DNA of 52,563 bases, from contig NC_068984.1 of assembly GCF_001194135.2 (NCBI RefSeq), positions 129,362,537-129,415,099 on the forward strand, given 5' to 3'. The position numbers and the translations under genes are program-made. The notes beneath the pieces are model-generated. The model was not told the DNA's origin. It worked only from the letters and a program-made list of their open reading frames with translations, and searched no databases. Origin of the DNA: Octopus bimaculoides. Lineage: Eukaryota. Each line of letters starts with the position of its first letter. Within the stretch, counting starts at the first letter, position 1. Positions 1 through 52,563 of this stretch are shown in pieces.

Positions 1-344
1 ATCCATATGGCCATCGTGGGTCCATATAAAATTTTGTTGTTGAAATTTATCTGCAATAAGTTGGTTATAATTCAATATTACACAAAATATTTTAAGTTTT
101 TTTCATTTTTTTTTTCATACTCCTAATAATATTTAAATACAAGAATATAATAGGATATTTTAAACATTGAATGGCTATGAGCGTCCACAAGAGTAAAATA
201 GGGATCAAAGGGGTCCATAGGTAAATAAAATGGTTGAGAACCTCTGCTCTAGAACAACGCTGTCTCATGTGTCTTACTTGCTTTAAGATGACTTGGGGTG
301 ATTTGATGGCACTATCGTTATCTTTTATCTCTTGCTTGCACTGT

Positions 345-545
345 AGCCATGCTGGGGCACTACCTTGTAGGGTTTTTAGTCGAACAAATTGTCCTCAGTA
401 CTTTATTTTTTCTTTTTAAGTGTGGCACTTACTATATCGGTCTCTTTTGCTGAACCGTTAAGTTACGGGGACGGAAACAGACTAATACCGGTTGTCAAGT
501 GGTGGTGGGGTGGAACAAATACTGATACAAAGATTCACACACAAA

Positions 546-582
<37 letters not shown>

Positions 583-780
583 NNNNNNNNNNTATGTATG
601 TATATACATACATACATGCATGCATGCATACATACATACATACATACATACGTACGTATGTATGTATGTATGTATGTATGTATGTATGTACGTATGTATG
701 TATGTATGTATGTATGTAGATATATATATATATTATATAATGGGCTTCTACAGTTTCCATTTAGCAAATCCAAAGGGTGA
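345..780 (-). mobile_element. Partial SINE (family A) with expanded internal (TA)n/(TACA)n/(TATG)n microsatellite
   Basis: atcggtctcttttgctgaaccg...gttgtcaag and gggcttctacagtttcc match the copies at 1312-1705 and 37731-38132. Confidence 0.75.
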
Positions 781-976
781 CCACATCTATTCCCCGACAA
801 GGAAACGAAAATATGCTCGTTCCTAACATAGTATGTATATCTATTTGTATAATATATTAGAAGCTTACTTCAAGACTGTCATTTTAATTACGGTTAAAAA
901 TCAGGGATTCTGCTAACCGAATGAAGTTGTAATTATGTTAATCTCAATTAATCAATTTTATTGTTAAATAGCATAG

Positions 977-1197
977 AGGCAGCGAGCTGGCAGAATCCTT
1001 AACACGCCGGACAAAATACTTAGCAAAATTTCTTCTGGCTTTACATTCTGAGTTCAAATGCTGCCGAGATCGGTTTTGCCTTTCATCCTTTCGGGGTCAG
1101 TAAAACAAGTACCAGAACGAACGCAGGGGGTCGACATTATCGACTTGCTCCTTCCTCTCAAATTTCAGGTCCTGTGCATATACTAGACAGAATTATT
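977..1197 (+). mobile_element. tRNA-derived SINE (family B; central domain resembles Meta/MESC type, unverified)
   Basis: Head ggcagcgagctggcagaatc...gagttcaaat; core gcctttcatcctttcggggtc; at least 10 related copies in the window. Confidence 0.8.
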
Positions 1198-1311
1198 AAA
1201 TTACATTATCAAATTCTATTAATGGATGTTCAACCACTTTTAATTTGTACCTATTAAATCGAAATGATCACTCAACTTGACTCGTCTCTCTCTCTCTTTT
1301 ACTTGTTTCAA

Positions 1312-1499
1312 TCATTTCACTGTGGTCATGCTGGAGCACCGCCTTTAGTCGAGCGAATCGACCCTAGTACTTATTCTATCGGTCTCTTTTGCCGAACCGC
1401 TAAGTTACGAGGACGTAAACACACCAGCATCGGTTGTCAAGCGATGTCATGGGGGGGCGGGACAAACACAGACACACAAACATACACACACACACACAC

Positions 1500-1547
<48 letters not shown>

Positions 1548-1705
1548 GACGGGCTTCTTTCAGTTTCCGTCTACCAAATCCACTCACTTTGGTCGGCCCG
1601 AGGCTATAGTAGAAGACACATCCCCAAGGTGCTACGCAGTGGGACTGAATCCGGAACTATGTGGTTCGTATGCAAGCTACTTACCACACAGCCACTTCTG
1701 CGCCA
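1312..1705 (-). mobile_element. tRNA-derived SINE (family A), near full length, internal (CA)n(TA)n
   Basis: Reverse complement begins gtggctgtgtggtaag (A-box-like) and ggattcagtccc (B-box-like); colinear with 37731-38132. Confidence 0.85.
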
Positions 1706-2451
1706 CCTACTCTAGCGATTTTATGATTAAATATCTTTAATTTCATAACATTATACATATTTAATTCTATCCTTACTTACTTTTACTTTGTGCTAGTATG
1801 TTTTATCCCATTGGTTTCAATAAAATTGGTATGGGATGAGAATGCGAACAAACTGCAGTTTATAGTATAGGGGAAACAACTCTGATCCGAATAAAACTGA
1901 AGCGTCTGTCAAAAACTGAAATTAAATAAAACTAATATTAAAATAAATTAATATATTTTGGCAAACCTTTTACTTAAACTGCTAAATTTTAATATTGGTA
2001 AGATGGAATATTTAATTAGAATATTAAAAAAATATTCATGACATTTATATAATCTCAATTTACTCTTTTATGATTTTCGATATTGTAGTAATCAAGGGAT
2101 GCAACTCGACTTAAAGTTTTAAACCAGTACACGCTTTCGTGTTTCCTATGTAAATATGACGGGGAGTACGCGTGAACACAAACTCATATGCGTCACCTAT
2201 TCCTATATATTTTCTGTCCGCCAAATTTCATTCACAAATCCGAGGCTACAGTAGAAGACACTTCATTAAGGTGCCGCGCTGTATGGTTCTGAAGCAAACT
2301 TCTTAACCAGACGGCTGTTCATGCCTCTATAGAAAAACTATGGAACGCTTCAGAAATTTCTGCATCATCTATGATTAAAGAGCATGATAAACTTCGAGTA
2401 AAGTTCAAATAACAACAACAACAATAATGATACTAATATATATAATAATTA

Positions 2452-2590
2452 TAAAAGACCAGAAAAAGAAGACGTGTTTATTAATTGACATGAGTATTCC
2501 TTGTTATCATAATATAGCGGCGAAAGAATTTGACAAGATCAGTAAATATAAAGACTTGCTAATAGAAATTGAAAAAATGTGGCACCTCAG
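2452..2590 (+). mobile_element. Fragment of restriction-like-endonuclease (R4/NeSL-type) non-LTR element C-terminus
   Basis: IKDQKKKTCLLIDMSIPCYHNIAAKEFDKISKYKDLLIEIEKMWHL resembles the RLE-domain pattern (L-I-D-x-S-I-P ... K-x-x-K-Y-x-D-L). Confidence 0.65.
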
Positions 2591-2591
2591 A

Positions 2592-3910
2592 ATTGATCAG
2601 GAGCCAATATCGGCGCCGGCACGTCAGTCCCTATGCCTCTTCTAGGTGCTTCTTCTTGTTTCTTAACTCGGTCTCCCTCTATTCTAGATTCCTGTAACAT
2701 TATTTCGTTACAAAACTCTAACGCCTCTACTCTAATAGCCCTTTTCCGGGCTAACCACTATTGCATCCGACAACTTCCGATGGACTAATTTTACTAACCC
2801 GGTCTCTGAAAGCTTGACACTCCAGGAAAGACACGTTCAACTTTCAGTATCCAGGGCCATGCTTATGGATCCTATCTCTGTCGACCGTACAGATCACAAA
2901 TGTGTAGTCTGTGTAACCGATTACTTTGAATTGTGGACAACTTATGCTACTTCTATCTACTAGACTACAGAATATTCTATCTAGATACGAACTGGTGAGA
3001 CCCGATGCTGTTTGTCTATATCCACATTGGTGCATTCGGAGAAATCCAGTCAACCAGTTGGAAGCAACTGAGCAGGTTTGTGAGGCTTTTATACCCCTCT
3101 CTCTCTTATCAGCTAGCCCCACTCTATCCAAGAGTACGTCCAAGATAACGTTCCAATTGCCCACTAGCGCTAAAATATGAGATGTCCAAGACAAACCTCC
3201 AAAATTTGAAAAAATTCGGCTGTCTCGCTTCAATTGGAGAGTACACAGCGACTAGTCAAAACGCACCACATTTGCTACTGCTCACATCCAGGACCACCAA
3301 CTTACCATCAGAATCCAGGAAGACCGTACGTACCTCAACATCCAGGCCTTTCCTAAACAGCACTGCCATCCCATCTACCATTCCAGGCCGACTAAGAGAT
3401 GCGTATGTCCCAAAGCCGTCAAAAGTAAGCTGCTAGATCGTGTATGTGTCGGAAATATTGTTTTCGCTGACGGTCATCACATCCATAGCTAGTGACCTGA
3501 GGCCATTATGCAGGTGACGTTGCTCTCAGAGCGACCTTACTTGCCATGATGACCGGAAAGAGTCATCAGTGAAAAAAAAAGGGGAAGCTACTAATCTTCC
3601 GGGTGCCGTTAAAGGTCGGGTGGCTCGACCTCCCTATTTGGTTGGTGTTTCTTTAGGAACCACACCCCTAAAAGCCTACTCGTTACTTTTACGTCGTGAA
3701 GCAAGCTCTCCCTAGTGCTTTTATAGTGTTTCTGGTGCTGATACCGACGATCTCACCCTCTCTCTCTCTCTCGATGTCCTTCCTTCGTGCTATGAGGGCC
3801 ATCAATTCTTTATTGGCCCTCCTCACTAGCATGAAGTTTTGTCTCTGTGTTGTTGGTTCTTGCTGCTCAATGATTGCTTCTCAGTGCTCTATGGACACTG
3901 TAAAAGCTGT
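2592..3910 (-). mobile_element. Degenerate L1/Tx1-type LINE fragment (probable ORF1 end plus APE endonuclease of ORF2; RT missing)
   Basis: Minus-strand pieces MAVLFRKGLDVEVRTVFLDSDGKLVVLDV..LVAVYSP, LVGNWNVILD, SYLDRIF and GPGY*KLNVSFL, with stops and frameshifts. Confidence 0.8.
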
Positions 3911-3914
3911 AAGA

Positions 3915-4896
3915 CGTGACAAGGGCAGCAGCAACGGAGACTACGAAGCCGTGGCCAACAAGAACAGACACATCAGACGTTCTGTGTCTGCACGCCGGAA
4001 TTCATTCAACAACTGCAAGACAATGTGATGAAAGAGCTGAGTTAGGGAATCCAGGCCTTGGCGAGAGAAATGGATGTTGGAGTTGCCATCATGAAGCAGA
4101 CCCTGAATAAAGACTTTTGCTACCATTTGTACAAGAGGGCTAAAGAACAAATTCTGACAACCAAGAACTGCTTTACGAAGACGAAGAAGCTCTTAAACAA
4201 GCTGAGGCATTTTGTTGAACTGAGGCTGAACCGATTCTTCTCAGATGAAAGAAACTGTAAGGACCAGTTGCACAACACTCAGAACAACAAGTGGTTTGCT
4301 TACAATCCATGTGATGTCCCACATATCATGAAAATCAAGCGTATCTCCAATAAGAGTGACGTCATGCCACCCATCTTTGAACAAGGCCCCAAGTTCAATT
4401 CAGATGGCTATGTGAAGCTGCTAAAGACTGTGGTCAAACCCTGGCTGGAGAAGGTTGCTATTGAAAGCCATATGTGCAGCAGCAGAATTCTGTTCCTATC
4501 CATACCTCTGGAATGAGTCACAAGTGGTTGACTTCACCAGCCCCAATTTCTGGCCTCCTAATCCCCCTGATTATAATCCCATGGATGACTATGTGTGGAG
4601 AGCAGTTGAGAAAGACATCAAACGCTCTACCTACAACACTGAGGCCAAGCTGCTGGCCAAGATAAAGATGTCTGAAGATCTTCCCAAGGACACAGTGAGG
4701 AATGCATGTGCTAGGTTCCAGAGTCGTCTTAAGACCGTAGAGGAAGCTGAGGGCAGCTACCTTGAGTAAAATGTTATCTCCCAGCCATAATCTAGTTGAT
4801 GGCTTTTGATTTTTTTAAATATTTTATTTTTGGATGGGATATTGTGTTTTTATTTCCTTTTATGCAAACTGTCAAATTTAGCCTGAACACCTTGTA
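3915..4896 (+). mobile_element. Degenerate Tc1/mariner-superfamily transposon (likely maT/DD37D-like), 5' truncated
   Basis: RFFSDE (first catalytic D), QQNSVPIH (second D mutated), FWPPNPPDYNPMDDYVW; ends caccttg-TA, like a 3' TIR plus TA target. Confidence 0.85.
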
Positions 4897-4934
4897 ATAA
4901 TAATAACAACAACAACAACAACAACAACAACAAT

Positions 4935-5565
4935 CCTTTCTTCTATAGATACAATGCCTGAAATTTTAAGGAGGCGGTTAGTTGATAACATCAACCCCAG
5001 TGTTCAACTAGTACTAATTTCATTGACCCTGAAAGGATGAAAGACGAAGTTGACCTCAGTGGAATTTGAATTCAGAACATAAAACCGGAAGCAATACTGC
5101 TAAGCATTTTCCCTGTCTTCCTAAATTAATAATAATAATGGTTTNNNNNNNNNNTTCCCTGTCTTCCTAAATTAATAATAATAATGGTTTCAAATTTAGG
5201 CACAAGGCTAGCAACTCCAGGGGTGGAGGTAAGTCAAGTAAATTAACCCCAGTGCTCAACTGGCAGTTATTTTATCAATCCCAAAAGGATGAAAGGTAAA
5301 GTTGACCTCAGCAGCATTTGAACTCAGAATGAAAAGACAAATGAAATGATGTAAAGCATTTTGCCCAGCACGCTAACAATTCTGCCAGATCACTGCCTTC
5401 TTAATAATACTGACCCAGTACATAACTGGTACTAATGTGATCGACCCCAAAAGGAAGAAAGGCAAAGTCGACCTCGGCAGAATTTGAACTCAGAACAATA
5501 AGCAGGAAGAAATGTTGCTAAGCATTTTTCCAGCATGGTAACAATTCTGCCAGCTTGTTGCCTTC
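4935..5565 (-). mobile_element. Cluster of three same-orientation family B SINE copies separated by (AAT)n
   Basis: Three repeats of accccag...gaaaggatgaaaggcaaagtcgacctc...gaatttgaactcagaac. Confidence 0.8.
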
Positions 5566-5639
5566 TTAATGATACAAGAGGAAGTCAGAAATTATCCACA
5601 CTTTTGCCATGACATATCTTTATTATTGTCACACTGCTT

Positions 5640-6045
5640 TCTTTGCATGCGTGCTTATAGTTGGTACTATTGTGGTCACATGATCAAAGTTTGATCCTTA
5701 CTATAGCATTTTTCTTTCTGGCTTTACAATGTAAGCATGGCCACTCCACGAGCAATATGCACCAAAGAAGGACAAAGAGCAGTGATCCGAGAGATGATAA
5801 TGGTTAACCAGTTCACCATCACCATCTCTCTAGATTGCCGAATCTTCTCATCAATGGGCATCCTCCTCCCTCTTTGTGCATCATGCTTGTCCGGCCATTT
5901 TAAACTTCTCAATTCACTCATACACACTTCTACACAGTAGTGCACTGTCTGTCTATCGTGCTAAAAGCCCTTGATCAACTTCAACATCTGACACACCTTC
6001 TGACCAGAGAAGTTGAATCACTGCTCTTTGATCTTCTTTTGACTT
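5640..6045. mobile_element. Rearranged mariner transposase 5' remnant with internal inversion
   Basis: Plus strand reads MATPRAICTKEGQRAVIR. Minus strand reads KEDQRAVIQLLWSEGVSDVEV..RSVYE*IEKFK, then GRTSMMHKEG, then DEKIRQSREMVMVN; this is typical of a mariner N-terminal HTH region. Confidence 0.7.
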
Positions 6046-6074
6046 CCCTCATAATAATAACTCATTCTAATTTT

Positions 6075-6280
6075 CGCACAAGGCCAGTAGTTTGATAGGA
6101 GGGGAAATAAATTACATCAACACCAGCACTAAGTTGGTATTATATCTTATCAACCCTGAAAGAATGAAAAGTAAAGTTGACTTCAGCAGGATTTGAACTC
6201 AGACCCTAAACATTGGAGAAATGCTTAGCAGCATTTCACATGGCACAGTAACAATTCTTCCAGCTCACAACCTTGGTAAT
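6075..6280 (-). mobile_element. Family B SINE, diverged
   Basis: gaaagaatgaaaagtaaagttgacttcagcaggatttgaactcaga core. Confidence 0.7.
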
Positions 6281-7424
6281 TAGTACTATTTAATTATATA
6301 GTTAAAAGAAAAATACAATAGATTAAAAAATTAATAGAGCAGATTAAAAGATTAAATTGCTACACACAAAAAGGTAACAGGAATAAGAAGACTTGAATTC
6401 CAGTTTCTTTCATTGCAAATTAATGCAAATTTTTTACTGTTATTTCAAACAAAATGAGGAAAAATAAAGAAAATACATTAAATATCAAATGCATTTTTAA
6501 AAAAAATGCATTATTCATTGTTCTGTTAAAAACCACCCAATGGAATTTTATGATTCCAAGCAAAACATTATTTACAGATAAACAAGATTAAGTTGTTGTA
6601 ATAGTAATTTTTATCTGGTATATTCCATTGATAATCTTTGAGATTAATTAATATGGCACGAACAATAGCATTTTCAGATAACAGCAATACTCTCTTTACA
6701 CTTTCTCTTGCAGAAATAACTTCAGTCATTTTCTTTTCTTTCTTTTTTTTTTTTAGATTTTTTTTTTCTTTTATGTTCAAACATCCCATCTTGTGTAACT
6801 ACAAAAGTGGCATTTGGGCAAGTTTTAATTTACCTCATTAGCAATAGTTAGATCTAGCATACACATGTATAAAATTGTTAAAAAAAAATATTCTGTCTTG
6901 ATTGTTTTTAAACATTATCAGTCAGTCTCCTTATTAGAAAAATTGCTTTGGAAATATATACCTAACCACAATGACATACTCTACCGTCAGTTATGAAAAC
7001 TTTTTTCTTTGTGTCTTTTACATATAACATGTATCTGTCCTGAGTGTAGATATGTGTTGGGGGGTTTATATGCTGAAAGCACTTCTCTGCACATTAACTG
7101 CAGCTGCTCTATACAAGGCAATAAAAAATAATGTTGCCTAAAAATTCTAACTTTACATAAATACATTAGCAAAAGGTATTTCTGATAAAGAACTTTTTGA
7201 TTCCTGGCAATATTGCCATTTAGTTCAGTAGCACAGTTATTATTTCCAACAGTAATGGGGTCTTTTTTTTTTTTTTTTTTTTTTAGAAAAAAAAGAAAAC
7301 ATTTCCCTAAGATTTGAAATGCTAAATAAATAATGAAATAACACTAAAAAATGTGTTTACCTCATGAAGGAAATATTCCATATAAAAGAATAAACAATTT
7401 CTTCTTTATATAATTCTAACTTTG

Positions 7425-7610
7425 GTACAAGGCTAACAATTTTAAGGGGAGAGGACAAGTCAATTACACCTGCCCCGTTGCTTAACTAGTACTTATTTTA
7501 TCAATCCCAAAAGGGTGAAAGGTAAAGTCAACCTTAGTGGAATTTGAACTCAGAACGTAAAGGATGAAATACCACTAAGCATTTTGTCTGACACCAGATC
7601 ACCTTCCTAA
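7425..7610 (-). mobile_element. Family B SINE, diverged
   Basis: Same core motif as the other copies. Confidence 0.7.
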
Positions 7611-10221
7611 TGAAATAATAAATGCTTCTTTCAGAAAGATAAAATGTTAAAAACTACCTACATTAGCCAGGCCATAAGCAGCCAAAATAAAAAAGTAATT
7701 AAAACAAACACATTGAATTTCTTCAGCTTTGAAAGTTATTTATCATTAAAAAAGAATGAAAAAATAAAAATGTTAGCATATTTTAAATTTCATATTGAGG
7801 GATTTCAAGTCACAGTTTATCACTTACAATTCAGACAGACAGAAAGCTACTAGGGGCTAAAATCTCACTAAACAAGGGTTACAAGAACAAATGCAGGAAA
7901 AACAAAAAAAGAATGGATGGATTTAGGCAATAGGCTTAGATTTGGAGGACTTCTTGGAAATTTGGCTTTTGTAAAGATAAACTAATTGAAATTAAAATTA
8001 TATGTCACAACAGCAACATCTAAAGATTAAAATATATTCTAAACAAATGAAACGCAATGCAAAGAAAGTTAATAAAGTGAGTATAATATCAGTTTACACC
8101 TTATAAATTATTTGCACCACTATACCTAAATTTTCTGTATATGTTAAGTTGGAATATGTTTTTACTTAATATATTAACTACTACACTAGTGTCTCAATCA
8201 AGTATCATTTTTAAAAAACTTAATTATCATTCATATATTACTGAAATTTATTTAAAATAACTTTTGTACCATTTGCATTTTAGTTATGGACTCAATGATC
8301 CTAGACAGCCATTTCTGATATTAAAACGTGGTGAGGCAAAAAAAAATAATTTGAATATGCAGTTAAAAATGAATTAAAAACAGCATATAAATATTGAATG
8401 TGAACGGTTTAGCACATGATTAATTTAGAACATAGTTTGAAACAATTATTTTTAAATGGATATAACCAGAGCTTGGAGGGGAAAGGGGGTGTATATTTGT
8501 ACAATGCATAATATATTTTCTTTTCAGCTAAACTGTGTTGAAAAATATTTTTCACTAAACTCACCCCTATAATTAGCAAGTTTATTATTAGTAATGATAA
8601 AGAGTTTCTGGAGTTTAAATTAGATTCAGTGAAAGAGGATTGCAAATGTGCCTTGTTAGACTAAAATGGCATTGCAAAATGTGCAAAATTGCTAAGTAAC
8701 AAAATTGCATAGTGTGCCTATTAAATACTATAGAATACATCATTGCAGAGTATAAATATATAATAGTTTAGAAATATCACATTTCCTACAATGGTTATTT
8801 TTGTTTGTTTGTTTGTTAGGTTGTTGTTGTTTTTTAATTCTTGCCACTAATATAGTTATGTGGACAGTTTTATATAGGGCACATAAATATGATTTAAATA
8901 ATATGTTTGTCCATTTTAGAAATCAGTCACATTTTTGGTGAAGTCAGCCAATCATCCTTACTTTTTCTTATTCTAAACCACTTGAAATGGATTTAAAATT
9001 TCAAAATTTCACTTCATGTTTCATTTACACACACACCAACACATATGCACACACATGCACATGAACACATACATACACGTGCACACACATACACTCATAT
9101 ACACACATGTTTGTTCTCATTGAAGTAGTAAAATTATGGAAACAATTTCAAAATATTTGCACCAATTGCAATTTCAACTTAAATCTCTGATTAGTTTTGT
9201 GTTCTTAAACACCCCTGTTCAAATTGTTATTTTTATGGAAATAAAGACAAAATTAGTAGCGTAGCTTAGCAGTACAGCCAAGACAAATGGACAGCTAAGT
9301 AAAGTAAATGAAAATATGTTGCCGACCTCTTCTAAATTACTGTACATGTTATGACATGAGCAAAGAAAACCCTTTGCTCATGGTTTTGATCATAGACTCC
9401 TATTAGCTGAAGAAAAACAGCCAAGAGACAATGGTTTTGATTCTAGGTTCCTACCTAGCCATCAGCTAAGTATCAGAGACAGTTTCTCTAATTAGAAAGT
9501 GAGAATACTAAATGCTTTCATCTAAAGAAGAAATCAATATGAAAATTCAGAAAGTATTCTTGACACCAGCTTCCTTCTTTAGCGATAAAAATGAGATATT
9601 AATTGCAGAGGTGTACATGCCAGGCAAGTTATTTGATCTGGGACCAAATATATAAGCATGATTCAAAGATTAGGTGAACCAGGATTCATACACAGCTCGA
9701 TAACTGGAGTGGAATTATCACACTCACCAGCAAAGTATAAATTATCTAATTCCGTTAGAACTGAATTAATAAAAATAATTCATGGGGATAGTTTTACTCA
9801 TTTGTACCAAGCTAGCATGGGTAGTATATTTATTTGCTGAAATAGTTGTTTATGCAAATGGCCACTCTTCTTACAGCTATGAAATTTCTTTCAGACAAAC
9901 TGCAGCAAAGTGAAAGAGTAGAGCCCAAAGACATTTTTGTCTTAGACTAGTCCAAAATGCTAGAGACTGGAAAAGTAGAGTCCTGTGCATTATACGGAAG
10001 TACAACAGAATGGTTATAGTAGTGAAGTTTGAACTTGTGATCATGTGGTAAACAGTCCAGCACCTTAATCTCACAACTATTGTGCTTCTAATTGCAAAGG
10101 CAGAACTACTTTTGAGCTAGTGACAATTCTATTGATACTAAAATATTTCCAGAAACTATAAGTAATATGTAATGAAACCTCAACTCACAGACAAAACTAA
10201 TCTCTGAAAAATTCTTTCTAA

Positions 10222-10422
10222 TTTTGGTACAAGGTCAGCAATTTTGAGGGGTGGGGGTAAGTCAATTACATCGACCCAGTATTCCTCTAGTACTTATTTT
10301 ATCGATCCTGAAAGGATGAAAGGCAAAGTCAACCTCAGTGGCATTTGAACTCAAAACATAAAGAGCTGAAAGAAATGCTACAAAGCATTTCGTTCGGCAT
10401 GCTAAATGATTCTGCCAGCTGG
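10222..10422 (-). mobile_element. Family B SINE
   Basis: gtcaattacatcgacccag...atcgatcctgaaaggatgaaaggcaaagtcaacctc. Confidence 0.8.
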
Positions 10423-11377
10423 TTGAAATAAGAAGACATGCTGAACCATATAACAGCAGAAATAGAATAACAACAAATGTTAACAACTTGTTCTGACATC
10501 TCTCTTAATAGAAAATAACAGATAATTCCTTTTTTTTAACTTGTTTTCAGAAAAAGAAAAACATTGAAGAGAATTGGCATTAAAAATACCAGTTCTTCTC
10601 AGATTCTGAAAGTTGCATAGTACTTAGCCAAGCTAGCAGCGACTGACAGTTGAGAAAAAAACTCAAATAAAACAGTGTATATAGTGAGTAAAATGGTATG
10701 GAATTGATGAAGTAATGAGCAAAAACTTTCCCTATGCATTATTATATAAAACATTGAATTAAATAAATGTTAAGTGTTGGAAGTATGGGGAGTAATTCAA
10801 ATTAAATAAACTGGTTATAAATGCAAAAAATATCTTTCAAAAATTGTTAAACTGAATAAACAAAATAAATTTTTTTTAAATGGCATATCTTAAAACAAGG
10901 TTTATAGAATGAGATTCTAATTCTCAAAAAGAGTTTTAAATAATTGTTCTTAATTTGGTTATATCACAAGGAAAGAAACTACTGTTATAATAAAAGATGA
11001 CAATATTCCTTTCCACTTGACTTTTGATGATGAATGACAGCAATTAAGTGTTATGTCACAGTCTTCAGTCTTTTTAAATGTAAATATGATTAAGTTAAAA
11101 CACTTGATAAACTTACAGTTAATGATAAACTTATAGTTAATGTTCATCTCTAAAGTGAGAAACACATTCATAATAAACATTTGAATCAATAAAATATATT
11201 TCTAATGGAAAGAGAGCAATTGCCATATTGCTTGCTGTTGGTTATTAGGATGAAATATCTATCATAACAGAGGAAAAATAGGGATGATATATGTCACATA
11301 TAACAAATGCAATTAAATCCCTTGAATTTAAAAACTATTTTGTTTTTCCTTGGCTGCTACACAACTATCTAGGTAGT

Positions 11378-11718
11378 TTTATTTGTCTGGTTTTAATTAA
11401 GAATGAAAAAACTCCAAGACGGTGAGTAAAAAATATATAATCATAATAATGACAGAATGTATCAACTAAAAATAATTGAACATTAACATTTGATGAGTAA
11501 GTCACAATTTACCATTATTCAATGATTTAAAGAGAACAGTAATCAGTTCAGTTGTTGCAAACTTTTGAAAATAGCAATATTTCACCTAGAATTCATAACA
11601 CAAAACACTGTGTATATTTGCCTGTTCATGTCATAACAAAAATATTTTTTTAAATCCATTTTTTCCCTCTCATTTCCTTTTCTTATCTCCAATGTTACAT
11701 TTTTTTGTCGGTTTTATT
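11378..11718 (-). promoter_or_regulatory. Candidate polyadenylation signals in the aralar 3' UTR (AATAAA at 11718-11713 and 11383-11378)
   Basis: Hexamers about 250 and 580 nt downstream of the stop. They occur often by chance in AT-rich DNA. Confidence 0.3.
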
Positions 11719-11964
11719 TTTACAAATAACAATGATAATAACAATAATATAAATAATTATAATACAAAAATAATAGTAATAATGATAATAATAATAGTAA
11801 TAATAGATTTTCTTCATGTGAATGACTCACATAGTTTTTGTTATATTTTTGTTGTTTTTTTTCTTCTTTTTTTATACACAATGGTATCTTACAGAACAAA
11901 ATGTCTTAGATTAATTTGCTAGCCTTAACTTAAGATACATAGATCCTTGCCTGAGATGGGAATT

Positions 11965-12157
11965 CTACTGAGGAGAAGTAGGTTGCAAAGATGTTGGGAT
12001 AATTTGTGGAGTTTTAAACTTTGGTAAACATAGACCAAATTTTGATTCCAGACCGTCAAATGTTGCAAGTGCTAAACGATAACCGCCAATGTGATCAGGA
12101 TTTCTTGACATCTTTTCTTCAAGGGATGTTGGCCGTGCCTCTGATCCTTCAGGTCGC
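11965..12157 (-). CDS. SLC25A12/SLC25A13: Aralar/citrin terminal coding exon, C-terminal regulatory domain ([63 protein letters not shown])
   Basis: Acceptor catttttcttcAG, phase 2 start, TAG at 11967-11965; [11 protein letters not shown]...KFGL.LP motif. Not present in the ORF track. Confidence 0.95.
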
Positions 12158-13215
12158 CTGAAGAAAAATGAAAAATATAAGCAATAAAAAACAAATCAAT
12201 TGAATAAAAAAGGAAAAGAATTTTTAAATAATAATTTTCAAAAGAATCATAAATTTCTTGAAATCTTTCAAAAAAAATCTAAAGATATTTTCAATAAGAA
12301 ATCTAGTTTTCTTAGAGAATTTTTTTCTTTCTTTTTAGTCATTAGCCTCATACTAAATTGTATAAAGAAATATTTTAATATCCTCAAACCCAGCATCCAG
12401 CAAACTGCCAAATACTGAACTAAATAACAAATCTTTTTAATCTTAATTGAAAACTAAACAGAAATTTCTTACATGAGAGTTTTTTCTGACATTTCAAACA
12501 GGATAAGGAAATTATTGAATAAAACAATATCATTTTCATCATGTGTTACTGCTTAGTTAGTCGATTCGTTTAAGAACATTAAGAAATGTCATATCCATAT
12601 CATGAAAATTTAACAGTTTTGACAATATTTCTAAAAGTTAACTTCCTAATACATGAAAAGGAAAATTGACAGGGCTGAAATGTGTAATGAAACAGTAGCC
12701 CCTTTTATCTATTCTATTGAGTTATAACACCTAGGGTACCCACTTATTGAACATAGTTTGGATCATTGGGAATTAACAAACAAGTATGAATCAATTATTT
12801 GGTTAATAGGTTGATATCGGAATGATGTGACCAGCTAAAACACTTTTTTTTTTTGTGGTGGTGGTGGTGGGAGGGATATCAAGTATTCAACTAACATTAT
12901 GGTAGAAAGAAAAAAACATTTATTTTCAGCTGTTTAAAATAGATTTAGACACTGTGGATTAAGGAATGCTTTATAATATGATAAAAAGTACAATTGAGTT
13001 AAATGATTTTTTTCTTTTTACTTGTTATGCAGTTTAATGACTGAAACAAAGAAAAGAAAAAAATATATATACTCAAATCATTTAATAAAATGTTGTTGTT
13101 TTTTTTATCATATTAGACCAATTGTATTAGTGGAGATGAATTTGAACATAGATTAGCTATTTCATTATTTTTCAAAATAAAATATTATTATTATTATTAT
13201 TATTACTATCAATTA

Positions 13216-13389
13216 GAAGGTTGCAGACTGGCAGAATCATTTTATGGTCTCAGATCAAATGCAGCCAAGAACAATTTTGTCCTCCATCCTTTTGGGGTTG
13301 ATAAAATGGATACCAGTTGAGCACTGGGGTCAATATGATCAATTTACCTTTCCCCTCAAAAATGCTGGCCTTGCACCAAAATTAGAAAG
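13216..13389 (+). mobile_element. Family B SINE with 18-bp target-site duplication
   Basis: tattattactatcaatta at 13198-13215 and 13390-13407. Confidence 0.8.
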
Positions 13390-16300
13390 TATTATTACTA
13401 TCAATTATAACAAATTATTATTATTATTATTATATAAAAAGTTTCTATTAATAATACTAGCAGAAATACTGCTCTCCAGTTCTTCTGCCATCATTATTAT
13501 AAAGATATATGTTATTAAATATATAATAATATCTGTGATCAAGGCTGCAGTTTATTTATTTTAGAAGTTACTCTTCATCTTCCACCATAGGGACTCCAAT
13601 GTTGAGTACCCACATATAAACCTTCCTTCATCAGCCCAAAATAAGTATACTTTGTTGTTGTGTATTCCCTGACAATTCATGGTTAAACAAAACTATGATG
13701 AAAGGCAATCTTGTTGTTTATATATCAAGAACTATATCTTTCAATATAGCCTTTAAGACAGATGTGGTTTGTGAGATTCTTGGCTGCTATTTTCAGCATA
13801 TTGAGTGATTGTGTGTCAGCTCCTTGTTGAGCATAACTGTCTGACAATGAATGACCCATTCTCTCCTTCCTGTCTTCATATCTTCAGAGAAAATGGTTGA
13901 ACAGATAGGCAAGTGAGTTCATTACTTCAGTAAAGTGATTATCTTTAGAGAGATGGTGTAAATTTTACTCCATCAATTTGAAAAGTTTAATAATATTTAT
14001 TATACATCAATAAATATATAATATTAAATTTTTCAAGTTGATGGCGGGAAAACTTTTCATCATTTGATAAAACATTTCATTTGAATTTACTGATTAGTTT
14101 GTTTGTTTGTTTTTTAAGAGCACTGCTAAACATTATATAAAACCACTACAAACCATCAAGGAACTTCTACTTGGTCATTGAAACTGCAAGAAATAGCAAC
14201 CAAATCTTCCTCAAATCACACCCTACTACCTTAGATAAATTGAATATAGCCCTTGATATACAAAAGTAGTAGAATGCCCTGACTATTTAGAATGCCCCTG
14301 ACTTTGGGCTATTCTTAGTCAGGAATGAATTGTAGTTCAACAACTACTACTGCCTGTGTTATTTTCCTTCACAAACTATGTCACATTAATTATAGAAAGT
14401 CAGTTAAAATATTGAATGAGTTGAAACACATTAACAAATTAATTCAGATTAGATTAATAGACACAGAGTATAAAACGATAAAAATGTTATTATTTTTAAC
14501 TTTCAAGTAAAAACTACAGCTATGTAGTTATTTTCTATCTATCATTATCATTTTGTATTTTTTGATAAAATCAGGGTAAATATCAGCTACTTTTAAGTGG
14601 GGTATAAGGTGTACCAAAGTGTAGTATAATTTAAGAAAGTATTACACTCAAACTGCTTTATTTAATCCTATACTTACACATACTTAATATTATTACTGAG
14701 GTTAAATCTAAATGCTTAATATGTTTAAATATACTTAACCAGCCAACAATTTATTCATTGAAGAACTAAGTGGATTCTAATTACTTAACTCATCAGATCT
14801 CCCCAACACAAAATATGTATTCCTTCCTCATGGTTTGCAACAAAAAGAAAATTACTTCAACAAAAAAGATTTTTTTTAAAAATAATAATTTTAAAAAAGC
14901 CATGAACTGAAAAAAGATATCCTTAGACTAAAGCTTCTCAGAATTTACATACGTCAATAAGTTTATTTTTAAAACACAGTTTTAGTTAGCAGCTACAACA
15001 AGAAACTAAAACTAGGTTGTGGCTATGCTTTCTGTAAAATGGCCTTCATAATCAGGTGGATACCTAAGACAGTAACAATGAAGAAATACGAAGTTTCAAT
15101 AAAAGACACTGAAATACTGCAGCTAGTCATTGCATTCAGAAAAGATAAGGATAATAAAGCATCAATAAATATTTAAGGCACACACAGTGGCCTTAGCAGA
15201 CAGTTAATATAAGGGAGATAATCAATTCTTCATAATATTTGGCAGGATTGCACGTTCAAATTTGAAATTAAGGAATAAGCTACATAGTATAAACATATTT
15301 ATTGATCTTATTATTTTTTTGGCTTATTATGACTCTTTCTCTTTGCCAGAACAATACATGTAGTCCCAAAATTTGTCCAGTCAATTTTTATCACTAGTAA
15401 TCGTGTGTGAAATCAAATAGTAGTTGTGTGTGTGTCTGTGTGCATGTGCATGTAGACAATCCTCCAGATTCATCTGGTCAACTTTCATACTGCCGGGACT
15501 TTCAGAAGTTCAAGGAATACATAGGTAGACTGAAGGAGTCTCAACACGTGCCTGTATCAGGAAGAGCTGGAAAGCTGGGCATTATCTCCCCACCGCCCAC
15601 CTCTACCTTATATATAGTATTATATATATATAGTATTATATATATATATATTATATATTAGCAAGAAGTGTCACCTAATTATTCACTCAGTCATTGTAAG
15701 GGATCATACATGTCACTCATGATCTATAAGTTTGACAATTCAACTGAATAGTTATATTTTGAACAAACTAGAACAAGCAGATATGAAGTGTGTGTGATTT
15801 CAGTTTTCCCCCTAAGAGAATTAGGAAATCTCAGAAATATAAGATTCACTTCCTCTAGCCATATTCTTCCTCCAGTTTCTGGTATTAAAAAGATAAACTA
15901 TATGCAAGCAGAATAACAAAAGCAGAAGTAAATATATAGTCACAGTAAGCGGGACATAGAATGGGGAAGGATTATCAAAGAGAGTAGAAGGTTATTGAGA
16001 AAAAGTAAAGAAGTGAAGAAAAAAAGGAGAGAACATGCAGTTGTGTCTGAAATAGGAGGAATAATATTTAATATCTGCCAGACTGTTGCAGTGAAGCTGT
16101 GCATTCAACAGTGCAGCAGTTAAAGGGAGCATAAGAGCAGTGACTGTGATAATTGTGCACCAAGTGCACCAGTGAAGAAATTATTTTTTACAAAAAAAAA
16201 AGAAACTATTATATAAAATAAAACTCAATGGAGAAAAGTGGGGGGAAAATGGTACAAATTCAATCTCATATCTTAAACAAGAATTGAGCTTCCATGTTAC

Positions 16301-16784
16301 AGAGAAAACTAAACTGTTTTATTTTCATAAGTGAAAACTATATAGTTTAAGTTAACAAGTAGATGTAGCAGGAAGGTCTTAAATTATTTCCTAACTTACA
16401 AACTGATAGGTTGTTACAATTTTTTTCTTTCCATTTGTGTTCCCCTCAAGGCCCTAGGTGTGTAGAAGTGAATGGGTGGTAGGGGATTGGTGCAGGAAGT
16501 TTGCAAGATTGTATGGAGAGCAGGAATGAGGGGATAGGGGAGGCAGCCTGAAACTGTAAAAAGGTTGAGTAAAGTCGAAGAGTGATGACCAATGAATCAT
16601 ATGAGTTGGGAAAGAATAGAGGGATGCAAGGGGGAGTGAGGGGAGAAGTTGCAGGATAATAATGATATAATTGACAGGGAGAGGACAAGACAGACAAGAA
16701 GGTGAGGTTGGCTGTAGGAGCAGGGAAAGAGGTAAGTATAGGACATGGTGAATTAATGTAATGTGAGTGCTACTGCATGAGAAC

Positions 16785-17096
16785 TTGGGCAAATGCCTTT
16801 TATTATCACTCTGAGCTAACCTAAGCTTTGTCAGTGGATCTGCTACATGGAAACTGAAATCATTGTATGTGTGTGTTACTGAGTCCATGCCTTGACTTTA
16901 TGCAGTAGTTGTAAAACAAGTGCTATACCATGCAAGTGGTGTCCTTCATTTCCAATCATCTAGGAAAACATGTCTTGTCATGATAGAATATTACTTTACT
17001 TGGAAACAGGTGAGGGCTAGCAACAGGAAGGGCATCCAGCCACAGAAATTCTGTCCAGCTCATGTGAACATCAAAAAGTGGTCATTAAAAACAAGG

Positions 17097-17100
<4 letters not shown>
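16785..17100 (+). mobile_element. Diverged composite SINE (family A-like core with RTE-like 3' segment)
   Basis: cttgggcaaatg..gtggatctg..ggaaactgaa core; aacaggaagggcatccagc matches the RTE 3' UTR motif aggaagggcatccagctgta. Confidence 0.55.
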
Positions 17101-17130
<30 letters not shown>

Positions 17131-17484
17131 NNNNNNNNNNNNNNNNNNNNNNNNNNNNNNNNNNNNNNNNNNNNNNNNNNNNNNNNNNNNNNNNNNNNNN
17201 TATATATATATATATATATTGTTTGTTTGTTTATTCATGTTTTTAACATCAATTTTTCCAAGCTAACATAGGTTAGACAGGGATATATTTGAGGTAGGAT
17301 TTAATACCTAGATGCTCTTCTTGTCATCAAAACTTACCTGCTTTTTAAATAAGGGATTTTTTAAAAATATTCTACACATCTTTGAAAGCACAGACCAACT
17401 GATCATAATGTCATCAAGGAATATAAACATCATTCACTGTTTCACTCAAGCATAACTGTGGGGTGTCAACAATGGAGCACAGTG

Positions 17485-17517
<33 letters not shown>

Positions 17518-20500
17518 CAATTTATAGATCAAAGCAATGAAATCATAGTGTAACTATAAATACACATGAAAGTGAAGAGGCTAGTACTTCATAAAATTAA
17601 TATTAAAATGCTGCTTCTATTTCATCTGCAACTTCTCAATAATTCATTATGATAATTATATTTTCAGTATTCAGAATTCCTTATAAATAAACTACATTTC
17701 TAACTGGGAATCTTGGTTAAAAAATCATTTTACAGAGACAATTTAAAATAACTAGTTTTTTTATATCTATAGAAGCAATATTCTGAAGAGGTCTTGTGAT
17801 TCTAAATTCAGGAAGATTTGTTTAATTTCTAAATTTATTATTATTATTACAATTTTCTTTAACCATTTCTTATTCTCTACCCAAAATATATAGCTGTTTA
17901 TCAATATTGAGTTGATTTTTTTAAAGACAAAAAATAGTACATATAACCATGCAAAAAAAAATATTCAGGTTAATTATACCATGAAAAAATATCTTAGGTG
18001 TAATAAGATTAATTAATCTAATAATCTATCATTGCTTTCAGTCAGTGAACTGTGACTACATTTATACATAATAGAATTTCAATTGTATAACCACTTTTGT
18101 GACTACGTTTATACATAATAGAGTTTCAATTGTATAACTACTTTTACATAAACCTTCCTTTGAGAGATTCTAAAACAACTTGCCAAAATATTTAAAAAAG
18201 AGAGTAAATAAAAGACAGGAAGAAACAATCTTTTCCTTATATGTCATTAGTAAATTCAATGTTCATTTTAATAGAATATATAAAACTATGTGAAAGTTGT
18301 TTAGAAGGCTAATCTTTGACAAAGTCAGTTAGTCATTTTAAAGAAGGTTCTTAACTAAACTTATATAGAAACACTTAATGATTATTATTTGTACCAAATA
18401 CAGATATTTATAGATTAAAAAAAAAACAAAGAAACAAAATATGATTAATATCATGAAATTGGACTACAAACAAATAGTTTAATTAAAACATATAACCCAA
18501 AAAATAAAACCAACTTCTTAAATATTTTTAAGCATTTCACCTTTAAAATCTTTGCAAATATAACAAAACACTGGAGAAAAACTTAAAAGAACATAAACAG
18601 AATATGAAACCAGTGAGAAGAAATAGATGCTAAGTTCACAAAAGTTATGAGAAAGAAGACAGAGAAAGATAGAAGAGACACAGCATTTCAAAAGCAAACC
18701 TATGGAAATGATTAACAAATTTAAGATAACTAAACATAAAATAGAAACAGACAAATATACATGGATAAGACTGTACACACAATGAAAAATCAAAACTTTA
18801 AACGTTTTATGAAAAACAATGAATATTGAGTCTTACCTTTTGAAATGACAGTTTGATAAAAGTTAATAGTTGAGAGAGAAAGTGAAGGGAAGAGAGCTAA
18901 CAAATGTGATTTGGGGAAGAATTCTAGTACAATTATTAAACGGTGTGAAATTGGGGGTGAAATTCCAGACATTTTAAAGCAACTAACAAGCTGATTTATT
19001 TCATTCAAATGGATTTTATAAGAAATAATATAGTTAAATGTAAAAGAATAAAAAAATGTTAAATGTAATAAAAGATGGTTTTTATATAACATGTATATAT
19101 CAACAATAGTATAGGAATATTAAAGGTTAAGTTAAGAACTAACAAATTCCTCATGGCATATTTATTTCAATGTTTGAACTCTTTATAGTACTATTTACGA
19201 ATGTATCACAGCATGAATAGTCTCCTCGAATTATCCTGACTTGATATATAATAACAGTTTATATTCATCTTCTTAGAAAGTGTAAACCTATACAGATTAA
19301 ATGTACCAATTTATAGTCAATAGAGGGGAATAAACTTTCAGCTTATTTGTGTACGATTATGGTATCCGTTTATGTGATTTATCTGTCAAGAAATATGTCT
19401 GTCACACTGAACTGAAATAAACTCATCTAATGGTATTTTGATGTCGATTTCTTCTCAAGTTTCTTTCCAGCTTTATACTCCCACCAATGACTCTTAATTA
19501 ACACTGCTTTTGAGAAATATAAGCACACTGAAAAATTTACAATTCTCAGCAAGTCATATGAAAGAATCCCTGAGAAACTAGCTTCCATCGGTTGGGTACT
19601 TTGTGATGTAATCTTTTGTTGAAGAATAATGGTTTATTGGGGGAATTTGTCACACATTTTCATTTTGTATCCCAATCTGCTTCTTTGCATTTTTGAATTC
19701 CAATATTCTAAAATCTGACTTATCTCATTCACTCAAGACTTCCTTGAGCTTCCTCTACCTTCACCACCAATTCAACCAGTTTTTCCTCCCAACATAGAAT
19801 TATTTATTCACATACAAACCCAGCAGTCAACTATCATGGTTCAACATACTGAGCTACTTTATCAACAAATTACTAGTGTTTGTTAGCTTGTCCAAAGCTG
19901 ATTTTGATAATCCCTCTCTCTCTCTCACTGTTTTCTTAGTTTTGCATTGTGGATACATTTCCACCTAACAAGAACTCATACAGAACTTATTTTTATATTA
20001 ATTCTCACCAATTTTTCCATTGAAACACACTCGTCATGGTCTCTAAAAATTCATTATTGGTGAAACAAACACACAGGGGGTTGGTAATTGTTTTTCAACC
20101 CTGACTGAGCAGACCTAATCAGTAATGTTCTACTCCTGATAAAACTGTAGGGTTTAATTTGAGGGAGATTTGACAGCTATTTCTAACAAGCTGTGCAACT
20201 ATATAGAAGTTCTCTCCTTGGCTCCATTTTATGCTTGCTTTCCAAATGGCACTGGTTGGACAGACCATCACAGTACAAGTCAGTTCTTATTAAGAATAGA
20301 AAACCCTGACTTTCAGATGTTCCGTTACTGACATGGCTCCTATAGTTGGATGTCTTTCCTAACACTAACCATTTTACTGAGTGTACAGAGTGCATTTTAT
20401 CAAGGTACCAACACTAAAGAGGTTGTCATGTCCTCAAATAGACAAGACTAAAGGGTCCTCTTAATTCTACATTTTCTCCACTTGTTCTACAACCACTTTG

Positions 20501-20934
20501 GAGAGTATACTGGGAGCGTTTTATCACAACAGCATTGCATTGTAGCTATCAGATTACATTAAGTAAAAAAAAAAAAGAAGAGGAAAACAAAACAAATTGC
20601 ATGAGTAACTTGTAAAACTTAAAAGTATTTAGAATAACAGAAAAAAAATATTTTATAAAAATGGGGTCAGTAAAATAAAATGCACTCTAAGCATATCAAC
20701 TGAATTGTATTCATCATCTTCAAAAATATGTTAATTCAGTAATACTTATGCTTCAGAATAACCATAAGGTTAATTAACAAAAAAATTAAATTAATGACAA
20801 CCAAATAAAAGATATTACAAATATAATAACAGGATTTTACAAAAAAATTGAAGGATAATCTCTTATCTTTTAATGAGGAAATTATATAATTAATTAATAT
20901 AATTATCTATCTTTTATCCTTTTTTTTTTTGTCT

Positions 20935-21200
20935 GCAGCCATGTTGGGGTATCACCTTTAAGGGTTCAGTGGAGTAGACCAACCCCACCCCGACCCAGAA
21001 ATTTTTTTTTCTTTTGCAAAAATCTGCTATTTATCCACTCAGTCTTTTGCTGAACTGCTAAGTTACAGAGACGTAAACAAACCAACACCAAGGTAGAGGG
21101 ACAAAAATAAACACACACACACACATATATATATAAACAGGCTTCCATACAATTTCCACTCACAAGGAATGGTTGACTTGGAGACAAAGTAGAATGCAGT
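20935..21200 (-). mobile_element. Partial family A SINE
   Basis: cagtcttttgctgaactgctaagttac...(CA)n(TA)n...caggcttccatacaatttcc. Confidence 0.65.
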
Positions 21201-23778
21201 CGGAATGAATCCAAATGAACAAAATACCCATTTTCTATAATGATATTTAGTCCCTTCATATACATTATTACTGTATACAGTGATAACCTAATGAGTGCAC
21301 TAATTAAGAACTCATTAGCAATACACTCCTATAGACATACTGACATGGATGTACAAGTATAGTTAGTGGAACCAATGGATGGGAAAAAGGTATACATGAT
21401 CGATGCTTCGATCATGCCCAATGCACTGGACAAGATAACAACATGAGCAGGTGCCAACCCATCCCAGGCCATCCCTGGTTACCAAGCTGAAGGTTATGGA
21501 CAACTTAAAAATGCATTGGTGAAAGTAAAATTCTGCAACCTGGATGCCACAAAGCTGGAAGTAGGACTAGGAAACCAAAGTTAGAAGGGATGGAAATAGT
21601 TTGAAAATTACTATTTCTGTTAGAAAGAGTTCCCTTTCTCATGTGAAGAGGATACCTCATTAGATATTTGTAGGAAATGCAATGTATGGAATGAATGCAG
21701 AAATAAGAAATTCAAAGTTTATACAATGAATGGAGAAGAACAAGTACAGTATGATTCATGGGATTTGCAGTATTACCATACATGAAACAAGGAAATTGCA
21801 GCAAAGCTGCGTGATAATGGTATCAGACATGACATGCAGACTCTTCATATAACTTGTTTGACATTGTGTTTGTATTCTTTTCTTCCATTTTAATTTGACA
21901 TGTACATTGTTTTTATTCTTCTCTTCCGTTTTACAAATTCGGTTCATACATCTCTTTCCGGTTCCCACTCAAAACTGTTTACTGATCACAGCCATCTCAC
22001 AGATCTGTGGTTATGAGGAGTGCTTCACACTCCAATGGTTATGAAAAAAATGAGTAGAAACGTGTCAATAAAGTGACTGGGTAACACAGGTGTTGACAGC
22101 TGACTGCTTTTGTTTGAACACATCATGTGAAAAAAATGATTGCTGTTGGGAGAGAAAGCGGTTTGAGTTGCTGATGGATAGTATCCATAGAAGAGAAAAT
22201 ATTAAGAATATTGATATAAGAGATAAAGCATGATTGAGCCACAAAGAAAATGTCATATTACAGATCCACCCAACAGGTAAAACCCACATGTAACAGTCAT
22301 TGAAGGAGACTCACTATCTCAAATGTAAAAACAGTAACTTATAGTTGAGCATATTTAATAATCCTTATAGAATCAACAGTTACTCAGAGCTGGGATATTT
22401 CTTGGTTGCTTTATTGTTTTAGCAATGTTCAGAATATGAAGTTTCCATGAGGAGAGTGAAACATTTTTGTACCAATGTTTTGGCACCACCAATTTAGCAT
22501 CACTGATTTGATACTGACTTACTTGGCATCAGATATTTTAATGTTTCTCTCTTTCTCTACCTCCCACCCATCCTCTCTCTCTGTTTATATGGTGAGCATA
22601 TTTCTCTTTATGTGTTGTGTATGAGGAGAGGAAACATGCTCATGTATATTGTAAAAGTCTCTCTATCTCCCTTTTTACATGTATGTGTACATTTTTGCAT
22701 TCATGTGCATGTGTATTGGCCTCCAGTACCAAAAATGCTGTCATCAAAACAAGCTGAATATCCAGTTAGCCATGCCAAACCACCAGCATCAAAATAGCCA
22801 TGCCAAATTGTATTATTCCACTTCAAGAGGTTGCTGGAGGTAATAAAGTCAAAACTTTTTAGGATATCTTTTAAGTTTGGAGTTATTGATGAAAAATTAT
22901 ACAGTGATGCGGTAGCTCTTTCTTTAAATAAATACTCTTCACAGTCTGGTCTGAAAGTATGCTGTTAAAATAGAGGACATCTAGTGGAAGACATTATAAA
23001 TTATGAGAGCTGTATGATGATCCTTGTGGGACACCTAAGCTGATTCAGAATTGAGAAGTACCAGTGCTGAGAAGGGATGTGATTGAGTCAGATTCACATG
23101 ATTAGATCTATATATATTTAATAGGAAAGGAATTGAACCAAGTAATTGCAATGCCACATGTTTTCAAAGACATTGCTACGTGTAACAGGTTTATTTTTAA
23201 ATGGTTTTCTAAAGCCAGAGAGAGACTATTTGTTGAAAACAACATTAATATATTAGTTTTGAATTCATTACAAATATGAGGTGCTTGTGACTGATATGCT
23301 AGCTTAAAGATATCTAATAATAGTATTTAGTATTAATTTGCAGACAAAATATTGCAGTGTAGATTACAAAAACAATATCTCCATTTGAAAACATCTAATC
23401 TCTGGAGAATGTCCTGATGTCCTTTAAGCTTACATTAAACTTATAAGTAAAAAGTTAAACTTTTCCATTAAACTATAAAACAAGTGTCCAAGAAACAACA
23501 GTGTTTTCTTAAAATATGTTAAATAAATTAATTCATATAGAACAAAAATAATTAGAAAACAATTTTATATTAATACAATAGTGTTGCAACTAAATAAAAA
23601 CACTGTAGCTGGATGTTGAAGAAGCAACATAAAAAGAAAAAAATCAAAAGCAAAACTGAAAGAAAAAAAAACTAACACACTGTTTGTAATAAATGTTGCA
23701 AAGAGGCTGCAAAAATTGCTTTTAGGAATAAAGAGAAAGAGAAACATAGAAGTAAAGAGGGGAATTAGCTGCAATTAC

Positions 23779-23802
23779 TTGAATGGCAATCTTGTTTTAG
23801 AC
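23779..23802 (-). CDS. Candidate 24-nt alternative microexon or alternative terminal exon of aralar (adds SKTRLPFK)
   Basis: Acceptor ttattccgttttcttcgcAG, donor GTaatt; phase 2 to 2 and stop-free, matching the phase-2 host intron. No transcript evidence. Confidence 0.5.
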
Positions 23803-25394
23803 CTGCGAAGAAAACGGAATAAGTATTTATCAGAGTATGGTAAAAGTACAATTCGGAATTGAGTGTCCAAAAACATTGTCTCTTCAATGCATTGATTAAC
23901 CTTACTGATTTAAGATTTCTCATCTGTTTACTTTCTAATATTGGAATATAAATATTCGTTACATTTGCTGAAATGTAAATCTTATTAAAGAAAGATGTTA
24001 CGATGTTATTGTTTTAAAAATTTATTTCTGATGATTCTTGAAAAGAAAACAAAATCTAATTACTCATTTTTAATTTAATATCAATTTAATATCAAAAGAT
24101 AATAGTCAAAGTAATTAACTGGTGATTAGCTGGTAGATTCTAAACATTAAGTAGGAGCCGCAAAAAGAAAATATTTTAAAATAACAAGATACCAACAATG
24201 GCTTACTGGCAATTATTTTCAACACAGCCTTGTCTACACTCATCAATATCTAATACAGAAGGAATTGCAATGGCTGAGCAGAGCCAAGAAGAGCCAAGAC
24301 CTTGTATTCTGTAACTGGTATTGTGCCAGTTACAGGATACTGTCTTACCACCTTACTTTACAATATTTCAAAGACTTCAGACACGTTAGGTGAGAGTAGA
24401 ACAGGTAAGATAACAGAACAACTTAGATTGACAAACTGGCTGGAATATAACCAAAAGGTTCTGCTAATTCATTGTGCATGATCAAATCTCACAAGAGAAT
24501 GAAGTAACACCTTTTAATTAGAATCCTATTTTCTTTCACATACAGTTTACAATGATCCAGCCTACTACACTTTTTCATCACCACTTCAGTACTTAGTAAC
24601 TGAATCATAAATACAAACTTCACAGAGGTCGATAGAGATAGAAATTAAAAGCTAAGACTATAATAAAAATTACATATTACATAACAAAACATCCATATAT
24701 TATTTTTATCATCACACTTGACAATATTTCAATATCTTTTCCAAACTACAAAATCATCTTCTGACCAATAATTTTCAATTTGCTTTTACTTCAAGAAAAC
24801 AAACAGAAATATATGGGAACATTAAATCACTTGCCAAAATTTGGTAATTGTGGTAAACTTAAAACAAGCTCCTTTAATTTAAGTCTTCTATATTCTAAAA
24901 ATCCTATGCTAAGCCTTGATCTATACCTAATTTTTACTCATCACTGGTCTTTCACAAATCATTCACTGTAAATTTCCAATATTATTCAAAGAACATGAGC
25001 CTTGGCTTAAATTTCTGTAGGTTACACACCTTGTAGAAATTTCATACAGACATATATTCAAAAATAAGCCACTATAGTTGAAGATAGCTTCAAAATAATA
25101 TTCGTTATAGAGTGAACATGTTTTAAAGAAACAAAATTATTGTAATTAATTAAATGTAAATAAATCTTGACTTCAGAATACACTTGGAATTAGTAATCAA
25201 TATTAACATACTAATCCATATAGCTGATGAAATTAAAGGATTAAAAATAAATTATTTCAATTTTTTGCAAGATTAAAACTTCCTTTCTAAACTCTAGTGA
25301 TATCAAGTATACAAAATTTGCAGGAACGATTACTGTTGACAATTAATTAAATCAGGTTTCCAGTTTTGACCTTTAATTAGTTTCATTAGTTCAT

Positions 25395-25625
25395 CATCAT
25401 CACCATTTAATGCACGTTTTCCATACTGACATAGACTGGACAGTTTCACAGAAGTTGGTGAGTCTCAGAAGACTGTCAGGCTCCAATGTCTACTTTGGCA
25501 TAGTCTCTACAGCCAGATGCCATTCCTAATACCAACCACATTGCAGAGTGTACTGGGTGCTTTTTACATAGCACCAGCAGTATTGAGGTCACCAAGACAC
25601 TCACAAGACAAGACTCCACCTCAGA
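25395..25625 (-). mobile_element. RTE LINE 3'-end fragment
   Basis: catcatcatcacc...ctacagccagatgccattcctaataccaaccac, homologous to 44262-44600. Confidence 0.65.
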
Positions 25626-27132
25626 TGAGAGGGTGTAGTATTGAGTGGGGGTGATGTAAGATTAAAATATGATCAAATAATTTTCCTATTGATTGAAAAA
25701 AAAATCTATGAGAACTTGCTACAAAAATCTCCGTTCAATTATCTTTCCTTTAAATAAATAATGTTGTATTACCTAAATGTAAATTAATGTGGGAAGGCAG
25801 GAATCCTATTAACTCTTATTGCAAATGACACTAGGTGAATGAGTTAGGAGTGTGATGTAGCACAGCAATGAAATATAAGCAATGAGAAAAGGAGGAATGA
25901 AGTGAATATTATTTGCTGACAGTAAGTTGAACAATAAATAAAGCATAAAATAAAACAGAGAAAATGCGTAAGTAATAAAGGCATTGGCCTTTGTAAGCAA
26001 ATATGATGATGGTAATGACTTGAGGATATACTGAAGAAAAAAAAAAGGTGAATAAAGAAATGACATATGCTAGTGGATGGTGATAGTTGAAGCAAAGAGC
26101 AATGAAGTATGAAGCATTGAAGCAAGACCATCAATAAATAGAAATACTAGTGAAAGGAAGAATTCAATAATGTTGGTAAGAATAAGTTAGGAAATGTCAG
26201 TATGAATGATAAAATGTTGGCAAGAATGAGTTAGGAAATGAATAATGTTGGTAAGAATGTGACAACTCATGAGTCCTTTTCTAATAACATTTACCTATTG
26301 AAAGGAACCGAATTTTAATCAAGGGGCTGGCTCTGATTTATCTATTAACAGTCCCACCAAATAAAAGATCCCTAGGCATGGGTGTATGTCTGCTTTTATA
26401 CATATATATATATATATATATTATACGGAGAGCTAGGAGATAAAAAAACGCAACTCTGTGAACTGCAGTAAAGGCTCATAAAATCAATGCTTACTGAAGG
26501 ATATGCATGACTAATTAAATGAATATGTAAATATAGAACTCAAATTATCAAGTTTTACAGTTTGATCTATATTACTCTAACTAATGGTGTCGTTGTATAG
26601 TTTGGTCTATATCACTCCAAAGTATAATCGTATAGGTTAAACATTATGTTTTAAAATAACTAGAGCATTGTACTTATACTGAACTTATAGTAAAAGTTAA
26701 AAGTAGTTAACATCATCAATATTAAGACTTCATTTTTGTTTTCTATAACTTAGACCATTCCACAAATTCTATTAGATGATGTCTTCATTAAAATGTAATT
26801 GTTGTATCCCAGTTGAATTCACTAAAGCAACTTTGAAAACTTTAAACTTTAACTTCCTTCACACTCTTCCTTTTTCCAAACATTTCTATTTTATCAATAG
26901 TATTTATATTATACATGGCTGTAAATAATTTTTTTTTTTCACTTTTGCAGGCTCTTTTACATACCTTCTTTAAGTTCTTGTCTTTTGGAAATGGAAAATA
27001 ATAAAAAAAAAAAAGAAACAAAAGAGAACAAAACAAAAAGCAAAAGGAAAAAAAAAATCTATCTAAACTTATACTTCCTTCCTGAAAAAAAAAATATTCA
27101 AAATATAACTTTAAATATAGATTAAAGTCTTA

Positions 27133-27270
<138 letters not shown>

Positions 27271-27689
27271 TTATATTTGTTCGTATGTCATAAATCCTTT
27301 ACAGTATCAGACTATGAAACAACAAGATGAAGGTGCTTTTGCATTCCTCCAGGATATAATCTTTTACATCTCAAACAACTAAAGCCTATCTCTTCAAGTG
27401 TGGTTATAGGGTTTAGCTATGATGCAACAGTATGGGCAAAGAAGACTATACACAACACTAGGATTATACACCACCATTACTAACTGATAAACTGTTACTT
27501 ATCACTGCAAGACTACTATCAGCAATGAAAGACAAAAATGCTTTCATGCACCACAACAAGCTTTCCAACCTCCCAATAGGTAGCAGAGCCTTACTATAAG
27601 AAACTCTATCAACTGTGCCGAATCCACATCAGTTCTCAACTAAGATGGTTCTGTTAGTAGAACTATCATATTAAAAAAAAAAAGGAAAA

Positions 27690-28170
27690 AAAAAACCTTC
27701 TATATTCACTGCCCAATTCACCTCCAACTCTATACTGTATGCTCTTTAGAAAGCTTGTAATGTACCACATCACTTGTAATATACAGCTAAGAGCCCCACC
27801 TCTCTCAGACATCCTAGTCAAAAGAGCACATGAAACGACATGGACAATATCCTTCACATCAGTCAAGGTTAACAATGCTTTTGCACATGTATGCACAGGC
27901 TTGAGCAAGATGTTTTTCAGGAAGTTTAGTAGTTGCCCATGTGATGTCAAGACAAAGACATACAAACACAGGCACTCACACATACATATGTATACAATGT
28001 CATCAACGACATCCATTTTCCATGCTGGTATGGGTTGGACAGTTCAACAGGAGCTCGCCAGCCAGAGAGCTACACCAGGTTCCAGTTATCTGTTTTGGCA
28101 TGGTTTCTTAAGGTAGATGACCTTCTTAACATCACCCAATTTACAGAGTGTACTGGCAGCTTTTTATATG
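27690..28170 (-). mobile_element. Diverged SINE and RTE 3'-end fragments
   Basis: Motifs shared with 32440-32700 and 44262-44460. Confidence 0.5.
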
Positions 28171-28384
28171 ACAGACTTCTTTTAATTTCCAAGTACTAAA
28201 TCCACAGACATGTCTTTGGTCAACCCAGTACAATAATAAAAGTCACTTGCCCAAGGTGCCATGCAAAGGGACTGAACCCAAAGCTATGTGGCTGGGAAGC
28301 AAATTTTTTAACCATACAGCCACATCATATTTTTTTTTTATTATTCTATTTAAGCCAATAAGAAATACAACACAATTTTCCTAC

Positions 28385-28543
28385 CTGGAGCACCTTTCCA
28401 AAATGCACTGCCACCTTCTTCTTTCAAAATTTTCCTTGCACAATCTATTACTCCACTGTATGTGGTTTGACCGGATCGAGCAGCAACCTGCAATCTGGTT
28501 TTAATAACATCAGCAGGAGTAGGAATTGAGGCAGCTGGAATAC
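28385..28543 (-). CDS. SLC25A12/SLC25A13: Aralar/citrin exon, carrier repeat 3 ([53 protein letters not shown]); approx. exon 16
   Basis: Acceptor ctatAG, donor GTagga; 159 nt, phase 1 to 1. Confidence 0.97.
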
Positions 28544-29589
28544 CTATAGTCAATAAAAAATGTTATATTTATAGTCATAAAAATTAAACCTTAAACTTAA
28601 ATTTAAAAAATGAGATACTACCCAGTGCACCACTTATGACAATTTAAAAAAAACCCACTGTATTGTTCCAAAATTTCACGTCTGTGAAATTCGGAGAGAA
28701 ATGCAAGAAACATAACTAGTGTTCTTTTGTTTTAATATAGAAAATGTTTCAAAAAGATGGCAGCTCATCTCTTTGGTGTTTTGGTAAAAGAATTTTATTT
28801 TACGAATACCAAGGAAATGAACCACCTGCTTATTGAGTCACTTAAATATTAAAGCATAATATTATGCTTTAATGTACAAGCATGATGTGATGTGATGTGG
28901 CTTGGAATCTCTATTTTCCAATGAGATGTTTGAATTCGCAGAACATAGAATATACAAATATTGATGTTTAATGTGTTCACTTAGGTATCATCGTTCGTAT
29001 AGCGATACTAATAAGCAGGTGTCAGAACTAAACATATACACTATTCCGAAAAGAGAGGTAATCAAGTACAGAGCATAAGAAATTGAATAAATGACAAAGG
29101 AACAAGAAGAGCATCACCCATGATCTTTTTCAAGGATTCTGAGTCTAGCAGGATGAAGAAAGCTATCCTCAGGCAATCCCTCTGGTTTGAATACTTGCCA
29201 CAGAGTGTACTTTGCTAAAGACATCCAGAGGCCAGTTGGTAAGGCTTAAAAATTTAAGAGGAAAATTTTAGCTAAGTTCATAATTTATCAATGGTACTAT
29301 GCTTTAAAAAGGTGTGTGTGTATGTGTGTCTGTGTGTGCACGTGTGTGTGTNNNNNNNNNNNNNNNNNNNNNNNNNNNNNNNNNNNNNNNNNNNNNNNNN
29401 NNNNNNNNNNNNNNNNNGGGGTAATGGAAATCAATTGTCTGTTCCCTGAGTTAAAATTAGACAGAAACTAATTGAAATGTGTCGAATAGAAATGAGGACA
29501 CGCCAACAGAAAAATGTTGATGTTATCCATTTTAAACAGAACTTTTATTTTACATATTCTTCAAATCTGCATGTGTCCATTCTTTACCA

Positions 29590-30115
29590 TCATTAAACAT
29601 CCTTCTTCCACATTTGCATGGGTTGGGGCAGTTTGACAGGATCCAATAAGTTGGAGAACTGCATCAAGCTCCAATATCTGCTTTTGCATGGTTTCCATGG
29701 CTGGATGCACTTCCCAATGCCAACCACTTTACAGAATGTACTGGGTGTCTTATTTATGAGACCGGCACCAGTAATGATCACCAAGTCACTTGAAATGCAA
29801 AGTAAAAGAAGCCCTCTTCAACTCAGCAGGGTTGTAATCGAGTGGGGATGACCCTATACCAAGTACTGAGAGGCCAAAGTATGACAGAGAGACAAGCACA
29901 GGTGTCCTGCTATAGAAAAGATACATGGTTGCCTTGAATTATATAAGAGTGGATGTGAGATCAAAGATTGTATTGAAGACCATGTCAATCTTCATACAAG
30001 AGCTCATCTTCATCATCATCTCATCCTTTAATGACCATCTTTTATGCTGACATGGGTTAGACAGTTTGACAGGATCTGACAAGCTGCAGAGCTGAGTCAG
30101 GTCCCAATGTCTCCA
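29590..30115 (-). mobile_element. Two RTE LINE 3'-end fragments
   Basis: catgggttggggcagtttgacaggatcc...gctggatgcacttcccaatgccaaccac; second start near 30015. Confidence 0.6.
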
Positions 30116-30150
30116 AAAGGAAAGGAAAAGAAATTTTTTCAATAACTTAC

Positions 30151-30289
30151 CTGCAATAGTTGCAGCGCAAAGTAAACTTACAGGAGAATTGTAACCATTT
30201 GGATCAGCAAATTGTTTTTTTAAATAGGCATAAAGAGGGAAGTATATTGCAGAGAATGGGATATCACGAAGGAAGCAGGCTTTGGCACC
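30151..30289 (-). CDS. SLC25A12/SLC25A13: Aralar/citrin exon ([46 protein letters not shown]); approx. exon 15
   Basis: Acceptor gcttttactAG, donor GTaagt; 139 nt, phase 0 to 1. Confidence 0.97.
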
Positions 30290-30417
30290 CTAGTAAAAGC
30301 AAAATATACACAATGATTAGCAATTTAAGTGAAAGAAAAAGGTAAATCAGTATAAATTTGATTCCTACAAATATTCAAAAGTAAATTTTTAAACTGTTAC
30401 AGCAAAAAGAAATATCC

Positions 30418-30610
30418 TCATCATCACCATCATTATCTAAAGTCCATCTCGATGCAAACATGGGTTGGATAGTCTGACAGGATCCAGTGAGCCATAGGTC
30501 CACATCAAACTCTGATGTCAGCTTTGGCATGGTTTCTACAGCTAGATGCCCTTTCTAATACCAACCACTTTAAAGTATTACTGGGTGTGCTTTTCATGCC
30601 ACCAGCACAA
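30418..30610 (-). mobile_element. RTE LINE 3'-end fragment
   Basis: catcatcaccatc...catgggttggatag...tttctacagctagatgccc. Confidence 0.65.
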
Positions 30611-30966
30611 CCACTTTGGCTTATATAAACTCAACAAGCAGCTTATGTCAGTCTTGTAGGGCAGTTCTATCATCAGATATGCAACAATGCTTTTTAATCT
30701 TTAATCTCCCTGGTGGATCAAAGAGAATTTAGCCCAAATATTGCTATACTTATTAAATATGTATGATTTCTACCAAATTACTTCAAAGAATGTTATCAGC
30801 TGCAATGTTATCACACTTTTGACTGAAAGGCCAGTACAAATGAACTCAATCAACTATGATCCATTTCAAAGAACCACTTTGAAGAATTATTCACAAGAGC
30901 TGTTGGATACAAACCAACAGGGAAAGCAACTAAAGAAACAACAATCAAGAAATATATATACATTAC

Positions 30967-31104
30967 CTTATACAAGCCAAAAAATCCCAGTTCTCTGATC
31001 ACAGATAAAGCACTGATACGTTTCCCAACAATTTCACCAGCAACTTGTAAGCGAATTTTAACAATTTCTAAAGGATTTGTAAACACCACCTGTGATGCAC
31101 CCGC
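30967..31104 (-). CDS. SLC25A12/SLC25A13: Aralar/citrin exon, carrier repeat 2 ([46 protein letters not shown]); approx. exon 14
   Basis: Acceptor ctttttctAG, donor GTaatg; 138 nt, phase 0 to 0. Confidence 0.97.
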
Positions 31105-31760
31105 CTAGAAAAAGTACAAGAAGAAATTATGATTGTAATAGTAATAATGAAATATTCAACCCTTATACAATTGTCATGCAGTATATTTCATTCAATGCAT
31201 CATCAATTAAGGTTCACACAAGCAACTAAATGTCTCTCTCTCTCTCTCTCTCTCTTATGCCAACAATACCAGTCATTATTTTAACCTACCTCTTATAAAT
31301 ACATTATACAGATTTGGCTAAGGCAGCAATGCGGCAGAATCATTAATATGTCAGGCAAAATGCTTGGTGGTATTTTTTCTGGTTCTTTACATTCTGAATT
31401 CAATTCCCACCTAAATCAACTTTGGTGTTTTATTTTATCTACTCTGAAAGGATAGAAAGCAGTCAACTTGTCCCTTCCCCTCAAAAATTCTAACCATGAA
31501 CCCTACAACAGAGCAGCATCTTTTTCAAAGAAATATTGTAATCCAGTCACTTACACACCATAAAAACCTGGTAACTGGTCTTACGAGTCCAAAGGCTTAT
31601 GAAAAATAAAAAAAGATTTGGTTAACTAGTTTAATTTCCAGTGCTAAATTATACAATTTAAACAGCCTCCAATAAGCTATCAAATTGATCCAAGTTCTTT
31701 AATTATAAAGGTTACTGACACACTAACACTATAAATCACACGTTATTTGGAGCATATAAA

Positions 31761-31962
31761 GCAGTATAAACTGGCAAAAATGTGTGCTGGACGAAATGCT
31801 TAGCAGTATTTCGCCTGTCAGAACATTCTGAGTTCAAATTCTGCCGAGGCTGACTTATCCTTTCGGGGTTGATAAATTAAATACTAGTGAAACACTGGGG
31901 TTGATATAATCAACTAATCCACACCCAATAAATCTGAGGCCTTGTGCCTCCAGTAGAAAGGA
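31761..31962 (+). mobile_element. Family B SINE with 18-bp target-site duplication
   Basis: ttatttggagcatataaa at 31743-31760 and 31963-31980. Confidence 0.85.
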
Positions 31963-32161
31963 TTATTTGGAGCATATAAATTGCTGACTGTATCAGTTCA
32001 TCCGAAGGACTACTACACTTATTGCACATCGAGCCGCTTTCTACATAGCTTTGCATAGAATGCTGAACTTCAGAGGTTCACACTGATGATAATTTAGTTT
32101 GGAACACATGGCTCTTTCCACCACTCCACTCAAAATTCCGATTCCTAGTTACATCTCTCTA

Positions 32162-32375
32162 TGAGTGGGGTACTAAAAAGTTCCTGGCTTTGGGTAAAAG
32201 AAAATACAGGACAAGTTAATCATGATTTTATTCATCATATTCCCCTCTCAGATTCACACACTTATTTCAGTAGTCCTTCAGTCTTTCTAAACTTTGTAAA
32301 ATGATTTGGAAGTTTGGGCCTCCATCCAGGCTTTTCACAATACCCTTAAAGCCAGGAACTTTTCAGCACCACCCA
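32162..32375. mobile_element. Mariner-type MITE (about 215 bp, about 29-bp TIR, TA target duplication)
   Basis: ta-tgagtggggtactaaaaagttcctggcttt ... aaagccaggaacttttcagcaccaccca-ta. Confidence 0.8.
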
Positions 32376-32719
32376 TATAGTCAACAGATTTTTTTTAATG
32401 ATAATCATATTATTTGAATCAATATCATTATCAATCACCATCATCAGTTTAAATGTTCACTTCTCCATGCTTGCATAGCGAGGATGGAATTCCTTGAGGC
32501 AGAGATTTCTATGACCAAATACCTTTACTATTGCCAACCCTCATTTCTTTCGAAGTAAGGTAATATTTCAGCATAGCTAGACATGTTTTCACAGAAGATT
32601 AGGAATGAAGATCACTGCTTGTATGCAAAGTTATACTTAATTACAACCATCACACGATGTCAAGACAAGGACACACTGACACACACATATAGATGCACAC
32701 ACACACACATACATATATG

Positions 32720-32727
32720 AATGTGTG

Positions 32728-32806
<79 letters not shown>
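32720..32806. repeat. (TG)n microsatellite
   Basis: About 37 consecutive TG units. Confidence 0.95.
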
Positions 32807-32808
<2 letters not shown>

Positions 32809-34349
32809 TTATGTATATAATGAGTGTCTACTCATGATCGAAGAATACCATCATTGACCATTAAGAATATTGTGCATTCAAATTCATACTTTACACTTGT
32901 GGCTCTACTGGTGACTAATGAGCCCAACTCTTGATAAATATATATGTCCACAGATATTGCAGACCAAGCGTCCCCCATTCACTACACAGGTGAAGCATTT
33001 TCAAACAGTTCATTTAAATTCTGTGTGAAAAATTCATGATTTTTCAAAAGCACCCACTCCTTCTTTTCTTTGTTTCCTCCACTGGTGCTGACGACAAGCA
33101 TTGCTTTCCAAAATGACTTTCCCATATTTTATATACTCTCAACAAGGACTTTACACAAACTTATAGTCTTGGCTTCTGCTGTGGGTGCTCTCCACAAACA
33201 AGTCTGACATATAACTGGCTTCTGTTCAGTATCTCTCTATCAAATTCACTCACAACCCAAGGCTATAGGAGAAGACACTTGTTCAAGGTGCCATGCAGTG
33301 AGACTGAATCCAAACCATGTGGTTGGGAAACAAGCTCTTAACCACACAGCCACATCTGTACTTATAAACTGAATTATTCTAGGAAATCAATAAATCTAAA
33401 GCTCAGCTGAATGAATTACTTCTGGTTCATCTTCCACTCATATATATATCATCTGAACATTCACAAGCCATATCCACATTTGACTTCATTACTACTTCAA
33501 AGACCAGCACATGTCAAATTTTATGTCACTCAAACATAGTGTTTTGCAGCTGTCTCACCAGAAACATAATTAGCATAGAGCAAATATATAAATCAATACT
33601 CTATGTTAGTATTAATAAAAGTTTATAGGCCGTAATTGTAAGGTGTAAATCTATCATGTATATATGTACACAATTTATGCACACACTGTTCAGAAAGCAA
33701 AGAATTTATATAGTTAAAATAAAGTAAATAATAGCATAAAAACAGGATCTTAAATACTTCAAACCTTGTGAATAAGATTATAATTTGGTTATAATACAGT
33801 TAAGGGATGTCAGGACAAATATTACAACTGATTTATGAACAATTAAATACGATACATAGGTGATAACTTTTTTTCTTTTTGATCAATTTAAATATAGCAG
33901 GTTTTTGTGCACATGGCCAAAGATATTTTTTAAGGAAGAGGGAGGAGTAATAACTGAACTAATCCAAATACATGTCTTCACTGATGGAACAAAAAAGAAA
34001 GTTGATACCAGTAGAATTTGAACTTGGAATATAAGAGAAATTACAATACTGCCAGGATTTAGCAAAATGCTCAACTATTTCCACCAACTTCCCAGCATCA
34101 ATGAATTTAAATAATAATCTAAAAAAAAATACATAAAAATTAAGATAGTCACTCTTCCTGTCGTATATTCAACATATTCTTAATGTGGTAGGTAGGAAAG
34201 AAAACAAAAGAAAAATAGAAACGAAAATCAAGAAAAGCTGAAATTTTATAATTACAAAATGAAGTCTTCAAGAGAATCTGATTAAATTATTTAAAGTTTT
34301 CAATGACACAAGTAAAACTGGTTTTTAATTAAGTGAATTCATTACTTAC

Positions 34350-34430
34350 ACAACCACCAGCAATTATTTGCGATAGAATAGATAATGAGCCGTCTTTCTG
34401 TGTTAGTCTTTCACGAACTAAGTCATTCAT
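34350..34430 (-). CDS. SLC25A12/SLC25A13: Aralar/citrin exon (MNDLVRERLTQKDGSLSILSQIIAGGC); approx. exon 13
   Basis: Acceptor cctcttcAG, donor GTaagt; 81 nt, phase 0 to 0. Confidence 0.95.
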
Positions 34431-34675
34431 CTGAAGAGGTAAAAAAAAAAAAAACATCAAGAATAATTTTCTTTCAGTTCAACTTTGTAAAATGCAAGAT
34501 AGTTTAACTGGTGATTTAAGATAAACAGAAATGTTGAAAAATTAATGTTAATAGAGTGTAATCACACAAACTATTTAACAATCTTCTATTATTACCACCG
34601 AGGTACTTTTATATAATATACATCAGGGTTACAAATGTATGGGAATGAACAAAACAAAATTTCACATGTGGCAAC

Positions 34676-35012
34676 CAGCATCGCCTTACTGGCACTTGTG
34701 CAGGTGGCACGTTAGAAAATCATTCGAGCGAGGTTGTTGCCAGTGCCGCTAGACTGGCTCCTGTGCAGGTGGCACATAAAATACACCATTTTGAGCATGA
34801 CCGTTGCCAGTACCGCGTGACTGGCCCTCGTGCCGGTGGCACATAAAAGTACCCACTACACTATCGGAGTGGTTGGCGTTAGGAAGGGCATCCAGCTGTA
34901 TTAACTCTGCCAGATCAGATTGGAGCCTGGTGCAGCCATCCGGTTCACCAGTCCTCAATCAAATCGTCCAACCCATGCTAGCATGGAAAGCAGACGTTAA
35001 ACAATTAAATGA
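34676..35012 (+). mobile_element. RTE LINE 3' end, antisense to the host gene
   Basis: Ends cgtccaacccatgctagcatggaaagcagacgttaaac; reverse-complement match to 44262-44600. Confidence 0.85.
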
Positions 35013-35925
35013 TATACAATTTAGTTAGACATATAGCTAATCATTGTTTTGGAACATTTCTTTTATATTGGTTCCACACTTTAACATTCCCATAGTTGCT
35101 GATAGGTGGGAGAAAAGGGATTGCTTTTTTGCCAATCTTTTACTGACCCTCATTCCTTAATTAAAGCTGATGATGAAAAATCGGTGAAAAAACATCTTGG
35201 AAGTGTGACAGACTATAAGTGTGATGTAGGTTTTTAAATTTTGTTGTTGTTTTTATTGGGGGCAGGGGCCCCATTATAAATATTTAATACAGATATATAC
35301 TTGGTGGTAGTTGTTGCTAGGCTGACCCTGAAACAGACAAGCTGTGAACAGCCTGTCTGTTTCTAGATTTGAAGAGAGGAACCACTCTTTGAGAAGCAGT
35401 ACTAGATATGTTAAAGAACTGCATTTGCCAAGAGAGATCCAAACCAATATTGGAAGCTACCATGAAGGAAGGAATCTAAATGAGTACCACTCATGTTTGG
35501 TCAGAGTGCTTGGGTTTTTTGCTATTAAAAAGCACATACGATAAAAAAAAATGATACGAATTTAAAATATGGCTTAAGAATCTTTTAAAGACAAGGACTT
35601 CCCAGTATTAAAAGTAAGAGAGATAAATCTCCTAAATACATCATTGGTTTAGCACAGATAACACTTGAAGATGATGAAATAACTACTCTTGACCATGGTA
35701 ATATAGGTTAAGACGTGAAGTCCAATCCACAATGAGATATATTTGAATTGCCAAACTAATGTGGGGTAATCAAAATCTACCGCAGATTTCAGTTCCCATA
35801 TTAACAGCAGATAACCAAACATCTTATTTGTCCTCTTACCCCTGAAAGTGTTCATGGGACACTGTACCAAGGCAATATTTTTTCGAACTTAACATAAAAT
35901 TTTCATAAAATTCATGACAGACGTA

Positions 35926-36143
35926 TGAGGGAGTGTTGAAAAGTTCCTGGCTTTGGGTAAAAGAAAGTACAGGAGGATCAGTTAATTATGATTTTATTCC
36001 AACATATTTCCCACTCAGATTCACACACTTATTGCAGCAGTCCTTCAGTTTTTCTAAGCCCTGTAAAAGAACTTGGAAGGATAGGCCTCCAACAAGGCCT
36101 TTCACAATTCCCTTAAAGCCAGGAACTTTTCAGCACCCCCTCA
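35926..36143. mobile_element. Mariner-type MITE with TA target duplication
   Basis: TIR tgagggagtgttgaaaagttcctggcttt versus aaagccaggaacttttcagcaccccctca; flanked by TA. Confidence 0.85.
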
Positions 36144-36191
36144 TATAACACTAAACAAAGCTGTTTAGATTATTAATGACATTTTACACAC

Positions 36192-37081
36192 NNNNNNNNN
36201 NNNNNNNNNNNNNNNNNNNNNNNNNNNNNNNNNNNNNNNNNNNNNNNNNNNNNNNNNNNNNNNNNNNNNNNNNNNNNNNNNNNNNNNNNNNNNNNNNNNN
36301 NNNNNNNNNNNNNNNNNNNNNNNNNNNNNNNNNNNNNNNNNNNNNNNNNNNNNNNNNNNNNNNNNNNNNNNNNNNNNNNNNNNNNNNNNNNNNNNNNNNN
36401 NNNNNNNNNNNNNNNNNNNNNNNNNNNNNNNNNNNNNNNNNNNNNNNNNNNNNNNNNNNNNNNNNNNNNNNNNNNNNNNNNNNNNNNNNNNNNNNNNNNN
36501 NNNNNNNNNNNNNNNNNNNNNNNNNNNNNNNNNNNNNNNNNNNNNNNNNNNNNNNNNNNNNNNNNNNNNNNNNNNNNNNNNNNNNNNNNNNNNNNNNNNN
36601 NNNNNNNNNNNNNNNNNNNNNNNNNNNNNNNNNNNNNNNNNNNNNNNNNNNNNNNNNNNNNNNNNNNNNNNNNNNNNNNNNNNNNNNNNNNNNNNNNNNN
36701 NNNNNNNNNNNNNNNNNNNNNNNNNNNNNNNNNNNNNNNNNNNNNNNNNNNNNNNNNNNNNNNNNNNNNNNNNNNNNNNNNNNNNNNNNNNNNNNNNNNN
36801 NNNNNNNNNNNNNNNNNNNNNNNNNNNNNNNNNNNNNNNNNNNNNNNNNNNNNNNNNNNNNNNNNNNNNNNNNNNNNNNNNNNNNNNNNNNNNNNNNNNN
36901 NNNNNNNNNNNNNNNNNNNNNNNNNNNNNNNNNNNNNNNNNNNNNNNNNNNNNNNNNNNNNNNNNNNNNNNNNNNNNNNNNNNNNNNNNNNNNNNNNNNN
37001 NNNNNNNNNNNNNNNNNNNNNNNNNNNNNNNNNNNNNNNNNNNNNNNNNNNNNNNNNNNNNNNNNNNNNNNNNNNNNNNNN
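36192..37081. other. Assembly gap (N run, 890 nt)
   Basis: Direct observation; other gaps at 17131-17200 and 29352-29417, plus several 10-nt gaps. Confidence 0.99.
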
Positions 37082-37290
37082 AATCGTCTCTCTTGCACGC
37101 CACAACTGATGCTTCTAATGTTCAGCTTTTCTCTCAAGATACTTACACTCTGACGGGTATTCACATTGACCCGTCAGAGTGTAAGTATCTTGAGAGAAAA
37201 GCTGAACATTAGAAGCATCAGTTGTGGCGTGCAAGAGAGACGATTGCGCTGGTATGGACATGTAGTGAGAATGGATGAGGATAGCTGCGT
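37082..37290. repeat. Perfect inverted repeat (77-bp arms, 10-nt loop) of an RTE RT C-terminal fragment
   Basis: 37082-37158 is the exact reverse complement of 37169-37245; encodes [38 protein letters not shown]. Confidence 0.9.
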
Positions 37291-37351
37291 GATATATATA
37301 TATATATACACACACACACATATATTTAGATAAATACGACATGATATTTAC

Positions 37352-37560
37352 TGTTAATTTAATAGCTTTCTCTGGAGCAACTCCAACAAGTTGGGGAGCC
37401 AATCCTCGATAAAGGCCAGTAAAACCTTCATGACGCAAAACTTTTTTAAAGCAGTCAAAGCTATTTTTATACATCAACTCTCCAACATAGGAGCCAGAGC
37501 GTTGATTCTGAAGACGGGTCTTAACAAGATCGATGGGGTATACAGCTGTAGCTCCAGTAG
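37352..37560 (-). CDS. SLC25A12/SLC25A13: Aralar/citrin exon, carrier repeat 1 ([70 protein letters not shown]); spans human exons 11+12
   Basis: Acceptor ccttccctAG, donor GTaaat; 209 nt, phase 1 to 0. Confidence 0.97.
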
Positions 37561-37730
37561 CTAGGGAAGGAAAAAAGGAAAAAATTTCAGTTACAAATTG
37601 TGACAGATGAAAATAAAAATAAAGTATAAAACGAATTATCTAAACATCTAAAAAAAATGTTAAACATCAATATGAAACAGAGGAAAACTTTCAAATAAAA
37701 TACACACACAAGCACACGCATATATACGAA

Positions 37731-38132
37731 GTGCAGGAGTGGCTGTGTGGTAAGTAGCTTGTTTACCGAACACACGGTTCCGAGTTTAGTCTCACTGCGT
37801 GGCATCTTGGGCAAGTGTCTTCTACTATAGTCTCGGGCCAACCAAAGCCTTGTGAGTGGATTTGGTAGACGGAAACTGAAAGAAGCCCGTCGTATATATG
37901 TATATATATATATGTGTGTGTGTGTGTATGTGTGTGTTTGTCCCCCTAGCATTGCTTGACAACTGATGCTGGTGTGTTTATGTCCCTGTCACTTAGCAGT
38001 TCGGCAAAAGAGACCGATAGAATAAGTACTCGGCTTACGAAGAATAAGTCCCGGGGTCAATTTGCTCGACTAAAGGTGGTGCTCCAGCATGGCCGCAGTC
38101 AAATGACTGAAACAAGTAAAAGAGTAAAAGAG
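37731..38132 (+). mobile_element. Full-length tRNA-derived SINE (family A) with internal (TA)n(TG)n
   Basis: Head gtggctgtgtggtaag; core gccttgtgagtggatttggtagacggaaactgaaagaagcccgtcgt; tail aacaagtaaaagagtaaaag. Confidence 0.88.
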
Positions 38133-38491
38133 CACGTACACACAGTAATAACTATTATACATCTATACACATACATATATATAAACACAATAATACCCAT
38201 TATAGATATATACACTGTGTGTGTCCTTGTTTAGACCTAACATCATACAGGTTGCTTATTTCCTGTCTGCTGTGAAAACATGTCTGGCCTTGGGGAAATA
38301 ATACCTTGCTTGAAAACAGGTGAGGATTAGCAACAGAAAGGCATCTGGCTTCAATAAATTTCATCTGACCCATGCAAGCATGGAAAAGTAGACATTAAAT
38401 GATGATGATGATGGGACAACCACCAATAATTTAAATGTGTTCCTCGAATTTGTATTTTTATTTACATAAACAAGACAAAAATAAAACATAC

Positions 38492-38585
38492 CTCCAGCCA
38501 CAGAACCAAGAGTAAAACGATAAGCATTTTCTAACACCATCATTAATGGCTGACGACCAGCACCTTCAGCAAGACGGATCTTCTC
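38492..38585 (-). CDS. SLC25A12/SLC25A13: Aralar/citrin exon, linker and start of carrier helix H1 (EKIRLAEGAGRQPLMMVLENAYRFTLGSVAG); approx. exon 10
   Basis: Acceptor tttatcccAG, donor GTatgt; 94 nt, phase 0 to 1; ENAYRFTLGSVAG motif. Confidence 0.95.
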
Positions 38586-38711
38586 CTGGGATAAAAAGAA
38601 AAATATCAGTTATACAGTGATAACGCATGAGTGTTTTTTTTTTTATCTGTATAATTAAAGATAAAGTAATACATAAAGTTAATTGGTAAATGTTAGAAGA
38701 TGAATACTTAC

Positions 38712-38796
38712 TTCAGCTATTTGCATCTGGATGGAGTATGGAGTCTCTCTCCCTTCCATGGGGGATACACATTCCAGGTCTTCATATCGTATACGG
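38712..38796 (-). CDS. SLC25A12/SLC25A13: Aralar/citrin exon (RIRYEDLECVSPMEGRETPYSIQMQIAE); approx. exon 9
   Basis: Acceptor ttttatttcaaAG, donor GTaagt; 85 nt, phase 2 to 0, exactly bridging the flanking exon phases; resembles human RMTLADIERIAP. Confidence 0.9.
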
Positions 38797-41394
38797 CTTT
38801 GAAATAAAAAAACATACAGCTTTTACAGTTTAAGATAACCACTGAACATCATTATGCAACAGTTAACAGTTTCTTAAAACATACAGCAGCAAACTAAAAA
38901 GCAGAAAAAAAACAAATATTCAGAGTATAGCTGGAACTGCTATTATATCAAATTGGAATATGCTAAAGCTTAAATTATGGTCAATCTGGGAACTCATAGC
39001 AACTGCAGCTCAATTGATCTTACAGTTTTTGCAAAAAAACAAAAGAGAACACATGGCTCTATAGCCAATAATTATCCTATAATAGATGTAATATAAAATC
39101 ACCAGATAGTATTATACAACCTAATCACTGAATGTAAGTACTAAAATATTAACTAATAGAAACTACAATCTATTTAACCAACTACAGAGTGTTCATAAGT
39201 CAAATTTATATTACACACTAATTTAATATCTTAGATCTTTAGTTAAAGTTGCGTGAAAAAAAAAGAACTGCCATACTTATTACTAACACAACTATAATGA
39301 ACACCAATGGAGTATTGTAAAACTAATACCAATGAAATGTAATGTAAGAGGGCAGTTTCCACATTTAAAGTTTATTTATCTAATTAATAATCTAGCACGT
39401 TTTGCAACATATATTTTATGGAATTATTGAATTCTAGCTAAAACTTCTGAGAAAAAAAAATAACCAGAAAATTAATAAAAATTTGTATTTATAAACAAAT
39501 GAAAAATTGTAATTAGTTGATTATCTCATAACCTGTGAGAGGAAAATATCTGAAAATAGAGTAAGTAAATTAAATCCAGTTAAAAAGAAAGAATGTGTTA
39601 ACACTGAATTAAAAAATAAGTAATGATAAATATGAATGAATAGGATAGACTATAATGAAAATAGAAAAGTTATTCTAATCCCAAGAATGAAAGAGGTGAA
39701 ACATTATTATGAGCAGTTTATAGTAAGATTATAGTAAGGTAAATAACAGTTTGTAGTAAGATTATAAAGAGCCTTAATTATTTTTTTAGTATTGAATTAT
39801 GAAGCCCAATAAAAGATACCAGCCATGCATACAAGTTTCAGCACAATTTCCGTCTTTCAAATTCCATTTATAAAGTACTGATGAAACCAAGGCTATGGTA
39901 GAAGACACTGGCCCAAGGTGCTGTACAGTGGCATCAAATATATGCTTGCACTGTGAACCTCTTAACATCAAAGCTATACCACATCCCAAATTGTTAATTT
40001 GGGTTGTGGCTAGTAGGGGATGATGGGAAATGATTTAGTTAAAGAAACTTACTTAGAAACACAACTGCTTTAAACAAGAAAACAAACCTAAGGATATTAT
40101 GAAAGAGTAAACACCAATAATAAAAATAAATCACCCAAGAACATCAAGTTTCAGTAAGTAACTACCTTTATTAAATGTAGCAAATATTCATGTATTTTCA
40201 AAAATCTGCAAAAAACAACAAGCCAACACGAAGTTTCACAGAATTTAATTTGATGGGTCAATATTCAGAGTTCAAATCCTACTAGAGTCAATCCTCTGTG
40301 TATTCCAAGTTAAAAGTAAAACTAGTAGAACACCAAAGTTATTTAAATTGAAAGGGAAAAACCTAACATCTAATCCAACAGACAAAAAAATACACCAGAA
40401 CAAAATGTTATATTATTGAAGATATTATATGCCCTTCTATTTAGACAGGAGATGTTACATTTATTTGTCTCAGTTTATTTTAATAACTTATTGAATTTAG
40501 CAATTTAATTAACCCTAATATGTTTGATGAAACATAACATGAAGTAGATTAAAAATTGAAGGATTATGTCTAATTTTTGTTTTTTTTTAAACTATAGAAA
40601 TGAAATTGAAGGGATAAAAACAATATAATGACAATAGTAATTCCTTGTACAGACTCAGTGAAATAGAGCACAAAATTACAATGTAATCTCTCTCAACCTC
40701 TCTGAGTTTCCCTGTTGGATATCATATAGCTTACAATTCAAATTCCAATCAATTTTCTAATTCTATTTATTCTAAAGAGCTAGGCACAGACGTAGGCAAA
40801 TACACAAACATCTAGTCCATGCACGACATGAATGTATGCAGATGACTGCAGATATCAATCTTTTCAATCAGTTTATCAAAACTGACCACACACAGAAAGC
40901 TCTAGAAAACATTGTTTCTAATTATTATACATCAACAAAAAAAAAATAATAATAAAATCAACTAAAAACACACTATTCATTCTGTACCACAATGATAAAG
41001 TACAATCAGTTCATTCTTCAGTTGTGAATTAGATTCCATATTCAACATAATATCACAGCAATGATGATAATCGTTATGGCAACTACACTATTTATACACT
41101 ACTGACTTCTTGTAGAGTAATAATTCCAGTCCTCTCAATTCAAATAATGATTAGTCTTGAAAACTAATTACTAAATCTATACTAAGTTATATTAGTAAAT
41201 TGGTTGAGGGCAAAGGAGAAGAAGTCTGAGAAAGTACTTTGGTACCTATAAACAGCAAAGGGATATACTTCATGCAGACAGTATGAACTAGATTTCTGAT
41301 GAGACAACTGAACAGAAGCAATTCATATGACAGACTGGACAGAATGGGAAATAGCACTGATTCTATAAAGAGAGCAACACACATTTTGTAAAGG

Positions 41395-41650
41395 GAAAAC
41401 ATAAATAACAGTTTCATTTTTGGATTTGGTTTGCAAGATTCTTTATGTGAGTTCATGTGTTGAAGCGTATTCTGTTGTGTCTGGGGAGAGTCATTCTCTT
41501 TTAGTGCCTTATAATTTAACTCACTCACTGGTAAAATCTCCACTCATTTACTTATCTTACTAAAATTTTCATTGCATCTTGAAACCTTTTCAATAGTTGT
41601 TGACTCTCAATAATAATAATAATAATAAATAATAATAATAATAATAATAA
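41395..41650. repeat. Probable interspersed repeat fragment ending in (AAT)n
   Basis: GC-richer block ending in an (aat)n tail; family recognised only loosely. Confidence 0.35.
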
Positions 41651-43449
41651 TAGTTTCAGATGAATTAAAAGTATAAATGAATGTGATCAATGATAACTAG
41701 TCTGAAGAAAATAGATTACAGTTGATAGGAATAGCAATTTGCAAACAGAAAGAGACACTATATTCCTAGATAACAGTTTGGTTTGTGAGTTTGTAAGGCA
41801 TTTTTTTAAGGAGTGGGGAGGGTTGTTGTAGTTTAATAGTTTAAGGAAGGGAAATACTCAAGACCCTTACCATAACCACTGATACTGGCAGGAGGCAAGC
41901 AGAAATTTATCCTCACACAGAAAACTTGGGCTGAATATCAAAGAGCACCTAGGAACCATGTGCTGGTGTTGAAATGACCGACAGATTAAGTCTAGCACTC
42001 AACAACAGGGATGATCCTTCTAACTGGCATCTACATAGTTCCTGCCTATGATTACCAAAGATAACTAGTATTGATTCAGTAGTGAATATTGTTAATAATG
42101 ATAGCCAGGGTACAAGAAATCAATACAACAATAATGTAAAAAAAAAAAAAATCATAATCATAGCCAGTCACTGAGTGTGTTGTTAACTGTAGTGATCGGT
42201 AATGTTGTAGCTAGGAAAGTTAGTTGTTGTTTAACTATAGATTAGTTATGGCTGAACAACAACAGGTCTAATTGGGCAGACCTACAATCAAAGGTATTCC
42301 AGAGATGACCACCCAGTCTTATGAGGAATATGTCTAGGACTACATTATCCAATATATCTTTTTCTATTTAAGATGGTATAGTGCAATTGGGGGAGATCTG
42401 ACTGCTATTTCCCTCTAGTTAAGCAACTATGTAGGCATTTCCTCATATATAAGTTAATAGTGATAATTGGTGGATGATTCCATTTTAACAGCTGGATTAA
42501 AACTTAACTGAAAATCAAATATTTTGTAGCCAGTGTAGTCAATGGATATAGAAAACAAGTAGGAAGACCTTTGATAGCATGATAGTAAAGTAATAGTTTA
42601 GATATATGCTCAAGTGGTGATATGACCAACACAGGAAATAAAGCCTACAGACTTTTAAGTTCCTAGTAGTAATAAATAGATATGTTGTGGTCACCCAATT
42701 GGTTTAGTAGTACAGAAAATGTAGTTATTGATGCTATGCTGTCAAGAAAATTTTAAGAAATGATCACTATTGATGATAAAATGTTTTGTTTTTAATTTAT
42801 AGAAAGGTGCATGTTGGTAGTGGAACTTGTGCAGTAAAGACTGAATATTTGAAATGACAGGAAATGAACAAGGAGAGTATCTGTCAATAAATGTACAACA
42901 TTAAGTAAGGATACAGCTTGAGTGCAAGTGAGTTGCAAAGCAACAGGATTCGAAAGGGCCAGACAACAAACTACAAGTTGATGATAGAGAAGAAAGGTGG
43001 ACTAAAGAGTAACTGGGATTAGATTACACTTTAGAAAGATGTTATAGAAATGAAGTGATTGAGAACCAAATAGTGAAAAAGTGTGCTGCCTTGAAAAACC
43101 TATCATATATCTAAGTTATCATGAAAAATAAAAGCATTCTACTGCTGTGTCCAATTCTCTCCAACTTTCTCAAAACAACTCTCCCTCTAACCACACAGCA
43201 TTTTTAGCACCTGGAGTTTTTTTTTCTTTTTCCCTTGACCCTTAGGACTCATAAGGATCGAGCTCAACTTGGTTCCCATGATGTATAAGTGAATGAGATT
43301 AGAACACTGACCCTTGAATGAGATGTCAAATGGTAACCATCAGAACCACATTTACTGTCAGAATGAACATCTATTTCTCCTGCCTTATCACAAGTCCAGT
43401 TCAGTTCTCTCTTTACCTATTACTCAGGCCCCATGTTCTTTGAGCATCC

Positions 43450-43830
43450 TACATGTTGTCGTCACACAATTGACAACAAAATTAACTTCTATCCTAAACA
43501 GTTTATCTTCAGTTATTTAGCTTGTTTTAGCCATCACAACTAAAGCTATGCTGGAGCATCACCTTTATCTCATTCTAGTAATAACTGCCAGAGATTATGG
43601 AAGCCTGAAACATTACACCCCACTCATAATTAAAGAAATCTACCCGATACTACTGATTAGAGTTCTACTGCTCTCAACATCTTCCTTTCAGGACTTGCTA
43701 GCTGCATTTCATTGCAATCTAAACATTACTGCACTAATCCATGTTATTTGTTTACAAACAGTCTCTGACTTGACTAGTAACTATCCTTTCCCATTTAGTT
43801 ATGCAGTATTAACTCGCCCCACTTCCTCCA
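43450..43830 (+). mobile_element. Possible highly degenerate CR1/Jockey-type endonuclease remnant
   Basis: PDTTD*SSTALNIFLS resembles the P-D-x-T..N-x-L-D-L-F-L-T pattern; weak. Confidence 0.3.
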
Positions 43831-43917
43831 GCTGTTTCTGCTAAATAAGAACATTATATCTAAAATAATGATACTCAGATATTAGGTGCAGAATGCCATT
43901 AAGACAGAGAAATCAAG

Positions 43918-43976
43918 TTTTGAAGTAATAAAATTTTGAAGTAATAAAATTTTGAAGTAATAAAATTTTTAAGTAA
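43918..43976. repeat. 16-bp tandem repeat (ttttgaagtaataaaa) x3 plus partial
   Basis: Direct observation. Confidence 0.9.
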
Positions 43977-44261
43977 TTTCATCTTTTTATAGCAAATAAT
44001 CTGAGACAGACTCTGGTTCTATGATACAAACTTTATGTTTTAAAGTGTTTTGAAGACCTTCCATTTTGAATTTCAAGTTATTTTACATTTTAAACACCAG
44101 CACAATAATGACAAAGTTATTTTAATTTCATTTTTCTCTTCATTATTTTATTCTTCATTTTCAAACTTAATTGAACTAAAGGTAGGGTACATCAACGGAA
44201 ATATGGTACCAAAAGGTTTCACGCAGCTCTTATTTAAGTACTGAATTAATCAAGGAAGTTT

Positions 44262-45727
44262 CATCATCATCATCATCATCGTCGTTTAACGTCTGTTTTC
44301 TATGCTAGCATGGGTTGGACGGTTTGACCGGTGTCTGGGAAGCCAGGAGGCTGCACCAGGCTCCAGTCTGATCTGGTAGTGTTTTTACAGCTGGATGCCC
44401 TTCCTAACGTCAACCACTCAGTGAGTGTAGTGGGTGCTTTTTACGTGCCACCAGCACAGGGGCCAGAGGAGGCTGGCAACGGCCACAATCAGTTGGTGCT
44501 TTTTTATGTGCCACCAGCACAGAAGCTAGTCAAAGCGGCGCTGGCATTGGTTACATTCGGATGGTGCTTTTTACGTGCCACCAGCACGGGTATCACAACT
44601 ACAATTTCCATTTGATTTTCATTTTGATGTTGATGTACTTGACTCAATAGGTCTCCTCAAGCACAGCAGGTCGCCCTCCGATCCAAGGTACTTTTGAATT
44701 GGTTAGGGCTGGTTATGTGAAACTGGTGTAGGATACAGCCGTGAACTCACTTTATTTGCCGGGTCTTCGCAGTCACAGCATATCTCCAGAGGTCTTGGTC
44801 CTTCATCATTGCCTCCATGAGGCCCAATGTTCGAATGTCATGCTTGACCACCTCATCCCATGTCTTCCTGGGTCTACTTCTACCCCAGATTCCTTCAACT
44901 GTTTGGGAGTGGCACTTCTTCCTCCATCTCTCCTCATCCATCCGTAGTACATGACCATACCAGTGCAAACGTCTCTCTTGCATGTCGCATCCGATGCTTC
45001 TTATGTCCAACATTTCTCTCAGGGCACTTACACTCTGTCATGTGTGCACACTGAAATTACACATCCAGCGGATCATGCTAGCTTCATTTCTTTCGAGCCT
45101 ACACGTCCTCCGCAGTCACGGCCCATGTTTCACTGCCGTGAAGCATGGCAGTTCGCACACATGCATCGTACAATCTACCTTTCACTCTGAGCGAAAGGCC
45201 CTTTGTCACCAGTAGAGGTAGAAGCTTTCTAAACTTTGCCCAGGCTATTCTTATTCTAGTGGTAACACTCTCTGAGCATCCACCCCCACTCCTAACTTCG
45301 TCACCCAGGTAGCAGAAGCTATCAACTACTTCTAGTTTCTTCCCCTGGAGTGTGATGTAATCTGTTTTCTGAGCATCTGTGGTGTTTACTGCCCTTGTGC
45401 ATCTGCTGCACACAAAAGATATTTTCTCGGTTAATCTTCCTTTGATGTTGCTGCACCTCTTATGTGTCCATAGCTTACAATGGGTACATCTTATGGAGTT
45501 TCTACCTACACCTTTTCTACAGACCGAGCAGACCTACCTGAGGGGGTGTGTAATGAATTTGCCTTCCTACTTACTAGAATTTTGGTCTTAGCTACATTGA
45601 CTCTAAGGCCTTTTGATTCTAAACCTTTTCTAGTTCCGGTAGTGATTCTGCTAAGAGGGCCAGGTCATCAGCATAGAGGAGCTCCCAGGGGCAACCCGTC
45701 TTGAATTCCTCTGTTATTGCCTGAAAG
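44262..45727 (-). mobile_element. 5'-truncated RTE-clade LINE: RT C-terminal part, long 3' UTR and (GAT)n tail
   Basis: ELLYADDLAL (YADD codons 45675-45664), LEVVDSFCYLGD, LHGSETW, RRLHWYGHVLRM, GRSRPRKTW; frameshifts and stops present. Confidence 0.93.
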
Positions 45728-46688
45728 ACTATGATGAATAAAAGGGGACTATGTATAGAAAATGTGTAAAGTTAAACAGAAAAAAAAACTCCTGATCTCA
45801 ACTGATACAAAAAAAAAAAAAAACTTGAATTTGTGAATGTGTGGAGCTGTTTTTAAGCTTGCGATATATATATATATAATCTTATAAAGCTGTTTATATA
45901 ACCAGAGAATATCAAATGGTAAGTTGTAATCAATAAAAGTATTTGATATTTTATTCATTTGTTACAGCAAATTCTATTCTACTAATTATCATGAGACAGG
46001 TTATTTAATTTATTATTTATGGCCTAATAGTAAAGAAAATGATCCAAACTTTATAATTAGTTATGTTTTATGAAAATATCTTTCAGAGAGCAGCACACAG
46101 TATCACTTGTATGGATATGGACATTAAATAGAGATACACAAATGATTTACAAATGAGGGAACAATGATACAATAAATGTCTTCTAATGATGCTACAACAT
46201 AGTTTAGAGTATTCTTTCTATTGTAATTCACTAACAAAAAAAAATGATATTGGTTTTCTAGCTAGCATGGAGTAAACTACAACACACACACACATGAAAA
46301 AAGTAAACACAACTGATTTTTCTAAATATGGTATCAGCAATACTAATTAAGAGAAATACCCATTAACATGAAACACAGAGTATTTGCTTTTAGGGAGAGG
46401 GAAAAACCTTGGGTATCTTTCAAGCTGGCAGGCGAATCTGAAGTGAATTTTAAAAAAATATACAACACCAAATATCACCAAAATAAAATTATAATGTCTC
46501 ACCCAAAACTTCTTCTAACGCTGAAACAAAAACATGACAAAAAAAAAAAAAAAAAGACAAATAACTTTGTGCAATTATTCCTTAAGAACAAAAATAAAAA
46601 AAATCAAGCATTAATGTTTCAATAAGCTAATCAGTAAATGAATACTAATTAAAATGATATTTTTAAAGTATATTCATATAATCTAGAC

Positions 46689-47129
46689 CAGTCATGGCAA
46701 ACTGCAGCCTGTGGGACAGACATTTTGAATGGCATGCCTAATTATGGTTTCAAGTTTTGACACAAGGTCAACAATTTTGGGGGTGGGGGTAAGTCGATTA
46801 CATCGACCCCAGTACTCAACTGGTACTTATTTTATCGACCCCAAAAGGATGAAAGGTAAAGTTGACCTTGGCAGAATTTGAACTCAGAATGTAAGGATGG
46901 ATGAAATGCAGCTAAGCATTCTGTCCAGCACGCTAACAATCCTGCCAGCTTACTGTCTTAATGGTGCACCAAATTTCACAAGGAAAAATAGTGTTTATTA
47001 AAATTACCTTCAATTTTTATAGTAGTGCAGCTTACCTGATGATGAGTCATGTGCAGCCTAACTAATGATGAGCCAGGTGCAACCTACCTGATGATGCGCC
47101 CACTTCTTAAAAAAGGTTGCCCATGACTG
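46689..47129. mobile_element. hAT (Charlie-like) MITE with a nested family B SINE (about 46745-46960, minus)
   Basis: TIR cagtcatggcaaac versus ggttgcccatgactg; flanks atctagac and atatagtt resemble the nTCTAGAn 8-bp target. Confidence 0.65.
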
Positions 47130-47329
47130 ATATAGTTAGTTGAAGTCCTTATTGGAAACCAAATATTAAAAACACAGTGCTATAATACATACAGACATGT
47201 ACAAACAAACAAAGACTTATATATGAATACAGACAGAAGAGAATGGTTGAGAAGGATTGACAGTTGATCGTTTGAATTTGAATTTTTAACTTGCTTGGAA
47301 ATCCATGTCTTATCAACAAGGAATCATCA

Positions 47330-47427
47330 TCATCATCATCATCGTTTAACGTCCGCTTTCCATGCTAGCATGGGTTGGACGATTTGACTGAGGACTGGTG
47401 CAACCGGATGGCTACACCAGGCTCCAA
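47330..47427 (-). mobile_element. Very short, young-looking RTE 3' end
   Basis: (cat)n cgtttaacgtccgctttccatgctagcatgggttggacg, truncated at ggctccaa. Confidence 0.8.
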
Positions 47428-49196
47428 ATAATAGGAGAAATGATCTACAATCATTATATAAATGTCCACCACAAGGTTCCATTCTTGTTGCAGTGTAGTT
47501 GCATGTGTGCCTCAACAACTCCGATAGCTATGCCTGCAGAGTACAAACTCTGGGTAGGACATCCCATATTGGAACATGCCAAAGGAGAATGGCCAAACTA
47601 AAATGGACCGCGTATTCCTAGAGACAAAAATGAGTTTGCATAAAGCCAATACTCCTACCTAGTTAAAAAAAAAAAGTTACAGACGTAATTCAAAACCAAC
47701 AAGGCCAGAAAAAAAGTTGCCCATGGCCTATGAATGATAGGGAGCAAAGAGCTGAACCCTTTGGCATTCAGATTACTCAGTCAAATGTAATGCTTATTTA
47801 TTCACATGGTTTTGAATTCATCATGCATTATTTCACAGCTTCAAAGTTTTGATGATGTGATTGTCTACTTTTAGAATGGCATTGTTGGGTCGGTGTAAGA
47901 GGTCAGATCTGGCTATTTTGAACATAAGATAGGTAAAAATATTTGGGCTGGTTATGGCTAGTTTAAATATTAAAGGGTTAAGCAAGTAATTATTTAAATA
48001 TACCTAGATTTATCATTTTAAATAATTCTAGGATTGATCTTTTTTTTTTTTTTCATTTTAAGACTACCATACATTAACAATGTGCTGTTTAGCTTGACAT
48101 CAGAGTAATCAGTAATAATTTCTGTAAATATCAAAACAAACTAACAAACTGGACAGCAAATTAAATTAACAATAGTCACATTGCCCCACATCTTACACAA
48201 AAAAACCCAATATGATGCAGTTTACACTGTTTCTAAATCAAGTGAGAACATAACTTAGATCTGAATAACTTTTCAGAGAAATAAATGTAAACAAATGCAC
48301 AGACATATAGTGTACACATGCATGCACACACACTAAGTTTCTTTTGATTTCCATCAACCAAATCCACTCACAAGGCTTTAGTCAGCCTGGGACTATCATA
48401 TGAGACACTTGCCCAAGGTGGAACACAATGAAACTTAACCTAAAATCACAAGGCTGCAGAGTAAACTTCATAACCACACCTAGGTTCTATTAGGTACTTT
48501 TCTTATCTGTTCTATGCCACTTCCGCCTTAGAATAACTAAGTAAATAACATGCTTTTATAACAATAGAAATAGTTGAGTCTCTGAGAAACACCACAATTA
48601 CTACCTGCTACAGGTGGTTTAAATACTCTTGTCAGCTCTTGTCAAGTACATTTAGTTAAAGTCTGAACAGAAACACTACAGAGGGTTTTTTTTCTTGTTT
48701 GTTTTGGTTTTTCTTTTCTTCATAGTTTATGCTCCTTATTTCATTTTCATTGGAATCTGAAATTTTGAACAGATCTTTGCAATTTTTGAGAAAAGACATC
48801 CACCTAACCAAAGATGGGGGAACCTTTTTATTTTTTTCATTGATTTTTATTTCGCTGTTATAATTCTTTGCAACAAAAGACAACGTAAATGAGGAATGGA
48901 AATTGAGCAACTATGGCATTCTGCATATTCCAAAAGAATTAGGAAAACAAGAGATCCCATCTAGAAATTGTAACTCCATTCAACAGCTAACTTCTACTTT
49001 TAAGTGCTTGCCCTAGCTTATGATAATTAAACAGCTAAAAATGATAACAGCAATTATATTTTACCAACCATTAAATTACATTATGAAATTCTTTGCGTTT
49101 GATCCAATGCTGAAACTAAATTGATAAATATTGGAGATCTTGGAGAGCATTGCTGTAAATGTATCAATAAAGAGGAAATTTGCTGTAGTGACTCAC

Positions 49197-49293
49197 CCAG
49201 TTTGTTGTCGAAGACCAGCTAACTGGAAAAGGATGTCAACTTCCATTGGAGTAAGTTGGGCAGCAAAGTCCTGGGCTTGGTATAGTAATTCCT
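49197..49293 (-). CDS. SLC25A12/SLC25A13: Aralar/citrin exon (EELLYQAQDFAAQLTPMEVDILFQLAGLRQQTG); approx. exon 8
   Basis: Acceptor ttattatAG, donor GTgagt; 97 nt, phase 1 to 2; TPMEVDILFQLA motif. Not present in the ORF track. Confidence 0.95.
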
Positions 49294-49419
49294 CTATAAT
49301 AAAGTGTCAAAGCATTTGTCAAGAGAGAGGTGAAAGGGAAGGGTAGATAAAGATAGGAAATGAAAGGTAAAAAAATAAAAACCAAAATAGTGTATAAAAA
49401 ACAAAGAATACAGAGAGAG

Positions 49420-49522
49420 AAAGAGAGAGGGGGGTAGAGTGATAGTGAATAAAGCGAGTGACAAGAAGAGACAGACAGAGCGACAGGGATGAATAGATGG
49501 ATGAAGAGAGAGGGGGAGAGAA

Positions 49523-49553
<31 letters not shown>

Positions 49554-49617
49554 AAGAGAGAGAGAGAAAGAGAGAGAGAGAGANNNNNNNNNNAGAGAGA
49601 GAAAGAGAGAGAGAGAA

Positions 49618-49648
<31 letters not shown>

Positions 49649-49860
49649 AAGAGAGAGAGAAGGCGAGAGAGAGAAAGAGAGTGAGAAAGAGAGAGAGAAA
49701 GAAAGAGAGAGAGAAAGAAAGAAAGAGAGAGAGAAAGAAAGAGAGAGAGAGAGAGAGAGAAAGAAAGAGAGAGAGAAAGAAAGAGAGAGAAAGAAAGAGA
49801 AAGAGAGAGAGAGAGTGAGTGTGTGTGTGTGTGTGCGTGTGCATGAGTTTGTGTGTGTGT
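49420..49860. repeat. Compound (GA)n/(GAAA)n microsatellite followed by (TG)n
   Basis: Direct observation; contains a 10-N gap. Confidence 0.95.
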
Positions 49861-50216
49861 ATGTGCACTGAATGAGAAAGAGCAGTGAGACAGAGTGAGA
49901 TGGAGAGAATAGAGAGATACACTGAGCACTGGAAAGACAAGCAGGAAAGAGAGATATTAAATACATAGACATGCACATATCATAATTTAATATGTTAAAA
50001 TGGTTGGTATCAGGAAGGGTATTCAGCCACATAAAAACCAAGCTAAACATGAAACCTACAAGTGAGATGTGGCTCCCCAAAACCTATCCAGAAATGTAGG
50101 AACTACCATCTAACTCATGCCACCAAAGAAAGTAGATATAAAACAATAATGAGTATACATATAAATAAATGTTCAAGGGTGTGGGTGTGTGTGTGTGTGT
50201 GTGTATGTGTACATAT

Positions 50217-50592
50217 TGTTGTTGGCAATCCGTCGCTTACGACGTCGAGGGTTCCAGTTGATCCGATCAACGGAACAGCCTGCTCGTGAAATTAATGTGC
50301 AAGTGGCTGAGCACTCCACAGACACTTGTACCCTTAATGTAGTTCTCAGGGATATTCAGTGTGACAAGGCTTACCCTTTGAATTACAGGTACAACAGAAA
50401 CAGGAAGTAAGAGTGAGAGAAAGTTGTGGTGAAAGAGTACAGCAGGGTTCGCCACCATCCCCTGCCGGAGCCTCGTGGAGCTTTTAAGTGTTTTCGCTCA
50501 ATAAACACTCACAATGCCCGGTCTGGGAATCGAAACCGCGATCCTATGACTGCGAGTCCGCTCCCCTAACCACTGGGCCATTGCGCCTCCAC
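50217..50592 (-). mobile_element. tRNA-derived SINE (family C) with intact Pol III A and B boxes
   Basis: Minus strand: A box TGGCCCAGTGG (50580-50570), B box GGTTTCGATTCC (50537-50526); second copy at 52243 onward. Confidence 0.85.
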
Positions 50593-51133
50593 CTGTGTAC
50601 ATATATGCACACTCATACATACACAACAGGCTTCTATATTTTCTGTCTAACAAATTGCACTCAAAGATCTTTGGTCAACCAAAGACTATGGAAGAAATGC
50701 CTATGAGTCTGTGCAGTGGATGTGAACCCAGACCATGCAGTCATTAAAAGAAATGAACTTCTTAACCACATGACCACACCAGCACCCAAGTAGGGAAAGA
50801 AGTGGATGTGTAGTTAATAAGTTCACTTTTAAACCACACATGGTTTCAGGTTCAGTCCTACTGCATGGTACCTGAAACAAGTGACTTAGTATAAAAATGC
50901 TGTTTCCTCAAAAGACAGATCATGCTTATTTATTTAGAAAAACAGTAGAATCCAAGGAAACTGATGTTCTAAGCTAATACTTCTAGATTTCTATTCTTTA
51001 CATACCCCTCTGCTGAAGCTCCATCAGACCACACTTCTTTAAACAAATACATGGACATAAATATATTCATTCCAAATGTAAGAATATCAAACTATATAAC
51101 AATGATATACTGAGACAAGCTAAACTTTACATA

Positions 51134-51351
51134 TGAGGGGTGCTGAAAAGTTCCTGGTTTTAAGGGTATCATGAAAGGCCTGGTTGGAGGCCCAACTTTC
51201 CGAGTTCTTTTACAAGGCTTAGAAAAACTGAACGACCACTGCAATAAGTGTGAGAATCTGAGAAGGGAATATGTTGAATAAAATCATAATTAACTGATCC
51301 TCCTGTATTTTTTCTTTTACCCAAAGCCAGAAACTTTTCAGCACTCCCACA
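51134..51351. mobile_element. Mariner-type MITE, inverted relative to the 32162 and 35926 copies
   Basis: Same TIRs, TA flanks; interior is the reverse complement of 35926-36143. Confidence 0.85.
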
Positions 51352-51364
51352 TAAGTCAAAGAAA

Positions 51365-51790
51365 TATCAGCTGACCAGATGCTTTCTCTGTATCCAGGGG
51401 TCAGTTTGCCAAGACTTTCCAGATCCTTCTGTGTTGAGTGGCATGCATACAATCAGCCAGGTTCTTGTATCCAGTCCATTCTTTGATGCTGTCAAGTTCG
51501 CAAACATCTTTGACAGCCTCTTATTCTTTTCTCCTCCACACTTCCAGTCAAGATAGCCTTGGGCAATGACTCATGGTGCATTTTATGTCCAAAATATGAT
51601 GGCTTTGTGGGCTTGATTCTCAACAATAGATATCTTTGGACTTTCAGCTTTGTTAGTTCTGCAGCATTCATCACTTTGTCTTTCCAGCTTACCCTGCCCA
51701 ATCTGCAAAAGATCCACATCTCAAAAGTCACTATCTTCTTCTCTATTTCTATGTATATTTTCCAAGTTTCTACCCAGTAAAGGGGGCAAA
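51365..51790 (-). mobile_element. Degenerate RTE (BovB-like) RT C-terminal remnant
   Basis: TFEMWIFCRLGRVSWKDKV...SYFGHKMHHESLPKAILTGSVEEKRIRG matches the RTE pattern FEMW..R.L.ISW..K..FGH...G.R.RGR. Confidence 0.75.
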
Positions 51791-51979
51791 TGGCATAATA
51801 TAACAGATTATTACCCTCATTTTTAGATGCAGTGCTCTGTCTTTTGAGGTGAAGATCTTTTTGATTTTTATGTTTTTTTTGGTTTTTTTTTTTCCATTTG
51901 TTTCCTTAGTGGGGGGGGGGGGGGGCCGAAATGTATAAAGCCTAAATTAAATTGCTTAAGAACAATGATGTTGACCAAC

Positions 51980-52121
51980 CTTTTGTTACTTCTCGGGTGA
52001 AATCCTTTTGAGAAGCGGCAAGATAAACTTTCTTGACAAGTTCCATATTATTCAACAAGGAAATAAAGGCAATGAAGTAGGTGTAGCTCACTTGGCGGTG
52101 GCGTTCACCTCCTAAGGTGAC
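51980..52121 (-). CDS. SLC25A12/SLC25A13: Aralar/citrin exon, EF-hand regulatory domain ([47 protein letters not shown]); approx. human SLC25A13 exon 7
   Basis: Acceptor ctttgcAG, donor GTtggt; 142 nt, phase 0 to 1; SLLNNMEL motif. Confidence 0.95.
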
Positions 52122-52242
52122 CTGCAAAGTAAACAAGAATAAGGCAGTTAATGGTAGTAACACTTACATGCGAAGTAATCTATAGTATGAATGATGAACA
52201 AATCATTAATGGTTATGTTCACCTGCTATAATAAACTATATG

Positions 52243-52563
52243 TTGGCACTTTGTCGGTTACGATGACGAGGGTTCCAGTTGATCCGATCAATGGAACAGC
52301 TTGCTCATGAAATTAACGTGCAAGTGGCTGAGCACTCCACAGACACGTGTACCCCTAACGTAGTTCTCGGGGATATTCAGCGTGACACAGTGTGATAAGG
52401 CTGGCCCTTTGAAATACAGGTACAACAGAAACAGGAAGTAAGAGTGAGAGAAAGTTGTGGTGGAAGAGTAAAGCAGGGTTCGCCACCATCCCCTGCTGGA
52501 GCCTCGTGGAGCTTTTAGGTGTTTTCGCTCAATAAACACTCACAACGCCCTGTCTGGGCATCG
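52243..52563 (-). mobile_element. Family C SINE, second copy (head runs off the window)
   Basis: Colinear with 50217-50530 with few substitutions. Confidence 0.85.

Follow-up and report, generated by a model that had tools for sequence, protein, structure and literature searches.

A probable cassette microexon of 24 nt within the last intron of Octopus bimaculoides aralar

Introduction

In citrin, the C-terminal domain comprises residues 613-675, and Pro634, Asp635, His636, Gly639, and Tyr640 anchor its helix on EF-hands 1-2 (PMC4250520; PMC11539162). The connection between the carrier domain of aralar/citrin and this helix is structurally undefined (PMC11539162). One class of very short exons is the SRRM3/4-dependent (eMIC) neural microexons of bilaterians, of which about 75-79% have a UGC motif that is frequent and not strictly required (bioRxiv 10.1101/2024.09.17.613571). 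Here, we describe a 24-nt unit in the last intron of an octopus aralar gene, at the junction of the carrier domain and the C-terminal domain, and compare it with these systems.

Results

The window, i.e., the whole stretch of 52,563 nucleotides that was analyzed, is identical to O. bimaculoides CM046604.1. Its minus strand carries the gene for aralar, a Ca2+-binding mitochondrial aspartate/glutamate carrier of the SLC25A12/13 type. The encoded protein combines an N-terminal EF-hand domain, three Mito_carr repeats, and, at the C-terminus, a helix bearing the NPDH anchor; the available models of the protein are 98-100% identical to the exons in the window and have precomputed Pfam assignments to PF13499 and PF00153. 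Mapping of XP_052823639.1 gave the positions of the last two coding exons.

27134..27224, minus strand: penultimate coding exon, 91 nt, encoding the end of carrier helix H6 (exact spliced mapping onto octopus sequence L006)
11965..12157, minus strand: last coding exon, 193 nt with the stop codon counted, encoding the C-terminal domain that opens with RPEGSE and contains the amphipathic helix

The last intron is 14,976 nt long, with the upstream exon ending at 27134 (AAG/gtaaga) and the last exon beginning at 12157 (ttcttcag/G); because the codon is split after its second base (AG/G), this intron is in phase 2.

Inside this intron, the minus strand from 23802 to 23779 reads ...ttccgttttcttcgcAG/GTCTAAAACAAGATTGCCATTCAA/GTaatt and, over a longer stretch, ttattccgttttcttcgcAG/GTCTAAAACAAGATTGCCATTCAA/GTaattgc. 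To be classed as a microexon, a unit had to be ≤27 nt long (at most 51 nt), have a length that is a multiple of three, and be open in the phase of the host intron. The unit falls within these limits and is bounded by a canonical AG and a canonical GT, both of usable strength and both scoring inside the range spanned by the 12 real sites of the gene. A first-pass annotation, made from the DNA sequence, had described it as exactly 24 nt long and phase 2 to 2, matching the host intron, and the minus-strand sequence agrees with that description; the host phase contains no stop codon.

23779..23802, minus strand: predicted 24-nt cassette microexon, encoding (R)SKTRLPFK, phase 2 on both sides, corresponding to residues 510-517 of A0A0L8HTR0 (P0242)
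23803..23822, minus strand: 3' splice site, with cAG after the pyrimidine tract ttattccgttttcttcg, 14.3 bits with a generic acceptor matrix
23803..23880, minus strand: 77-nt AG-free zone preceding the microexon acceptor
23770..23778, minus strand: weak 5' splice site, CAA/GTAATT, lacking G at -1 and at +5, 3.5 bits
23724..23764, minus strand: CU-rich tract cccctctttacttctatgtttctctttctctttattcc, about +15 to +55 past the donor

The unit corresponds exactly to a segment on which the public gene models differ. UniProt A0A0L8HTR0 and RefSeq XP_014769466.1 (P0243, "Aralar2-like") both read ...IDFGGRSKTRLPFKRPEGSE..., and the translation of the unit together with the identical insert of these protein models bears out the earlier prediction that inclusion gives ...IDFGGR-SKTRLPFK-RPEGSE.... 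A0A0L8HTP6 (P0121) and the newer RefSeq model XP_052823639.1 (P0241) lack SKTRLPFK between GGR and RPEGSE. The two inclusion models are members of the P0121 protein cluster. Inclusion and skipping products both exist at the level of gene models rather than reads. Because two public models carry the insert and two skip it, the reading as a frame-preserving cassette microexon is supported and is at the same time already annotated; what was found is a rediscovery of an isoform that public annotation has carried since about 2015. Ab initio predictors do not normally place 24-nt exons in 15-kb introns, and the inclusion models therefore probably derive from transcript evidence. The support for splicing is indirect and consists of gene models, which may all stem from one RNA-seq data set. 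Since XP_052823639.1 drops the exon, its inclusion may be rare. We found no Logan transcript-derived protein from O. bimaculoides, and no encoding contigs for XP_014769466.1 are on record. A search of the literature for microexons together with aralar/SLC25A12/13 or octopus returned no paper on this exon. Splicing data for O. bimaculoides have been used in a 2026 preprint.

The splice signal of the unit exceeds chance. Using the generic splice-site matrix, we compared it with decoys, defined as AG..GT units of 3-60 nt that are open and preserve the frame, and it ranked first among 439 such units in the last intron. First-order Markov simulations of the intron yielded 0.01 units per intron in which both scores were at least equal to those of the microexon and 0.10 when the summed score was used. 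In ~210 kb of control octopus DNA, consisting of both strands of L006 and the plus strand of the window and read in three phases, no other unit reached both scores. The two sites differ in strength: the acceptor is the second best of the 12 acceptors of the gene in the window (range 3.1 to 14.6 bits), and the donor is the second weakest when placed among the real donors of the gene (1.6-13.3 bits).

The flanks of the unit are also distinctive. Only 26 of the 781 AG-to-AG gaps in the last intron are at least 76 nt long, which places the 77-nt zone in the top 3.3%. A branch-point-like CTGAT, which matches CT[AG]A[CT] at -31, lies at 23833-23829; its A (23830) is 28 nt away from the microexon. 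UGC is absent within 86 nt of the acceptor AG, the nearest upstream TGC being at -89, and no GCAUG is present near the microexon. Downstream of the donor, the CU-rich tract includes a 40-nt window that is 90% pyrimidine, a value reached by 0.2% of such windows in the last intron, which makes this tract a candidate for intronic regulation of the PTB or TIA type. Two CpGs had been cited in the first-pass annotation as unusual for this intron. The last intron contains 57 CpGs (observed/expected 0.16), including 6 pairs within 20 nt of each other, and because such pairs recur in this way we dropped the CpG pair as a sign of function. An origin from an exonized repeat is likewise unsupported because the window holds no second copy of the unit.

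The SKTRLPFK insert has a net charge of +3. It is preceded by the invariant DFGG(R), which comes after H6, and followed by the near-invariant (R/K)PxGSE, with which the C-terminal domain begins. The insert lies at the boundary of carrier helix H6 and the C-terminal domain, ~20 residues ahead of the NPDH anchor, and inclusion lengthens the tether from H6 to this anchor from ~20 to ~28 residues. From RPEGSE onward, the last exon of the octopus gene aligns to PDB chain 4p5w_A (residues 351-399), which represents the C-terminal domain of citrin; this alignment and the domain boundaries of citrin uphold the earlier placement of the unit upstream of the C-terminal helix. Within the AF2 model of the inclusion isoform, H6 spans residues 477-502 and the insert (510-517) lies in coil with a pLDDT of <50. 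The mean pLDDT of this model is 66 and the C-terminal region (506-580) is entirely <50, making the model uninformative on docking.

The segment from DFGG to NPDH is 30-33 residues long in 120 of 123 homologues, and because of this near-constant length the insert appears to be lineage-specific. It is present in none of the 120 other aralar/citrin proteins surveyed, and no homologue outside O. bimaculoides carries it. A compact lophotrochozoan orthologue has an intron of 258 nt at the same position, without such an exon. With the insert absent from homologues and the lophotrochozoan intron so short, these comparisons give no sign of long-term selective constraint on the microexon. When the last intron was compared by blastn with Logan contigs in which the last exon of related species is present (L001-L005), nothing in the intron aligned; three of these contigs (L001-L003), in which the last exon has 77% DNA identity to that of octopus, include just 498 nt of intron. 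No match at an E value of ≤1 was obtained in a protein search with 688 aa of concatenated six-frame open reading frames from ~500 nt on each side of the microexon, and a degenerate microexon pattern had 0 matches in metagenome contigs.

Discussion

On these analyses, the 24-nt unit is probably a cassette microexon that is alternatively spliced within the last intron of O. bimaculoides aralar. That nothing at this position is spliced, the match being a coincidence and the database isoforms prediction artefacts, we regard as very improbable. Such a view is in keeping with the indirect nature of the splicing support, but the insert in the databases is the translation of the unit residue for residue, the unit scores best of all those in the intron and is unequalled in the control DNA, and gene predictors rarely invent 24-nt exons without alignments. 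A possible, if somewhat doubtful, account is that the exon is real and cryptic, i.e., a chance combination of a strong acceptor and a weak donor, giving low-level splicing noise that was caught by transcript-based annotation of the 2015 era and has no selected role. However, the acceptor is unusual for the intron, as are the AG-free zone before it and the CU tract past the donor, and jointly they look organized; moreover, the frame is open and kept, and two annotation efforts retained the unit as a coding isoform. Set against these points, and in agreement with a cryptic exon, are the lack of the insert in all other surveyed homologues, the omission of the exon from the newest RefSeq model, the low donor score of 3.5 bits, the lack of both UGC and GCAUG nearby, and the short orthologous intron, without such an exon, of a distant lophotrochozoan.

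The first-pass annotation had also raised an alternative last exon, in which the donor is skipped, translation stops after ...LPFK, and downstream polyadenylation yields a carrier without the C-terminal helix. The premise of an immediate stop is correct: read-through gives AAG TAA, with the in-frame TAA at 23777-23775 and the open reading frame ending at 23778, and this stop is reached only when the microexon donor is ignored. The polyadenylation signal on which this idea drew is also present.

23190..23195, minus strand: AATAAA, 585 nt downstream of the unit, probably not a used poly(A) signal

Its value as a terminal-exon signal did not hold up, as AATAAA occurs 20 times in the last intron (1.34 per kb), a density at which chance would be expected to place one within 600 nt. 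Because no protein model ends in ...LPFK and AATAAA is at chance frequency, this reading is without evidence; the annotated isoforms join the normal last exon, and we consider an alternative last exon extremely unlikely.

For the cassette microexon, we infer that inclusion would be regulated rather than constitutive and that the inclusion product is probably a minor form. The weak donor probably depends on help from elements on either side, for example the CU-rich tract at 15-55 nt downstream or the long zone free of AG upstream. A longer and more basic tether may alter the reach of the C-terminal helix to the groove on EF-hands 1-2; alternatively, it may alter how the linker is seated on the inner membrane, at the acidic face toward the intermembrane space. 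Tuning of Ca2+ control by the insert is speculative, and the idea is weakened because, in reconstitution experiments reported in 2024, Ca2+ does not regulate citrin transport (PMC11539162). More far-reaching still, and in our judgment unlikely, is the proposal that the microexon is a cephalopod- or octopod-specific, tissue-regulated (e.g., neural) switch that would extend the H6-to-helix tether by 40%, add positive charge, alter docking on EF-hands 1-2, and change the coupling of the regulatory and carrier parts in the malate-aspartate shuttle. If true, such a switch would act in a lineage whose nervous system demands much energy.

At present, the microexon is an annotated, unstudied, and apparently lineage-specific isoform. 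The length of the linker is near-invariant across animals, and an isoform with 8 extra basic residues would be a handy probe of whether tether length has a role in transport or regulation. The call of a 24-nt exon from sequence was correct and can be verified against existing annotation: A0A0L8HTR0 and XP_014769466.1 come from this locus, and the insert that they carry is the predicted one, without any difference.

In comparison with SRRM3/4 neural microexons, the octopus unit differs in having a weak donor, in having no UGC in the interval from branch point to AG, a motif typical of SRRM3/4-dependent microexons, and in not being conserved outside O. bimaculoides among the surveyed proteins. 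Of three features of eMIC membership, the unit has the long AG exclusion zone and lacks the UGC and deep conservation. It resembles these microexons in being a very short, frame-preserving cassette (24 nt in octopus) that adds a few charged residues to a linker at the surface, and a long AG-free zone upstream, here of 77 nt, has likewise been described in neural microexons (PMC12871342). The domain encoded by the octopus last exon is the same as that at the C-terminus of human citrin/aralar (PDB 4P5W; Thangaratnarajah et al. 2014), with RPEGSE...NPDHIGGY... of octopus aligning to KPMGSE...NPDHVGGY...KFGLYLPLFK of 4P5W. In the human protein and the other surveyed proteins, the linker from DFGG to NPDHxGG is fixed in length (30-33 residues), whereas the octopus inclusion isoform has 8 additional residues at the very start of this linker.

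A 24-nt microexon in the last aralar intron

The last intron of aralar is 14,976 nt long and in phase 2, as it cuts a codon after the second base (AG/G). On the minus strand, 23830-23771 reads ataaatacttattccgttttcttcgcAG/GTCTAAAACAAGATTGCCATTCAA/GTaattgc, where slashes mark exon-intron borders. The features considered are as follows.

Features of the last aralar intron (window coordinates)
27134, minus strand: end of the upstream coding exon, ...GACTTTGGAGGAAG/gtaaga
23802..23779, minus strand: microexon, exactly 24 nt, sequence read
23195-23190, minus strand: AATAAA, confirmed in sequence
12157, minus strand: start of the last coding exon, ...tttttcttcag/GCGACCTGAAGGATCAGAG

Inclusion reads AG/G TCT AAA ACA AGA TTG CCA TTC AA/G CGA and gives GGR-SKTRLPFK-RPEGSE. 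If the donor is ignored, AAG TAA ends the protein after ...LPFK, and the ORF list has the frame stopping at 23778. All elements of the unit described in the first-pass annotation (24 nt, phase, inclusion reading, read-through stop, and AATAAA) were found in the sequence.

The window is base-for-base O. bimaculoides CM046604.1 (GCA_001194135.2) around 129.37-129.45 Mb; the corresponding gene locus (L006) was taken via XP_052823639.1. Searching with the C-terminal half of the protein, as assembled, identified the O. bimaculoides model P0121, which matched 100% of the query at 98% identity, the 2% gap being essentially eight inserted residues. P0121 belongs to a 90% cluster of four models.

Public O. 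bimaculoides models
P0242: UniRef A0A0L8HTR0, 580 aa, insert present
P0243: XP_014769466.1, 'Aralar2-like', 464 aa, insert present
P0121: A0A0L8HTP6, 625 aa, without insert; reads ...IDFGGRRPEGSE...
P0241: XP_052823639.1, newer chromosome-level annotation, 635 aa, without insert; reads ...IDFGGRRPEGSE...

Because models exist both with and without the insert, the microexon is already annotated as an alternative isoform, and both the inclusion and the skipping product are known as public models. The isoform with the microexon was in the genome-paper annotation and an early RefSeq run and was dropped by a later RefSeq run. Gene predictors are not known to put 24-nt exons into 15-kb introns unaided, and we therefore infer that the inclusion models are based on transcript alignments. 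Both annotations probably drew on the same RNA-seq and, thus, are not independent. The proposal of a frame-preserving microexon was right, in that P0242 and P0243 carry the predicted insert; the exon itself is not new, as it corresponds to an isoform that had already been annotated.

Splice signals of the microexon

Using a generic metazoan matrix for donors and acceptors, built on consensus values and with the intron's own composition as background, we scored all stop-free, frame-preserving AG..GT units of 3-60 nt in the host intron. The microexon ranked first among 439 units, and no other unit matched it on both sites. In 300 simulated introns (first-order Markov), 0.01 units at least as good were expected on both sites and 0.10 by summed score. 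In control octopus DNA (both strands of the 78.9-kb locus and the plus strand of the window, three phases each), no other unit reached both scores, and a search for a second copy of the microexon region within the window indicated that it is not a repeat there. The original observation holds and is statistically sound.

For comparison, the gene's real splice sites were obtained by exact mapping of XP_052823639.1 onto the locus. The microexon acceptor scored 14.3 bits (real acceptors, 3.1-14.6) and the donor, CAA/GTAATT, which has no G at -1 or +5, scored 3.5 bits (real donors, 1.6-13.3). The main rival explanation is that inclusion represents low-level splicing noise; this is favored by the weak donor, by the lack of conservation outside the species among the proteins compared, and by the newer RefSeq model, which drops the exon. 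Around the microexon, the acceptor is preceded by 77 nt without AG (gaps that long make up 26 of the 781 AG-to-AG gaps), a branch-point-like CTGAT lies 28 nt from the microexon, and pyrimidines make up 90% of a 40-nt stretch beginning ~15 nt past the donor, a proportion that 0.2% of intron windows attain. The AG-free zone and the post-donor pyrimidine stretch are unusual local features. The CpG pair previously cited in support of the exon carries no weight, as the intron has six closely spaced CpG pairs. An alternative last exon, also suggested there, is without support: no protein model ends in LPFK, and the AATAAA, although present, is at background frequency (20 in the intron, 1.34 per kb), so that chance alone would place one within 600 nt. 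We conclude that the microexon is an alternatively used 24-nt cassette exon that preserves the frame, its acceptor being strong and its donor weak.

Conservation and position of the insert

Across 123 aligned aralar/citrin proteins from molluscs, annelids, arthropods, and vertebrates, the (I/V)DFGG-to-NPDHxGG segment has 30-33 residues in 120. The other three are the octopus models with the insert, P0242 and P0243 (+8), and a fish 'hypothetical protein' (P0236, Prochilodus magdalenae; +16), in which GQDFHRTTTEQVLFGY is inserted at exactly the microexon's exon junction; the latter is probably a mis-model or annotation artefact. DFGG is invariant and (R/K)PxGSE near-invariant; the microexon therefore separates two conserved motifs.

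Two Logan contigs (L004 and L005) carry a compact gene with exons ~78-87% identical to octopus; as this is similar to gastropod matches, their source is probably not a cephalopod. This compact lophotrochozoan species is represented by ERR13868575 and ERR13986130. In its contigs, a 258-nt intron in the same phase separates the H6 exon from the last one, and no similarity to the microexon was detected in these 258 nt. L001-L003, contigs of a closer relative, contain 498 nt of intron only. The opposite strand of L004 carries a gene with a weak Tim44-family match (5602-6000, minus strand), ~3.7 kb downstream of the aralar stop.

The citrin C-terminal domain comprises residues 613-675 (PMC11539162), and Pro634, Asp635, His636, Gly639, and Tyr640 of the NPDHxGGY motif fix the amphipathic helix onto EF-hands 1-2 (PMC4250520). 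The match to the citrin N-terminal/C-terminal fusion structure 4P5W covers the last-exon part only (RPEGSE...KFKT; chain residues 351-399). Counting back from NPDHxGGY, the insertion point is ~2 residues or less from the domain start and ~20 before the anchor. Thus, the insert falls in the H6-to-helix linker and lengthens the tether from ~20 to ~28 residues, with three additional positive charges. In the AlphaFold2 model of P0242, H6 spans 477-502 and the insert (510-517) is in coil with pLDDT < 50; the whole C-terminal region is poorly modelled, and the model is therefore uninformative on docking.

Other features of the locus

A second tiny coding exon of 18 nt (window 46503-46520, minus strand; L006 43295-43312) encodes VRRSFG between ...LRQQTG and RIRYEDLE and is shared by the four O. 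bimaculoides models; at this position, vertebrate proteins lack residues, and a gastropod carries a comparably sized insert. Directly next to the window, upstream of position 52563 on the gene strand, is an assembly gap of 2,467 nt (L006 34785-37251); the affected region also takes in window about 52110-52400. No match anywhere in the locus was found for ~88 residues (EF-hands 3-5; P0126 residues 87-174), and the older and newer models span this hole with differing peptides, including PALSHCVTLNIPENYV, which are probably spurious. Every public model of O. bimaculoides aralar is thus probably incomplete.

Long ORFs in an aralar intron (window about 45771-44750, minus strand) with retrotransposon-like content (...YADDLALLAES..., then a cysteine-rich segment) resemble a LINE-type reverse-transcriptase remnant. 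A recurring short element translating as ...FHPFG(V/I)DKISTS... (46911-46819, 10504-10265, 7574-7485, 5372-5259, and 5099-5007, minus strand) is probably a SINE-like repeat dispersed through the octopus genome. Simple repeats of the (TC)n/(AC)n type occupy ~800 nt inside an intron (about 49240-50080), and N runs lie at 583-592, 5145-5154, 17131-17200, 29352-29417, 36192-37081, and 49584-49593.

Possible regulation and function of the microexon

Trans-acting factors might control inclusion of the cassette exon via its weak donor, the long AG-free zone, and the adjacent CU tract, which is PTB- or TIA-like. With a longer and basic tether, the C-terminal helix could differ in its reach towards its groove or in its effective concentration there; alternatively, the linker could contact the acidic membrane surface differently. 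The suggestion that the insert tunes Ca2+ control follows the 2014 citrin model (PMC4250520); reconstitution data in which Ca2+ did not regulate citrin transport (PMC11539162) make this functional inference a weak one.

We found no UGC motif at the acceptor and no GCAUG near the microexon, and the standard signature of neural microexons is thus absent. In this respect, the octopus microexon differs from SRRM3/4-dependent neural microexons, about three quarters of which have the UGC motif, although it is not strictly required (bioRxiv 10.1101/2024.09.17.613571).
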